Assembly: GCA_030599585.1 (NCBI GenBank)
Contig: JAUVNS010000005.1
Location: forward strand, 128,001-192,000
Reading direction: 5' to 3'
Source of the DNA: Promethearchaeota archaeon
Lineage (GTDB): Archaea > Asgardarchaeota > Lokiarchaeia > Sigyniarchaeales > SOKP01
Length of the DNA stretch: 64,000 nucleotides
A model generated the notes under the pieces. The model did not search any database, was not told where the DNA came from, and worked only from the letters and a program-made list of their open reading frames with translations. A program made the position numbers and the translations under genes. The stretch's first letter is position 1. Each line of letters starts with the position of its first letter. This document shows, piece after piece, positions 1 through 64,000 of the stretch.

Positions 1-25
1 GGTATAAGACTATCTGTGCCCTCAT
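1..25 (-). CDS. possible 5' end of a gene running off the left edge (MRAQIVLY...)
   Basis: ATG at 25-23 on the minus strand, open to the window edge, divergent from the 88..393 gene. Confidence 0.3.
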
Positions 26-87
26 TTAATATACTTAAGAAAAATGCTGACGATTTTATTGCATTTTAGGTTTAAGGAATCATTATC

Positions 88-393
88 ATGGTTTTTTTCG
101 AAGATGAATCAGAGCGTACAATTTTTTTAAAGATAAGAGTTAAAACAAACTCTAAAGTACAAAAAATATCATTCAACCAATTAACAGATACTTGGATTTC
201 AATTAATTTAAAATCTAAACCCGTTAAAAATAAGGCGAATAAAGAATTAATTAAATTATTAAGTAAAAAGCTAAATATTGCGACCAATCAGATTCAAATA
301 ATTGCGGGACCGAAAAACGCGAGTAAAACGATTCAAATTAGATTTTATCAAGATATGTCTAAATCAAAAATATTAGAAAAATTAGCAAATTAA
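88..393 (+). CDS. DUF167/UPF0235 (YggU-like) protein
   Basis: IRVKTNS...KPVKNKANKELIKLLSKKL...IQIIAG..ASKTIQI matches the DUF167 pattern. Confidence 0.8.
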   Translation: MVFFEDESERTIFLKIRVKTNSKVQKISFNQLTDTWISINLKSKPVKNKANKELIKLLSKKLNIATNQIQIIAGPKNASKTIQIRFYQDMSKSKILEKLAN

Positions 394-744
394 TTAAGAT
401 CCAATTTTTATCATTTTTCCGCATTTCAAACAGGTAATAAAGTGAGTCATACCCTCGTCGGCGCTTCTAGTTTGCCTTGTTTCTAAGTGTGCTTTATTGT
501 AACCACATCTCCGACACTTAAAACCCTTAATAGAACTTCTTAAATATTTTTCCTTCCATTGCATTACTTCTGTAAGGTTTGAGACTTCCTCCCTAATGGG
601 CTGCTCGATTTTGGTTTTTAAGATATAAGAATCAGCATTTTCTTCCAAAAGAGGTTTGGTGTAACCACATTTACATTTAAACACTTTCTGACTATTCACT
701 GTAGTGGGTAACATCATAGAGCCACATTCATCGCAATATTGCAT
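394..744 (-). CDS. tfs: transcription factor S (TFS/RpoM, TFIIS-like cleavage factor)
   Basis: N-terminal CDECGSMM..CKC ribbon; C-terminal CRRCG...QTRSADEGMTHFITCLKCG with intact acidic DE hairpin. Confidence 0.9.
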   Translation of the reverse strand: MQYCDECGSMMLPTTVNSQKVFKCKCGYTKPLLEENADSYILKTKIEQPIREEVSNLTEVMQWKEKYLRSSIKGFKCRRCGYNKAHLETRQTRSADEGMTHFITCLKCGKMIKIGS

Positions 745-817
745 TTTTAAAGTCGAGTTAAGAAATTTAATTATAATTAAAATAGTATTTCAATAACAAA
801 AATTTTTCCTCCTATAT

Positions 818-1780
818 CTAAAAATTCAAACCAGATAATAAAGCGCAAAAAATTACACCCGTTAAAAGATCTGCGGTTGTACCTGGGTTTAACTTTCCAT
901 TTTGTTTTTGAAGGTTCTTATCAAATTCAAGTGTTAACTTCAATCCTTTTTTAGTAGAAATTCCTCCTTGTGAAATGATTTTTAAAGCCATTTCTGAAAC
1001 TTTCAATGCTTCTGGTTTACCTTCTTTACGAATAATCAATGTATCTAAATGATTAGCTAGTAGTTTCAGATATGTATTCACAATTGTTTTATTGATGTTT
1101 CGTTGTTCCTTAAAACTATCAAGAAAATAAGGTAAACCTTCCTTTAAAATGATTTCAAACCCCGTAGCGTACTCTCTGCTTATTAAATCGTATTCTTGAG
1201 ATTTTTTAAAAATTTCTTTAAGATTTATTTTATCTCGGATGATTTCGTCGTAAGCACTTGGATCATTGATATCATACTTATCAATTTGACCTAATCCTCC
1301 TGGATTGCTAAGTTTAATTGCCTCATATAAATGCAATGTGTCATTAACAGTAGTATCTTCGATGATCTTGTTTAATATTGACTCAAAATCTATAAATCTG
1401 CGTTTTTTTAACTTTATACATATTGAAGCGGCAGATGAGAGGGGCGCTAAGATTAGAATATGCCCTAGTATCACATTTCCACCGGTTTGCCACTTCATCA
1501 TTTCTACAACTGCTTCTTTAAAAAATACACCTAATTCGATGTTACTAAACGATTGCTTGTCGTTATCAATAGTAGTATAAACTTTTTCGCATAAAACTCT
1601 TAAATTAGGTTGAATGGCAGAAATCCCCGATAGAAAATGTTCAAAACTTGTACCTTTAAAATTTTTCGTTCTGTGTACATTTCCTGGTTTTGGCCATCCA
1701 GAAAGCTCTAACAAACTCGATAGGTTTATGCACCTTAGCAAATCATCGAGTGACTTGATAGCAATTTCTATACTTGACAC
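818..1780 (-). CDS. citG: archaeal CitG-family triphosphoribosyl-dephospho-CoA synthase homolog
   Basis: LLELSGWPKPGNVHR, GGNVILG and C-terminal LNPGTTADL motifs; GTG start. Confidence 0.85.
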   Translation of the reverse strand: MSSIEIAIKSLDDLLRCINLSSLLELSGWPKPGNVHRTKNFKGTSFEHFLSGISAIQPNLRVLCEKVYTTIDNDKQSFSNIELGVFFKEAVVEMMKWQTGGNVILGHILILAPLSSAASICIKLKKRRFIDFESILNKIIEDTTVNDTLHLYEAIKLSNPGGLGQIDKYDINDPSAYDEIIRDKINLKEIFKKSQEYDLISREYATGFEIILKEGLPYFLDSFKEQRNINKTIVNTYLKLLANHLDTLIIRKEGKPEALKVSEMALKIISQGGISTKKGLKLTLEFDKNLQKQNGKLNPGTTADLLTGVIFCALLSGLNF

Positions 1781-1828
1781 GTTAGAAATATTTATTTTTA
1801 AAATTAATATATGTTAGTTATAGATGAG

Positions 1829-2140
1829 TTAGTAATAGGTTAATTCTAAGGTTCTTTTCTCCTTAATTCTGTAACCCTTAATATCAGAGGTGTTGTAAGA
1901 AATCGGTCTGTATTTCTCTTTTAAATTTTTTCGATGCAGAAATTTCTTGATCCTTAATTTTATTACTCTATTTGACATACTACTAGGCACAATCAATTCA
2001 ATGCTGTTTCCACTTCGAGAAATTTCTATTTGGGGTAATTGTTCTTCGAGAAACCTTTGTAGATCCTCAATATATTGTTCCTTTTCAATTGATAAATCTT
2101 TTACGTCAATAGTTAATTCTTTAGTATTATCTTCACTCAA
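1829..2140 (-). CDS. rpl22e: ribosomal protein eL22-like (eukaryotic signature protein)
   Basis: LTIDV...DLQRFLEEQL...SNRVIKLRIKKFLHRKNLKEKYRPI...Y parallels eL22 (FTID...FL.E...SKRYLKYLTKKYLKK.NLRDWLRVV...Y); 103 aa; TTG start. Confidence 0.75.
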   Translation of the reverse strand: MSEDNTKELTIDVKDLSIEKEQYIEDLQRFLEEQLPQIEISRSGNSIELIVPSSMSNRVIKLRIKKFLHRKNLKEKYRPISYNTSDIKGYRIKEKRTLELTYY

Positions 2141-2238
2141 ATTCTAATCACTCTATAATATAATTAAGGACATTATTAATCTTTTTCCAATAAATAATAT
2201 GACAAAAATATAAGTGAATAGATAATGTTAAAATAGAA

Positions 2239-3513
2239 TTATATCGGTGTTTCGTCTCCCCACATATCTAATGCTTTTTTTAGTTCAGCATGACTTTTAG
2301 CGTATTCTTTTACGCTAACATTATCCATGTAAGCATTAATTGCTTGTCTTAATGCTTTCGCACCGTTTTGTGTACCATCTGGGTGACCAAGAACACCTCC
2401 TCCGACTTGAACAGCAATGTCTGTTGATAAAAGCTCTATTAAACGATGTATTATTCCCGGATGAACTCCTCCTGAGCATACGCTCAAAACATTTTTCATT
2501 CCGTACCAATTCTGCTCTAAGACCTCTAAATCGGCCTCGTTAGAATTTTGAGCAATCTTCTTATAATTATTCAACACTTCTATTTTATCACCCACTAATT
2601 TTCCCAAACCTCCAATGTGAAGCTGGTCTACGCCTTGCATTCTCGCTATTTCCGCAAGTACTTTCATGCTCATTCCATGATTTGGATTTCTATCAAAAGC
2701 AGCATGAAATGCCCTATGAGCATGTATAGCTAAACCCAATTTTTCACATTCCTTTCTAACTGTTTGAACAGCTGCCCAACCAATAGTTAATATGTCGATC
2801 ATAACATATTCGTTGTTAAAATCTTTTACTAACTTCGCACGACGCTTCATTTCGTCAACTTCAGCGGTAATATTTATTAAATAACTTTTTCTTTCTCCTG
2901 TTTCATTTTCTGCTTTATCTCTCATTTTCATGCTAAGATCGAGTCTTTTTTCGAATCTATTAAACTTCTGATTCGATAAGTTTTCGTCGTCTTTTAACAG
3001 ATCTACCCCTCCTGTCCAAATCTCGTACCCATGTTGAGCGTGCTCTTCGGCATAATACCCTACTTTGGGTTTCGGAACTGTAGCTGTAATTGGTCTCTTT
3101 TTAACTTTAAGTAAATCCCTAATTCCCTTTATTCCATACTGAGGCCCCTGAAATGAATTTATTAAGTTTCTAGGCCATTTCACGTCGACTAATCTTAGAC
3201 CGTCTAAAGCTTTCATGCCAAAAATATTTCCGGCAATAGAACTTAAAATTTGAGGCATATTACCTTCCTCAAATAAATCGTTGGGATATGCGATTTTAAC
3301 ATAACTATTATTTATGTCATAAACTTTAGCACTTAATGCCCGAATATGTTCAGGAATTTTAAGTGTCGTCCAAGTACCGTTGCTGCTTTCAGCAGCTACC
3401 CTAATAGCTACTTTTTCAATTGGAAAACCGCTTGCGGGTTTAATTTTAAACAAGCAAATTAAGTCTTCTTCTATTGGTTCATACGCTAAATCTAAAAAAT
3501 CTTCATATTTAAT
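2239..3513 (-). CDS. rbcL: RuBisCO form III large subunit (nucleoside salvage); start extended from 3453 to ATT at 3513
   Basis: AAESS.GTW, GNIFG, KPK.G, GGVDLLKDDE, HAHRA, DQLHIG..GKL, SGG and GGG catalytic motifs all present; upstream in-frame IKYEDFLDLAYEP..EDLIC is a typical form III N-terminus. Confidence 0.95.
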   Translation of the reverse strand: MKYEDFLDLAYEPIEEDLICLFKIKPASGFPIEKVAIRVAAESSNGTWTTLKIPEHIRALSAKVYDINNSYVKIAYPNDLFEEGNMPQILSSIAGNIFGMKALDGLRLVDVKWPRNLINSFQGPQYGIKGIRDLLKVKKRPITATVPKPKVGYYAEEHAQHGYEIWTGGVDLLKDDENLSNQKFNRFEKRLDLSMKMRDKAENETGERKSYLINITAEVDEMKRRAKLVKDFNNEYVMIDILTIGWAAVQTVRKECEKLGLAIHAHRAFHAAFDRNPNHGMSMKVLAEIARMQGVDQLHIGGLGKLVGDKIEVLNNYKKIAQNSNEADLEVLEQNWYGMKNVLSVCSGGVHPGIIHRLIELLSTDIAVQVGGGVLGHPDGTQNGAKALRQAINAYMDNVSVKEYAKSHAELKKALDMWGDETPI

Positions 3514-3520
3514 TTCTAAA

Positions 3521-3525
3521 TCACC
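3521..3525 (-). promoter_or_regulatory. Shine-Dalgarno-like GGTGA for rbcL
   Basis: GGTGA 7 nt upstream of the ATT codon at 3513. Confidence 0.6.
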
Positions 3526-3535
3526 TTAAACTAAT

Positions 3536-4486
3536 TTAAATCATATCTGGATATAACTTTTCAAAGTAATTATGCACATGGCTACTCGCAAAAATTCCCG
3601 CCTCTGTAATTAAACCGTCTATATACCTTCTACTTACGGTTTCAAAGGCAGGATTTAAAATTTCTAAACCTGTTGGTGGATTTTCCCATACTTCTGAAGT
3701 TTCTCGCATTTCAATTTTTTCAATGACGCCAAAGGAAGTTTGAGGATTATATTTCAAGAGAGGAGTAGCAACATAAAAAGGAACATGTTCTTCGTGGGCT
3801 ACTAAAGCTAATAATCTTGAACCTATTTTGTTTAAAACAGTTCCCTCGCTTGTAACACTATCTGCTCCAATAAGAATTAGGTTAACCTCGTAATGATTTA
3901 CAGCCCACCGCATAGCACTATCCACGACATGAAAAACTTTTATTCCAGCGTCTAATAACTCTTTCGCTGTTTGTCTTCCTTGAAGGCGCGGTTGGGTTTC
4001 GGTATTTATTACGTTAAAGTGTTTACCTTGCTTTCTTGCTTCTAATAGGATACCCGTTACCACAGATGAGTGACAATGCGTCATAATGAGGTAATCATCA
4101 TCTGCTTCTACAAAAGGAATTCTTCTAGCTCCAATTTCAGCTATCTTTTTTTTGGAATTATGAATTATTGTTTGATATTTATTTTTATAGCGATTGATTA
4201 ATTCTAAAAAGTGATCTTCCTTGAATTCGTGTTTAGGTTTTTTCAATCTATTTATTATGAAATTTAGTCCATTCCTCAACGCTGGTTCAGTGGGACGCGC
4301 ATTAAACAGTATTTCCTTTGCTTCTTCTAATTTAATTAAAAAATCTTCAGCAGTACTGTAATCTGTTAGCCTCTGGGCGTAGTTATTCAAAAAATCGATA
4401 GCACTTAGGGCTACATTTGTCGCTCCTTGTATTTCTAACGATTTAATCTTTTCAGCATCTTTCAATAATTGTTTAATTTCAACCAC
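3536..4486 (-). CDS. ribose-1,5-bisphosphate isomerase (eIF2B alpha/beta/delta family)
   Basis: IKSLEIQGA, RPTEPAL, THCHSS, TETQP..QG, GADS, NKIGS and NPAFE motifs; directly upstream of rbcL. Confidence 0.9.
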   Translation of the reverse strand: MVEIKQLLKDAEKIKSLEIQGATNVALSAIDFLNNYAQRLTDYSTAEDFLIKLEEAKEILFNARPTEPALRNGLNFIINRLKKPKHEFKEDHFLELINRYKNKYQTIIHNSKKKIAEIGARRIPFVEADDDYLIMTHCHSSVVTGILLEARKQGKHFNVINTETQPRLQGRQTAKELLDAGIKVFHVVDSAMRWAVNHYEVNLILIGADSVTSEGTVLNKIGSRLLALVAHEEHVPFYVATPLLKYNPQTSFGVIEKIEMRETSEVWENPPTGLEILNPAFETVSRRYIDGLITEAGIFASSHVHNYFEKLYPDMI

Positions 4487-4534
4487 CTATTTTTTCTTAA
4501 ATAATATTAAAACAACCATGATTTTTCAGTGTAT

Positions 4535-4729
4535 TCATTCATTATTCGTATCACCATCATAAGAATTAGCGTCTTTTTTAAAATCCTTAGGATCGATTTC
4601 TATAAACAGAGAACCTATGTAATCACACGACGTACACTCAAACATATTTGGTGTTAACCAACCAGAAACATTGACAGCATTTTTTAAGGTAGCGTTCTTA
4701 CACTTTGGACAAATTCTAATGCGTGCCAT
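4535..4729 (-). CDS. small zinc-ribbon protein
   Basis: CPKC...SGWL.P..FECTSCDY.G; 64 aa. Confidence 0.7.
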   Translation of the reverse strand: MARIRICPKCKNATLKNAVNVSGWLTPNMFECTSCDYIGSLFIEIDPKDFKKDANSYDGDTNNE

Positions 4730-4952
4730 TGTGCTCTTATTAACTTATTTATTTGGATTGTTTTTAGCGTGATAAAGAATTAGCAAAAATTAATCTTCTG
4801 CTCTCTCTCACCTAAAAATTGGTAGCTATATTAAATAATCATAAATAACATTTAGTCTCTTTTATTATTAATATAGTAAATTACCATTAAGTAGAACCGA
4901 TTTAAAACTAAGAATCCTAATCTATATTCGAAAAATTGAATCTTTAAAAAAA

Positions 4953-6785
4953 ATGAGTAAAATTGACCTAAAGCGGAAAAGTTTACCCAACGAACCAGGA
5001 GTATATTTTTTTCTAAATGATAAAAAAACGATTATTTATATCGGGAAAGCTATAAATTTAAAGAGAAGGGTAAATCAGTATTTTCTCAAAACGAATTATA
5101 ATGATCCATTTTACGAAGAGAAAATCAAGGAACTCGTTAAAAATATTCAATTTATTGATTATATAGTTACAGAAAACGAAAAAGAAGCAAAAATACTCGA
5201 AAATATACAAATTAAGAAGCATCTACCGCGATTTAATGTGGTAATGCGCGACTCAAAGACATATCCTTGGGTTGGGATTTTTTATTCAGAAAAATTTCCA
5301 AGAATCAGAATTATAAGAGGACCAGAAAAATATTCTAAAGAAAACCTATTTTTGGGTCCTTTCACTGATAAAAAGGAAATTACTAGAATATTACGTGATT
5401 TACGCAAAATATTCCCCTATTGTTCATGCAAGAAAAGAGTTAAAATAAAAAAAAGACCGTGCTTATATTATCAATTAAAACTATGTCCGGGACCTTGTAT
5501 AGAAGCTATATCAGAAAAAGATTACGTCCAAAATGTGAAGCAAATAGAGATGTTTCTCAAAGGACAAACAGATGAATTAAAAGAGCAGATTAACGAAAAT
5601 ATGAAGTCTGCGGCTCTGGCACAAAATTACGAAATAGCTGCTTTTTGGAGAGATAAACTTCAAGCGATTGATAATTCAACAATCTCTCAGAATGTTTTAT
5701 TAGATCGCAAAGAAAATAAGGACATTATAGGGTATTTTAAAGACGAGGAGCAGAAATACATTGCAATGGTTATAATTCATATTCGCGAAGGTAAGATCGC
5801 TAAAAAAAGCTCTTTTCCTGTGAACATAGAAGATAAAATTGTTCAAAAGAATGATATTTTCCCTTTGATTGTGGAACAATTTTACCAAGACCTTACACAC
5901 GATTTACCTGATATCATAATAATTCCCGAGTTTTATGAAGGAATTAATTTATTTAGGGAAATCCTTACCGAACATAAAATAGACATAAAAATAAGGGTTC
6001 CTCTTGAGGAGGAATATGGTTTACTTAGAATTGCTAATAAGAACGCGAAAGTTATAGTAGATCAAGAAATCCTAATGAAAGAAATTAAAAGAAAAGATGA
6101 CAACAAAATTCAGGAAGCTCTGGAAGAAGCTAAAGAGATATTGAATTTACCTAAAATACCAAGGGTTATAGAAGGATTTGATATTTCGAATATCGAAGGA
6201 ACTGATGCAACCGGGTCTATGGTTTATTTTCTTGAAGGACGCCCATATAATAAATACTATCGACACTTCAAAATTCGCACAAAATCAACTCCCGACGATG
6301 TAGCAATGATGAAAGAAGTGATCAAGCGAAGATATACAATGTTAATTGAGAAAAATTTATCATTACCTGATTTAATTCTTGTTGATGGGGGAAAGGGGCA
6401 ACTCAATGCGGGGTATTCTGTTTTAAAAGAACTCGGTATTGAAGGCATTCCAATCATCGGATTAGCTAAAAAATTTGAAGAGATTTTTGTTCCTAACGAG
6501 AAAAATCCTATAATTTTACCAAGAAATTCAAATCTCCTTAAAATCTTTCAAAGAGTTAGAGATGAAGCTCACCGTTTCGCTGTTAAGCTTCACAAAAAGC
6601 AACGGGAGAAGCGTGTGAAAAGATCGGTTTTAGATGACATTAGAGGGGTAGGACCTGCGACTAGAAATAAGTTACTTAAAGAATTTGGAAGCGTGAACAA
6701 AATTAAACAAGCCTCTCTTGAAGATATCGCTGATCTAGTTGGTAAAAAGTTAGCAGATATTATATTAAAAGAATTAAATAATTAA
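4953..6785 (+). CDS. uvrC: excinuclease ABC subunit C
   Basis: N-terminal GIY-YIG (PGVY...IYIGKA), Cys cluster, UVR domain, RNase H-like GFDIS/DGGKGQ, RDEAHRFA, HhH GVGP. Confidence 0.97.
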   Translation: MSKIDLKRKSLPNEPGVYFFLNDKKTIIYIGKAINLKRRVNQYFLKTNYNDPFYEEKIKELVKNIQFIDYIVTENEKEAKILENIQIKKHLPRFNVVMRDSKTYPWVGIFYSEKFPRIRIIRGPEKYSKENLFLGPFTDKKEITRILRDLRKIFPYCSCKKRVKIKKRPCLYYQLKLCPGPCIEAISEKDYVQNVKQIEMFLKGQTDELKEQINENMKSAALAQNYEIAAFWRDKLQAIDNSTISQNVLLDRKENKDIIGYFKDEEQKYIAMVIIHIREGKIAKKSSFPVNIEDKIVQKNDIFPLIVEQFYQDLTHDLPDIIIIPEFYEGINLFREILTEHKIDIKIRVPLEEEYGLLRIANKNAKVIVDQEILMKEIKRKDDNKIQEALEEAKEILNLPKIPRVIEGFDISNIEGTDATGSMVYFLEGRPYNKYYRHFKIRTKSTPDDVAMMKEVIKRRYTMLIEKNLSLPDLILVDGGKGQLNAGYSVLKELGIEGIPIIGLAKKFEEIFVPNEKNPIILPRNSNLLKIFQRVRDEAHRFAVKLHKKQREKRVKRSVLDDIRGVGPATRNKLLKEFGSVNKIKQASLEDIADLVGKKLADIILKELNN

Positions 6786-6800
6786 ATTTTAATAAAATCC

Positions 6801-8231
6801 TTAAGATTGATTCCCAATTACTATTTTTATTAATTCTGTGGTTGTTTCACAGAAAATCCGGGCAAAAGTATCAACTTTTGACTCACAAATAACTCTAATT
6901 ATTGGCTCTGTATTTGACGGGTGGATGAGAACAAACCAATCTTTTTCTTTACCAAACCTTAGATCATTACCATATTGACTAACTTCTTCACCTTCGTTAA
7001 TCAATTCTTGCTTAATTCCAGCTATAATTACTTTGACATCCTTAGGATTGATGGAAATTTTTCTTCGATGGGAAAAGAACTTTGGAAGTTGAGCGACAAG
7101 ATTCGATATACTCTCTTCTGTATCAAGCATAATTTCAATAATTTTAGCTGCTGCAAAAAGACCGTCCCTAGTATTGTTAAAATCGGGAAACATAACCCCT
7201 CCACATGAGCCTTCTCCGCCAAATATTAAAGATTTTGGTCCATCATTCAAGAGTTTATGCATTTTTTCGACCAAAAAAACCTCTCCGATTTGGGTTCTTA
7301 TTACTTGTGCATTGTATTTCTCAGCTATAACTTCAAACATAAGCGAAGAAGCTAAATTTGTAACAAATATGAATTCTTTTGCTTCGTTAATATTATTCTT
7401 CATTAAATGTTCTGTTATAAGCGCTAATCCAATATCTTCAGGGTAACAAACCCCATTTTCACCTATAATTGCAAGGCGATCTGCATCCGAATCGTGGGCG
7501 AAACCTACGTCAAATTTACCTTGCCAAACTTCCATAATTATATCTTTAAGGTTTTTAGATATTGGTTCAATCTCTCTTGGAAAAGTATCATTTACAAGTA
7601 GATCGTTATTGATAACTTTTACTTCACACCCCAGACCAGCAAGAATTTGATGTGTAGCATATTTTCCTGCTCCTGCCCCCGTATCAAGGACTACTCTAAG
7701 ATTATTCTCTTTTTTTATTTTTTTTATGTTTATATGGTTATAAAGTGCTTTGATGTAATTTGGAATAGGGTTAATGAATCTTACATTTTTCTTTATTGCC
7801 TTTTTATTCGTGTGATAATTTCTAAAATTGGCACTCTTTAAAGAAAGAGAAATTTCTTCTAGATCACGATTATGTAAATAAGATATTGGAGATAATAGTT
7901 TTAGGCCGTTCCATTCCGGTGAATTGTGAGATCCTGTAATTATGATTCCGAGGGGAACTTTTAACTGATTTTTAGTATGAATGATAATTGGTGTTGGACA
8001 TATACCAACATTGATTACCTTGAAATCCGTTGCAACCAATCCTTCTACTATACCTTTCTCGATAGACTTACCACTAGGTCTCGTGTCTCGCCCTACTATA
8101 ACTTCTCTATTCACACTATCAAAAATTTTACCAAACGAGATAGCAATTTTATTTGCGACTTCAAAGTTAAGATCTTTTCCAGATAACCCTCGGATTCCAC
8201 TAAAAGTGAAAATTAAGCTACTCCCTTCCAT
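6801..8231 (-). CDS. phosphoglucomutase/phosphomannomutase family protein
   Basis: SGIRG, GRDTR.SG, ITGSHN phosphoserine loop, DSDADR metal loop, GGEGS.G. Confidence 0.92.
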   Translation of the reverse strand: MEGSSLIFTFSGIRGLSGKDLNFEVANKIAISFGKIFDSVNREVIVGRDTRPSGKSIEKGIVEGLVATDFKVINVGICPTPIIIHTKNQLKVPLGIIITGSHNSPEWNGLKLLSPISYLHNRDLEEISLSLKSANFRNYHTNKKAIKKNVRFINPIPNYIKALYNHINIKKIKKENNLRVVLDTGAGAGKYATHQILAGLGCEVKVINNDLLVNDTFPREIEPISKNLKDIIMEVWQGKFDVGFAHDSDADRLAIIGENGVCYPEDIGLALITEHLMKNNINEAKEFIFVTNLASSLMFEVIAEKYNAQVIRTQIGEVFLVEKMHKLLNDGPKSLIFGGEGSCGGVMFPDFNNTRDGLFAAAKIIEIMLDTEESISNLVAQLPKFFSHRRKISINPKDVKVIIAGIKQELINEGEEVSQYGNDLRFGKEKDWFVLIHPSNTEPIIRVICESKVDTFARIFCETTTELIKIVIGNQS

Positions 8232-8254
8232 GATTTATCGTGGATTGAAAACAT

Positions 8255-9262
8255 TTATAAGATTAATGGATTCCCTTCCAATTTATATTTAACCAGCGTT
8301 AAAGCTCCCATTACGCCTATTTCGTCTAAATTTTTTGTTACTTTAAGTTGAGGTGGAGTATTAATGGTAAATAAGATAGGTTCTGTTTTGAATTGTTCAA
8401 TCACAGGTGGTAGAATTAAATCATTATCATTCATCATAGCTCCTCCAAAATATATAGAAGCAGAGTCATAAAAATTGTTCACTAAACCAACCCCTACTTT
8501 AGTATAAAAGATGCATTGGGCTACTATACTTTTGGAAAATTTATCTCCTCCTCTTGCTGCTTGGAACAGTTCTTTTGCAGTGATCTTTGTTTCGTCGCTA
8601 TCAACCATGAACATTAAAATTTTTGAACTGAATTTGGATGTTTTTATTGCTTCTAAAGCTCTGTTTTTAACCCCTGTACCAGAACTATATACTTCCCAAC
8701 AACCGAACGCACCACAATTGCATTGGAAGCTGCTTTGGTGATTTACGATTCCATGACCAATTTCTGCTGCATTACCCTCTTTACCAAGAAGTAGATGTCC
8801 GTTACAAATTACTCCACCTCCAATTCCTGTTGACATCGTTATATAGACTAAATTATCTTTTTCATCGTCACTTGCTTCAAAATAATGAATAGCTAAAACT
8901 GAAGCGTTTCCATCGTTAATAAGATAAATAGGAATGCCCAAAAATCTCTCTTGGATAGGGTTTTTTAGTGGAATTTCCTTAAAACCTAAATTCGCATTAT
9001 TGAAAACTTCCCCGCTTTCAGTATTTATCGGCCCAGCGGAAGCTAAACCAATTCCTAAGATTTGGTCCTTCTCAATATTATTATCAATGAGTAGTTCAGT
9101 GATTAAGGAGATAATAGCATTACTGATCGAATATTCATTTACCTTTGGTGTCTGAGTCTTTTTAACAATAATTGCCTCTTTTTTTAAGTCAATATGGCTT
9201 ATAGCAACTCGAATCCAAGTACCTCCAATATCCGCACCAATAATGAATTCTTTTTTACTCAT
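8255..9262 (-). CDS. ROK family sugar kinase (glucokinase-like); likely start ATG 9262 (MSKKEF)
   Basis: GADIGGT, NDGN, STGIGGG, EIGH and CNCG..GCWE zinc motif. Confidence 0.9.
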   Translation of the reverse strand: MSKKEFIIGADIGGTWIRVAISHIDLKKEAIIVKKTQTPKVNEYSISNAIISLITELLIDNNIEKDQILGIGLASAGPINTESGEVFNNANLGFKEIPLKNPIQERFLGIPIYLINDGNASVLAIHYFEASDDEKDNLVYITMSTGIGGGVICNGHLLLGKEGNAAEIGHGIVNHQSSFQCNCGAFGCWEVYSSGTGVKNRALEAIKTSKFSSKILMFMVDSDETKITAKELFQAARGGDKFSKSIVAQCIFYTKVGVGLVNNFYDSASIYFGGAMMNDNDLILPPVIEQFKTEPILFTINTPPQLKVTKNLDEIGVMGALTLVKYKLEGNPLIL

Positions 9263-9298
9263 CGTCTCTTCCATTAGAATTATGAATGTATACAAAAA

Positions 9299-10090
9299 CT
9301 AATAATAATTAATCTCAATATTATCGTTATTAATTAGTTCTCTTAAAATTTTTACGATCTCCCTTTTTCTATTTTCATCAATTGCGTAAACAAAATATTC
9401 AGAAGGAATTCTAGCAATTGAATACACCTGCACCATATCAGGTTTAATTTTAGTTATTAACTCTGCAAGGTGCCTAATATTTTTGGGATTATTGTTAGAA
9501 TAGTAATTTTTATTATAAGAATTAGAAATTAGGCTCTGTATTGCTAATTTCTTATCTGGCATATCATTTCTCAACTTTACCAGAGATTTAACGATTCTAT
9601 TTATATCAGGACAGTCATTATGTGGCCTATTCGTCTTATTTAGATCTTCATCGGTTGCAGCATCTAATTTTGCAAGCACAAGATCAAAATGCTTTACTCT
9701 ATCACGAATTTCATCGATATATAATGTGCTGGAATTAGTAAAAAGCGTGAGGAGGGGCGGTGTTCCTGTCCATTTCAATTCATTTCTAACATCATAAGCT
9801 ACTTTATAGAAATCTAACAAACTCTCGTTTAAGCTCGGTTCTCCATGATAGCCGAAAGTAATTGAGTCCAAATGAGGAACATATTTTAATATGTCTTTAA
9901 GTTCTTTTCTAAAATTTGATGACGGAGGTGCTTTTATTCTATGTTCTGGAGACACAACTTGATATGTCGGGCCGATTTCACAATAAACACAATTGTAGGA
10001 GCATAATTTATATTTAGGTAAGATATCCACTCCAAGTGAGACTCCTAATCTTCTAGAGTTAAATGGACCATATGTATATTCTCTTGGCAT
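9299..10090 (-). CDS. radical SAM protein of unknown function
   Basis: YGP..SRRLG.SLG N-terminus, CSYNCVYC (CxxxCxxC), GEPSL. Confidence 0.88.
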   Translation of the reverse strand: MPREYTYGPFNSRRLGVSLGVDILPKYKLCSYNCVYCEIGPTYQVVSPEHRIKAPPSSNFRKELKDILKYVPHLDSITFGYHGEPSLNESLLDFYKVAYDVRNELKWTGTPPLLTLFTNSSTLYIDEIRDRVKHFDLVLAKLDAATDEDLNKTNRPHNDCPDINRIVKSLVKLRNDMPDKKLAIQSLISNSYNKNYYSNNNPKNIRHLAELITKIKPDMVQVYSIARIPSEYFVYAIDENRKREIVKILRELINNDNIEINYY

Positions 10091-10103
10091 GCTATTTTTA
10101 TCG

Positions 10104-10871
10104 CTAAAAATGATTATTGATAAAATTCTCTATAACTTGATTAACCTCGTTTGGTTTTTCAAGCATTACCATATGTCCAGCTTTGTTTATTATGTGGAGT
10201 TCTGAATTTTTGATGCTATTGCGAAAGAATTTCGAGTATTTAACGGGAGTTAGTTGGTCATTTTTCCCCACGATAATTAAACATGGAACTTCGATTGTGC
10301 TTAGCTTACTTAGAACGTCGAACCCATCGCAAATCTTAAAATCGTTGTAGGTGACATCAGCACTAATTTTAGATGTTTCTTGAATATAGAGTTCTATCGT
10401 TTCTTTTGGAGTCGCGCTATAAAATGCACCAGCTGGTAGAGAATCCACGAATTCTTGATAATTACTTTTTAAAGATTTAAGGATGAAAGGAGCAACTCTT
10501 AATTTTCCTCCTGTATTAAAAAGGATCAAACCTGAAACATCCTTAGGGTATGTAAAATAATATTGTTGAACAATTGCGCCTCCTAAAGAATGACCACACA
10601 AAATAACTTTTTCATAGTTTAAAGACTTAATTAACTGGTGAACTACATCGACATACAAATGGAGTGATAAATCTGAAAAATTATCTGATTTATCATGAGA
10701 AGGTAAATCGAGTGTGATTAAATCATAATCAATATCTAAACTCAATTGATTTTTCCAAGTATATGAACTTCCTCCAGAACCATGTACAAATATAATAGCT
10801 CTGTTACTTCCAGATTTTTTATTATTATAGTAAATCCTCTTATCTTCAATTGTTAAATACATCTTTACCAA
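10104..10871 (-). CDS. alpha/beta hydrolase
   Basis: FVHGSG, GHSLGG nucleophile elbow, G..D.LTP, AGHM. Confidence 0.9.
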   Translation of the reverse strand: MVKMYLTIEDKRIYYNNKKSGSNRAIIFVHGSGGSSYTWKNQLSLDIDYDLITLDLPSHDKSDNFSDLSLHLYVDVVHQLIKSLNYEKVILCGHSLGGAIVQQYYFTYPKDVSGLILFNTGGKLRVAPFILKSLKSNYQEFVDSLPAGAFYSATPKETIELYIQETSKISADVTYNDFKICDGFDVLSKLSTIEVPCLIIVGKNDQLTPVKYSKFFRNSIKNSELHIINKAGHMVMLEKPNEVNQVIENFINNHF

Positions 10872-10985
10872 TCGTAATCAATGATATAAATTTAGTATAG
10901 AGAAAGAAGGAAACAATATAGATTTATCAAATTACTAATCGTTGATATTTAAAAATCAAGATGAATAAAATATTTAAAAAAAGAT

Positions 10986-13532
10986 TTAATTTTGGAACTC
11001 AATATCTCGATGCTGCATCTCTATTAACCGCGTGTATTTCCCGTTTAATGCTAGTAATGATTCATGTGTTCCTTGTTCTATTATACCCTTTTTATCTGTG
11101 CTTAACACAATAATATTATCTGCATTTTTAATCGTTGATAATCTATGGGCGATAATAATTGTGGTTCTTCCTTTTCTGGCTTTATCTAAAGCGTCCTGGA
11201 TAAGCGTCTCGGTGTAAGGGTCTACTGATGATGTTGCCTCATCTAAAATTAAGATTTTCGGATCTGTAATTAACGCACGAGCAAAAGCGATTAATTGACG
11301 TTGTCCAATCGAAATATTTGAAGCATTTTCTTTAAGTTTGGTATTGTATTTCTTGTGCAAAGCTTCAATGAAATTATGCAAACCGAGAAATTTAGAAACG
11401 TCTATCATTTTTCTCTCTTCCTCTGGAGTAGGGTTATCGAATGCATATAATAAATTTTCTCGTATAGTTCCTGTAAAAAGATAAGCATCTTGGGGTACTA
11501 AACCTATCATGTTTCTAAGATCTTTCTTTGTGATATCACGAATATCAATCCCATCTATCAATACTTCTCCATCGTTTACATCGTAAAACCGGGAAATCAA
11601 TTTAGTTATCGTTGTCTTACCAGATCCCGTTTCTCCAACAATAGCCATGGTTTTTCCTGAAGGTATTGTTAAATCTACATTTTTTAGGACGAAACCAGTA
11701 GATTGTTCGTGTCTAATAATGATTTTTTGTTCTTCTATAGCCTCTTTAACTATTTTCGGGATTTGTTCATAAGTTTCTTCGTTGATTTTCATAGATGCTA
11801 ACATTTTTACCATAGATTGAGGCGACATTTGAGGCATACCCCCTCCCATCATTCCTGATTCTCCACCCATTCCACTAGAAGCTGGTGTTACACTTTTACT
11901 TTTCAAACTTTTTTCTAGAAATTTGCTCATTTTTAATATTGATTCAGGGGGTATTGTTGGCATAGAGGGCAATTTTTCTTGATCTTCATGTGCATCCGGT
12001 AGCGTATCGAAAGAAATTTTTAGTTTTGGATTATTTTTTGCAAATTCTGTACCTGGAACAGCATATCCAAATTCTGCAAGGATATTATCTATTAATGAAG
12101 GTGTTTTAGAGGGATCTTGACCCATAAGGCTCATAAATAACTTCTGTCTTATGTTCTGAGGCATGTTCATGGTATTTTTCATCAAGAAAGAAGAATATGG
12201 CTCTGGTAACGACTTCATAAAATCCATAGCTCTTTTTCTCATTTGCTCCATCATTGGATTATCTGAGTGCGCAACACCTGGTGTTTTGGGTGGTGTCATA
12301 GTCTTTGGACTAGTTTGAATTGGATCGGACTCACGATTAGTAATTTCTCCATTTTCCAATATATAACCAAAATTTACGGAATTAAACTTAATTTCTCCAA
12401 TTACATTTTCAATTTGTTTTGGACTCTCATTATCAGGTATTTCAACTCTCTCTTCTAATAAGGTATATATTCTATCACTCGCAGCTAAAGATGCAGTGAT
12501 TATTTCTTGAATCTGCATTAATGTCATGAATGGTCTAAAAAATTGACCCAGAATCGATATGTATGCGCTAAGCACTCCAACTGTAACCGTAATACCAAAT
12601 ATCGAGACATTTCCTAAGACTGCAAACCCTCCTGCTAATAAAATTCCTGCCGTAAGTATGGTTGTTACTAATGAAATTAATGGAAAGATCGTTGCCATAA
12701 ACTTTCTTATTTTTAACATTGCATTATAATTAGCCGTATTAGCTTCATCAAACTCTGAGGATGCTTTTTTTTCCTGTCCGTAGGCTTGAACTACTTTAGC
12801 TCCCGCAATATTTTCTTGAATTGAAGATGTAATGGTCCCAATTGTTTTTCTAGATTCCTTAAAAAGTCCCATTGCTCTCTTTCTAAATATATATATAAAA
12901 ATAAAAAATATCGGGAAAATAATTAAAGAAAGTAAAGCTAGGAACACATTGAGAAAGAACATTATGGTTACTGTAAGGGCTAAACTAACAATACTTGAAA
13001 TTATCGAAACGAATTGACCCCCAACCAATTGATTTAGCTGAGACACATCATTAGTTGTTATAGACATTATATCTCCCGAGGATCTCTTATCAAAATAACT
13101 TAATGACATATCTTGAAGCTTATAGAAAAGGTTATTTCGAATCTCGAATGTAATATTTTGTGATATTTTTCCCATTCCGTACTGTGCAAAATACGTCGTT
13201 ATAGCCATAGCTACAAGAAGCGAAAAGTAAAATGTAGTCATAACTATGATATAAACACTATCTTTGGCCACAATACCGTAGTCTATTAAATTTGCTGAAA
13301 TGATGGGAGTTATTGAAGTTATTAAAGTTCCAAGTAACAACAAAATTAAAAAGGTTACAAATTTCCATTTGTATCCTCTTAAATATGAAAACAACCATTT
13401 CCACAATTCTCGATTAGAGTGTTCTAATTTAGATTTACCACTATCCATCATAAAGCCACGATGCATACCAACCCCTGGTTGAATAATTTTCTTTTCTTCT
13501 TCTTCTTTTTTCTTCTGATTATTGTTACTCAT
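10986..13532 (-). CDS. ABC exporter TMD-NBD subunit (canonical Walker B/H-loop) with a ~220-aa insertion in the NBD; likely start ATG 13532
   Basis: multi-helix TMD, GETGSGKT, ISIGQRQL, LILDEA, AHRL; ATG 13532 follows GGAGG and overlaps the partner gene stop. Confidence 0.92.
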   Translation of the reverse strand: MSNNNQKKKEEEEKKIIQPGVGMHRGFMMDSGKSKLEHSNRELWKWLFSYLRGYKWKFVTFLILLLLGTLITSITPIISANLIDYGIVAKDSVYIIVMTTFYFSLLVAMAITTYFAQYGMGKISQNITFEIRNNLFYKLQDMSLSYFDKRSSGDIMSITTNDVSQLNQLVGGQFVSIISSIVSLALTVTIMFFLNVFLALLSLIIFPIFFIFIYIFRKRAMGLFKESRKTIGTITSSIQENIAGAKVVQAYGQEKKASSEFDEANTANYNAMLKIRKFMATIFPLISLVTTILTAGILLAGGFAVLGNVSIFGITVTVGVLSAYISILGQFFRPFMTLMQIQEIITASLAASDRIYTLLEERVEIPDNESPKQIENVIGEIKFNSVNFGYILENGEITNRESDPIQTSPKTMTPPKTPGVAHSDNPMMEQMRKRAMDFMKSLPEPYSSFLMKNTMNMPQNIRQKLFMSLMGQDPSKTPSLIDNILAEFGYAVPGTEFAKNNPKLKISFDTLPDAHEDQEKLPSMPTIPPESILKMSKFLEKSLKSKSVTPASSGMGGESGMMGGGMPQMSPQSMVKMLASMKINEETYEQIPKIVKEAIEEQKIIIRHEQSTGFVLKNVDLTIPSGKTMAIVGETGSGKTTITKLISRFYDVNDGEVLIDGIDIRDITKKDLRNMIGLVPQDAYLFTGTIRENLLYAFDNPTPEEERKMIDVSKFLGLHNFIEALHKKYNTKLKENASNISIGQRQLIAFARALITDPKILILDEATSSVDPYTETLIQDALDKARKGRTTIIIAHRLSTIKNADNIIVLSTDKKGIIEQGTHESLLALNGKYTRLIEMQHRDIEFQN

Positions 13533-15267
13533 TAATGTTTCCTCCTTTCGATTTTTGTTTTTGAAACAGAGTTTCATATATTTGCTTATATAATACATTT
13601 GATTTAATTAATTCTTCGTGATTACCGAATCCTACCACGCGACCTCGATCTAGAATTAATATCAAATCCGCATTTCGAATGGTAGATATACGCTGTGTTA
13701 TTATAATGGTTGTCGTATCTTTCATTATTTTTGTAAGGGCTTCTTGAATTTTAAATTCAGTTTCAACATCAACAGAACTTGTAGAATCATCAAAAACCAA
13801 AATCTTAGGTTTTACAATTAAGGCTCTAGCAATGGATAACCGTTGCTTTTGGCCTCCTGATAGCCGTGTCCCTCTTTCTCCTACAATTGAATCGTACCCT
13901 TTCGGTAAAGTTATGATAAACTCATGGAGTTCGGCAATTTGTGCTGCTTCAACAATTTCCTCCTCCTTAGCATCCTCCTTACCATAGGCTATATTTTCTG
14001 CTATGCTCTTATTAAAAAGATAAGTTTCTTGGGAAACTATCCCAATATTTCTTCTTAAATCTTTCAATCTATAATTTTGGATATTTATTCCATCAATTTT
14101 GATACTACCATCATTAACTTCGTAAAATCGTGGAATTAAATTTATTACTGTTGACTTACCAGAGCCAGTCGTCCCTAAAATTGCTAATTTCTTTCCCTCG
14201 GGTATTTTAAATGTAACATCCTTCAAAATTCTATGCTCAGACGTATAACCAAACGATACATTTTCAAAAACTATTTCACCTTTTACATTTTCCAGGGGGA
14301 GAGCGTCTGGAAGATCTTCAATTTCAGGAGCAGAATCAAGAATTTCTCTAACACGCGTTAAAGCAGCATCCGCTTGAACATAAAGCAGCATAATTTGTCC
14401 TAACATCATTAAAGGGAAACCTAGAACGGCTATATAGGAAATTAAAGTGATTATTGCTTCCAATGTTATTTTTCCCTCAATATACCACATTCCTCCTAAG
14501 AAAAATGTGATAATTATCATAAATCCGATAACAATATATACAAGTGGCATGTAAAGCGAGTTGTATTTTACTGAGTCAACACTCGCTTTGTAGAATCTTC
14601 GATTGTTTAGTTGGAATTTCTTGTGTTCTTTATCTTGAGTGCTAAACATTCTAACAACTTCAGCTCCTACGATATTCTCCCTAATCGTATTAGTTAACTC
14701 GCCAAAACTTTCCCGCGTTTCTATAAAAATCGGTTTTAATTTTTTAGCTATAAAGTAGGATATAGTTAAGGATACAACAAAAGCTGTTATCAAAATAAAT
14801 GAAAGTTCTAAGCTAAAAAGTAAAAAACCAACAAAAACACCTGTCATTTGAAGAATCGATTGTAATCCTAAAGTTAAACCCATCCCAAAAATCATTTGAG
14901 TTTCTTCGATGTCACTTGTAGCTCTTGATATCAACTGACCAGTTTCAGTCTTATCAAAAAATGAAAATGATTGTCGGTATATAGCATTACTAATATCTGC
15001 TCGTAAGTAATATATGGCTCTAGAAGATACTTCTGCTCCTTTAAGTCTAGCGGCTCGACTGGTAAAGTATATCAATACTGCGAACAATACAATCAGTAAA
15101 AAATTTATTAATAAATCTGGAGCATTTGTTAATGCTCCAATCATTCTCCCTATAAATATGGGAGTGAATGTGTAAAAAATCGTTGATATTAAGAGAAGTG
15201 TAAACTGATAAATGAAGTTTTTTCTCGATTTTGCCCAATATTTGAATATCATGCGAAGTGAATTCAT
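13525..15267 (-). CDS. ABC exporter TMD-NBD subunit (degenerate site) of a TM287/288-type heterodimer
   Basis: GTTGSGKS, LSGGQ, degenerate Walker B FDDS and TQR in place of AHR. Confidence 0.93.
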   Translation of the reverse strand: MNSLRMIFKYWAKSRKNFIYQFTLLLISTIFYTFTPIFIGRMIGALTNAPDLLINFLLIVLFAVLIYFTSRAARLKGAEVSSRAIYYLRADISNAIYRQSFSFFDKTETGQLISRATSDIEETQMIFGMGLTLGLQSILQMTGVFVGFLLFSLELSFILITAFVVSLTISYFIAKKLKPIFIETRESFGELTNTIRENIVGAEVVRMFSTQDKEHKKFQLNNRRFYKASVDSVKYNSLYMPLVYIVIGFMIIITFFLGGMWYIEGKITLEAIITLISYIAVLGFPLMMLGQIMLLYVQADAALTRVREILDSAPEIEDLPDALPLENVKGEIVFENVSFGYTSEHRILKDVTFKIPEGKKLAILGTTGSGKSTVINLIPRFYEVNDGSIKIDGINIQNYRLKDLRRNIGIVSQETYLFNKSIAENIAYGKEDAKEEEIVEAAQIAELHEFIITLPKGYDSIVGERGTRLSGGQKQRLSIARALIVKPKILVFDDSTSSVDVETEFKIQEALTKIMKDTTTIIITQRISTIRNADLILILDRGRVVGFGNHEELIKSNVLYKQIYETLFQKQKSKGGNINE

Positions 15268-15274
15268 AATTTTC

Positions 15275-15814
15275 TCATTCTTCCTTTTTCAAGTTAGTAA
15301 TTTTTTGAATTTTTTGTTTCTCTTTTCTAATTTTTCTCAATATTTCATTTACATCATCTTCCATATATGTCAATGCATTCAATTTTTCTTCAATAGAAAC
15401 GTCCTTCTGCATTATATATTCAACTGGACTAGACCACACGCAAAAGGTTGCTCCTTTTAGAAACGTCTCATGATCAAATTCTAAACCACTTTCTGGAAAT
15501 CGATGTTTGATAAACTCAAATAATTTTCCGATTTTTTGACGAAGATCTGATGATTTTCTTATGCCTTTTTCGGTTAGAAAATATAGGTGTTTAGGTCGAC
15601 CGGTATCCTTACTTACATCGTCTTTTATTGATAAATAGCCTTCTTCTGCTAATTCTTTCATCATCCGATAAATCTTTGAGTGTGGTATATTTCCAAACTT
15701 CTTCAAATCGTAGTAAGTTAATCCTTCTGGAAAATCTTTGACTGTGTTGAATATAAATATGGTTTTTAAATCCTCTGAGAATTCTATGAAGAATTTAAAC
15801 CCTTTAGGCCACAT
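15275..15814 (-). CDS. PadR-like winged-helix regulator; likely start ATG 15814 (MWPKGF)
   Basis: TYYDL...KIYRMMKEL.EEGYL...GRPKHLYFLTEKG; first gene of the ABC operon. Confidence 0.8.
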   Translation of the reverse strand: MWPKGFKFFIEFSEDLKTIFIFNTVKDFPEGLTYYDLKKFGNIPHSKIYRMMKELAEEGYLSIKDDVSKDTGRPKHLYFLTEKGIRKSSDLRQKIGKLFEFIKHRFPESGLEFDHETFLKGATFCVWSSPVEYIMQKDVSIEEKLNALTYMEDDVNEILRKIRKEKQKIQKITNLKKEE

Positions 15815-15984
15815 TTTTGTATAAAAGATATAAATAAGAAAATTTTTTTCAAAATGAAATATTATGAAAGGCGAAATATTCATTAATTTATAATTTTTTT
15901 CATTTTGAAATATTAATATTTTTATGAAATCCTTTTATAATTAATCGCGATTATCTATATTAAAATTAATATTAAACGATTAAA

Positions 15985-17313
15985 ATGACAGACGTATTTA
16001 TAGCAGACACAAAAAAGGGTGTTAGTAAAGCCGTAAATGAAATCTTTTCAAACTTAACGAAAACGGAATCGATTTTAAAAAGCTCAAAAGAAGTCTATAT
16101 TAAGGTAAATGGAATTGATTTTAAGAAGCACGCATATACATCTCCCGAAGTACTTAAAGAAGTGATAATATATTTAAAAGGCAAGGATGCCAAGATTTAC
16201 GTAATGGAGAACTCTACTCAAGCAAACATGACTCGAATAGTCTTTGCAATCAACGGTTTTAAAGAAGTATGCGAAAAAACCGGCGCTGAAATCGTATATT
16301 TAGACGAAGAGGATACAGAAACTTTTGAATTTAAGGGGAAACCTTCTGCAGAAGATAAACATACGGGATACAATCTAAAGACTTTTAGATTACCTAAAAC
16401 GATCGTTAAAATCATGAAAAATAGGGATTCGATAACATATATAAATCTTCCCAAGCTTAAAACTCATTCAATGGCAGGAGTAACTCTCGGAATTAAAAAT
16501 CAATGGGGATTTCCCCAACATGCTGATCGAGGAAAAGATCATAACTATAATCTACATTCAAAATTAGTTGACGTTTATGAATATATTAAACCAGACATAA
16601 CGATTATTGATGGAATTGAGGGCACAATTCATGGACATTACCCTCCTACAGCATGGGAAGATCGACTAGTTAAAAAATTTAACATTTTAATAGGTGGAAG
16701 AGACACCTTAGCTGTAGATGTCGTTGGAGCAAGAGTTTTTGGTTTAACCTTAGATGATGTCCCTCACCTTAAAATAGCTAACAAGAGAGGATTAGGAGAA
16801 GGGGATTTAAGTAAAATTCAAGTAATAGGAAAAAACTTGGACGAATATACAGAGAAATACCCCTGGGATTTATTACAAGAGTTCCCTGAGAATGTTATGA
16901 TTGTGAAGGGCACTAAATTATTATGTAGAGAAGGTTGCCAAAACAATCCCTTAGCTACTTTACAAGTATTTGCTTATGATCATAAAGAGAAATTCAAAGG
17001 AGGTTGGTTTTTAGTAATGGGTAAAGGTCACGACGAAAATCTTGTAGAAATCTTGAAGGAAAAAGGTTTTACTAAAGGATTAGTAGCAGGATATTGTGCG
17101 ATTGATGAAGTCGGCGAAAAAATTAGGAAAGAATTCGGGAAACGGAAAGTCTTTTTTTCAGGTGATTGCAATAATTTAGCTGAAACAGTTAAAGCAATTC
17201 TTAAATTATCAGGTATGACGGTTTTTGATTTAGTATCAATTTCCACTGAAGAGATAATGTCCCTTATTGATAGTGCTAAGGAACACGGCAGTACCGCTTT
17301 AGTTCCATTGTAA
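15985..17313 (+). CDS. DUF362-domain protein (putative Fe-S)
   Basis: IKVN, T.PEV, INLPKLKTH..AGVTLGIKN..G, IIDGI, D..AVD motifs plus Cys-containing C-terminal part. Confidence 0.85.
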   Translation: MTDVFIADTKKGVSKAVNEIFSNLTKTESILKSSKEVYIKVNGIDFKKHAYTSPEVLKEVIIYLKGKDAKIYVMENSTQANMTRIVFAINGFKEVCEKTGAEIVYLDEEDTETFEFKGKPSAEDKHTGYNLKTFRLPKTIVKIMKNRDSITYINLPKLKTHSMAGVTLGIKNQWGFPQHADRGKDHNYNLHSKLVDVYEYIKPDITIIDGIEGTIHGHYPPTAWEDRLVKKFNILIGGRDTLAVDVVGARVFGLTLDDVPHLKIANKRGLGEGDLSKIQVIGKNLDEYTEKYPWDLLQEFPENVMIVKGTKLLCREGCQNNPLATLQVFAYDHKEKFKGGWFLVMGKGHDENLVEILKEKGFTKGLVAGYCAIDEVGEKIRKEFGKRKVFFSGDCNNLAETVKAILKLSGMTVFDLVSISTEEIMSLIDSAKEHGSTALVPL

Positions 17314-17466
17314 TACTACAACAATTAGAAATACATTATTTAGCTTTCAGATAGGATTGGATCTAAAACAATTAGTACCTATTTTTATTACTTCTTCTTA
17401 TTTTATTTACCTTTTTGTAAAAGAAAAATAATGTTTTATTAATAAGATGGTTCAATAAATTTAATA

Positions 17467-18216
17467 ATGGATTTTGAATCAAAATATTTTGAAATAAGAC
17501 AATTCTTATCGATTTCTGAGCTAGATTTTAACTTGGATAAGAAGATTGATGAAATTTTTGATTCAGATAGTCTTAAGATGGAAATATTAAGTAATATTAC
17601 CCAATTTATCTATTATTTTTCACTTTTTAAGAATGTAAAACCTTTTATGAATTCCGTTTACTACTGCATTGAAACTACTTTAGAAATTCGGGTTGAATCT
17701 GTAAGCGATTTTAAAGAGCTACTAGTAAAAAATGCATTGATGAGATTTGTTCAAGAATATATAGATTACTCACAATTAACACAAAAAAGACAAGTAATGA
17801 AGTTTTTATCCGATTCATTTGAGAAACTTCAAATTCAGCCTATTATTATTAATTTAGGGTTACTTCTTAAACCTATGTATCAGGATAAGGCTTATCTTGA
17901 TAGAGCACTCAAGACTAAGGAAGAAAAAATCAATTATTCCCTTCTTACTGAAAATGAAAATGAAATTGAAATTAAGACCATAATTGACGAATGGTTAAAG
18001 GTTCAAGTTATTACATTAAACAATCAAGACGAGATTAAAACAGAATTAGGAAAAAAATATGAAGATTTAATGATTAATTTTAAAATTATTAAAAGCTCTG
18101 AGATTTACAAAAAACTTTTCAAGGAAATAATGGAAATGCTCTCATTGAGACTTACTCTTATTAGTTTAACGGAATCAATATCAGACGATTCATTTGAACC
18201 TATTCCAATTAAATAA
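17467..18216 (+). CDS. hypothetical helical protein
   Basis: 249-aa ORF filling the gap; no recognisable motif. Confidence 0.65.
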   Translation: MDFESKYFEIRQFLSISELDFNLDKKIDEIFDSDSLKMEILSNITQFIYYFSLFKNVKPFMNSVYYCIETTLEIRVESVSDFKELLVKNALMRFVQEYIDYSQLTQKRQVMKFLSDSFEKLQIQPIIINLGLLLKPMYQDKAYLDRALKTKEEKINYSLLTENENEIEIKTIIDEWLKVQVITLNNQDEIKTELGKKYEDLMINFKIIKSSEIYKKLFKEIMEMLSLRLTLISLTESISDDSFEPIPIK

Positions 18217-18385
18217 ATGCCTTACTCGAAGTTCTGATTCTTGTTCTATTCCAAAATTCCATATTTTTAAAAATTCGAATAATTTGAACATTTAGGATAT
18301 TGAAATCTATTAAATCTTGGATAAGTAAATTATTAAATACAAATTTTGATATTATATTTAAAAAAAACAATAATTTACTCCTAGC

Positions 18386-19867
18386 GTGAGAAAATTGGAA
18401 GAAAACGATAAACCTTTATCCACCGAAGAAATAGAGAAGCAAAAAAAGATAGTTGATGACCTATATAGAAAAGAAAAAGAAGATAGAGAAAGTTACTTCA
18501 AGAGCTTTGAGGAAGAACGAAAAACTGCTTTTGAAGAGAGTAAAGATCTTATATCCTCATTAATCTCAAAGAAGAGCTTCATGAGAGAAAAACAAAGAGA
18601 AAAAGATATAATAAGAATGGAGATTAAACCTGAAATCGAAAAAACTGGCGAAGCGATTGAAAAATCCATAAGTGAAAAAGCTTTTATGAGAGAGAAACAC
18701 AGAGAAGAAGATCATATAAGGATCGATCTAAAACCTGATATTAGAGGGGTAGGTGAAGCAATAAGTAAAACTGTTGACGACAAGGCTTTCTTAATTGAAA
18801 AAAGGAGAGAATCTGATGAACACAGAATGAAGATCAAACCTAACTTCGAGCAAACAGGAGAGGTAATAAGTAAAAATATTGATGAAAAAGCTTTTTTAAT
18901 AGAAAAAAAGAAAGAGAGCGATTCGGTATTGCTAGATTTAAAACCAGACATGCAAACTGCTAGCAACGCAATTAGTAAATCAATAGGAGAGAAGGCTTTT
19001 TTAAGAGAAAAACAAAGAGAAAGCGATCTGAGTAGAATGCATATCAAACCAGACTTTATGAAAACGGGTGAAGCGATAAGTAAAACAATAGCCGAAAAAG
19101 CTTTTAGAATTGAGAAAAAAAAAGAGACCCAGCACAAAAAAATGGAACTACATCCAGATATTGAAGGTAAAGGAGAGGCAATAAAGGAATCTATTAACGA
19201 AAAAGCATTTAGGATTGATATGCAAAAGGATAGAGAAAGAAAAATAAAAGAGTTAAATCCAGATATTAGCAAAGCTGGAGAATCCATTGCCCAATCTATT
19301 GGAACAAAGGCCTTTTTACGCGAAACGCGCAGAGAAAAGGATCATGAGAGAATAGATTTGAAACCAGATTTTATGAAAACTGGAGACGCAATTAGCGCTA
19401 CAGTAGCTGAAAAAGCCTTTAGAATGGAAAAAAGTCGCGAAATTGACGAAAAAAAACATGACCTAAAACCTGATATAAAAAAAACTGCAGAATTAATTAG
19501 CAAATCTATACAAGAAAAAGCGTTTTTACGAGAAAAACACAGAGCCGAGGATTCTAAACGTATGGAAATAAAACCAGACATAACAAAAGCAAGTCAAGCC
19601 ATTAAATCTTCAATTGACGAAAAGGCTTTTAGAATTGAGAAGCAAAAAGAGATGGACCATAAAAGAATGGAATTAAAACCGGACTTTGAGAAATCCAGTG
19701 ACGCTATTCAAAAAACAATAGGGGAAAAAGCATTTATTATCGAAAAACAAAAAACTCGCGATTCTGAACTAATAGAGCTTAAACCAGATATTAAAGGTAT
19801 CAGTTCTTTAATCGAAGGAAAAATTGAAAAAATTGAACAGAAGAAAAAGGACGAGAATACTACATAA
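18386..19867 (+). CDS. 35-aa tandem-repeat charged helical protein (nebulin-like period and motif)
   Basis: 12 gap-free 35-aa units plus a partial unit; consensus KPD(I/F)xxxGEAISKSIxEKAFxxEKxRExDxxRM(E/D)(L/I). Confidence 0.85.
   Translation: MRKLEENDKPLSTEEIEKQKKIVDDLYRKEKEDRESYFKSFEEERKTAFEESKDLISSLISKKSFMREKQREKDIIRMEIKPEIEKTGEAIEKSISEKAFMREKHREEDHIRIDLKPDIRGVGEAISKTVDDKAFLIEKRRESDEHRMKIKPNFEQTGEVISKNIDEKAFLIEKKKESDSVLLDLKPDMQTASNAISKSIGEKAFLREKQRESDLSRMHIKPDFMKTGEAISKTIAEKAFRIEKKKETQHKKMELHPDIEGKGEAIKESINEKAFRIDMQKDRERKIKELNPDISKAGESIAQSIGTKAFLRETRREKDHERIDLKPDFMKTGDAISATVAEKAFRMEKSREIDEKKHDLKPDIKKTAELISKSIQEKAFLREKHRAEDSKRMEIKPDITKASQAIKSSIDEKAFRIEKQKEMDHKRMELKPDFEKSSDAIQKTIGEKAFIIEKQKTRDSELIELKPDIKGISSLIEGKIEKIEQKKKDENTT
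18521..19780 (+). repeat. 12 x 105-bp degenerate coding tandem repeat
   Basis: recurring aaacc(t/a)ga and gaaaaagc(t/a/c)ttt at 105-nt spacing. Confidence 0.9.
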
Positions 19868-19898
19868 AGATTGAAATCTTCTCTACTCTTATCTAAAG

Positions 19899-20402
19899 CT
19901 ATAAATGGACATCAAATTTGAATAAAGTATTTAAATTCATATTTTCTAATCTTTTTTTATATTGTAGAATTGAAGGATCTACATTTCCATTAAAATTCCT
20001 TATTGCAGACTCGAATCTATAGTAAAAATCTTCCATAATTTGATGTAAAATTACTCTCTCTACTTGTAAATTGGTTTTCTTCGAAATCGCAATCACTGAC
20101 AATCGCCCTCTCCTTTCGTATAAAATTCTACTCTCCTTAAAATTCACTTCTTGAATCTCGTCGTTCACTGATTCAGGTTTAATCTCGCTAATAAAAAGAT
20201 TAAGCGCATTAAGAAAACCACTTATCAAATCTTCATGAGACGAAAATCTAGAGTTGTGCGTATATTTTTTGCTAAGCAGTAAAGAACCCGATACATTGTC
20301 TAAGAAGTAAATTGCGTGAAAACGATTAACATCTAAATTAATCTTTTCTAAATTAAATCCATACGACTTCTCTATATTTTTATTAATCCATCTATTCGAC
20401 AT
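19899..20402 (-). CDS. longin-like domain protein
   Basis: AIYFLD..SG.LL..K.Y...DLISGFLNAL..F..EI....IQEVNF...ILYE.....VIAI pattern typical of Asgard longin-like proteins. Confidence 0.65.
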   Translation of the reverse strand: MSNRWINKNIEKSYGFNLEKINLDVNRFHAIYFLDNVSGSLLLSKKYTHNSRFSSHEDLISGFLNALNLFISEIKPESVNDEIQEVNFKESRILYERRGRLSVIAISKKTNLQVERVILHQIMEDFYYRFESAIRNFNGNVDPSILQYKKRLENMNLNTLFKFDVHL

Positions 20403-20655
20403 CTTTCGACTGCTTTCTAACCTAAAACTATTCCTATTAAAAAATGAAAACGATTACGATTTAAAATGTAAATATTATCTTAGTGACATATAAATAGTTT
20501 TTTTAGCTAGTTGAAGCTTAATCCAATTAATATTGCGCTTAACTGGGTAGTTTGAGTTAAAATGATAGAAAAACTTTTCAAGAAAAACCTAAAAATTTAA
20601 AATAAAATCATTTTATTATTAGACATATACTATTCTTATCACATTTTAATTTTTG

Positions 20656-21129
20656 ATGAATATGGGTCTAAATAACAACCACGGAAAACAAAAAAATAAA
20701 ATTTCTATTGGTAAAATCCTATCAAGAGAGGATTTTAATTCCACTATTTTTCCAGAGGAGGTTAAAGCGGAAATCAACCAGACTCCTTATTACTTGCTAA
20801 TTTTCATTTCTCGCGAAGATTCAATAAAAATTAGCTGCTTTCCTACTAATACGAATGAGATAAAAAAAATTCTCATTAAGTTAATTGAGTTCTCGCCCGA
20901 TCTAGTGAAGGGAATATCGACCGTACTTAACGATCTTGGTTTAAGTAAAGATATTCTGCATACTACCGGAATTTGTTATGAGTTGGAAACTTGCTTCTAT
21001 GAAACCTATCTATTAGGAGACACTCTAAAATCGAAGAAAATGTCTATGGACCTTATAAAAGAAAAATTCCTCGCAATTGAGAAAATTGTTAATGTCTCAA
21101 TAGAAGATATTCCAATTCATAACGAATAG
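20656..21129 (+). CDS. hypothetical protein (possible ACT-like C-terminal half, HTTGIC...CFYE motif)
   Basis: ~157-aa ORF; the fold guess is weak. Confidence 0.6.
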   Translation: MNMGLNNNHGKQKNKISIGKILSREDFNSTIFPEEVKAEINQTPYYLLIFISREDSIKISCFPTNTNEIKKILIKLIEFSPDLVKGISTVLNDLGLSKDILHTTGICYELETCFYETYLLGDTLKSKKMSMDLIKEKFLAIEKIVNVSIEDIPIHNE

Positions 21130-21140
21130 ACTTCTTATAA

Positions 21141-21346
21141 ATGAGCAATAAAAAATTACACCCTCCCTCAATTTTACCTCCTTCTTTTACCGCATCAAGT
21201 AAGTTTTGCCTGTTTCATAAGGGTGATTTGTCAGAAGATATTTATACTTGTCCTAAGTGTAAAATTATATATTGCCCAGAATGCGTAAAAAAGCTCAGGC
21301 TGATAGGAAATCGTGTATTAAATGTAAACAGATCGTTTTACTCTAG
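21141..21346 (+). CDS. RING-like two-zinc finger protein, complete only via a -1 shift at 21287-21293 (0-frame ORF ends 21359)
   Basis: 0 frame gives CxxH-x10-CxxC-x4-CxxC; the -1 frame adds x10-CIKC and ends at TAG 21344-21346. Confidence 0.7.
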
Positions 21347-21775
21347 TTATTGTAAATGATCCTCCTCAAGTGAACCTGTTCTTATTGAACTCAAACTACG
21401 CCACGCCTTCCAAAAAATTAACCATAATATGATAAATATAAATAGAGTTGTAGCGAAAGTGTAACCTCCAATAAAAAGATCAACAATAATTAAAAACGGG
21501 ATACCTGCAATCGCAAATCCTATCAAATAACCATACCCCCAATACCTGTTAACTAAGGCTATTATTATTCCCGGAATCATCGTTGTGAATATGATTGAAA
21601 GAAACGCTAAAACTTCAATTGAGCGAGGAGCATCTTGTATGAACGTCATATTTACCCAAGATGCTACAAAACCAATTACTACAAACAATAAAGTCCACAC
21701 ATTTATACTTAAATCTTTCTCCGCCTTATCTCGATCGTTTCGATTTGATTCTGTTTTTTTCTCCAACAATGTCAC
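21347..21775 (-). CDS. small membrane protein (~4 TM)
   Basis: four hydrophobic segments in 142 aa. Confidence 0.75.
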   Translation of the reverse strand: MTLLEKKTESNRNDRDKAEKDLSINVWTLLFVVIGFVASWVNMTFIQDAPRSIEVLAFLSIIFTTMIPGIIIALVNRYWGYGYLIGFAIAGIPFLIIVDLFIGGYTFATTLFIFIILWLIFWKAWRSLSSIRTGSLEEDHLQ

Positions 21776-22099
21776 TTCTTACCAAACAATTAAAAAAAAA
21801 TAAATTCTTTTAAGTTGTAAAAGATAATTCTCATTATAAAAAATATTTGACGATTGAATAACTGAAAATTAGGTAACTTTTAGTTAGAAAAGGGTAAGAC
21901 CCTTTAAATTCCGACAAAAGTTTCAAAATATTGTCAATTCTTTTAAATAAGACTAAAGATATTAGTATAATAAGATAAAAATTTATATGTGTAAAACATA
22001 TAATAATCGTTGAAGATAAAGATTTAAATATTAAACAAAACAAATTTAAAAAAAATATAAGATTTAAAAAAATAAAATAGGGATTTTATAAAAAATCAT

Positions 22100-22214
22100 G
22101 ACTCCTGCCCCGCCCTGGATTTTTGTCTTTTGGTAGTGTGTAATACACACTCATTTCGCCCTCCTCCCCCTATTTTATTTCTGACCTTCTTATTAGGTCT
22201 TGGTGGCAGGAGTC
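22100..22214. ncRNA. candidate structured ncRNA or cis-regulatory element (~115 nt)
   Basis: perfect 10-bp terminal inverted repeat GACTCCTGCC (22100-22109)/GGCAGGAGTC (22205-22214) enclosing hairpins GTGTGT-AAT-ACACAC and GACCT-7nt-AGGTC; relatively GC-rich within an AT-rich intergenic region. Confidence 0.55.
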
Positions 22215-22662
22215 TCCCTTTATTATACCTGAAAAAATTAAAAAAAAAGATATATTTAGTAGGTTAATTTTCAGTTGGTGAATATGGAATATAAAGGTTA
22301 CACTGAAATTAACCGGTAAGTTTTCATTTTTTACCAGTAGTTTTTAAATAAAAACACATTTCATAAGATTTAATTATAGAGATAACTAAAGTAAGAAACG
22401 CCTCCTTCTGTTTCGTTTTTTCAATAATTATAACTATAAATAATCTTTCACTCAAATTACGTTATTTTTATGTGTAGCTTAACTAGAAAATTTTGAAGTA
22501 GAAAAAGTAGAAGAAAAGGATTGCCTTTTAGATGTAAAAGCGTTCTTTTTTTATTCGATAATACTTAAAATACTATTAATTTTCTTATAAAATTAAAATA
22601 GAATAACGTGTTATTTGATCAAATTGTTATTTAAATAAAATAAATCGTAAAAATTAACGAAA

Positions 22663-24372
22663 TTGAAACTTATGACAGAAGATATTATAAGACGGACAAC
22701 GAGTATTTGCCCAGAATGCTTACAACCCATTCCAGCGGAGATCTATGTTGATCCAGAAACTAATTGGGTCATGATGAGAAAAGATTGCAAGGAACACGGG
22801 CATTTTAAAGACAAACTTTCCATCGATCCAGATGAATACAAATGGGGCGAAACTTTCACTGACGACATAGGATCTACAGTCGATAACTCTACTAAACCTG
22901 AATATGTTAGTTCAGGTTTAAAGGAGTGTGTTGAAGGCTGTCCATACGATTGTGGCCTCTGTGAAAATCATAAAAGCGCACCTAATATATGCCTAATCGA
23001 TATTACAAATCGCTGTAACTTAACCTGCCCAATTTGTTTTGCTAACGCAAGCGCGAAAGGGTATGTTGTAGAACCTACGCTCGAACAAGTCTTCCAAATA
23101 ATGGAACATTTCAGGTCAATGAAACCTGTTCCAGCAGTTATGCTCCAAATATCTGGGGGAGAACCTACGATCAGAGATGATCTTCCAGACATCATCCGGG
23201 AAGGAAAAAGACTCGGTTTCTCTGAAGTAATGGTTACAACTAACGGTATAAGGTTCGCCAAATCGATTGACTTTTTAACGAAGTGCAAAGACGCGGGAAT
23301 GGATGCCATCTATTTACAATTTGATGCAACTGACGATCCTGAAGCTTGGAAAAAGGTTCGTGGCGTTAATTTATGGCCGTTAAAGAAACGTGTTATTGAA
23401 AACTGTCGCAAAATTGGATATTTTGGTTTAATGCTAGTTCCTGTTATAGCCAAAGGAGTTAACGACCACGAAGTCGGAAACATTTTAGACTTTGCTAAGA
23501 ATAATAGCGACGTGGTTTCTGGAGTAATTTTCCAGCCAGTCTCACTTTGTGGACGGATCAGTTTTGAAGAACTGATGGATTTAAGATATACAACCTCAGA
23601 CCTCAAAGTAGCAATAAATAAACACACAAACAATGCTATTGAAAAATTCTATCCTATCGCAACTACAGCAAAAATGACCCGTTTATTAGCTTGGTTTGAT
23701 AACATGCCCGAATTTGGTATGACGAGCCATAAAGATTGTGGGTTTGCCACAATACTCATCGTTAACGATAAAGACGAATGGGAATCCCTCGATGATTATT
23801 TTGACGCAGAAGGACTTATTAAGTGGTCAAACAAGGTTTATGACATGGTTCAAGGAAAAGAAGTCCCAAAACCAACTGGGTTCTTAAAAGGTATAAACTT
23901 GCAAGATTTCGGGGCTGTAGCTAGTACTGTAGGGAAATTCATAGACGAAATGACTGATTTAGGATATCGGCAAATGATGAAAGCTTATTATTTTGCTGGA
24001 GGAATTAAGTTCGTAAAACATCCAGAAAAAATCTTAACGAGTAAAACCTACCAGAGTTTTGCACGAGTTATCGCTTCCCCGAACTTAGCAAGCGCCGCGA
24101 ACTTCCTTCATAACAAGAATCTAATGATCTCAGCTATGCACTTTCAAGATGCCTACAACTTCGATTTGGACAGAGTTTGTAGATGTTTAGTCCATTATGG
24201 TGTAGTAGATCCAGAAGACAACACAAAAACATTGGAGATACCATTTTGTGCTATGAATACACTACACAGGGAAAGAATTGAACTTGCAAACGCCATTAAA
24301 GGCGAGGAAGCTAAAAAAGCCGAAGTTATTCAAGCAGAAATTAAAGAGCTTTTAGAAACCGTAAAACAATAA
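22663..24372 (+). CDS. tes: tetraether lipid synthase (Tes/GDGT-MAS, MJ0619-like radical SAM); ATG 22672 is an alternative start
   Basis: N-terminal CPEC..CKEH and CPYDCGLC..H, ITNRCNLTCPICF, SGGEP, C-terminal HKDCG, MHFQDAYNFD..R..RC.VHY and IPFC. Confidence 0.88.
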   Translation: MKLMTEDIIRRTTSICPECLQPIPAEIYVDPETNWVMMRKDCKEHGHFKDKLSIDPDEYKWGETFTDDIGSTVDNSTKPEYVSSGLKECVEGCPYDCGLCENHKSAPNICLIDITNRCNLTCPICFANASAKGYVVEPTLEQVFQIMEHFRSMKPVPAVMLQISGGEPTIRDDLPDIIREGKRLGFSEVMVTTNGIRFAKSIDFLTKCKDAGMDAIYLQFDATDDPEAWKKVRGVNLWPLKKRVIENCRKIGYFGLMLVPVIAKGVNDHEVGNILDFAKNNSDVVSGVIFQPVSLCGRISFEELMDLRYTTSDLKVAINKHTNNAIEKFYPIATTAKMTRLLAWFDNMPEFGMTSHKDCGFATILIVNDKDEWESLDDYFDAEGLIKWSNKVYDMVQGKEVPKPTGFLKGINLQDFGAVASTVGKFIDEMTDLGYRQMMKAYYFAGGIKFVKHPEKILTSKTYQSFARVIASPNLASAANFLHNKNLMISAMHFQDAYNFDLDRVCRCLVHYGVVDPEDNTKTLEIPFCAMNTLHRERIELANAIKGEEAKKAEVIQAEIKELLETVKQ

Positions 24373-24515
24373 TCGTTTTTTTAAATTTTAATCTTATTTT
24401 ATTATTTATTTTTTCTTCATTTTTAAGAAATTAAAGAATAGCTTCCTAACAAATAGTATTTAAATTCGGACTCTTATTTATTAGATATATAAGGTAGTAG
24501 TTTTATTCAGATTTT

Positions 24516-25103
24516 ATGGTAAGCAATACGGATATAATAGGGGAATATCGGGGAACAGTCAAAAACAGGGTTTTAACTGCGTTATTGCAGTCTTATATGG
24601 ATAACTTAGATTACGATGGGATGAAATCGATTTTAAAGGAAGCGGGGCTCTTAGAACTGAAAGATATACGAGATGTAGATCCAGAGGGGGAAATCGACTT
24701 TTTTTCGTTTAAAAAGATTATATCTGCTCAAAATTGTTTGCTGTACGATTCAACTGATTTATTATCTGAAATTGGGAGAAAATTCTCATTTTACTTGTTC
24801 CCTTTTGGAAAAGTTTTCGAAGAGATTGTCGAAGAGATTAATAAAATGGTTGTTACTGATTGGCAAGTCAAAATTGTGGAAAATAGAGCTGAATCCGTCA
24901 TCATTCGGGTTGATAAATGTATTTTTTGTTCGGAAATCGGAGTTTCCTGCGAGTTGTTTAAGAGTTTTTTGATTCATTCGTTAGAAAAAAGTTTGCCTTC
25001 TGATTATCGAGTAGTTTCCTACGAAACGAAAGAAAATATTACTAATCCTAATCATAATTCTTTTATTTTGAAATTACGAATTGAGAAAACATTTATATCA
25101 TAA
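24516..25103 (+). CDS. V4R/H-NOX-like ligand-binding fold protein
   Basis: NRVL..LL......GM..IL..AGL N-terminal pattern, EIGRKF, and C-terminal CIFC...SC..F..FL. Confidence 0.65.
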   Translation: MVSNTDIIGEYRGTVKNRVLTALLQSYMDNLDYDGMKSILKEAGLLELKDIRDVDPEGEIDFFSFKKIISAQNCLLYDSTDLLSEIGRKFSFYLFPFGKVFEEIVEEINKMVVTDWQVKIVENRAESVIIRVDKCIFCSEIGVSCELFKSFLIHSLEKSLPSDYRVVSYETKENITNPNHNSFILKLRIEKTFIS

Positions 25104-25193
25104 AATAACGAAAGCTTATATATATCAAAAATCAAGATACTTTTTGTTATTATTAATTCAATTTTAAAAATCATAACTTAATTATTATTAAAA

Positions 25194-25757
25194 TTGCCAG
25201 CAGAAGGACTTTCCACCGAAGCTAAGGAATATGTATTCAAGATAACAATTCTTGGACAAAGTGCCGTTGGTAAAACTTCATTAATTAATCAATTTGTGGA
25301 GGGCTCGTTTCAGGAAGATTATAAACCAACACTCGGCGCAAATATAATCCGAAAAGATGTTAATATAGGAGAGGTCAACGCTAAAGTTCGATTAATTATG
25401 TGGGACTTAGCGGGTCAAGAGAAATACAATGTGATACGAAGTATGTATTTTCAAGGATGTGTTGGGAGTCTACTCGTGTATGATGTCACTCGTCACGAGA
25501 GTTTTGCTGCGATTGAATCTAAATGGCTTAAAGATTTCAAAAACTACGTGAAAAAAGAGGGCGCTTACATTTTAATCGGCAATAAAGTCGATCTAGACGA
25601 CGAACGAGTCGTCAGTAAAGAAGAGGGTGAAAAATTAGCTAAACAAATCGGTGCAAGTGTTTTTGTTGAAACCAGCGCTAGATTGGGAAAAAATGTAGAA
25701 GAAGCCTTCAAAAGTCTAGTATACCAAATTTTACGAAATTATGGAGAAAAAATATAA
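25194..25757 (+). CDS. Rab-like small GTPase
   Basis: G1 GQSAVGKT, G2 YKPTLG, G3 WDLAGQE, G4 NKVD, G5 ETSA; no C-terminal prenylation Cys. Confidence 0.95.
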   Translation: MPAEGLSTEAKEYVFKITILGQSAVGKTSLINQFVEGSFQEDYKPTLGANIIRKDVNIGEVNAKVRLIMWDLAGQEKYNVIRSMYFQGCVGSLLVYDVTRHESFAAIESKWLKDFKNYVKKEGAYILIGNKVDLDDERVVSKEEGEKLAKQIGASVFVETSARLGKNVEEAFKSLVYQILRNYGEKI

Positions 25758-25840
25758 GGACGCTTAATTAAATAAGAAATCTCCATTTCAGTTTTTTTTA
25801 ATTACAAATCATTATTATAATTATAAATTGTTTTTATTAA

Positions 25841-27001
25841 ATGGTAACAATGAAAGAATTATCAAACAAGATAAGAAACGCTCCAAAATCAAAAATACGT
25901 GAACTTTTTGACCTTGCTGCGGGACGATCAGATGTTATAAGCTTAGGGATTGGGCAACCGGATTTTTCCACGCCTCAACCCGCAATAGAGGGGAATATTA
26001 ATGCCTTAAAAGAGAAAATCACATATTACGCCCCTACGAAAGGTATTCCAGAATTATTACAGCATCTAGAAACCAAATTAAATTCTGTGAATAACATTAA
26101 AACAGCCTGGAAAGATAATATTATTATTACAAACGGCGGTTCCCAGGCTCTTCATCTTGCTTTTGCCTCCATTTTTAATTCTGGAGATGAGATAATAATT
26201 TCCTCTCCAAATTTTATCTCTTATTTCTATTTGAGTGCTTTTTTTGACTTAAGAGTGATTGAGGTTGAGAGGAAAAGCGACTTTAGTCCTAATATTGACA
26301 AAATAAAGAAATCAATTACTGATAAAACTAAAGCGATTTTAATTAATTCACCTAACAATCCAACTGGATATTCGTTAAGCACAAATGAATTACAGGAGAT
26401 CGTTGAAATTGTTAAGAAACACGACTTATATTTAATCTCCGATGAAGTGTACGAAAATTATCTATACGACGATTCCAAGCATACAAGTCCAGCTTCGTTA
26501 AATGATATGTTTGAACGGACTATTACTATAAACGCCATGTCAAAACTGTATTCTGCTACGGGATTTAGATTAGGGTATGTAGCTGCAAGTAAGGATATAA
26601 TAGATACAATGGAAAAATATCATCAATATACCGTAGCAGGTACAAACCACGCGGCTCAATATGGTTTTTTAGAGGCTTTAAAGATGGGTAGTAGTTTTTT
26701 TGACGAAATTTTAAAGAGTTTTGATGAAAGACGTTTATTAGCTTACAATCGTTTAACCGAATTGGGTTTTGATGTTGTTAAGCCAAAAGGAGCTTTTTAC
26801 GTTATGCCGAAAATCAACGATTTTGGGTTAACTGGTGCTGAATTTTCGAAAAGAATAATGAAAGATCAGGCAGTCGCAATAGTTCCAGGTAATATTTTTG
26901 GATCTTACTCAGAATATATGTTAAGAATGTCTTATGCGACTAAATTAGAAAAGCTCGAAGAAGCGATGGATAGGATTGAAAAATTTGTAAAAAAAATATA
27001 A
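25841..27001 (+). CDS. class I PLP-dependent aminotransferase (aspartate aminotransferase-like)
   Basis: LGIGQPDF, NSPNNPTG, SDEVY, SKLYSATGFRLGY. Confidence 0.93.
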   Translation: MVTMKELSNKIRNAPKSKIRELFDLAAGRSDVISLGIGQPDFSTPQPAIEGNINALKEKITYYAPTKGIPELLQHLETKLNSVNNIKTAWKDNIIITNGGSQALHLAFASIFNSGDEIIISSPNFISYFYLSAFFDLRVIEVERKSDFSPNIDKIKKSITDKTKAILINSPNNPTGYSLSTNELQEIVEIVKKHDLYLISDEVYENYLYDDSKHTSPASLNDMFERTITINAMSKLYSATGFRLGYVAASKDIIDTMEKYHQYTVAGTNHAAQYGFLEALKMGSSFFDEILKSFDERRLLAYNRLTELGFDVVKPKGAFYVMPKINDFGLTGAEFSKRIMKDQAVAIVPGNIFGSYSEYMLRMSYATKLEKLEEAMDRIEKFVKKI

Positions 27002-27004
27002 ATT

Positions 27005-28132
27005 CTATTTTTCTAAATAAGTTCGTATTAGAGCTTGAGATAGATATTCTGTTGATTTTATAACGTCATCTATCCTTATATATTCATCTGGTTTATGGAT
27101 TACTCCTGGGTCTCCTGGTCCATAGATCACAAATGGAATAGCATTCTTTTTTTGAATGAGAACACCCGCATCTGTAGCGTAGGGTAAGCCTATAATTTCT
27201 TTTCCATTAATCTTTTTTAAATTCTGAATAAATGGAATTTCCATATCAGTCTGAAGTGCTGGGAGTGTATGGGTAATTTTTACTTCTAATTTACAAGGAG
27301 AAGCATTGATCGACCGTAATTTCGCATTTAATCTTGCAAAATCTTGTTCAGGGATATATCTATAGTCAACAGATAAAATAGTTTTATTTGGAACTATATT
27401 GTACGCGACTCCTCCTGAAATTTTCCCAATATTCAGTGTAGAGGAGCCCAGAAATCTATTTTCAACATCATCCAAACATTCATGAAGTTGTGGAACAATT
27501 TTTAATGCACACTCAATAGAATTTATTCCGCCTTCGGGGGTTGAGGCATGTCCGGGTTTTCCATTAATATGGATATCTGCCCATAATAATCCTTTTTCGG
27601 CTATACCTATATTCATATTAGTTGGTTCTCCAACTATAAGTAGAACAGAATCTTTCATAAAACCCTTTCTAGCAAAGTTATAAGCTCCAGTCATACCAGA
27701 TTCTTCATCCGCACTAGCTAAAAAGAAAATTGTGTAATTTTCTAATAATTCCGGATATTCTTTTAGATTTATTAATGTTCCAATAAGCATGGTTAATCCT
27801 CCTTTCATATCACATGCCCCTCTACCATACAATTTTCCATCAATAACTTCAGCAGAGAACGGAGGATACTTCCATTGTGAATCTTCACCTGCCGGTACAA
27901 CATCCAAATGCCCTGAGAGCATTATTTTTTCCTTACCAGTTCCGATTCTTGTTATAAGGTTCTTTAGCTCGATACCTTTTTTTCTGTAATTCATGACCTC
28001 ATTATGAAAACCGTCAGACTCCTTAAAGATATCCGTGATTAGGTAGTTAATGATTTCATCGGTTTTCCCAGGTGGATTCTCCGTAGGTATTTGTACTAAA
28101 TTCTTAAGAATTTGCTTTAAATTAGCTTTCAT
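27005..28132 (-). CDS. M20 family metallo-hydrolase (ArgE/DapE-like)
   Basis: GHLDVVP, YGRGACDMKGG, DEESG, GEPT, GHAS, HKPDE. Confidence 0.92.
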   Translation of the reverse strand: MKANLKQILKNLVQIPTENPPGKTDEIINYLITDIFKESDGFHNEVMNYRKKGIELKNLITRIGTGKEKIMLSGHLDVVPAGEDSQWKYPPFSAEVIDGKLYGRGACDMKGGLTMLIGTLINLKEYPELLENYTIFFLASADEESGMTGAYNFARKGFMKDSVLLIVGEPTNMNIGIAEKGLLWADIHINGKPGHASTPEGGINSIECALKIVPQLHECLDDVENRFLGSSTLNIGKISGGVAYNIVPNKTILSVDYRYIPEQDFARLNAKLRSINASPCKLEVKITHTLPALQTDMEIPFIQNLKKINGKEIIGLPYATDAGVLIQKKNAIPFVIYGPGDPGVIHKPDEYIRIDDVIKSTEYLSQALIRTYLEK

Positions 28133-28306
28133 GAATCATCTAATCAATTTAGAATTTGATGTATAAAAACTTTGAAAATCATAATAAATTTTCCCTTTTT
28201 AGAATTTATCGACAAACATCTGTTAAAAATCTCTATGAACTCTAATTATTGTACTCATTTAGTATAAAAATAGAGAAAAAATAGAATTTAACAAAATGTA
28301 AACAAA

Positions 28307-29566
28307 TTAAATGTAATCCACTTCAAATGGAGTTTTTGGGAGTACCTCTGCTCCTTTTTTAGTAATCAATGTTGGAGATTCTAACCTTAGTCCACCAAGT
28401 CCAGGACGATTGAATACAACAGCAGCAATTTCGACCATATATTCTTCAAAGACCATAGGACCCCATTCTTTGCCAGGTACTACTACTGGCCACGATTCAT
28501 TCCCTATAAGACCAATTCCGTGGCCTAATCCAAAGAAAAGATCATTAGCATAACCTTCTTTATCAGCTACTTTTCTAACCGCTTGGTAACATTCCTCAAA
28601 GGTATTTCCAGGGTACATGTTATCAATAAGAGCGTAACATAGTTGCTCGTATACATCATTAAATTTTTTTAGCTTAGATGGGCACTTTCCTAGCACGTAA
28701 TTATGGCTTAAATCTCCGAGATAACATCCATATTCGCTGTGTAAATCTACAAGCAAGGATTCTCCCTCCTCTACTTTTTTGTTCGTCGCAGGCGTGCATC
28801 CATTAAAAGTCCAACTCGCTCGATAACCAGAACCTATTTCTTGACTACCGGTAAATGTCCATTCATAATTACTACCAGCTTTTCTCATCGCAAGGGTCCC
28901 TATACCTGCGATTTCGTTCTCAGTAAAAACTTTTCCTCTAGGTCGTTCACTTAATGCTTTTTTCACAGCTATCTGGCCAATATCCGTAATTTCGCTTGCC
29001 TTCCTTAACATCGCTATTTCTTCGGGCTCTTTAATAAATTGAATCCTCTCAGTCTTCTCGTTAAAATCGACTAATTCACATCCAGGAAAAATCTGCTTAA
29101 GTAATTGTGCTTCCGTATAAGAGAGCATTTGCCCAGTAATACAAATATCCAAGCCCAGTTCTACTCCAATTCGAGGAGGAGATCCTTTCGGATTGTATAA
29201 TCCCGTCTTTTTTGCGATTGATTGAATTTTTTTTTCCCAGAAAAATCCTTTCATAGGACCCCACCCACTCACGTTTTTTAGGTGACCCTCCGCCTTAACC
29301 CGTTCAACATCTAAAAGGACCGTAAATAGTGAGGGATCACCAGCTCCCTCTTTTGGTAAAAAAATTGCACTTTTCCAAGGAACAAAACATCCTGTTAAAT
29401 AGGTAATTGATTTAACTCGAGTAAGAACACAAAAATCTAGGTTGAGTTCTTCCATTGCTGTTTGATATTTTTTAATATGTCCTTCCCAATTTATCTCAAT
29501 TTCACTCATTTTCATTTCACTATGTTTTTTTACATTTTTTGCTTGATGGTTATAATTTAATTTCAT
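28307..29566 (-). CDS. M24 family (Xaa-Pro peptidase/creatinase-like) hydrolase; true start probably later (MKMSE...)
   Basis: IKEPEEI..LR.A, VDL.....Y.GD, GHGIGL, GG.RLE. Confidence 0.85.
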   Translation of the reverse strand: MKLNYNHQAKNVKKHSEMKMSEIEINWEGHIKKYQTAMEELNLDFCVLTRVKSITYLTGCFVPWKSAIFLPKEGAGDPSLFTVLLDVERVKAEGHLKNVSGWGPMKGFFWEKKIQSIAKKTGLYNPKGSPPRIGVELGLDICITGQMLSYTEAQLLKQIFPGCELVDFNEKTERIQFIKEPEEIAMLRKASEITDIGQIAVKKALSERPRGKVFTENEIAGIGTLAMRKAGSNYEWTFTGSQEIGSGYRASWTFNGCTPATNKKVEEGESLLVDLHSEYGCYLGDLSHNYVLGKCPSKLKKFNDVYEQLCYALIDNMYPGNTFEECYQAVRKVADKEGYANDLFFGLGHGIGLIGNESWPVVVPGKEWGPMVFEEYMVEIAAVVFNRPGLGGLRLESPTLITKKGAEVLPKTPFEVDYI

Positions 29567-29715
29567 TATTTTATAATTGTTATTATTTAGTTAAAATACT
29601 GATATAAGTATAAAAAAAGAATTGCTTGTAGCTTTTAATAAAATAAAGGCGTAATTGAAAAATAGAAATTATTATGATTAATTCATTGATATTGCTAGCA
29701 TTTCTTTATACTCTC

Positions 29716-31995
29716 TTATTGATACAAGTTAGAATCGCCATTTTTTACTTTTTGGTCTTGAACGAGCTGTTTTGCTAAATTTTCGTACTTAACAATAGTT
29801 TCTTTTTGTAGTGTTGAGCCAACTTTGGAAAGAGCATACTCAAAATGTTTAAATTCAACAAAATCAAAATCTTCTAGTTTTTCTCGTATTGCTTGCATAC
29901 CTGCTTCTCTACACAAATTTTCTAGATCTGCTCCACTATATTTTTCTGTCATTAATGCTATGTTTTTCAGAGAAATACCTTCTTTAAGTGGCATATTTTT
30001 CGTATGAACTTCTAAAATCTTAATTCTTCCTTCATAATCTGGAGCAACTACATATAATAGTTTATCGATTCTTCCAGGCCGTAGTAGGGCTGGGTCAACC
30101 AAATCAGGCCGATTAGTACTAGCTACAACGACGATCCCGCTATTACTCTCGATCCCATCCATTTCCGTTAATAATTGGGTTAATACATTGTCGTGAACTG
30201 CTGATCCTTTCCATCCTCCTCGATTAGCAGAAAGGGCTTCAATTTCATCAAAATAAATAATAGAAGGGGCTAATTCTCTGGCTTTTGCGAATATACTCCT
30301 GATATTTTTTTCAGATTCACCAATCCATTTTGATATTAGTTCTGGACCTTTAATTGTTATAAAATTCGACTGTGTTTCGCTCGCTACAGCTTCTGCTAAG
30401 AGCGTTTTTCCGCAACCAGGAGGGCCAAAAAGTAGAATTCCCGCAACAGGGCGAATTCCCGCTTTCTTGAACAGGTTTGGATGCATTAATGGCCATTCAA
30501 TGGCTTCTTTTAACTCTTGTTTTATTTCATCCAATCCACCAACGTCATCCCATGAAATTTCGGGAATTTCTCTAAGATACTCTCTTAAAGCAGATGGTTT
30601 TATTTCTTTGGATGCTTTTAGAAAATTTTTATCTTTTACAAATAATTTCTGAATGATCTCAATTGGGATAGGTTCGTCAATATTAATTTCAGGTAACATA
30701 TCTCTAATAGCATCCATAGCAGCTTCTCGAACGAAAGCCATGATATCTGCTCCAACAAAACCGTGGGTGATCCCAGAATAGTAATCTATATCTACATCAT
30801 TTGCAACTGGCATTCCTCGAGTGTGAATTTTAAAAATTTCATTCCTTGCGCTTTTATTTGGAACTCTAAATCTTATTTCGGTATCAAATCTTCCTGGTCT
30901 TCTTAGAGCTTGATCAATAGCGTCTACTCGGTTTGTAGCTCCAATCACGATCACTCCCTCTCTTCCTTTCATTCCGTCAAGAAGTGTAAGTAATTGAGAC
31001 ACTACTCGTCTTTCAACTTCGCCTGTAACATCACTTCTTTTAGGGGCTATTGAGTCAAGTTCATCAATAAAAATTATTGTAGGTGCGTGCTTTTCAGCTT
31101 CGTTAAAAACATTTTTCAAATTTCTCTCGCTATCCCCATAAAATTTACTCATTATCTCAGGACCATTAATAGTAATGAAGTGAGCATTTGCTTCTTGAGA
31201 AACCGCCTTTGCCATCAATGTTTTTCCTGTACCGGGTGGTCCATAAAACAAAACTCCTGTTGGGGGTTCAATATTCAATCTTCGGAATAATTCGGGATGT
31301 CTAATGGGTAATTCAATTACCTCTCTAATCCTTTGAATTTCATCAGTTAAACCTCCAACATCATCGTATGTAATAATTTCTCCGGCAATATTTAGAAGTG
31401 CAACTTTTTTATTTATTTTTATCCTTGTTTCCCGAGTAAGTCTAACTACCTTGTCCATAGGTTTAGTGCTAAGCACTACTAATCTTAAAGGGCCTAAAGT
31501 TGCTCTCCTCTGAGTTCCCCCCATATTGAGCATTCTCATAAATCCATTCATAGGATTGTTTCCTTCATCAGATTTAATATAAGCCCCGGGAACATCTATC
31601 AAATCTCCAACCATCACGGGTTTATCAATCAGTTTTCCCTTTATGGCATCTGCTTGCTTTTTAATGTCGTAAATTCCCTTAGTCGGTGCGAGTTCAATTT
31701 CTCTCGCTGGTTCTACATTAATGTATCGAATAGTAACCAATTCACCAATAGTAGATCCAAGATTTAATCTTTGTATTCCGTCTATTCTTATAATCTCCTT
31801 TCCTTTATCTGCAAAGCTCGCCACAACAATACCCGCAGTTTTCTTCCTCCCAACGATTTCTATAATATCACCAGTAGACAATCTTAATCTTTCCATAATT
31901 GATTGATCTACATAGCATAAACTTCTCCCGCTACGGCTTGACTCTAACCTTTCAATTCTCAGTTTTGCTGATTTAGGCATTCCTTCGTTATTCAT
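29716..31995 (-). CDS. cdc48: CDC48/VCP AAA+ ATPase
   Basis: N-domain plus two AAA modules ([31 protein letters not shown]); C-terminal LYQ. Confidence 0.96.
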
Positions 31996-32243
31996 TTTAT
32001 TAGAAATTTCTTTTTTATTTTGCTATTTTAAGATAAATAATGGTACTTTATTTTCTTTTGTATTATTTAATATAACGAGTCATGTTAGCTCGACAAATCA
32101 AAATTTAAAGTTATAATATCTTATTTGATGAATTTAAGCAATTCATGAGTTCGTACACTTACATTCACGACTTTATCTAATAAAACTAAACCAATTTTTA
32201 GATTTGTTTCGATTCATCAAAACCAGAACAATACGCTCTAGTG

Positions 32244-33050
32244 TTAAATTAGGTTAATATTTAGATTTTGTGCTAAATATCTTTTAAAATCCTCGAGTAT
32301 TGCTTTAGTATCAGTTAATTCTCTCTTTCTTTTTTTTATAAAGGATTTCCTGTATTTTAATATATCATCTTTGTGAGAGAGATTTTGAGGAACATCTAAA
32401 AGTCTTCCCACATATTTTCGGGTGATAAGGTCTAAAGCTGTTAAATTTGAGGAATGGAGTGTTTTTCTAACCGTTGTTGTTATTGTTGTTTTTTTAAGAT
32501 CTTCTGCAATTTTAATAATTAGATCCTCTATAAATTTGACTGGATCAGAAGATTGAGTTGAAGTATAAGTTCTGAATGGGTGATCCCATTTATATTTTTT
32601 AAAATTATCAAATTTATTGTGAATTTTTTGAATTACATTATTAGGGATAGGTTTACCCCTTTTTTCATTGCGCTTCAAACATAGTTCAAGCGGTGTAGAT
32701 ATATGAATTATATAAAAATTTATTCTTAAGTCATCAGCAATAGATTTTAAATCATGTCTCATGCTTGAATAGTAGTTTAAATCGTCATTAATAACTATTA
32801 TTCTCTTTTTGAGATATTTCCTCACTTTTTTAAGCGTTTCTTCTCTTATGCGAGGTTCATTTTGAAAATCAAAAATTTTTGGAGATAAAGTATCCCTTAA
32901 TAAGTCTGGATCGATAATTTTAATTTCTGCTTGAAAGTAGAGATTTAATTTTTTTTTTAAAATGTCAGCGAAAGTGGTTTTTCCCGATGCGGGTAACCCC
33001 ACTAATATAATAAGAAAAATTTTATTATTATTCAATTTGCTCCTCTTCAT
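32244..33050 (-). CDS. pstK: O-phosphoseryl-tRNA(Sec) kinase
   Basis: GLPASGKT, DDLNYYSSMRHDL, RN..RG..IPN.VI.KI..KFD...KYKWD.PF closely follow archaeal PSTK (MJ1538-type). Confidence 0.85.
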   Translation of the reverse strand: MKRSKLNNNKIFLIILVGLPASGKTTFADILKKKLNLYFQAEIKIIDPDLLRDTLSPKIFDFQNEPRIREETLKKVRKYLKKRIIVINDDLNYYSSMRHDLKSIADDLRINFYIIHISTPLELCLKRNEKRGKPIPNNVIQKIHNKFDNFKKYKWDHPFRTYTSTQSSDPVKFIEDLIIKIAEDLKKTTITTTVRKTLHSSNLTALDLITRKYVGRLLDVPQNLSHKDDILKYRKSFIKKRKRELTDTKAILEDFKRYLAQNLNINLI

Positions 33051-33324
33051 TGAAAGTTCTTACAAGCTGAATCTTCTCTTTCCTTGAATAGGTCTTAATT
33101 TCTAGCTCTCTTTTCATAGCCATTCCTCTTTCTCCAAAAGTTTCAAAATACTTAAGTTTTATACTCTTTTTACCTCGACAAAATTTAGCGCCGGTCCCCT
33201 TTTTGTGTTCTTCTAATCTTCTCTGTAAATTATTGGTATATCCCGTGTAGAATCTCTTTTTATTATTCTTCGCAATCGTTTCTAAAATATACACGAAATA
33301 AATTCCTTTCATTAATAGAGACAC
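33028..33324 (-). CDS. GIY-YIG nuclease family protein (UPF0213-like)
   Basis: FVYIL...FYTGYTNNL.RRL.EH..G.GAKF...AMKRE..IK. Confidence 0.9.
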   Translation of the reverse strand: MSLLMKGIYFVYILETIAKNNKKRFYTGYTNNLQRRLEEHKKGTGAKFCRGKKSIKLKYFETFGERGMAMKRELEIKTYSRKEKIQLVRTFNEEEQIE

Positions 33325-33540
33325 CTATATTATTTATAAGATAATTTTTCAACTATTTATTTTTTTTGGCAAAACTATCGCATTATATCCTTATTAAAAG
33401 AAAATCTAAAGATTCGTAATACATATTTTGTGATTAACAAATTAATCTACTAAAAATTAAATTTATTAATAAGAACTTTTATATTTTTTAAAGGAAGTGT
33501 TAGGTTTTTCTGGTGAGTTACTTTTCCTCTAGGTATTTGT

Positions 33541-34158
33541 TTGATTAAATGGGATGAGGTTCTTGGTGGAAACATTTACATGAAGTTTCCGGAAGGATTA
33601 GAGGTTCTGGATAATGCAGTGCAACAAATCCAGATTTCACATAATTTTATCGAATCATACATCACTATTGAAGAAAAAAATTGGAACTCAATTTCTTATT
33701 ATAACGAAAATAGAGAAATAATAATCGTATTAGTATTAGACAAATACGATGATGGATCGGATTACACTGTAATACTAGATGAATTTAAGAAAGAGCTCGA
33801 GTTAGAATTAAGCGAAGCTGAGCTTAAAAAGCACTTGGAAAGAATCTATAAATTATCTTTAAAGGTATTTAGGACTAGGGACGAAGTAATTGGGAAGTTA
33901 AGCAATCAGGTCGCCCAATTAAAAACGATGGAATATGACTTGAAAAGACGATTTGAGAAAATTGTTAACGCTGACCACCTTAAAGTAAAAAGTAAAATCC
34001 AATTCTTATTAGCTGTAAATAATGAGATGAATTATAAAGAATTACATAAATTAATTAACACTAGCAAAAATTGGCTCGATAAGGTCTTAGAAACTCTCAC
34101 ACAGAACAAGATTATTGGATATAGTGTTACAAAAGATACATATTATCTTATTATATGA
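33541..34158 (+). CDS. Asgard-type protein: longin/uDENN-like N-terminus, coiled coil and C-terminal winged helix; true start may be a few codons upstream
   Basis: (PLGICL)IKWDEVLG...FP start, heptad segment, MNYKEL...WLDKVLETL....IIGY....Y wHTH. Confidence 0.6.
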   Translation: MIKWDEVLGGNIYMKFPEGLEVLDNAVQQIQISHNFIESYITIEEKNWNSISYYNENREIIIVLVLDKYDDGSDYTVILDEFKKELELELSEAELKKHLERIYKLSLKVFRTRDEVIGKLSNQVAQLKTMEYDLKRRFEKIVNADHLKVKSKIQFLLAVNNEMNYKELHKLINTSKNWLDKVLETLTQNKIIGYSVTKDTYYLII

Positions 34159-34256
34159 ACATCCTAAATAGCTGCTCTATAAAGAATTACATTATTAAAA
34201 TGGTTATTATTTTTATTATTATTAATTTATAATTTTAATTTTTAATAGTAGCGAAA

Positions 34257-35396
34257 TTGATAATGAACCTTTCAGAAGAAGAGCAGCAAGAAGTTCTAAA
34301 AGTAATGAAATCTCAGATGCTAACACTCTTACATGGTGAGTTTGTCAGTAAATTCGAAAAGGAATTTGCACAATATATCGGTGTAAAGCATGCTATTGCA
34401 GTCAATACCGGTACAGCAGCACTTCACATAGCTATTGCGGCGTTAAATATTGGTCCGGGAGACGAGGTTATTGTCCCTCCTTTTACATTTATCGCGAGTG
34501 CAAGTTCAATACTACACAATAATGCGATACCTATTTTTGCAGATATTGACGATAAATCTTATACATTAGATCCCAACTCTGTAAGGGATAAAATTACTGA
34601 GAAAACGAAAGCAATTATCCCAGTACATTTAGCAGGAATTAGTGCTGATATGAGCGAACTTATGGATATTGGAAGCGATAATGGAATAAGCATAATAGAG
34701 GATGCTGCACAATCTATTGGAACGCGATGTTATAAAAAAAAAGTGGGTTCTATAGGGCATCTTGGTTGTTTCAGCTTTTATCCCTCTAAAAATATGACTA
34801 CGGGAGAAGGAGGGATGATTACTACCAATGATGACGAATTAGCTGAGCAATGCCGATTACTCAGACACCATGGTGAACCAGAATGGTATGTTTATAATAG
34901 GTTAGGATATAACTATAGAATGACTGAAATTCAAGGCGCAATTGGAAGAGTCCAATTAAAAAAAATAGATTCTTTTATCAGTATGAGGAATAAAAATGCC
35001 AAATATCTTTCAGAAGCAACTTCCAATTTGAACGGCATTAGCCCTCCTTTCATTCCTGAATATTGCGAACCCGCGTTTAATTATTGGATTGGAAGGCTAG
35101 ATCCTGGTGTTTTAGGAATTACTAAATCTCAATTCTTAAACAGATTTCCAAGGAGTAAGGTTCTCTATCCGAAACCTCTTTATAAAACAAAATTGTTCCA
35201 AGAAAAAATTGCATACTCTCATGGATGTCCCTGGTCATGCCCTTTCTATAATAAAGAAATAAATTATAAAGAAGTTTATTTACCAATAGTAGAGAAAGTA
35301 ACGCAGGAAATATTCGCTCTAGATATCCATCCTAAAATATCTAAGGAATCCCTTGATGAAAACATAGAAATTATGACAAAAATTTCAGAAAATTAA
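34257..35396 (+). CDS. DegT/DnrJ/EryC1/StrS aminotransferase
   Basis: NTGTAALH, IEDAAQ, SFYPSKNMTTGEGG, GYNYRM. Confidence 0.93.
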   Translation: MIMNLSEEEQQEVLKVMKSQMLTLLHGEFVSKFEKEFAQYIGVKHAIAVNTGTAALHIAIAALNIGPGDEVIVPPFTFIASASSILHNNAIPIFADIDDKSYTLDPNSVRDKITEKTKAIIPVHLAGISADMSELMDIGSDNGISIIEDAAQSIGTRCYKKKVGSIGHLGCFSFYPSKNMTTGEGGMITTNDDELAEQCRLLRHHGEPEWYVYNRLGYNYRMTEIQGAIGRVQLKKIDSFISMRNKNAKYLSEATSNLNGISPPFIPEYCEPAFNYWIGRLDPGVLGITKSQFLNRFPRSKVLYPKPLYKTKLFQEKIAYSHGCPWSCPFYNKEINYKEVYLPIVEKVTQEIFALDIHPKISKESLDENIEIMTKISEN

Positions 35397-35475
35397 CAAT
35401 AAAATTCTTTTTTTTTATGAAGATATTACCGGGATATTATTACAGATGATAAATAATATTTCGATATTATAGATT

Positions 35476-35829
35476 ATGTCGCTGTCTTTAAAGAGGAATA
35501 AATTTCTCCAATTATTTCATAAAATCAGCAATAGTAAGATTAGACATAGAGGACCTTTAATTTTAAGATTGTACGGTCTGTTAAATGAGGTAGACTTCGA
35601 GAACGAAAATCGATTCATCCTTTGTAATTTTATTGACCAAAATAGTGAGCTTTTCAGCCTAAGTAGAGATATTTACGAGATTAACAATGATGTGACCTTA
35701 AACCAATTGTTTCTATTCGCTTATAGCAAAGCTAGGATCAACAATCTTATCCCAAACCTTTATTCTGAATACATTAATTCCATAAACGCCATATCTCAAA
35801 AAATTGATACTCAATCAAATCTGCCTTAA
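35476..35829 (+). CDS. hypothetical protein
   Basis: 117-aa ATG ORF filling the gap. Confidence 0.6.
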   Translation: MSLSLKRNKFLQLFHKISNSKIRHRGPLILRLYGLLNEVDFENENRFILCNFIDQNSELFSLSRDIYEINNDVTLNQLFLFAYSKARINNLIPNLYSEYINSINAISQKIDTQSNLP

Positions 35830-35955
35830 ATCTTATTTATAGATTTAAAAATACCATTTAAAGATAAATATAGATCCTTAAGTTAAGACAAAATAATTAA
35901 AAATGATAATTATTATTATGAATGTAATACAAGTTAATTGTTAAATTGAACAATC

Positions 35956-36480
35956 ATGAGCATCGAAGCGAATTATATAGTGAAGATTTGTTTACTCGGA
36001 GAAGCTAATGTTGGTAAAACTTCATTAGTCTATAGATTTATCGAAAACAAATTTAGAGGAAATTATAAATCTACCTTAGGTGTAAACCTATTAAAGAAAG
36101 ATATGAAAATTGAAGAATTCGGGGATGTCTCTGCACAAATCTGGGATTTAGGGGGCCAAGAAAGTTTTAAAAGCCTTCGCAAGCTGTATTTAGAAGGTGC
36201 TAATGGTGCTTTAGTTATATATGACAGCACTAAAAGAAGTTCTTTTGAAAAACTTTACGATTGGATTCAAGATTTCAAAGATGCTAGGGGAGACGAACCT
36301 ATGCTTCTAATTGGGAATAAAAGCGATTTATCTGATAATATTCTGATAGAAGACAGTGAAGCTATGGAATTAGCACAAAATTACAATATGGAATTTATAT
36401 CCACTTCAGCAAAAACAGGTGAAAATGTCGAAGAAGCTTTTTTAAGAGTTATAAAGACAATTCTTGATAAGAGTTTATAA
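35956..36480 (+). CDS. Rab-like small GTPase
   Basis: GEANVGKT, YKSTLG, WDLGGQE, NKSD, TSAK. Confidence 0.95.
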   Translation: MSIEANYIVKICLLGEANVGKTSLVYRFIENKFRGNYKSTLGVNLLKKDMKIEEFGDVSAQIWDLGGQESFKSLRKLYLEGANGALVIYDSTKRSSFEKLYDWIQDFKDARGDEPMLLIGNKSDLSDNILIEDSEAMELAQNYNMEFISTSAKTGENVEEAFLRVIKTILDKSL

Positions 36481-36593
36481 TATAAGCCTTTTAGCTTACC
36501 TATCTATAAATTTCGTCACTATTTTTCATAAAAAATGGTTAATTACTATAGTCACTTATAAATGCCTTTATAAATAAAAAATCATTTATAAAG

Positions 36594-36662
36594 AAATACC
36601 CTTTTTAAAAGAATTTAATTTTCTTAATTAGTTAAAATCATATTTATTAACTTTGATATAAG
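36594..36662 (+). promoter_or_regulatory. upstream region of tbp copy 1 (duplicated with 37349-37417)
   Basis: 59/69 identical, without gaps, to the region upstream of copy 2; contains TTTTAAAA/TTTATT TATA-like tracts. Confidence 0.7.
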
Positions 36663-37334
36663 ATGGCAAAGAAAGAGGAAAAAGTTAAGGAAGAAGTCGA
36701 GGAAGAAAAAGACGTAGACGAAGCAAGCGAAGCCGATAAAGAAGCAGGTTTAGATTATAAAATTGAGAACGTAGTAGCAACTGTCGTTGTTGAAATCACA
36801 GAAAAGATCGATTTAAATATAATTGCTCGCAAACACGCAGATGTTGAATATAACCCCGAAAGATTTCCTGGCTTAGTTATGAGAATTCTAAAACCGAAAG
36901 CTACAATCTTAATTTTTTCGACTGGTAAAATGGTGGTTACGGGTTTAAGAAAAGCGAATGAAGCCGGACAAGTAGTAGAGAAAGTGTTAAAAAATATAAG
37001 AAAAGCAGGGATAAAAGTATCCAATCCCGAAATCACGATTCAAAATATTGTGGCAAGTGGAGATTTACACACGAATATCGATTTAAATATGGCAGCAATC
37101 ATTATGGAGTATGCTATGTATGAACCTGAAGTATTTCCCGGTTTGATCTACAGAATGCAAGAGCCTAAAACGGTTTTTTTAATTTTCAGCACTGGTAGGA
37201 TTGTTTGTACCGGAGCAAAGAATAAAGAAATAGTTAGAGAAGCAGTGAAGAAATTAAATAAGGAAGTACGCAAGTTAGGTGTCGCGAAAAAGGACTTAGG
37301 AAATCCCGACTATCAAGATATTACTTTTGTTTAA
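36663..37334 (+). CDS. tbp: TATA-box binding protein, copy 1
   Basis: two TBP repeats: IENVVAT...YNPERFPGL...IFSTGKMV and IQNIVAS...YEPEVFPGLIYR...IFSTGRIVCTGA. Confidence 0.98.
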   Translation: MAKKEEKVKEEVEEEKDVDEASEADKEAGLDYKIENVVATVVVEITEKIDLNIIARKHADVEYNPERFPGLVMRILKPKATILIFSTGKMVVTGLRKANEAGQVVEKVLKNIRKAGIKVSNPEITIQNIVASGDLHTNIDLNMAAIIMEYAMYEPEVFPGLIYRMQEPKTVFLIFSTGRIVCTGAKNKEIVREAVKKLNKEVRKLGVAKKDLGNPDYQDITFV

Positions 37335-37348
37335 TTACATCTATAAAA

Positions 37349-37417
37349 AAATACCATTTTTAAAAGAAATTAATTCTCTTAATTAGTTAAAACAATATTT
37401 ATAACGTTTGATGTAGG
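37349..37417 (+). promoter_or_regulatory. upstream region of tbp copy 2
   Basis: direct repeat of 36594-36662. Confidence 0.7.
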
Positions 37418-38104
37418 ATGACAGAAAAAAAGGAAAAAATAGTCGAAAAAGAAGAAGAAATCAAGGATAAGGAAAAAGAAATCAAAGACGAGGAAGACGA
37501 AATCGAAGACAGAAACGATTTAGATTATAAAATTGAGAATGTAGTTGCGACTGTTGTTGTCGAAATCACCGAAAAAATCGATTTAAATATAATTGCTCGC
37601 AAACACGCTGATGTTGAATATAATCCCGAAAGATTTCCTGGTTTAGTTATGAGAATTCTAAAACCGAAAGCTACGATCTTAATTTTTTCGACTGGAAAGA
37701 TGGTAGTTACAGGGATGCGCAAAGCTTCAGAAGCTGATAGGGTTGTGGAGAAAGTGTTAAAGAATATAAGAAAGGCAGGCATAAAAGTATCCAATCCCGA
37801 AATTACGATTCAGAATATTGTAGCAAGCGGAGATTTACACACGAATATAGATTTAAATATGGCAGCTATCGTTATGGAATACGCTATGTACGAACCTGAA
37901 GTATTTCCCGGTTTGATCTACAGAATGCAAGAGCCTAAAACGGTTTTTTTAATTTTCAGCACTGGTAGGATTGTTTGTACGGGAGCTAAGAAGAAAGAAA
38001 TCGTTAGAGAAGCAGTGAAGAAATTAAATAAGGAAGTACGCAAGTTAGGTGTAGCGAAAAAGGACTTAGGAAATCCCGACTATCAAGATATTACTTTTAT
38101 TTAA
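37418..38104 (+). CDS. tbp: TATA-box binding protein, copy 2
   Basis: 194-aa core differs from copy 1 at 7 positions; different acidic N-terminus. Confidence 0.98.
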   Translation: MTEKKEKIVEKEEEIKDKEKEIKDEEDEIEDRNDLDYKIENVVATVVVEITEKIDLNIIARKHADVEYNPERFPGLVMRILKPKATILIFSTGKMVVTGMRKASEADRVVEKVLKNIRKAGIKVSNPEITIQNIVASGDLHTNIDLNMAAIVMEYAMYEPEVFPGLIYRMQEPKTVFLIFSTGRIVCTGAKKKEIVREAVKKLNKEVRKLGVAKKDLGNPDYQDITFI

Positions 38105-38288
38105 TTATTTTATTTTTTTTAAGGATTCTCGCTTTATTTAAAGTTGCAATTTTTATAATTCTAAAACTATCAATATTTTAATCAAAAAAAAGAATATACT
38201 TACTATTAATACTTAATTGCTAAATCTACCTATTTTTTAATACAACTAAATTTGAATTAGAAACTATTGAAAGTTGAGGTCCTGAAAA

Positions 38289-38780
38289 TTAGTCTTTTTG
38301 AAATACAATCATAAATTCGCAATGATCTTTTCCTGATTGTAAGCTACAATCGACCTCTTGTGCAAAACAATGATTATTTGTCATTTTTTCAACGAGTCCT
38401 GCCAATAAACCTGCTTCGAATGAACAAAAGCTTCCATCTGTTTTTATACCTTTATTAATGAGATCCTTTATGGAAGAATGTCCTTTAAGTTTTAATTGCA
38501 CAATTTCTTCGCTACTTTCTATAATCTCGACATCGCCTAGGTTATATTCAGAGATTTTTTCTTTTAAAGCATTAGGAATATCTTTTACATCATCAATTTG
38601 TTTAACTTTTAAAATAGTTCCTAATTCGTGACCTAAATAGTAGAAAATAGCCTCTAACTGATGACCTAAAGCCAACAAAGCTCCTACTTTCATATCTCCA
38701 ATCTCTTTTCCACCTTTCAAATGTTTCCTCATTTGTACTAAAATTTTTGAAAGCAATTGCCTATCCATTTTTTTATCCAC
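38289..38780 (-). CDS. V4R-domain protein
   Basis: YYLG.ELG, LG.VEI, and CSFEAGLLAG.......AQEVDC...G..HCEF classic V4R C-terminus. Confidence 0.88.
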   Translation of the reverse strand: MDKKMDRQLLSKILVQMRKHLKGGKEIGDMKVGALLALGHQLEAIFYYLGHELGTILKVKQIDDVKDIPNALKEKISEYNLGDVEIIESSEEIVQLKLKGHSSIKDLINKGIKTDGSFCSFEAGLLAGLVEKMTNNHCFAQEVDCSLQSGKDHCEFMIVFQKD

Positions 38781-38803
38781 ACTCTATGTTTATATATTTG
38801 TGA

Positions 38804-39097
38804 TTATAATTTTACGGAAGATATAAATCCATATAATATTGCATCTATGATGTCTTCCTCTTGAATATTTACAGATAACCTCCTATCTGCCACAATAATT
38901 GTCGGTAATGAAGTAATCTTATATTCGTTAGTTAATTGGTAATTTTTTTCTACATCAATTTTTTGTATATACAATTTTTTTCCAAACATCGAAATATTTA
39001 TTCTCTTTAACATCTGCTCAATTGGCAGGCACGGACCACAATGGGAAGATGAAAAAAATAAAATTTTCGGATAACCTTGCTGAAACTTTTCTAACAT
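38804..39097 (-). CDS. thioredoxin-fold protein
   Basis: CGPC active site, KIDVE, SLPT cis-Pro; GGTGA SD before ATG. Confidence 0.9.
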   Translation of the reverse strand: MLEKFQQGYPKILFFSSSHCGPCLPIEQMLKRINISMFGKKLYIQKIDVEKNYQLTNEYKITSLPTIIVADRRLSVNIQEEDIIDAILYGFISSVKL

Positions 39098-39137
39098 ACA
39101 TCACCCTATATGTGCCGGCAAAACCTTTTTTTTTCAT

Positions 39138-39686
39138 TCATTGATCCTTATATTTTTCATAAAGGTCTTTAATTATTGCTTGGAACGATTTATACACGCC
39201 ATTTCCTGTCTTTGCGCTTGTTTTGTAGTATCCAAGAAAATCTCTTTTATCAACAATCTCTTCTACTCTACTCTCATCTAGTTCCTCGTCATTAACTAAA
39301 TCCATTTTATTTCCAAATAACACGATTGGAATATTTCCACAGTATTTCTTAATATCCTCATGCCATTCTGAAATGTGCTTAAAACTATTATCAATTTCGT
39401 TTGGAGCAAGAGAAAAAACTATAATTGCGGCTTTACTACCCTTGTAAAAAGTAGGTCTCATAAATGAGAACTCTTTTTGTCCTGCTATATCCCAGAAGAA
39501 GAGTTTTACAGCGCTGTTTTCTATTTTCTCGTCATATTTAGAGAACTGTGCTCCTAAAGTCTTGATGTATTCTTTCTTAAAACTCCCTTTAGTATATTTT
39601 TTTATTAAGGAGGTCTTCCCTACTCCCCCATCTCCAATAACTGTTATCTTGAAAACGAAATCCTTCCTCTCGTCACTTTCACTCAT
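39138..39686 (-). CDS. Rab-like small GTPase
   Basis: GDGGVGKT, YIKTLG, WDIAGQK, NKMD, TSAK. Confidence 0.95.
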   Translation of the reverse strand: MSESDERKDFVFKITVIGDGGVGKTSLIKKYTKGSFKKEYIKTLGAQFSKYDEKIENSAVKLFFWDIAGQKEFSFMRPTFYKGSKAAIIVFSLAPNEIDNSFKHISEWHEDIKKYCGNIPIVLFGNKMDLVNDEELDESRVEEIVDKRDFLGYYKTSAKTGNGVYKSFQAIIKDLYEKYKDQ

Positions 39687-39847
39687 AAAATCACATTATA
39701 GTTTTAACTTGAATGTCTTTGTAATTTCTTTTACTTCTATAGAATATAAATTATAAATAGTACTTTTTATTTATATTGCTTTTTATTATTAAATGGATTC
39801 TTATAAATTCTCCAGATTTTTAAAATATCAAAGGTGATAAATTACTT

Positions 39848-40324
39848 ATGGAACTTTTAGAAATAATCAAAGACATTATTACTGAATTTACAACTAGAAA
39901 AATTACCTTAGCCATTGCAGAATCTTGTACAGGAGGCTATATTTCAAATATGCTTACCAATATTTCTGGCGCCTCTAAAGTTTTTGAAAGGGGTATAGTT
40001 TGTTATAGCAATGCGTCTAAAGTAGCGCTATTGAATGTTGATCCTGAAAGTATAAATCAGCACGGAGCAGTGTCGGAAACGGTAGCAAAACAATTAGCGA
40101 ATAATATTAGAGTCCTCTCCAATGTTGACATAGGGATAGGGATTACTGGCATCGCAGGACCTACTGGTGGTACGACTGAGAAACCAGTAGGATTAGTATA
40201 TATTGGTTTTTCAACTATCGATGAAACTTTCGTGGGGAAACATCATTTTAACGTAGATAGGATTACTTTTAAGACTAAAATATTGGAAAAAATCCTTTTA
40301 CTATTACAGAATTACATAAAATAA
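39848..40324 (+). CDS. pncC: CinA C-terminal domain / nicotinamide-nucleotide amidohydrolase (PncC)
   Basis: AESCTGG, YSN.SK, GAVS, ITGIAGPTGG..EKPVGLV. Confidence 0.9.
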   Translation: MELLEIIKDIITEFTTRKITLAIAESCTGGYISNMLTNISGASKVFERGIVCYSNASKVALLNVDPESINQHGAVSETVAKQLANNIRVLSNVDIGIGITGIAGPTGGTTEKPVGLVYIGFSTIDETFVGKHHFNVDRITFKTKILEKILLLLQNYIK

Positions 40325-40462
40325 CTCAACAAGACTCATTCTATTTTCTTACTGCAGCGAAGAAGAATAAAAGATTCAACAAAACCTTTTTCTTTAAATA
40401 TCGAAATCCTAAAAATATGGTATCTCATTTCTACTTAGAAATAAAGTGTGAAGGTCCTTTAG

Positions 40463-41701
40463 ATGAATGTTAAAAAGATGTATGGAATTTTTTTCTTAGT
40501 GTATTTCACATTAGGAGTGTTTGAAGCTTATTTTGGTTTGTACATTCCGTTGTTTTATTACGAGATTTTGGCTGTTAATCGAAACGACTTAGCATTTATC
40601 CAATTTTTAGGTTTTTTATCGTTAATAATAACGCCCCTTATTGGTTATATTTTTGATGCTCATATAAAATCTGAACGAAATCATAAAATATTTGTATATC
40701 TTTGCGTTATTTTGCTGTGTTCGTGCTTCTCTATTTTTCTTATTAATAAAAACATACTTTCATTGTATGGAATCTTTTTGGGCGTATATTTTCTTGCCAG
40801 GATGTTTATTCGTACAATTATGAGTAAGATTTTCCTCACACTTAGCGTGGAATCGCCAAAAATTAAACATCATATGATATTAATCGTAAACGGAGCAAGA
40901 GGTGTTAGTTTTCTTTTAGTGTCTTTGTTTTTCGATTTTATTATTAAAAATATCTACTCTTTACCGCAATGGGAAATATTCTTCATGGTCGGATGGATGT
41001 TGACGTTACCATTACTCTCTATAATTCTGTTTTTGAGAAATAACACCATATTCAGCGATCAAAGTTCAAAAAATAATAAGAAAGATATTGAAAGCAAAAA
41101 TATAAAAAAATTGAGCCAGAAAAGTGTTCTCTGGTTTATTATTTTCTTGTATATTGCGTTCTTTTTAGCGTCTTCAGATTTGATATTTTTATCGTTAGTT
41201 AGTTCGTGGGTTTTAACGAAATATAATGAGTTTTCGCTAAGAATTTTCTTTTCCTTATATTATGTGATATCGATATTTGCACTCCTTGGATATTATATTG
41301 CTTCAAAAATCGCCAAAAGGATGAGTAATATTGTTCTTCTCTTTATTTTTTGTTGCTTCTATTTATTATTCCTTGTTCTTTTACCGTTCTCAAATTTTCC
41401 AACATTTTTAGTGCTTCAATGTGGTCTCACATTTGCCGGTTACATCGCGAATTATATGTATATAAGTATTGTACAAACTATTTCAGTAAAGACGCGATAC
41501 AAAACTTTTGTGTATCAGCTATTATTAACATGCCAATCAATCGCAAATATTGTGTTTGCTCCTATAGGAACATCGTTATCAGTTTTTATCAGCGTGGAAA
41601 TGTTGATTTTTATTTCTTCAATCTTTTTTGCCTTTTCTTGCGGAATTCAGTTAATTCTCGTATTAGTAAATAAAATCAAACAAATAAAAGAATTTGATTA
41701 A
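40463..41701 (+). CDS. MFS-type transporter
   Basis: ~12 hydrophobic segments in two halves, P.IG.I.D motif A-like loop. Confidence 0.75.
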   Translation: MNVKKMYGIFFLVYFTLGVFEAYFGLYIPLFYYEILAVNRNDLAFIQFLGFLSLIITPLIGYIFDAHIKSERNHKIFVYLCVILLCSCFSIFLINKNILSLYGIFLGVYFLARMFIRTIMSKIFLTLSVESPKIKHHMILIVNGARGVSFLLVSLFFDFIIKNIYSLPQWEIFFMVGWMLTLPLLSIILFLRNNTIFSDQSSKNNKKDIESKNIKKLSQKSVLWFIIFLYIAFFLASSDLIFLSLVSSWVLTKYNEFSLRIFFSLYYVISIFALLGYYIASKIAKRMSNIVLLFIFCCFYLLFLVLLPFSNFPTFLVLQCGLTFAGYIANYMYISIVQTISVKTRYKTFVYQLLLTCQSIANIVFAPIGTSLSVFISVEMLIFISSIFFAFSCGIQLILVLVNKIKQIKEFD

Positions 41702-41723
41702 TAGTTCTTTCCTATATTGATTA

Positions 41724-42905
41724 TTAAACTAATTTGCCATTTTCCATTATTTGTTTTTTTGTTCCATCTTTGTATTCAACGGTAATGTTAGCCTGTGGAG
41801 CAGTAACAAAATCCCAATGCAGTTGAGAAACTGATGTGCCTCCCATCATTTTATTTGAACCAAACGCTAAATGTACGCTTCCATTAATCTTCTCATCTGT
41901 TAGAATATAACCAATTGCTTTTGTAATTTCTGGGTTACATCCAATCCCTAGCTCTGCTACATTATAAGTTCTTAACTCTGGTAGGTTCTTCTCCCGGTCA
42001 ATTTTTTCGCTATCTTTAAAGGTATTAATTAAAGCACTTTGATTCTCTTCAGATGAGACTTCATCGATTAACAACTGTCCCTCCTTAAATCTTAAATGAG
42101 TGTTTTTAATGATCTTATTAGTCATCCTGTCTCTAGTGAGGGGACAAAAAAGAGTGCCTTCGCCAATTTTCTCGTGGGGGGGAAAAAATACTTCTCCTGC
42201 AGGTAAATTTCCCCCTAGTAATCCTAACGCAATTTGATCATCGGAAAGCAAACCGTTATCTAAAATCATGGGGCGATCTTGAATTGTTACCGTAAAATCC
42301 GTCCCAAGATCATCTGAAACATAAACTCTTTTTGCATTTTCAAAGAATTTTCCCAAGTTTTTTGTAATTTCGTCCATTTTGTTTTGAGGGACGCTCATTC
42401 CACCCACTATGAATTTTTCTAATAAATCATATTCAATATTATAATAGTTTGCAGCTTTCCTTGAGGGCCATCCTGCATAGCACCACTTTTTCCCTGGAGC
42501 GTATTCTGCCTTACCTCCATACAATATATCCTTTATTGGTGCGTTAAATTTGATTTTTGCTTTGAGTTTTTCTCTAGGTGCGTTTCCTAAAATACCAGGA
42601 TCTTCATAGGGCTCAATTACAATGTACGCGTCGATATTCTCGATTAATTTTAAATAATGAAGTGGCGTGATCTCTAAAATTTCACTACTAATGCTTGTAT
42701 CTTGGTATATCGTATTTGTATAATTATCGCTGCTTGATATAATAACGGGAATTCCATTGTTTCTGTAGATGTTCAGGGCAATTTCTTCCAGTAAATCTTG
42801 AGAATAAGTACCACCCTTTACTAGAATGTTTTCCCCTTTTCTTTGAATATTAATCGCATTAACAATATTTTTAGCACATAACTTAATTTTTTCTAATTCT
42901 ACCAT
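41724..42905 (-). CDS. M29 family aminopeptidase
   Basis: NLPAGEVF, AELGIG.N, DEKI.GSVHLAFG, HWD. Confidence 0.92.
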   Translation of the reverse strand: MVELEKIKLCAKNIVNAINIQRKGENILVKGGTYSQDLLEEIALNIYRNNGIPVIISSSDNYTNTIYQDTSISSEILEITPLHYLKLIENIDAYIVIEPYEDPGILGNAPREKLKAKIKFNAPIKDILYGGKAEYAPGKKWCYAGWPSRKAANYYNIEYDLLEKFIVGGMSVPQNKMDEITKNLGKFFENAKRVYVSDDLGTDFTVTIQDRPMILDNGLLSDDQIALGLLGGNLPAGEVFFPPHEKIGEGTLFCPLTRDRMTNKIIKNTHLRFKEGQLLIDEVSSEENQSALINTFKDSEKIDREKNLPELRTYNVAELGIGCNPEITKAIGYILTDEKINGSVHLAFGSNKMMGGTSVSQLHWDFVTAPQANITVEYKDGTKKQIMENGKLV

Positions 42906-43057
42906 AATTCAATATATTTTTTTTTAAATATTAATCTTAAACATCTTTGGCAGCATTAGATTTATTACAAAGAATTGTTTTAACTAAAATATCGATAGGA
43001 TGAATTCTTAATAAGACCAAAGTATATTATAACTTAAACAAAAAATAACTTAGAATT

Positions 43058-43522
43058 ATGGTAATTCGAGAAGTAGGTTTGTTATTTAGGGGATTTACTT
43101 TAGTAAAGAAGAGTTACCACAAAACTACCTTAGGAAAAATAGATTCTGATTTAAGAAGCGGTTTGCTCACCGCACTTTTAAATTTTGCTGAAACTGCATT
43201 TTCTACGGGGTCTGTAGAGTACTTTCAAGGTAATAGATTAACGATCGCTTTCATAAACGCAAACATCTTAGCAGATGACAGCGTAGAACCTGAATTATTA
43301 ATCTCTTATGCTATTATAGATAAACATAAAAGGATTGATAAATACGTGAAGAAATTAGTCAACCCCCTATTAATTAAGGTTGCGGAGAATTTTAAAGCAC
43401 AGTACGAAGGTAAAAATTTATCTGAAGTATCTCAGTTCAAAATCTATAAAAAAACCCTAGACATTATTTTCGGATCTAATACAAAAAAAGTTGATCAAAA
43501 GCTAGCCGGCTTGTTTTATTAG
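43058..43522 (+). CDS. longin-like domain protein
   Basis: IREVGLLFRG..LV...Y...DSDLRSGLLTAL..FAE..F pattern, like 19899..20402. Confidence 0.6.
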   Translation: MVIREVGLLFRGFTLVKKSYHKTTLGKIDSDLRSGLLTALLNFAETAFSTGSVEYFQGNRLTIAFINANILADDSVEPELLISYAIIDKHKRIDKYVKKLVNPLLIKVAENFKAQYEGKNLSEVSQFKIYKKTLDIIFGSNTKKVDQKLAGLFY

Positions 43523-43557
43523 ATGTAATCCGATTTATTTGAAATAAAGAATGAATT

Positions 43558-44511
43558 TTACAACAAACTTTTCTTTAAAAACCATAACATTATAGGTAGA
43601 GCGATAGTCGCGTCTGAAATAACTGTGGAGAATTTAGCGTTTTGATGTACTTTTCCCCAAGAAATTGCTTCGTGTAAAGTCGCTCCACTAAGACCACCCT
43701 GTTCTGGACGGTCCATCGTTATCTGAATCGCGTATTGCGCAGAGTTTGGGCAGAATTGAAGCGATTGCAGAATAAAATTTTTAGGTACGCCTCCACCAAC
43801 AATGCATACGCCGGCTTGTTTAGCATCCCAAGCCAAATTGACCATATTAAGCATGTCTTTAAAGTGATTAAGGTTTAATTTTTGATGGTGGAAACCTAAT
43901 TGAAGTGCTAAACCGGAGTCAGTAAATGCAGGACAAAAAATTGGAACATTTTTTTCTGCACAAATCTTCAATATAGAGTTATCATCTGGCGGTAAATTAT
44001 CGCCAAGATACTTTAGAAAAGAACTAACAGACATATCATTATTAGGAATTTTTAGCTGGGATACAAAATCTTCGATACCCTCGTACACTTTATTTGGTAA
44101 ATATACGTCGTAAATTCTATTAAGGGCTTGGTCGTGCAACTCCGAATCATTAACATCTTTAATGTTTATTTCTCCTTGTAAATGGTGAAAACCAAGAGTT
44201 TCGGCTATATCATGAGTCAAAGAAGCACCAGTAGTAACAAGAATATCAATAAATCCTTCTTCTATAAAATCGTGAATAACTTTCTGCATCCCTGCTGGTA
44301 CAAGCGCTCCGGCAAGACCAAAAAATTTAACACAATTTTCATTTTTAATCATTTCCTTATAAATTTCACACGCAACAGCTAATCTTTTTGCGTTAAACCC
44401 TGTATTTCCTAAAGATTGAATAAAAGTAGTGATATCTTCATTTTTTTCTACTTTAATTTGCTCTACCTCTTTTAATTTCTTTTTCAATTCGTCATCTGGC
44501 ATTTTTTTCAA
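43558..44511 (-). CDS. dhs: deoxyhypusine synthase
   Basis: GFNA..L, VTTGA..HD, RIYDV, PAFTDS, GGGVPK, GGLSGAT..EAISWGK catalytic Lys. Confidence 0.95.
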   Translation of the reverse strand: MKKMPDDELKKKLKEVEQIKVEKNEDITTFIQSLGNTGFNAKRLAVACEIYKEMIKNENCVKFFGLAGALVPAGMQKVIHDFIEEGFIDILVTTGASLTHDIAETLGFHHLQGEINIKDVNDSELHDQALNRIYDVYLPNKVYEGIEDFVSQLKIPNNDMSVSSFLKYLGDNLPPDDNSILKICAEKNVPIFCPAFTDSGLALQLGFHHQKLNLNHFKDMLNMVNLAWDAKQAGVCIVGGGVPKNFILQSLQFCPNSAQYAIQITMDRPEQGGLSGATLHEAISWGKVHQNAKFSTVISDATIALPIMLWFLKKSLL

Positions 44512-44512
44512 C

Positions 44513-45415
44513 TCATTTGTTGCTTATAATAAAATACATTAATTCTATTATTATTTTTGCCACCACATTTAATGTTATATTGTTGTGTAAATCTAAGGAA
44601 GGTGAAACTTCAACAACATCAAAACCAATTATATTAACTTTTTTAGTGACTTCTCTGAAGATTTTCCATACTTCACGATAAGTAAAACCTCCGGGAATAG
44701 CATAACCTGTTCCCGGTGCTATAGATGGATCTAGAGCATCTATATCAATAGAAATGTATATGTCAGTTATATCAGATTTTTCAAAAAATTCAATAATTTT
44801 TTCTGTGAATAAATTAACTCCAATATCGTGAAGCATATAAGAGTTGAAATAAGTAATGTCATTAGTTTTTGCGATTTTTAACTCAGGAATATCAATATCC
44901 CTTGTCCCAATAATTAATAAGTTTTTACTTGAAATAAATTCCAAACTATGGATGAGATGGGAAACAGTTGCATGAGAATAGACGCTCTCTTGATATTTTT
45001 CGTACAAATCGAGATGAGCATCTAAGATTAGAACGCCAAACTTCTTTGGTTTTCTAATAGAGTCTCCTATTGCCTTTATAACGGGATAAGTGCAAAAGTG
45101 GTCGCCTCCAACCATTACTGGAATTATATCCTTTTTTTGGTTAAAAAACGATTTTACAAAATCACCAATTTCTAGGATGTTCTTTTCGGTGTTATTGGGA
45201 TCAATCATAACATTTCCAGCGTCTACAAACTTTAATTTTGGTATTTCAAATCCCATTTCTGTTGTTAAAGCTAAGTTTTCTGTAATTTTTCGTATTTTCT
45301 GAGGTGATTTGGAAGAATTTATTCTTTCAATTGACGTTAACTCGTCCCAAGGAATTCCAAAAAATACAAAGTTCGTATCATTTTCAATTATCTCCCCAGA
45401 ATCAAAAAAATTCAC
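44513..45415 (-). CDS. speB: agmatinase (ureohydrolase family)
   Basis: GIPWD, GGDH, DAHLD, SIDIDALDP.IAPGTG...PGG, DVVEV.P. Confidence 0.9.
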   Translation of the reverse strand: MNFFDSGEIIENDTNFVFFGIPWDELTSIERINSSKSPQKIRKITENLALTTEMGFEIPKLKFVDAGNVMIDPNNTEKNILEIGDFVKSFFNQKKDIIPVMVGGDHFCTYPVIKAIGDSIRKPKKFGVLILDAHLDLYEKYQESVYSHATVSHLIHSLEFISSKNLLIIGTRDIDIPELKIAKTNDITYFNSYMLHDIGVNLFTEKIIEFFEKSDITDIYISIDIDALDPSIAPGTGYAIPGGFTYREVWKIFREVTKKVNIIGFDVVEVSPSLDLHNNITLNVVAKIIIELMYFIISNK

Positions 45416-45439
45416 TGCTCATACCTCTTTATTAGTAAA

Positions 45440-47155
45440 TTACATTTGTTCTAAAACATCTATACCCAAGATTTGTAAACCTATCTTAATTACGATTTGA
45501 ACACATTTAATTAACAATAATCTCGCTTTTTCTAATTCATTATCACTGGATAATACCTGACAAGAAGTATAAAACGAATTGAACGCTTGGCATAAAGTTA
45601 AAAGATACTGAGGGATTTGGTGAATAGTATAATTTTTTCTTACTGAAATCAAAATTTCGGGGAAGTAGTTTAGTTGCTTAACCAAAGTTAGCTCCTTTTC
45701 GTGGTTAATTAAATCCCAATTTACATTTAAATTGACGGTATTCTTCGATTTAATAATTATTGATTCAATTCTCGCATAGCAATATTGAATGTAAGGACCA
45801 GTCTCGCCTTCAAAAGATATGCTTTCTTTAGGGTTAAAAACAAATTCAGATTTAGGATTAAATTTAAGTATAAAAAAAGCTAATGCCGCTGATCCTATTG
45901 CGGCAGCTCTTTCCTTTTTCAACTTTTCTGTAAGATTAGGATATCTTTTATTTACTTCTTTATAAGCTAATGTTTGCATTTTTTCTATAATATTGTCAGC
46001 ATCAACTATAATCCCTTCCCTACTTTTCATTTTGCCTTCGGGTAAATTAACCATACCATATGATAGATGAAATTTATCTTCTTTAAAACCTATCATGTCT
46101 AAAACAGCAAATAACTGCTTGAAGTAGAGGTCCTGTTCGTTAGCAACTACATATATTGATTTGTCATAATCAAAGTCTTCCTTTTTTTGATAAGCTAAGA
46201 AGATATCCTGGGTTACATATAGAGAAGTTCCGTCTTTTCTCATAAGAATCTTATCTGGTAAATTAAATTTTTCTTTTAGATGAGCAATAATCGCTCCGTC
46301 ATCAGTCTTATTAAAAACACCTTGCTTTAAGCCATCCAAAACCTTTTCCTTACCCTTCCAATATATATCCGACTCAAAATATTCTTTATCGAACGATATT
46401 TTTAGTAATTTGTAAGTTTCTTTAAATCCGTCGAATGCCCATAAATTCATTTTCTTCCAAAGATCTCTCGTTTCAGGATCGTTTTCTTCCCATAATCTTA
46501 AAAGATCGTATACTTCTTCTATTATTTTACTATTTTTCTTTTCCATTTCATTGTATTTAACATAGAACTCCCCAACGAAGTGATCGGATTTGATATCCGG
46601 CTCCTTGTTATTGCCCCAGTTTTTGTAAGCATACATAGATTTACATATGTGAATGCCTCTATCGTTGTTTAAATTGACATCGAAAACAATGTCGCCTTTA
46701 TATTTTAAACACTTCGAAAGGGTGCGACCTAACAACATATTTCGAATGTGTCCTAAATGGAGTGGCTTATTTGTATTTGGTGCGGGGTATTCTATCACTA
46801 TTTTTGAAGATTTTATCTGATTTATTCCAATCTCTTCATAAATTCTCCCATATTTCTCTTTCAGTGTGAAAATCTGCTCAAGAAGTGGTTGTGGTTTTAT
46901 TTTAAAATTGAGGTAAGGACCATTTGCCTCTATAACTTCTAAGTATCCTGGTAAATCTAACTGCTCTTCTAATTCTTTGGCTATCACGTGTGGTGATTTT
47001 TTTTTAACTTTAGCAAGTTGAAAACATGGAAATGCATAACTGTAATTTAAATCTTGAGGTGGTATTTCAATAAGATTTTTGATCTCCTGCTGCGAAAGAT
47101 TGGGGAGATAAGCACTTAAATATTCGGCAATTGTATTCTTATCGACTATAATCAT
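45440..47155 (-). CDS. argS: arginyl-tRNA synthetase
   Basis: EY.APNTNKPLHLGH.RN, DGTSLY, KMKSREG, FEGETGPYIQY.YAR, C-terminal LEQM. Confidence 0.97.
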   Translation of the reverse strand: MIIVDKNTIAEYLSAYLPNLSQQEIKNLIEIPPQDLNYSYAFPCFQLAKVKKKSPHVIAKELEEQLDLPGYLEVIEANGPYLNFKIKPQPLLEQIFTLKEKYGRIYEEIGINQIKSSKIVIEYPAPNTNKPLHLGHIRNMLLGRTLSKCLKYKGDIVFDVNLNNDRGIHICKSMYAYKNWGNNKEPDIKSDHFVGEFYVKYNEMEKKNSKIIEEVYDLLRLWEENDPETRDLWKKMNLWAFDGFKETYKLLKISFDKEYFESDIYWKGKEKVLDGLKQGVFNKTDDGAIIAHLKEKFNLPDKILMRKDGTSLYVTQDIFLAYQKKEDFDYDKSIYVVANEQDLYFKQLFAVLDMIGFKEDKFHLSYGMVNLPEGKMKSREGIIVDADNIIEKMQTLAYKEVNKRYPNLTEKLKKERAAAIGSAALAFFILKFNPKSEFVFNPKESISFEGETGPYIQYCYARIESIIIKSKNTVNLNVNWDLINHEKELTLVKQLNYFPEILISVRKNYTIHQIPQYLLTLCQAFNSFYTSCQVLSSDNELEKARLLLIKCVQIVIKIGLQILGIDVLEQM

Positions 47156-47283
47156 TTTTTTTAGTTTCCAGTATCACAAAATTCTAATTATTGCTGATTG
47201 CAACTTTTATCTGTTTTGTTAAATATATTTAGTTTAACTCATAAAATTTATGATAGTGAGTTATTAAGACGGTTGATTTATTA

Positions 47284-48510
47284 ATGTCATTCAAACAAGA
47301 AGCTAGAAAATTTTATCCTAAATGGCCTATCTACAATGATAAAGAGATAAACGCATTGACTGAAGTTATAAAATCTGGAGAGTGGTGGTGTGGAGCTCCC
47401 GGCGCTCATCAAGGTAATAATGTTTGGGCTTTTCAAGAAGAATTTGCTCAGCTTCAAGGATCTGAATATTGCGTTGCAGTGTGTAATGGAACGGTTGCAA
47501 TAGAAACCGCTCTTATGGCATTAGATATAGGTTTAGGTGATGAAGTAATTGTTTCTGATTACACTTTTGTAGCGTCAGCATCTGCAGTTATAGCAACAAA
47601 CGCCGTTCCCTTATTTTGTGACATAGATCCCAATACTCTCGTGATGGATGTGAATAAAGTTGAAGAACTTATAACTGAAAAAACTAAAGCAATTATTCCA
47701 GTACATTTAGGGGGTAACCCGGTTAATATGGACCATCTTATGGAGTTGGCATTGAAACACGATTTAAAAGTGGTCGAAGATTGTGCTCATGCTCATGGTT
47801 CAGATTTCAAAGGAAAAAAAGTTGGAAATTGGGGGGATGTTGGTACATTTAGCTTTCAAGCTTCAAAAGTTATAACAAGTGGTGAAGGGGGAGCTATTAT
47901 TTGCAATAATGGTGAACTTGCCGATAACATTTATTCTTACATAGATTGTGGTAGGAAGAAAAACGAGTATTTCTATAAACACTTCTCTTACGGTACTAAT
48001 TATAGGATGACAGAATATCAAGCAGCAATATTAAGAACTCAAATGCAAAAATTTTCAGAGCAGCATAAACTTAGAAATCAGAATGCGGAATATCTTATGA
48101 GCGAACTTAATAAAATAGATGGGATAAAAACTATGGAACCTACATTGGGAACGACAAGCCTTGGTTGGTATGTTTTCCCCATAGTTTTTGATCCTCTGAA
48201 GTTCGGGGGTCTCACTAAATCAAAATTTTATGATAAGTTGAATGATAATGGTATCCCTACTGACGATTGTTATCCTCCATTACATGGCTTAGATTGTTTT
48301 AAATATATTAATTTAAAGAAAGGCATTGATTATTCTAAAGCTAATTGGGGAGGAGAAAAAAGTAATGATGCACATTTCCCAATTGTTTCTGATGTTTATT
48401 CAAGAAGTATAGAATTTCCTCAAGAAATGCTATTAGCTTCTAAGGGAAAACTGGATAATGTAATAGAATTTATAAAATCTTTAAAAAATACTACTCTAAG
48501 TCAAGATTAA
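47284..48510 (+). CDS. DegT/DnrJ-family aminotransferase (RifK-like)
   Basis: P.WP, NGT.A.E.AL, EDCAHAHG, SFQASK..TSGEGG, G.NYRMTE.QAA. Confidence 0.92.
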   Translation: MSFKQEARKFYPKWPIYNDKEINALTEVIKSGEWWCGAPGAHQGNNVWAFQEEFAQLQGSEYCVAVCNGTVAIETALMALDIGLGDEVIVSDYTFVASASAVIATNAVPLFCDIDPNTLVMDVNKVEELITEKTKAIIPVHLGGNPVNMDHLMELALKHDLKVVEDCAHAHGSDFKGKKVGNWGDVGTFSFQASKVITSGEGGAIICNNGELADNIYSYIDCGRKKNEYFYKHFSYGTNYRMTEYQAAILRTQMQKFSEQHKLRNQNAEYLMSELNKIDGIKTMEPTLGTTSLGWYVFPIVFDPLKFGGLTKSKFYDKLNDNGIPTDDCYPPLHGLDCFKYINLKKGIDYSKANWGGEKSNDAHFPIVSDVYSRSIEFPQEMLLASKGKLDNVIEFIKSLKNTTLSQD

Positions 48511-49550
48511 ACTACTTCTTCTAGTTTTTTAGTCTTAGCACTTTTGTACATCGTCTCAACGATATTCAATATTTTATAACCATATAAACCATCAGTAAGT
48601 GGTTTCTTGTTTCTTAGAATGCAATCAATAAAGTGAGCGATTTCTTGGGGATAACCAAATGAATGTGCTTCGGAAGGAACGGGAAATGTCCATCCTTTCG
48701 TAGTATCCGCTTTTTCTACAGCATACCCATACCCGCTTTTACTATACACGCTCACTAAATCAGAAAAAGTTGGGGCTACTTTAATTTGACCTTCGGTGCC
48801 AAATAGTTCAAAGCGCATGTCATAACCACCTGGTGCAGTCCAAGATTCTTCGATTACTATTTGGGCATCATTTTCAAAATAAAGAATTCCTACTGCGTTG
48901 TCTTCCACTTCACATGTTCCAAAAATCCCTCGATCATGTTGTATTGTCCTCGTTTGGCAATAGACTTCACTAACTTCACATCCAAGATACCATACTAAAC
49001 AAGCAATATCATGAATTCCTAAGTCTAATAACGCACCACCTCCAGATTCCTCTAGCTTGTAAAACCATCGAGAATGAGGTCCCGAATGTTGTTCTTTACC
49101 GCGCCCCATATATATCATTCCTAAAGCGCCTTCCTTGATAATTTCTTTAACCTTGCTAAATGAAGGGGCGTACATGTTGTTTTCGCAATAAAAAATCTTC
49201 CGGTTTGAAGCTTTTTCTACGTCTAACATTTCTTTTGCTTCACGAATATTTCTAGCTAATGGTTTTTCTACGAATGCATGCTTTCCTGAGTTCAAGATAT
49301 TACAAGTTACTTCTTTATGCAAATTATTTGGAACACATGCAGAAACAGCATCGCATTCCAATTTTAGTAAGTCATTATAATCACTAAAGTAGGTATCTGC
49401 GATATCGTATTTATTCATTAAGCTTTTGGCTTCATCTTTATTATTTGACGCAATTCCCACAATTTCTACATTTGTTAGTAAGGAATATGAATAGCAATGA
49501 TGGTCAGCAATAAAACCCGACCCAATAATGCCTACTTTAATCTTATTCAT
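48507..49550 (-). CDS. Gfo/Idh/MocA family oxidoreductase
   Basis: GIIGSG.IA..H, PN.LH, VEKPL, SGGGAL.DLGIH. Confidence 0.93.
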   Translation of the reverse strand: MNKIKVGIIGSGFIADHHCYSYSLLTNVEIVGIASNNKDEAKSLMNKYDIADTYFSDYNDLLKLECDAVSACVPNNLHKEVTCNILNSGKHAFVEKPLARNIREAKEMLDVEKASNRKIFYCENNMYAPSFSKVKEIIKEGALGMIYMGRGKEQHSGPHSRWFYKLEESGGGALLDLGIHDIACLVWYLGCEVSEVYCQTRTIQHDRGIFGTCEVEDNAVGILYFENDAQIVIEESWTAPGGYDMRFELFGTEGQIKVAPTFSDLVSVYSKSGYGYAVEKADTTKGWTFPVPSEAHSFGYPQEIAHFIDCILRNKKPLTDGLYGYKILNIVETMYKSAKTKKLEEVV

Positions 49551-49619
49551 TTTAATCCTCGCTTAATAATTTTGATTAATAATAATTTAGGTTTTCCACT
49601 TAATAATTGTAGTAGGATT

Positions 49620-50729
49620 TTATTTCCAGAATTCAGAAGAAGAACTGAACTTCTTAATTTTGGAGAAAGGACAAGCAGCAATACAATTCCCACAATCACC
49701 CGAGTTTTCGATCCAAAATTCAAAACATTTTTCTACATCGACATAATATTTTTTAACACCTGAATTGTTAGAAATCGTAGCCGGTTCAAAAGTAAGGTCT
49801 TTTTCTTTTGTAATTGCGTCGTTTTCACAAGCCTCAGCGCATTTATAGCAAGTTTTACAAAAGTTCCCAACTTTTTTAATAAAACCTAAGTTCAATTCAT
49901 CAGCTATTAAGGGCATATCCGTAAAAACTTTACAAATTCTAACTCTTGGACCATATTCTGGTGTGAGCAACAATCCATTTCTACCTAACGCTCCTAGACC
50001 TGCGTCAATTGCTAGTGGTATACTAAGTGCAGTATCGTTGCCACATTGGATGGCACGATATCCAAGATTTCTGATAAATTCACCTAAACAAGCGATTGTA
50101 AAAGCCATTTTCGAATAACCTACGGCTGCCGCAGCTGAAGCTGGTTGAGCGGGAGCTGTAGAAATCGCCATTTGGTCCATTTCGATAGCCATAACAATAA
50201 CCTTACTTACCCCTTCTGGCAAATTAATAGGGCTTTCTAATACAGAATTAGACGCTTCACCCTTTCTGATTTTTTCTTTTGAATCTGCTTCGCTGGTTAA
50301 TGCTGGTCTTACAAAACCAGTTTTATAAATCCATCTCTCGTCGACATCGGCAATACCAACTAGTGATGCTCCATAAAACTCAGCAGCTCTTTTAGTCTTT
50401 TCAGTAAATGTTTTTAAATCTCTAACTTGATATTTTTCTTTCAACCAATCTTCACCGTATCCTAAGTCTATTAAATCTTTTCTATGCCAACTAAAAGCAA
50501 ATGGAAATTTTTCGTAAACAGTCCATCCTGCTGCAACTAACGCAAAATCAATCCGGGAATATCCATCTTCACCCGAACTAATATGATTGCCTACATTATA
50601 CTCGAACATTTTCCCATAAGTAGGTAGCGATTTATCCCAAAGTCTTCTATAAAGCATATTATACTTCTGCTCGAAGCGATGGTAAGATTTCTCGTCAATT
50701 TCGTAGGGAAAATCATTTTTGGTTTGCAT
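49620..50729 (-). CDS. rdhA: reductive dehalogenase-like cobalamin/2x[4Fe-4S] protein without TAT signal
   Basis: RFEQK, AA.FYGASLVGI, ERWIY, GEFIRNLGY.A, IPLAIDAGLG..GRNG, GPRVR..KVFTDMP, FCKTCYKCAEAC, C..FW.....DCG.CI..CPF. Confidence 0.88.
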   Translation of the reverse strand: MQTKNDFPYEIDEKSYHRFEQKYNMLYRRLWDKSLPTYGKMFEYNVGNHISSGEDGYSRIDFALVAAGWTVYEKFPFAFSWHRKDLIDLGYGEDWLKEKYQVRDLKTFTEKTKRAAEFYGASLVGIADVDERWIYKTGFVRPALTSEADSKEKIRKGEASNSVLESPINLPEGVSKVIVMAIEMDQMAISTAPAQPASAAAAVGYSKMAFTIACLGEFIRNLGYRAIQCGNDTALSIPLAIDAGLGALGRNGLLLTPEYGPRVRICKVFTDMPLIADELNLGFIKKVGNFCKTCYKCAEACENDAITKEKDLTFEPATISNNSGVKKYYVDVEKCFEFWIENSGDCGNCIAACPFSKIKKFSSSSEFWK

Positions 50730-50864
50730 CTAAACACTTCTTCTCTATTTAATCCTTTTTTTACTTTTTCTTTAAAAGAGTTTAATCTATTAAATATTAT
50801 TTTAAGGCATGAAATATAAAACTTTAAGAAGAAATTTATAAGGAAAAGCATCATCATTTTTTCT

Positions 50865-51158
50865 ATGCCAATATTTATTCTAGCAACTAAATTACAAAAC
50901 CCTGATTTAGTTGAAGATCGTAAAGAACACGGTGAAAAATTCTTAAAATTAGTCAAAGAAAAAGTTCCGAATGTTACATGGATTGCACATTACGCAATAT
51001 TAGGACAATATGATTTTATAGATATTTTCGAAGCTGAGAACGAACACGAAGCAGCGAAAGTTTCTCTACTTTCCCGAACAACCGGAGCTGCCTTTGCAGA
51101 AAGCTGGACCGCTATTAAATACGCCGACTTTCTTAAATTAGTGGAAGATTTAGAGTAA
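50865..51158 (+). CDS. GYD-domain protein
   Basis: YA.LGQYDF..IFEA motif; 97 aa. Confidence 0.8.
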   Translation: MPIFILATKLQNPDLVEDRKEHGEKFLKLVKEKVPNVTWIAHYAILGQYDFIDIFEAENEHEAAKVSLLSRTTGAAFAESWTAIKYADFLKLVEDLE

Positions 51159-51176
51159 AAGGGACAGTATTCGCTT

Positions 51177-51563
51177 ATGAAGAGGTTTATAGTGCAAATA
51201 GGATCAGGTGTAGATCAACACGGACATAATGATGATTGCACTAATGCCGCAATAAAGGCGGTTAAAAATGCAATCTCAAATAACTGCCTTACTGGTCTAT
51301 TGGAGATTTGTGGTTTAAAAGAACCAAAAGATCTTCAAAGAATGATCGTAGATGTGAAGATTGGAGCACCTTATCCCGAAAATGTTAAAAGAGACAAAAT
51401 TTTACAAGCAATTCCATTTGGTTCCAAATCAATTGAGATAGAAAAAGGAGGCTTAGTTGCGGCAGGGATAATGATTAAAGAATTAGGGGATTCAACTGAT
51501 AAAATAATTGTCTGTAATGCGGCTGTAACTGTATCTATCCTACAAAAAGAAGAGAAAGTATAG
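51177..51563 (+). CDS. Lin0512 family protein
   Basis: MKR....IG.G.DQHG..D.T.AA.KAV..AI, PFG, GG, AAV.V. Confidence 0.85.
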   Translation: MKRFIVQIGSGVDQHGHNDDCTNAAIKAVKNAISNNCLTGLLEICGLKEPKDLQRMIVDVKIGAPYPENVKRDKILQAIPFGSKSIEIEKGGLVAAGIMIKELGDSTDKIIVCNAAVTVSILQKEEKV

Positions 51564-51580
51564 TATAGGGAGAAACAACA

Positions 51581-52147
51581 ATGGTAAAAAGATGTAAATG
51601 GGCAAACTTCAATGACTTGATGAAGGAATATCACGATAAAGAATGGGGGACACCTCAACGTGATGATAAAATGCTCTACGAGCTATTGATTTTGGAAGGA
51701 ATGCAAGCCGGTTTAAGCTGGAACACAGTGCTGCAAAAACGAGATAATTTTAGAAAAGCTTTTGATAATTTTGATTACACTAAAATTATAAGATACAAAG
51801 AAAATAAAATCGAAGAATTGATGCGAAACGAAGGAATAATTCGAAATCGATTAAAAATTCAATCCGTAATCACAAATGCCAAATCCTTTATTAAAGTTCA
51901 AGAAGAATTTGGTTCATTTAATAAATATATATGGGATTTTGTGAATAATAAATCAGTTAATAATGCTTGGAATAAGTTAGAAGATTTACCTCCAAACACT
52001 GAACTTTCTAATAGAATTAGCAAGGATATGAAAAAAAGAGGATTTAAATTTATTGGAACGACAATTATATACGCTTTTTTACAAGCTATCGGAGTTGTAA
52101 ACGATCATACGATTGATTGCTTTCGATATAATGAATTGATTAATTAG
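51581..52147 (+). CDS. tag: DNA-3-methyladenine glycosylase I
   Basis: RC.W, YHD.EWG, LEGMQAGLSW, IIRNRLKI, GFKFIG, VNDH..DC. Confidence 0.95.
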   Translation: MVKRCKWANFNDLMKEYHDKEWGTPQRDDKMLYELLILEGMQAGLSWNTVLQKRDNFRKAFDNFDYTKIIRYKENKIEELMRNEGIIRNRLKIQSVITNAKSFIKVQEEFGSFNKYIWDFVNNKSVNNAWNKLEDLPPNTELSNRISKDMKKRGFKFIGTTIIYAFLQAIGVVNDHTIDCFRYNELIN

Positions 52148-52154
52148 TCTTAAT

Positions 52155-53456
52155 CTAATTTAAATTTTCTAAACCAATCTCTTCTTCTGCATATTTCTTC
52201 AATGCAATCCATTGAGCATCACTTGTCCCATAATATTTAAAAACCGCGATACCCAAACCAAAATCGAATCTTCTCATTTGTTTAAGCATTTCCTTTGAAT
52301 TACATTCAACAGAATTTGTTACTGCTAAGATTGGACTTCTGAATTCGTGAATTCTTTTCTTCATGTTCCTTGTAAAATACCAATAAAAAAGATTACCAAC
52401 TTTCCCCCAATACCACCCATCGTCTCGCGTTCCCATTAAATAAGGATATTCCATGGGTGATGCGACATCTAAAATTGAAGATAATTTTGTCCAATCTTGC
52501 CCCAATCTTTTTTGAGATAACATTTTCTTAGGACCAGGAAGACAAAACCATCCGGAAGTACAATCTTCATCCGTATCCTTTATTACTGTTTGAAGCTTTT
52601 GGGCGTATTCTGCTATAGTTTCTGACTTAAAATCGTACCATTCGTGGCTTTTTAATAATTTAGCTTTAAATCCATAATTTTTATTAAATTTCTCTTTACA
52701 TCGATCACAACAGCATAAATCAGTAAAAGCCCCATCATATCTAATGTAATCAGCGAAGAAACTGCTAACCGAATAGTTTTTGACGACTTCTCGTGTTAGA
52801 TCTAGAAGATAATCAACATGTTTACTATTCGGGCACATAAAACTAGTAGTAGGTATGTATCCTTTTCCTCTGGTGCCCCTTGCTTTTCCCTTCTTTAAAT
52901 CAATCTTTTCAGTAAGGAAGGGGACTTTCTTTTTATAATCTTTAAACAACACACCTTCAGGCAAATCAATTCTCATTTCACCTTCTTCGTGGGTTGATAT
53001 TTCTCCTTTGTTGTATAGAATTCCAGATTTTTTGCCTGTTTTTCCATGAATACTAACGCGCTCAGGGTGGATAGCACCTTGATAAGCATCGTTCATACTA
53101 GTAAAAGATACCATTATCTTTATGCTTCGATCATTACCCGCATCGCAAAATTCCCCTAAGATATCTCTATTGGTCGGATTCCATCCAACTTTCGTATCCC
53201 ATATACACGCTCCGTCAGTGTCTTTAATCACAAGCCCTAAGAGATTGATGTGGTGTTTTTCTAATTTATCCATGACTTCAATTACATTCAATTCTCTTTC
53301 AGCATATTCATAATCTAACTTTCTAAATCCTTTTTGCCCTCTTACCGGCATTAATCCCATACCATAAATTTGATTTGTTTTAAAAGCGAATTTAAATTCT
53401 GATATTTCTTTGGGATCTGTTTTATAATAATCTGACCAATTAACTGCGCCTTTCAT
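52155..53456 (-). CDS. glycoside hydrolase-like TIM-barrel protein
   Basis: VIKD.DG...W.TK, DILGEFC, CPNS, V..Y....F.DYIRY, C.C..C, SPM.Y. Confidence 0.55.
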   Translation of the reverse strand: MKGAVNWSDYYKTDPKEISEFKFAFKTNQIYGMGLMPVRGQKGFRKLDYEYAERELNVIEVMDKLEKHHINLLGLVIKDTDGACIWDTKVGWNPTNRDILGEFCDAGNDRSIKIMVSFTSMNDAYQGAIHPERVSIHGKTGKKSGILYNKGEISTHEEGEMRIDLPEGVLFKDYKKKVPFLTEKIDLKKGKARGTRGKGYIPTTSFMCPNSKHVDYLLDLTREVVKNYSVSSFFADYIRYDGAFTDLCCCDRCKEKFNKNYGFKAKLLKSHEWYDFKSETIAEYAQKLQTVIKDTDEDCTSGWFCLPGPKKMLSQKRLGQDWTKLSSILDVASPMEYPYLMGTRDDGWYWGKVGNLFYWYFTRNMKKRIHEFRSPILAVTNSVECNSKEMLKQMRRFDFGLGIAVFKYYGTSDAQWIALKKYAEEEIGLENLN

Positions 53457-53741
53457 CTAATCTCAAAGCTCATTTAGATTTTTTTTTAATAAGTCATCTA
53501 ATAAATTTTAGTAAAATAGATAGTCTCACTCTTCAAATTCGATAATTATTTAAAACAATTCTCTTAGTAAATCTTTAAGATTATTAGAATTTTTAATAAT
53601 ACAATCATTTAAACATTTATATATACTATAACGATTATTTATAATTGAAATCAAATTAAAATATATACCTATCACATCAATTTAATAGAAAAGGCAAAAT
53701 AATCAAGATAGATAGTTTTATTTGGAGAAAAATGAACAAAA

Positions 53742-54266
53742 ATGTACGACGCCACCTTTAAAATAATTATTTTCGGAGATGCGGGTTGTGGGAAAACCAC
53801 TCTGACTCAAAGATTTTTAACGAATTTATTTGTTTCAGATCAAACAATGACGATCGGTGTAGACTTTGAAGTAAAAAGCCTAACAGTTGACGAACAAAAA
53901 GTAAAATTACAGATTTGGGATTTTGGAGGAGAAGAGAGATTTAGGTTTTTACTCCCTACATATGTGAGAGGTGCTCGTGGTGGTCTATTCTTATACGATA
54001 TAACTAATTTTTCCTCAATTGCTCACATTGATGATTGGCTTAGCGTTATACGAAAAGAAATAAGAGCTGAAGATATTTTTCCCATCATTGTAGTTGGAGG
54101 AAAGGCAGATTTAGTAGAAAGCAGAGAAGTCTCATCTGCAGAAGGTATTAAAATTGCGAAATCAAGAAATGTAAATGGTTTTATTGAAACAAGCTCTAAA
54201 TCGGGAGAAAACGTAGAAAAAACTTTCGAAGCATTAACGAGATTAATGCTTAATGACGCAAAATAG
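53742..54266 (+). CDS. Rab-like small GTPase with deviant G3/G4
   Basis: GDAGCGKT, TIGVDF, KLQIWDFGGEERFR, GGKAD, ETSSK. Confidence 0.95.
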   Translation: MYDATFKIIIFGDAGCGKTTLTQRFLTNLFVSDQTMTIGVDFEVKSLTVDEQKVKLQIWDFGGEERFRFLLPTYVRGARGGLFLYDITNFSSIAHIDDWLSVIRKEIRAEDIFPIIVVGGKADLVESREVSSAEGIKIAKSRNVNGFIETSSKSGENVEKTFEALTRLMLNDAK

Positions 54267-54335
54267 AGATTGAATAGTCAAAAACTACACATAGAACCAT
54301 TTATTTACAAAAAAAGTATTGCTTCTTAATCAATA

Positions 54336-55202
54336 TTATCTATTTATGATTTCAGTAATTTTTTCGGGTACTCTTGTGTTAATCCTTCGATTCAATACCA
54401 TTGTTTGATACTCCATGTCTTTCCTATATTGGTTCGCATACCCAATTAACTGCTCGATAATTTCAATTTCTTTCTCTCCATCAATAATACGGTATCCTCC
54501 AAAACTGGGTATTTCAGCGTAGTTATGATTTAGAATTTCTTGAAGCTCGTCTGGTAACACATCTGTTCTATCTTTTAATGCTGAGTTTATGGAATCAAGT
54601 AGATCTCTATATCTTTCTTGTTTGCCGAACTGACATAAGACGCATTTCAAGGCTCTATTTTTAAGAATATAAAGTATTATTATACCAATTAGGTATCTAA
54701 ATGATTCGACTATTTCATTAAAGTTACCTTTTTTCATGTATTTTTTCACGATAATTTCTGTAATTGAATATAAACTTGAGAAATATATCGCTCTGGAAAA
54801 ATAGGCCGGGTCAACACAGAACAATCGTGTGAACCAAAAGGGGCTAATTTCGAGAGGCGGATCTTCATAAAGAATATAGTTTACTAATCTTCCATCCCGT
54901 TCTTTGTATAGTGTCGTTTCTCTTTTTAGAATATTTAAGTAGGTTGAAATTGTGGACCGTGCGATATCTTTAAAAAATTTCTTATACTCTACTTCTACTT
55001 CACGCGTTGTGACTCTTTTCTTACCCTCGAGAAAGAATTTTAGCATGATGCCTAAAATTCGGTTCTCGTGAAGTCTTCCAGTTTTTACCTGCTGTTGCTC
55101 GCTCTCGTCTTCCCGTATGTTATAAATATCAATTAATTCAGGAGCGATTTCGTGAATAATTTTTTCTAATATATAGATGTTTAATTCAGTAATTTCTAAC
55201 AA
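54336..55202 (-). CDS. putative winged-helix DNA-binding protein
   Basis: TTREV...Y...IARSTISTYL..L......KE..GR...Y HTH and wing; CVLC in the C-terminal part. Confidence 0.6.
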   Translation of the reverse strand: MLEITELNIYILEKIIHEIAPELIDIYNIREDESEQQQVKTGRLHENRILGIMLKFFLEGKKRVTTREVEVEYKKFFKDIARSTISTYLNILKRETTLYKERDGRLVNYILYEDPPLEISPFWFTRLFCVDPAYFSRAIYFSSLYSITEIIVKKYMKKGNFNEIVESFRYLIGIIILYILKNRALKCVLCQFGKQERYRDLLDSINSALKDRTDVLPDELQEILNHNYAEIPSFGGYRIIDGEKEIEIIEQLIGYANQYRKDMEYQTMVLNRRINTRVPEKITEIINR

Positions 55203-55409
55203 TCCTCAAAATTGATATTTATTATAACTTATTAAAAAAAATGTAAACTTTTAATAATATTTATTCTAGTTAAATAGAATATTAATTTCTAATTATAAAA
55301 CTCCTATAAAAATGGGACGTTAAGGAATATTTTCATAATTATATTCAAAAATTAAAAGATATTAAAAAAATAGATGAATTATAGATTTTTATGAATTGTA
55401 TCTTGGCGG

Positions 55410-57239
55410 TTATTGATCGTATTTTTCTTTCCAGATTGGATCGTTGATTTGTAATATCCTACGTTGAACCTTACCAAGGATATTTTTAGGAACTTCTGTG
55501 ATAAACTCGATCATCCTTGGACACTTCCATTTCGTTAAGTTTTCTTGCGTCCAAGCAATCAATTCATCTTCAGTAATCTTACCGATGTATTCAGGTTTCA
55601 ATTCAACCCAAGCTTTTGTGATTTCGCCAACTTTTCCCGCAGGATCTGGTAGACCAGACACTGCTGCTTCAGATACTGCTTCGTGTTTCATTAACATCGA
55701 TTCCACCTCTTTTGGGAAAACAGAATGTCCTGCTACTTTAATAAGTTGCTTTTTTCTATCCCTAATCTCAATAGTCCCATCTTCATTCATAAAACCAATG
55801 TCTCCAGTTAAGAGCCATAATGCTCCCTTATATGTTTTAATAGTTTCGCTCGTTTCTTCTGGTTGATTGAGGTATTCGTACATAATTTGAGGACCGTGTA
55901 CACAAATTTCACCAGTGTGTTCTTCTCCAAAATTCGTTTCGTCCGGATTTCCTAAACAAATGGGTCCATCGTCAAAATTATCCGTTGGCCATATTCCCCA
56001 TTCTGTGCCTGGAACAGGTAATCCAATAACTCCTATTGGACTTTCACTAAAGAGATTGCCTGCACTAACAAGAGGCGAAGTTTCTGTTAATCCATAACCC
56101 TCTACAATATTACCTCCTGTGTTATTTACAAAAGCATCTCGTACCGGTCGATGTAAAGGACCTGCTCCTGACGCACATAATTTTAATTTACCCATTACTC
56201 CTGGATATTTCCCTTTGATATCTGGAAAATCAGCTAATCGCTTAAATAAAATTTCAGCGCCGGCATAAACTAATCCTTCAGGGGCTGGTAACTTCTCAAT
56301 GTGTTCTAATAATTCTTCTGTGGGTGGAGGTGTTGGAAACATCATTATCCATCCTCCAAAGGCGATAGTTGCGTTCATAACTATTGTATGAGCAAAACTG
56401 TGAAAAAATGGAAGTACGCCGATATTTCCTATTCCCGGTTTTTCACCGCCAAGCCAATATTTGGCTTGTTCCGCATTAGAAACTGCATTAAAATGAGATA
56501 AAACTGCCGCTTTAGGTACTCCCGTTGTTCCACCTGTCATAATATATGTAACTGGGTGTGTTTTAACATCGATTTTAACTTCAGGAACGTTTGGTTTGGT
56601 TTCTAATAAATCCATAAAATTAACCGCGCCGGGGATATCTACTTTTCCCGTAGGAATTCTTCCTATTTTCTTTCCTATTTTACGTTTGAAGCCTAAACCG
56701 TGAGCTAAATCAGCAAGATTAGTATATATAACTTTTTCAACAGTACTTTTACCAAGAATCTCTCCTATATAAGGTAAATTCTTCTTTATTCGAGATTTAC
56801 TGTTCTCGTCAAAGAAGGCATCGTAAGCAATTAAATATTTAGCGTTAGTTACATCTAATTGGTGTAGTATCTCTAGTGGTTTATATGTTGGATTAATTCC
56901 CGATGCGATTGCTCCTATTCTTGTTATTGCAAAATAAGAAACTACGTATTGAATGCAATTTCCCATAAGCATAGCTACAACATCGCCCTTTTTAACACCT
57001 AGGTCGTGAAGAGCCGTTGCAAAGCTTAAAACATAATCGTGGAATTGACGATATGTTACCCAGGTCTCCAAAAACCAGATAAAATTCTGATCGCTATATT
57101 TTTCCACTTGGGCATCTAAAAATTGATTTACCGTTTTCTCATCGAATTTTACGTTCTTTGGAACGTTATCCGGCCACCACTTTTTGAACCATAACTTATT
57201 CTCATTTACTTGATAAGTATCTTTTTCTATAATAGGTAT
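55410..57239 (-). CDS. long-chain fatty acid-CoA ligase, copy 1; start extended from 57107 to ATA 57239
   Basis: TGGTTGVPK, EGYGLTE, TGDIG, DRKK, GKV.R; the upstream 44 codons align with the N-terminus of copy 2. Confidence 0.93.
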   Translation of the reverse strand: MPIIEKDTYQVNENKLWFKKWWPDNVPKNVKFDEKTVNQFLDAQVEKYSDQNFIWFLETWVTYRQFHDYVLSFATALHDLGVKKGDVVAMLMGNCIQYVVSYFAITRIGAIASGINPTYKPLEILHQLDVTNAKYLIAYDAFFDENSKSRIKKNLPYIGEILGKSTVEKVIYTNLADLAHGLGFKRKIGKKIGRIPTGKVDIPGAVNFMDLLETKPNVPEVKIDVKTHPVTYIMTGGTTGVPKAAVLSHFNAVSNAEQAKYWLGGEKPGIGNIGVLPFFHSFAHTIVMNATIAFGGWIMMFPTPPPTEELLEHIEKLPAPEGLVYAGAEILFKRLADFPDIKGKYPGVMGKLKLCASGAGPLHRPVRDAFVNNTGGNIVEGYGLTETSPLVSAGNLFSESPIGVIGLPVPGTEWGIWPTDNFDDGPICLGNPDETNFGEEHTGEICVHGPQIMYEYLNQPEETSETIKTYKGALWLLTGDIGFMNEDGTIEIRDRKKQLIKVAGHSVFPKEVESMLMKHEAVSEAAVSGLPDPAGKVGEITKAWVELKPEYIGKITEDELIAWTQENLTKWKCPRMIEFITEVPKNILGKVQRRILQINDPIWKEKYDQ

Positions 57240-57414
57240 TTTTATTCACTCTCGTTGTAATCTAAATTGATTTAAATATAATAAAATATCATAGTATTTT
57301 ATTTTCGTTATTATAGAAATTAAGATATAATTTCCTTACTACATTCAAAAGCAAGAATTTTCTTTTTAGAAGTAGTTTAGAAACATATGTAAAATGAAAT
57401 TGAGAAAGATTTTT

Positions 57415-59205
57415 TTATTCTGCGTATTTTTTTTTCCAGATAGGATCGTTTATTTGGAGAGCACGCCTTTGAACCTTCCCTATGATATTTTTTGGTAAAT
57501 CTCCAATAATTGCAATGTGGTGAGGTACTTTATAATGAGCCATATTTCCATTAGCCCACTCTTTTATTGATCGTGGAGACAAATCAGAATCCTCCTTTAT
57601 AGAAACCCAGGCTTTTATAACTTCCCCGTATTCATCGCTTGGCAAACCCGATACAGCAACTTCTAGGATATCAGGGTGCTTCATTAAGAGTTCTTCTACC
57701 TCCTTTGGAAAGACTGAAAAACCTTTGAACTTAATCAACTGTTTCTTACGATCTCTTATCTCAATTGTGCCATCTTCGTTCATAAAACCGATATCTCCAG
57801 TTAAAAGCCAAGTTTTCCCGTCATATTGAAGTAATGTATTAGCTGTCTCTTCAGGATGATCTAAATAACATTTCATTATTTGAGGTCCGTAAACACATAT
57901 TTCTCCAGTATGCTCAACTCCAAAATTTGTACAGTCAGGATTTCCAAGACAAATCGGTCCTTTAGAAAAATCATCTGAGTGAAAAATGCCCCATCCCGTT
58001 CCTGGAAAAGGCATACCTATCACTCCAACCGGACTCTCTCCAAATAAATTGCCTGCACTTACCGCGGGACTTGCTTCACTTAATCCATATCCTTCTACAA
58101 TTCTTCCTCCCGTGTTGTTAACGAAAGCGTCCCGTACGTGTTTATGTAAAGGTCCAGCACTCGAAATACATAATTTTAATTTTCCCATTACTCCTGGATA
58201 TCTTCGATTTAAGTGTTTTAACTCAGCAAGCTTTATAAACAAAATTTCTGCCCCTGCATATATCAAACCTTCTGAACATGGTAGCTTCTCTATTAACTCA
58301 CATAAATCGTCTTGAGATGGTGGTGTTGGGAAAAGCATCATCCAACCTCCTATTGCAATAGAAGTGTTCATGACTATAGTGTGTGCGAAACTATGGAACA
58401 TAGGGAGTATACCTATATTTCCTATACCTGGCATTTCCCCTCCTAACCACAGCTTGCATTGCTCTGCATTCGATACGACGTTAAAATGGCTTAATACTGC
58501 AGCTTTCGGTAAACCTGTAGATCCTCCTGTCATAATATATGTAGCGGCATCATTTTTTACGTCAATACTTACATTTATATCAGCCTCTCTTGGTTCAGTT
58601 TTCATAAGATCTTTGAATTTGATTGCTCCTTCACAATTACATTTTCCGGTTGGAATTTTTTTTAAGAACTTTCCAAGAATTTTCTTAGTTCCAAACATCT
58701 GAACTAAATCAACTAAATTAGTATAAACTACAATTTCAATATCTGTATTTCCAATTATGGGGCTAATGTAAGGTTCAAATAAAGCATCTAGCACGATTAA
58801 CATTTTAGGTTTAACAATATCTATTTGATGTAAAATTTCCATGGGCTGGTATGTTGGATTTATACCCGTAGCAATTGCTCCTATCCGCGTAATGGCGTAA
58901 TAAGACACAATATATTGAACGCAATTTGGTAGATGAATGGCAACAACATCCCCCTTTTTGATTCCCAAATCGACTAAAGCAGTAGCAAACCTTTTTACGT
59001 AATTTTGAAATTGCTTATAAGTTACCCAAGAGTCGAGAAACCATATCAGATTATGATCGGGATATTTCTCAACTTGGGCATCTAACATCTCATTCAAGGA
59101 TTTCTCTTCAAAAATTGCGTTATATGGCACATTTTCAGGCCACCATGTTTGAAACCATCGCTTACTCTCGTCAATTTGGTATGATTTGTTTGTGCTAGTA
59201 ACCAT
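57415..59205 (-). CDS. long-chain fatty acid-CoA ligase, copy 2
   Basis: TGGSTGLPK, EGYGLSE, TGDIG, GKVQRR; tandem paralog of copy 1. Confidence 0.95.
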   Translation of the reverse strand: MVTSTNKSYQIDESKRWFQTWWPENVPYNAIFEEKSLNEMLDAQVEKYPDHNLIWFLDSWVTYKQFQNYVKRFATALVDLGIKKGDVVAIHLPNCVQYIVSYYAITRIGAIATGINPTYQPMEILHQIDIVKPKMLIVLDALFEPYISPIIGNTDIEIVVYTNLVDLVQMFGTKKILGKFLKKIPTGKCNCEGAIKFKDLMKTEPREADINVSIDVKNDAATYIMTGGSTGLPKAAVLSHFNVVSNAEQCKLWLGGEMPGIGNIGILPMFHSFAHTIVMNTSIAIGGWMMLFPTPPSQDDLCELIEKLPCSEGLIYAGAEILFIKLAELKHLNRRYPGVMGKLKLCISSAGPLHKHVRDAFVNNTGGRIVEGYGLSEASPAVSAGNLFGESPVGVIGMPFPGTGWGIFHSDDFSKGPICLGNPDCTNFGVEHTGEICVYGPQIMKCYLDHPEETANTLLQYDGKTWLLTGDIGFMNEDGTIEIRDRKKQLIKFKGFSVFPKEVEELLMKHPDILEVAVSGLPSDEYGEVIKAWVSIKEDSDLSPRSIKEWANGNMAHYKVPHHIAIIGDLPKNIIGKVQRRALQINDPIWKKKYAE

Positions 59206-59297
59206 ATTGGTCTTACCTTATTTTTTCTAATAACAAGTGATTAAGATCACTTTGATAACTCTGAATTTAAAACTATCCTTAACAATACTGAAGCCAG

Positions 59298-59325
59298 AAA
59301 AATAAAAAAATAAAAATAAAAAAAA
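59298..59325 (-). terminator. oligo-T archaeal terminator-like tract after the 59351..61486 gene
   Basis: several T5-T8 runs on the minus strand ~25-55 nt past the stop. Confidence 0.45.
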
Positions 59326-59350
59326 GAGTGTTATTTAATTTGATTGAGAC

Positions 59351-61486
59351 CTAAAATCTCGAATCTTTACGCCTTTTAATTAAAATGGTAGCAACACCTA
59401 ATAAACCGACACCGGCAACCAAGAGAATTAAAGCCCAGAAACCTGTAGCTTCAAAGACCATGAACACGCTGAACGTAGGATCGTGCCAAATTCCACTTCC
59501 ATCCTCGAACATTGGAAAACATACCGCGTAAACCATGACGCTGAAAGTAACGTTTAAGCCAATATCAGCAGCAAATGTATCTACTTCACCCGGAGTGCCT
59601 TCAAATGTTTGGTGTGCGTTAGCTTCAGCTTCAAACAAAGCAACTGGAAGTATGCTTGTAGATGCTGGTGCGCTATCAGATGTACCTTCAGCTCCGTAGA
59701 AGTAATCGGGTCCAGCGATATCGACAAAATCTAATTTGTCCCTTATATTATGAGGGAGATAGTTGCCAATCTTAAGAGAATGTTCTACATCATCGTAATC
59801 GTCTGCGGGATCTAATCTTGCAGTTGGATCGTCTCCAATTGTATCGATTTTAAGGTGGAAGTGTAACACTGTTGAAACGTAAATGATAGCAAGGTCTAAT
59901 CCATCGATAGGATTATTAGCGTCAGGTACTGAAGGATCATTCCATGGAGCAAAAAATTGGTCTAACTTAACAGCTCCGTGTAAAACCGGTACGGTACCAC
60001 CATCAGCAGTAGCGAGGTTTATTTTTTTTGGCTCAAAAGTAAATCCAAAGTGAATGTATGCGAGTGATTCTGGAGTAGTTCCTAAATATGAATCTGTATC
60101 TACTCCTACAGGAACAGGGGTAATCGTAGCTTGATTTAGATCTAAACCCCAAGAAACTTTGTCCTCACCCGGGATCTTAACTGGTAAATTAAAATCAATA
60201 TCATTTACAGCACCGAGTAGTAGTCGATGAGTTAATTCTGATGCACGAGGAACCTCTATAGGGCGACCGTCTACTAAAATCGGATCACCAACAGAATTGT
60301 TTACTTGTACGTAATTTGCAGATAATCTGTTGTCGAGATTTGTATCATTGTATAAGAAAGCTCCGGTTAAGTGATGCGTGAATAAGAAAAATTCAATATC
60401 CAATCCTTGAAAGATTGCGGCAGGGTTAATAGAACCTCCTCCACCACCTAGTAAACTCAAAATCTCGGCTACATCAATGTGTATTTCGAAATTTTTAATC
60501 CATAATTGGAAGAGATCAAAGGTAAATTCAGTAAATCCTTTTTGAAGATTAGCGACAACATCAACTTCGGTTAATAACCACTCCATAAGAGAATCTTGTC
60601 TAGCATGAGCAGTGACATTCCACGAGTCCAATAAAGTATTTCCTGAAGGAACAACATCTGTGAAGAGATCATCAGCAAGATCTATTTGCCAATCAGTTCC
60701 AGTAACTTTCCATGTTTTAGTAATACTAAATCCTGCACCTGTGTAAATATCTAATTTTCGCCAAGTGATAGGATTTAATACAAATAATTCCTCACCAGTA
60801 AAAATGTCGTTAATATGAATTAGGAACCAAGTAATAAGTTCAACGCCTTTTTGAATTAATTCTTCTGGAATTCCTCCAATGCTAGATGTGGCAGGAGATT
60901 CGGTACTTGAAGTGGAAGGACTGTTTATATATGGTTGAAGTTCAGTAAAGAAATTAATAATTCTTTTCACTGCATTAACAAAAGAGCCATCGTTATCCCA
61001 AATAATTAGAGTAACTCCAGCACCTACAGTTAAATTATACTGATATGTTCCAGATGTTTCAACTTCGCAATATGCATATCCATTTTCACTTGCATTATAT
61101 ATTCCTTCGGTATAATCAAAAGGAACCATATAAATTTGTTTCCTTGGAGTGCTGAAATCTCTTAAATCAGAATAAGTTTTTTCATGAGTTGCGCTTATGG
61201 CATAAACTCCCGGTAATATCTCTTTACCGCTAAAGTTAGTTAATGTTTGCATAAACAACATTTCAAAAACTGTCGCTAAAACATTACCTCCGGGACCTAT
61301 ACCCCTAAACATCCCTCCAAGAAGGGTTCCAAAGCCTCCGATAAGAGCAGAAGGATCTGTGATTCCAATTTGGTCGTAAGTATAATCGTTGTCGTAATCG
61401 TAGCCAGCAACCATCATTGGTGTGGCTGTAAAAGAAGCTACCACTAACGCTATAACCATTAAGCTTTTAGTGCTTACTTTTTTCAT
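59351..61486 (-). CDS. large membrane-anchored cell-surface protein (signal peptide, C-terminal TM, basic tail)
   Basis: MKK + hydrophobic signal, acidic ectodomain with several N-x-S/T sequons, WHDP motif, TM then KRRKDSRF. Confidence 0.8.
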   Translation of the reverse strand: MKKVSTKSLMVIALVVASFTATPMMVAGYDYDNDYTYDQIGITDPSALIGGFGTLLGGMFRGIGPGGNVLATVFEMLFMQTLTNFSGKEILPGVYAISATHEKTYSDLRDFSTPRKQIYMVPFDYTEGIYNASENGYAYCEVETSGTYQYNLTVGAGVTLIIWDNDGSFVNAVKRIINFFTELQPYINSPSTSSTESPATSSIGGIPEELIQKGVELITWFLIHINDIFTGEELFVLNPITWRKLDIYTGAGFSITKTWKVTGTDWQIDLADDLFTDVVPSGNTLLDSWNVTAHARQDSLMEWLLTEVDVVANLQKGFTEFTFDLFQLWIKNFEIHIDVAEILSLLGGGGGSINPAAIFQGLDIEFFLFTHHLTGAFLYNDTNLDNRLSANYVQVNNSVGDPILVDGRPIEVPRASELTHRLLLGAVNDIDFNLPVKIPGEDKVSWGLDLNQATITPVPVGVDTDSYLGTTPESLAYIHFGFTFEPKKINLATADGGTVPVLHGAVKLDQFFAPWNDPSVPDANNPIDGLDLAIIYVSTVLHFHLKIDTIGDDPTARLDPADDYDDVEHSLKIGNYLPHNIRDKLDFVDIAGPDYFYGAEGTSDSAPASTSILPVALFEAEANAHQTFEGTPGEVDTFAADIGLNVTFSVMVYAVCFPMFEDGSGIWHDPTFSVFMVFEATGFWALILLVAGVGLLGVATILIKRRKDSRF

Positions 61487-61797
61487 TATTTATAATCACA
61501 TTATTTTTTTTTAAATTTAGGTACTTAAAATAAGAATAGACTTTTTGTTTTTAATTGTTTATATTCTAATTCAATAGAAATTTTAAAACTAAGAGTTTGA
61601 ACCTAATTATATTAGATGATTTCAGAATAGTAAAATGTTTCGGTTAAACTAATTCTTAGTTTTTATATTTTTTTTAATTTAATGCATGATTAATTTAAAC
61701 TCATATTTGATTTTATAGTTCTTAATAAATACTCTTCAATCAATAATTGAATGAAGTAAAAAACAAGTGAAATTGAAAATAGATGTAATAATAAAGG

Positions 61798-62805
61798 TTA
61801 ATCTTCCAAAGTAATGAAAGTGTAAAATAATACGAATATGTATAATATCGCTGAAATCAATAAACTCCATACTCTCAAAAATTCTGATAATTCTTCGGTT
61901 GTTAAAATCACATTTGAACCAATAAACACAGCTGCGATTAAATAACCTAAAAAATAGCTTTTAAAACTTCCATATTTTGACCTACCCCTTATAAGATTGA
62001 TGAGGTAAGTAAAGATTACGATAATTAAACCCGCAGTGTAAATCAGCTCAACGATGGGATAATTGTTTAGATCCAGAAACAAAAAAAAACCAAAAAGAAA
62101 TACGACTAAAACCTTCACATTTGCAAAACGCTTCTTTTGGGTGGTATCTGTAAATAATTGTTCGTATTCGCTAATACCTGAATTAGATAACAAGATAATA
62201 AGAGAACCGATTGATAAAGCCGTGAATAAGGAATAAGATATTTTAAATAGATAAGGAATAAGGTAGAGCCAAATGTTATTCCATAAAAAAATAGGTAGGG
62301 CTAAAAACTCAGGTATTATACTCGCTGTACAGAAGATTGGGATTACAGCCGCTAATATCATTACAATCTTAGTCAACTTCGATGTTTCTGTATCCTCTTC
62401 CCAACTTTCTTTTCTAAAAGTTGTTAAACGCCACGCAAAAGAAGCAAAGCTTAATATAGAAATTACGGGGGTTATGATTGGAAAGATAAATATAAAGAGA
62501 ATATAAACAGCATTGATACCATAAAAAAATTTTAACCTTGAAGGAACTACACTTATTTTATCGTCAAAAGATTCCATTGTGTTAGCAAATCGATTCGCAA
62601 ATAAAATTAGGAAAAATAACCAAGATATACTATAAACAATAGGGCTCAGTATTTTTATAACAAAAAAATTCAAACTCGCATCGTTAGAATACCATAAATT
62701 AAAATCAACTAAAGAAAAAATCAAAAAAATACTCAATGGTACCAAAATAATAGAAAGCAAAACAATTAAACGAGGGATTAGAACTCCCTTAACAGTTTTC
62801 GACAT
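61798..62805 (-). CDS. polytopic membrane protein
   Basis: ~9 hydrophobic segments in 335 aa. Confidence 0.75.
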   Translation of the reverse strand: MSKTVKGVLIPRLIVLLSIILVPLSIFLIFSLVDFNLWYSNDASLNFFVIKILSPIVYSISWLFFLILFANRFANTMESFDDKISVVPSRLKFFYGINAVYILFIFIFPIITPVISILSFASFAWRLTTFRKESWEEDTETSKLTKIVMILAAVIPIFCTASIIPEFLALPIFLWNNIWLYLIPYLFKISYSLFTALSIGSLIILLSNSGISEYEQLFTDTTQKKRFANVKVLVVFLFGFFLFLDLNNYPIVELIYTAGLIIVIFTYLINLIRGRSKYGSFKSYFLGYLIAAVFIGSNVILTTEELSEFLRVWSLLISAILYIFVLFYTFITLED

Positions 62806-62968
62806 CGATCACATATGTATCTGCTTTTAATAATTATATATATAATGATGATACGATATTTTAAAATCTCTGTTTTATCTGTGTATCTTTGAGGAATCTA
62901 ATTTATCTGGTGATTCAAAAAAAAATTAAAAAAAGAATACGATCTTTTAATTATGTTTCCTAATTGTT

Positions 62969-63706
62969 TCACGACTTCATTCCACAATTAGTACAAAAAT
63001 CATTATCAGCTACCAGTTTGGCTCCACAGTTAGTGCAATGAGCGCTATCATCAAAAGATGGTTCTTTTTCATCTTCTATTTTCGCTTTGGATTTCTTACT
63101 TTTCTGTTTACTTCCAGCCCCTGTTGGCTTATATTTCAAACTACCAATGAACCCACCAAAAACAGCGCCTACAAGACAACCTTCTAATATAGCGGTAGAT
63201 ACGGCAAAAACATAGGGTAAATCAGTTAAACCCAATGTTAATCCGTCAATTATCCCACCAATGAAAGGACCAATAATTGGGATCAGAGGTAATAAGAAAT
63301 ATATTAATAAAGCAATAATTAAATATCCAATTCCGATGGCAAGGCTCGTTCGTATGCCCTTACCTGGCGTTTTAGCATTTATACCGGATATCATTGAACA
63401 AGCTAATATCCAAGGCAATGTAACGGAGATTAACAGCAGTACGTCATCGGGACGATACATTAAGCACCAATGAATAGGGAAAATTATAATTAAAACGAGT
63501 CCCAAGAACATTGGCGCAAGAATTGCGATAATGCCCCCAATTCCTGGCAATAACGATCCTAAAGAAGAAAGGGCGTCACCTAAATTTTCGATTAAACCCC
63601 CCGTAACGCCTGAAGTTAAATCTAGGAATACAAAACTAATATAAGATGTTAACAAAAGAAAGATCATTCCTACAATTCCAGTCCACAATACACGTCCAAA
63701 TCCCAT
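62969..63706 (-). CDS. membrane protein with C-terminal double zinc-ribbon
   Basis: ~5-6 TM segments, Lys-rich linker, CTNCG.......FCTNCG. Confidence 0.8.
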   Translation of the reverse strand: MGFGRVLWTGIVGMIFLLLTSYISFVFLDLTSGVTGGLIENLGDALSSLGSLLPGIGGIIAILAPMFLGLVLIIIFPIHWCLMYRPDDVLLLISVTLPWILACSMISGINAKTPGKGIRTSLAIGIGYLIIALLIYFLLPLIPIIGPFIGGIIDGLTLGLTDLPYVFAVSTAILEGCLVGAVFGGFIGSLKYKPTGAGSKQKSKKSKAKIEDEKEPSFDDSAHCTNCGAKLVADNDFCTNCGMKS

Positions 63707-64000
63707 GTGAAATTTCCTCTAATTATTAATTCAATAAAGTTTGATTTAATTAAATTACGTTCTTATAATTTGAAACATGCTTCGATTATTTAAAATTTTG
63801 TTTTTAACCTTTTTATAGTAAATCTACACTATATATTATAAAAATTTTGGAGATTTTGAACTCCTTTAGAAATTATAAAACACTGCGTCAATGATTTTAA
63901 AATTGGGATAAATTCGGGGTGATGTAAACAAAATTTGAAGTAAAAAAAGTTAAATAAAATTAGTTATTTAATGTTGACAATTGCTCCTTTTTCCATCTTA

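Follow-up and report, generated by a model that had tools for sequence, protein, structure and literature searches.

The window (the whole 64,000-nucleotide stretch of DNA that was analyzed) encodes a repeat protein whose head is, as judged by sequence, homologous to Asgard mini-proteins of 59 to 77 aa, and whose array of 35-aa units seems to have arisen when 39 aa of such a mini-protein were amplified in tandem. The protein belongs to a real, undescribed Asgard repeat family without a name in Pfam, NCBIfam, PHROGs, or the PDB, and its single-module relatives are a new finding. Homology to nebulin, suggested by the first-pass annotation, is largely refuted by sequence comparison, and the likeness to nebulin seems to have come about as a side effect of duplication and not through ancestry. 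The repeat protein is probably, though with considerable reserve on our part, an Asgard-native soluble protein that serves as a multivalent helical binder or scaffold for a putative repeated partner.

Translation probably starts at the TTG rather than at the GTG of the longest reading (Table 1), because homologs have a Met at that position.

Table 1. Repeat gene, its parts, and other genes of the window
Feature	Positions	Strand	Remarks
Whole repeat gene	18395-19867	+	Probable start TTG 18395; 490 aa
Longest reading of the repeat ORF	18386-19867	+	First possible start GTG 18386; 493 aa (493 codons)
Head	18395-18577	+	One long charged helix (model); aa 4-64 of the 493-aa reading
Twelve gap-free 35-aa units	18521-19780	+	aa 46-465
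Terminal partial unit	19781-19867	+	28 aa, without K-A-F core, then stop
Upstream neighbor	17467-18216	+	249 aa; no known family; syntenic; kept where the repeat gene is missing
Downstream neighbor	19899-20402	-	167 aa; convergent; syntenic; conserved across the family; kept where the repeat gene is missing
Conserved gene	20653-21129	+	158 aa
Radical-SAM protein	22663-24372	+	HMPTM zinc ribbon
Small GTPase	25194-25757	+	Rab/Ras family (PF00071, E 2.6e-51)
ABC transporter	10986-13598	-	ATPase domain with insertion

Differences between the repeat gene and its close homologs fall mostly at third codon positions (e.g., 87/55/233 by codon position), which identifies it as a coding gene under constraint. 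An antisense ORF at 18712-19287 was rejected as a gene and is a shadow of the repeat. In one RNA run, short contigs cover parts of the repeat gene and of its neighbors alike and are therefore not taken as expression of the repeat gene, and a promoter scan at the gene gave a result at chance level. The genome contains one copy of the gene, and no second protein with the core motif was found there. Three other proteins of the same genome (G000 C24:81329-83119, C35:11565-12383, and C23:75710-77203) have a periodicity of 35 to 40 aa, and the profile shows no relation between them and the 35-aa unit.

The first-pass description of 12 units of exactly 35 aa without indels holds: K[AS]F occurs 12 times at 35-aa spacing over aa 46 to 465, and the Pro described as the start of the unit occupies position 2 in 11 of the 12 units and in the partial unit. 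Self-identity at lag 35 is 0.42, and pairs of units have 7 to 24 of 35 residues in common. The N-terminal segment KP...VDDLYRKE is related to the units, as proposed, but in another register, beginning at the Leu of DDLY and not at KP. Across the Lokiarchaeia family of the window (f1), 460 of 473 unit spacings are 35. Positions 16 to 20 of the unit are [GSAD]-E-K-A-F, and Ile11 (99%), Lys18 (99%), and Phe20 (96%) are nearly invariant among 485 distinct units. The first half-unit is amphipathic (moment 0.49), with small residues beside Ile11 and Ile15, and the second half is charged (moment 0.21); Phe20 is on the other side of the helix from the Ile stripe, and basic residues occupy positions 18, 24, 26, and 32. 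Net charge is near zero, and the sequence gives no sign of a transmembrane segment or signal peptide, in agreement with the earlier reading. Recent block duplications of three units are visible; identity between units is 0.60 at a lag of three units and 0.52 at seven, with no sign of the seven-unit super-repeat that is limited to nebulin and N-RAP.

In AlphaFold2 models, each unit is a single helix of about 31 residues, broken at a short Pro linker. The head is modeled at a pLDDT of 84 to 91 over most of its length, and the head plus the first unit as a 68-residue helix (pLDDT 80 to 91). No confident tertiary fold of the repeat protein emerges from the models: pTM is 0.23 in the four-unit model and 0.20 in the full-length one, low values that alone are no proof of a missing fold. 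Among 457 unit doublets, covariation is mostly found at short helical separations (1 to 4, 7, and 8) and at 35, and no long-range or hairpin covariation was found among these doublets; with shallow alignments, real folds too can show low pTM and absent covariation. The modeled unit is at odds with a PPR-like solenoid and also with a regular five-heptad coiled coil. In line with the first reading, the predictions contain no solenoid that stands on its own and no clean coiled coil. A Foldseek search of the PDB with the repeat model gave no match, VIA-align returned generic long helices only (Z up to 6.3), and the ESM Atlas yielded features without a usable match and a structure search with TM under 0.5. 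Sequence matches in the PDB were designed coiled coils or noise, a word-indexed search with the single repeat protein found no matches, and those in Pfam, NCBIfam, and PHROG were spurious. A literature search, which was not exhaustive, found no description of an Asgard nebulin or of an Asgard 35-residue repeat, consistent with the earlier remark that no Asgard nebulin-like protein had been described.

The array occurs in 109 of the 134 genomes of family f1, where it is syntenic and has the same neighbors, and all of its carriers are Asgards. Complete f1 genes contain 6 to 13 units, most often 12, 10, or 9, so the protein is not a fixed-length ruler for some 12 to 13 protomers, as had been proposed. 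Periods in other Loki families are 37 (G030), 37 followed by 39 to 41 (f4), and 32 (P0025). Genera g17 and g23 have no repeat gene at the locus, and the flanking genes lie next to each other there, with 77 and about 90 bp between them. The repeat gene was also not found in two single-contig genomes of 4.4 and 6.0 Mb, both of which have Lokiactin, or in most Asgards searched. The host of the window is an Asgard with actin, as assumed in the first-pass annotation: it is a member of the Lokiarchaeia, and Lokiactin was found in its genome together with three more actin-family and two FtsZ/tubulin-family genes. A second Lokiactin-like copy (about 82% identical; L129, L130, and L131) is present in several repeat-less g23 genomes and in the repeat-bearing genome G134.

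A profile built only from Loki sequences (head plus first two units) was searched against 239 non-Loki Asgard genomes. All 11 genomes of two non-Loki families, Freyarchaeia and a second Asgard family, had exactly one matching locus each (E 1e-7 to 3e-11), and the profile gave almost no other matches among the 239 genomes. The matched loci encode stand-alone proteins of 65 to 77 aa that align without gaps with the head of the repeat protein over about 55 residues and score 40 to 45 bits; shuffled copies reached 12 bits at most and reversed ones 4. Weaker relatives are a 63-aa protein in two Atabeyarchaeia genomes and a 59-aa protein in one other Loki-class genome. The reciprocal, mini-only profile scored Loki heads at 43, 34, and 13 bits versus shuffle maxima of 8 to 12 and aligned the later f4 units to mini-protein positions 21 to 62. 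Mini-proteins and the Loki head have an invariant Arg and Lys (Arg45 and Lys63 of the head) and the E-K-A end in common. Unlike the array, the mini-proteins consist of one module, have no Phe after E-K-A and no internal Pro linker, and lie among other gene neighbors. No Pfam family was found for them; one, in a 3,576,204-bp Freyarchaeia genome, is L135:1498-1695, and P0058 is annotated “hypothetical protein.” The L135 locus and three others (L132:1477-1704, L177:7088-7276, and L180:1495-1674) encode charged, helical proteins of 59 to 77 aa with a P-P-S/T-x-E-Q/E start. A resemblance of the mini-protein to ATPase stalk subunits (V/A-ATPase subunit G/H or ATP synthase subunit b) was not supported: with a threshold of E 5, neither PF03179 nor PF16999 matched any mini or repeat locus, and scores for subunit b were weak (E 0.019 or worse). 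In family f20, the mini-protein gene lies upstream of co-oriented unknown genes (L144:1874-5428 on the minus strand and neighbors), a run whose last member encodes a 1185-aa protein that resembles glutamate-cysteine ligase and has Ig-like domains.

In the mini-protein, the Leu of L-Q-E-E-K-K-K-E and the end of E-K-A bound a span of 39 aa that matches the f4 period of 39 to 41 and to which the mini-only profile aligns the later f4 units, and the 39-aa segment Leu26-Ser64 of the head is apparently the amplified piece. Within one Loki order, this stretch would have been duplicated head to tail and then trimmed, giving units of 39 to 41, 37, 35, or 32 aa and arrays of 3 to 13 units. The Phe of K-A-F would then be the first residue of the next copy, and S-E-x-x-F would lie on the duplication junction; the junction register has domain scores of 2 to 13 bits, with p values of 0.007 to 0.48 by group in an 8-residue test and no significance in a 14-residue test. 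From the distribution, rather than from a rooted tree, we infer that the direction was from single module to array. A copying of the second half of the unit from the very start of the mini-protein was also considered and dropped, its test not being significant. The birth of the repeat protein from a 60-residue gene may be traced through forms that are all extant (single-module and 32-, 35-, 37-, and 39- to 41-aa units).

Nebulin and nebulette repeats are about 35 aa long, one for each F-actin subunit, with a PE-type start and SDxxYK about 13 residues further on. The first-pass annotation was right to see a nebulin-like design, as period, Pro N-cap, and helix-linker layout all resemble nebulin. 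Like the nebulin simple repeat (PF00880; nebulin, nebulette, N-RAP, and LASP), the Asgard array has gap-free units of about 35 aa with a Pro-capped helix and a short loop, a mid-unit small residue followed by an acid, two residues, and an aromatic, and no predicted autonomous fold. Descent from a common ancestor with the nebulin/LASP repeat is nevertheless extremely improbable on sequence grounds. The Pro-acidic start lies 14 residues before S/G, versus 13 in nebulin (by eye), and 38 of the 485 distinct units contain the relaxed motif [ST][DE]xx[FY][KR], both of which would suit such descent, but SDxxYK itself occurs in 0 of 485. PF00880 had no match in the window's own genome at E up to 10 and none inside any repeat gene of 135 genomes at E up to 1, and it was absent from the best 25 Pfam matches of 33 homologs. 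A four-unit profile searched against 1.84 billion representatives brought up 40 proteins of at most 759 aa, and the 21 examined were family fragments, except for one TPR false positive, with no nebulin among them. The single-module relatives lack the Phe and the 37-aa forms lack the Pro; the position of the Phe on the putative duplication junction and the missing Pro argue against common ancestry with nebulin. A tempting but false “eukaryotic signature protein” is thereby removed.

The two kinds of unit also differ in detail. WH2 and beta-thymosin repeats, for comparison, consist of a short amphipathic helix followed by LKKT/V; this motif is not in the Asgard unit profile, and no Pfam match to these repeats was found. 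Nebulin repeats are 31 to 38 aa long, their helix starts at Pro5 and kinks at the Ser of SDxxYK, and actin is contacted by D3, K11, S18, D19, Y22, K23, and K30 (10.1101/2021.10.06.463400). In a register set by eye and anchored on S and Y, the sites of nebulin's D3, K11, K23, and K30 are occupied here by K/H, E, R/L/M, and, at the last of them, no conserved residue, and the invariant Ile11, Lys18, and Ala19 of the Asgard unit are not among nebulin's reported contacts. Units of 35 (rarely 32) and 37 aa fall inside nebulin's range and the later f4 units of 39 to 41 aa outside it. The helix is continuous in the models, and G/S/A/D at position 16 together with a rotated hydrophobic face would allow a kink. 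The Asgard protein, unlike nebulin, has no LIM, SH3, or super-repeat, derives apparently from a mini-protein, and has a period that ranges from 32 to 41.

The existence of a repeated partner, deduced in the first-pass annotation from the strict spacing, is in keeping with the near-invariant surface residues. A docking patch seems most likely, since the invariant residues have no visible internal contacts and are repeated 6 to 13 times in arrays whose unit number is free to vary; part of the invariance could come from homogenization of units and not from a binding surface. Each unit would be a single helix not packed on its neighbors, and its Ile11/Ile15/Lys18/Phe20 patch would dock on one copy of the partner, which may be polymeric, homo-oligomeric, or a further molecule of the repeat protein itself. 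The array would raise avidity and cross-link or stabilize the partner assembly, the ancient head helix may anchor that assembly, and the protein would be an accessory, losable factor. GvpC-type cements are charged amphipathic helical repeats of 32 to 40 aa with variable copy number and a dispensable accessory role. The Asgard array is alike in repeat design to these and similar periodic-polymer cements, with no Pfam match to them; the gvpA profile PF00741 had no match in the window's own genome, and controls gave no match either. As the 65-aa single-module form is easily made, a partner should be findable cheaply.

It is unlikely that the protein acts without a protein partner and that its first half-units instead bundle with one another or coat membranes or granules in the manner of LEA proteins, apolipoproteins, or GvpC. 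Such self-assembly or coating would suit the amphipathic first half-unit with its small residues by Ile11 and Ile15, the near-zero net charge, and the free copy number, but it would bury the invariant Lys18 in the putative core, with Phe20 facing the other way, and neither an 11-mer periodicity (by inspection) nor a long-range covariation pattern is seen. PPR units are 35-aa two-helix hairpins stacked into a solenoid, and the Asgard array has the same period and could present its basic residues at positions 18, 24, 26, and 32 to nucleic acid. An autonomous solenoid of this type, in which each unit would recognize one base of RNA or DNA, is very unlikely, as the Asgard unit is one helix and not a hairpin, no PPR or TPR Pfam match was obtained, and hairpin covariation and hypervariable code positions were not found.

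The multivalent binder preferred here could have Lokiactin as its partner, with one unit per protomer in the groove of the filament and 6 to 13 protomers stabilized. That Lokiarchaeia independently invented such a nebulin-like F-actin side-binder, from a 39-aa piece trimmed to 35, seems to us quite unlikely. The dominant period of 35 lies within the 31 to 38 of nebulin, whose helices likewise start at Pro and carry the motif at the kink; [GSAD]-E-K-A-F is spaced like S-D-x-x-Y, and the array is carried by Asgards only. Lokiactin filaments rise 27.9 A per subunit (PMC9834061), and the 55.8-A long-pitch rise (2 x 27.9 A) would be within reach of a helix of 31 residues with its linker, but a length near this is common to all helices of 35 residues. 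The period was earlier thought to be tied to actin, yet it varies from 32 to 41 aa across lineages in which Lokiactin, where recovered, is 88 to 99% identical. Also against this special case, nebulin's D3, K11, K23, and K30 positions are not kept, and actin K68, which takes nebulin's Tyr, is Met in 25 of 25 Lokiactins aligned. No Lokiactin column separates carriers from non-carriers of the array, and no actin gene was found near the repeat gene. Co-occurrence with Lokiactin, proposed earlier as a check, is not borne out, as the array was not found in g17 and g23 (Lokiactin 97 to 99% identical), in the 4.4- and 6.0-Mb single-contig genomes, all of which have Lokiactin, or in most Asgards searched. 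If Lokiactin were the partner, the protein would be an Asgard filament side-binder without precedent in the literature searched and a clean convergence on nebulin's design, and its single-module relative would be an Asgard actin-binding peptide of ancient origin and so far undescribed.

Neighbors of repeat genes differ between lineages, and synteny names no partner. The 249-aa upstream gene is probably not an obligate partner of the repeat protein, because it is kept when the repeat gene is missing, and the product of the 167-aa downstream gene is longin-like by eye only, with no Pfam or PDB match. The 249- and 158-aa genes are conserved unknowns, syntenic in most family members examined. The radical-SAM protein, which we take to be MJ0619- or tetraether-synthase-like, has a further paralog at C40 of the same genome; the radical-SAM gene near the Freyarchaeia mini-protein was rejected as evidence of synteny, being another paralog than that of the window. 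The window also encodes the Rab/Ras-family GTPase and an ABC transporter with a long Met/Pro-rich insertion, some 200 aa in length, that splits its ATPase domain.
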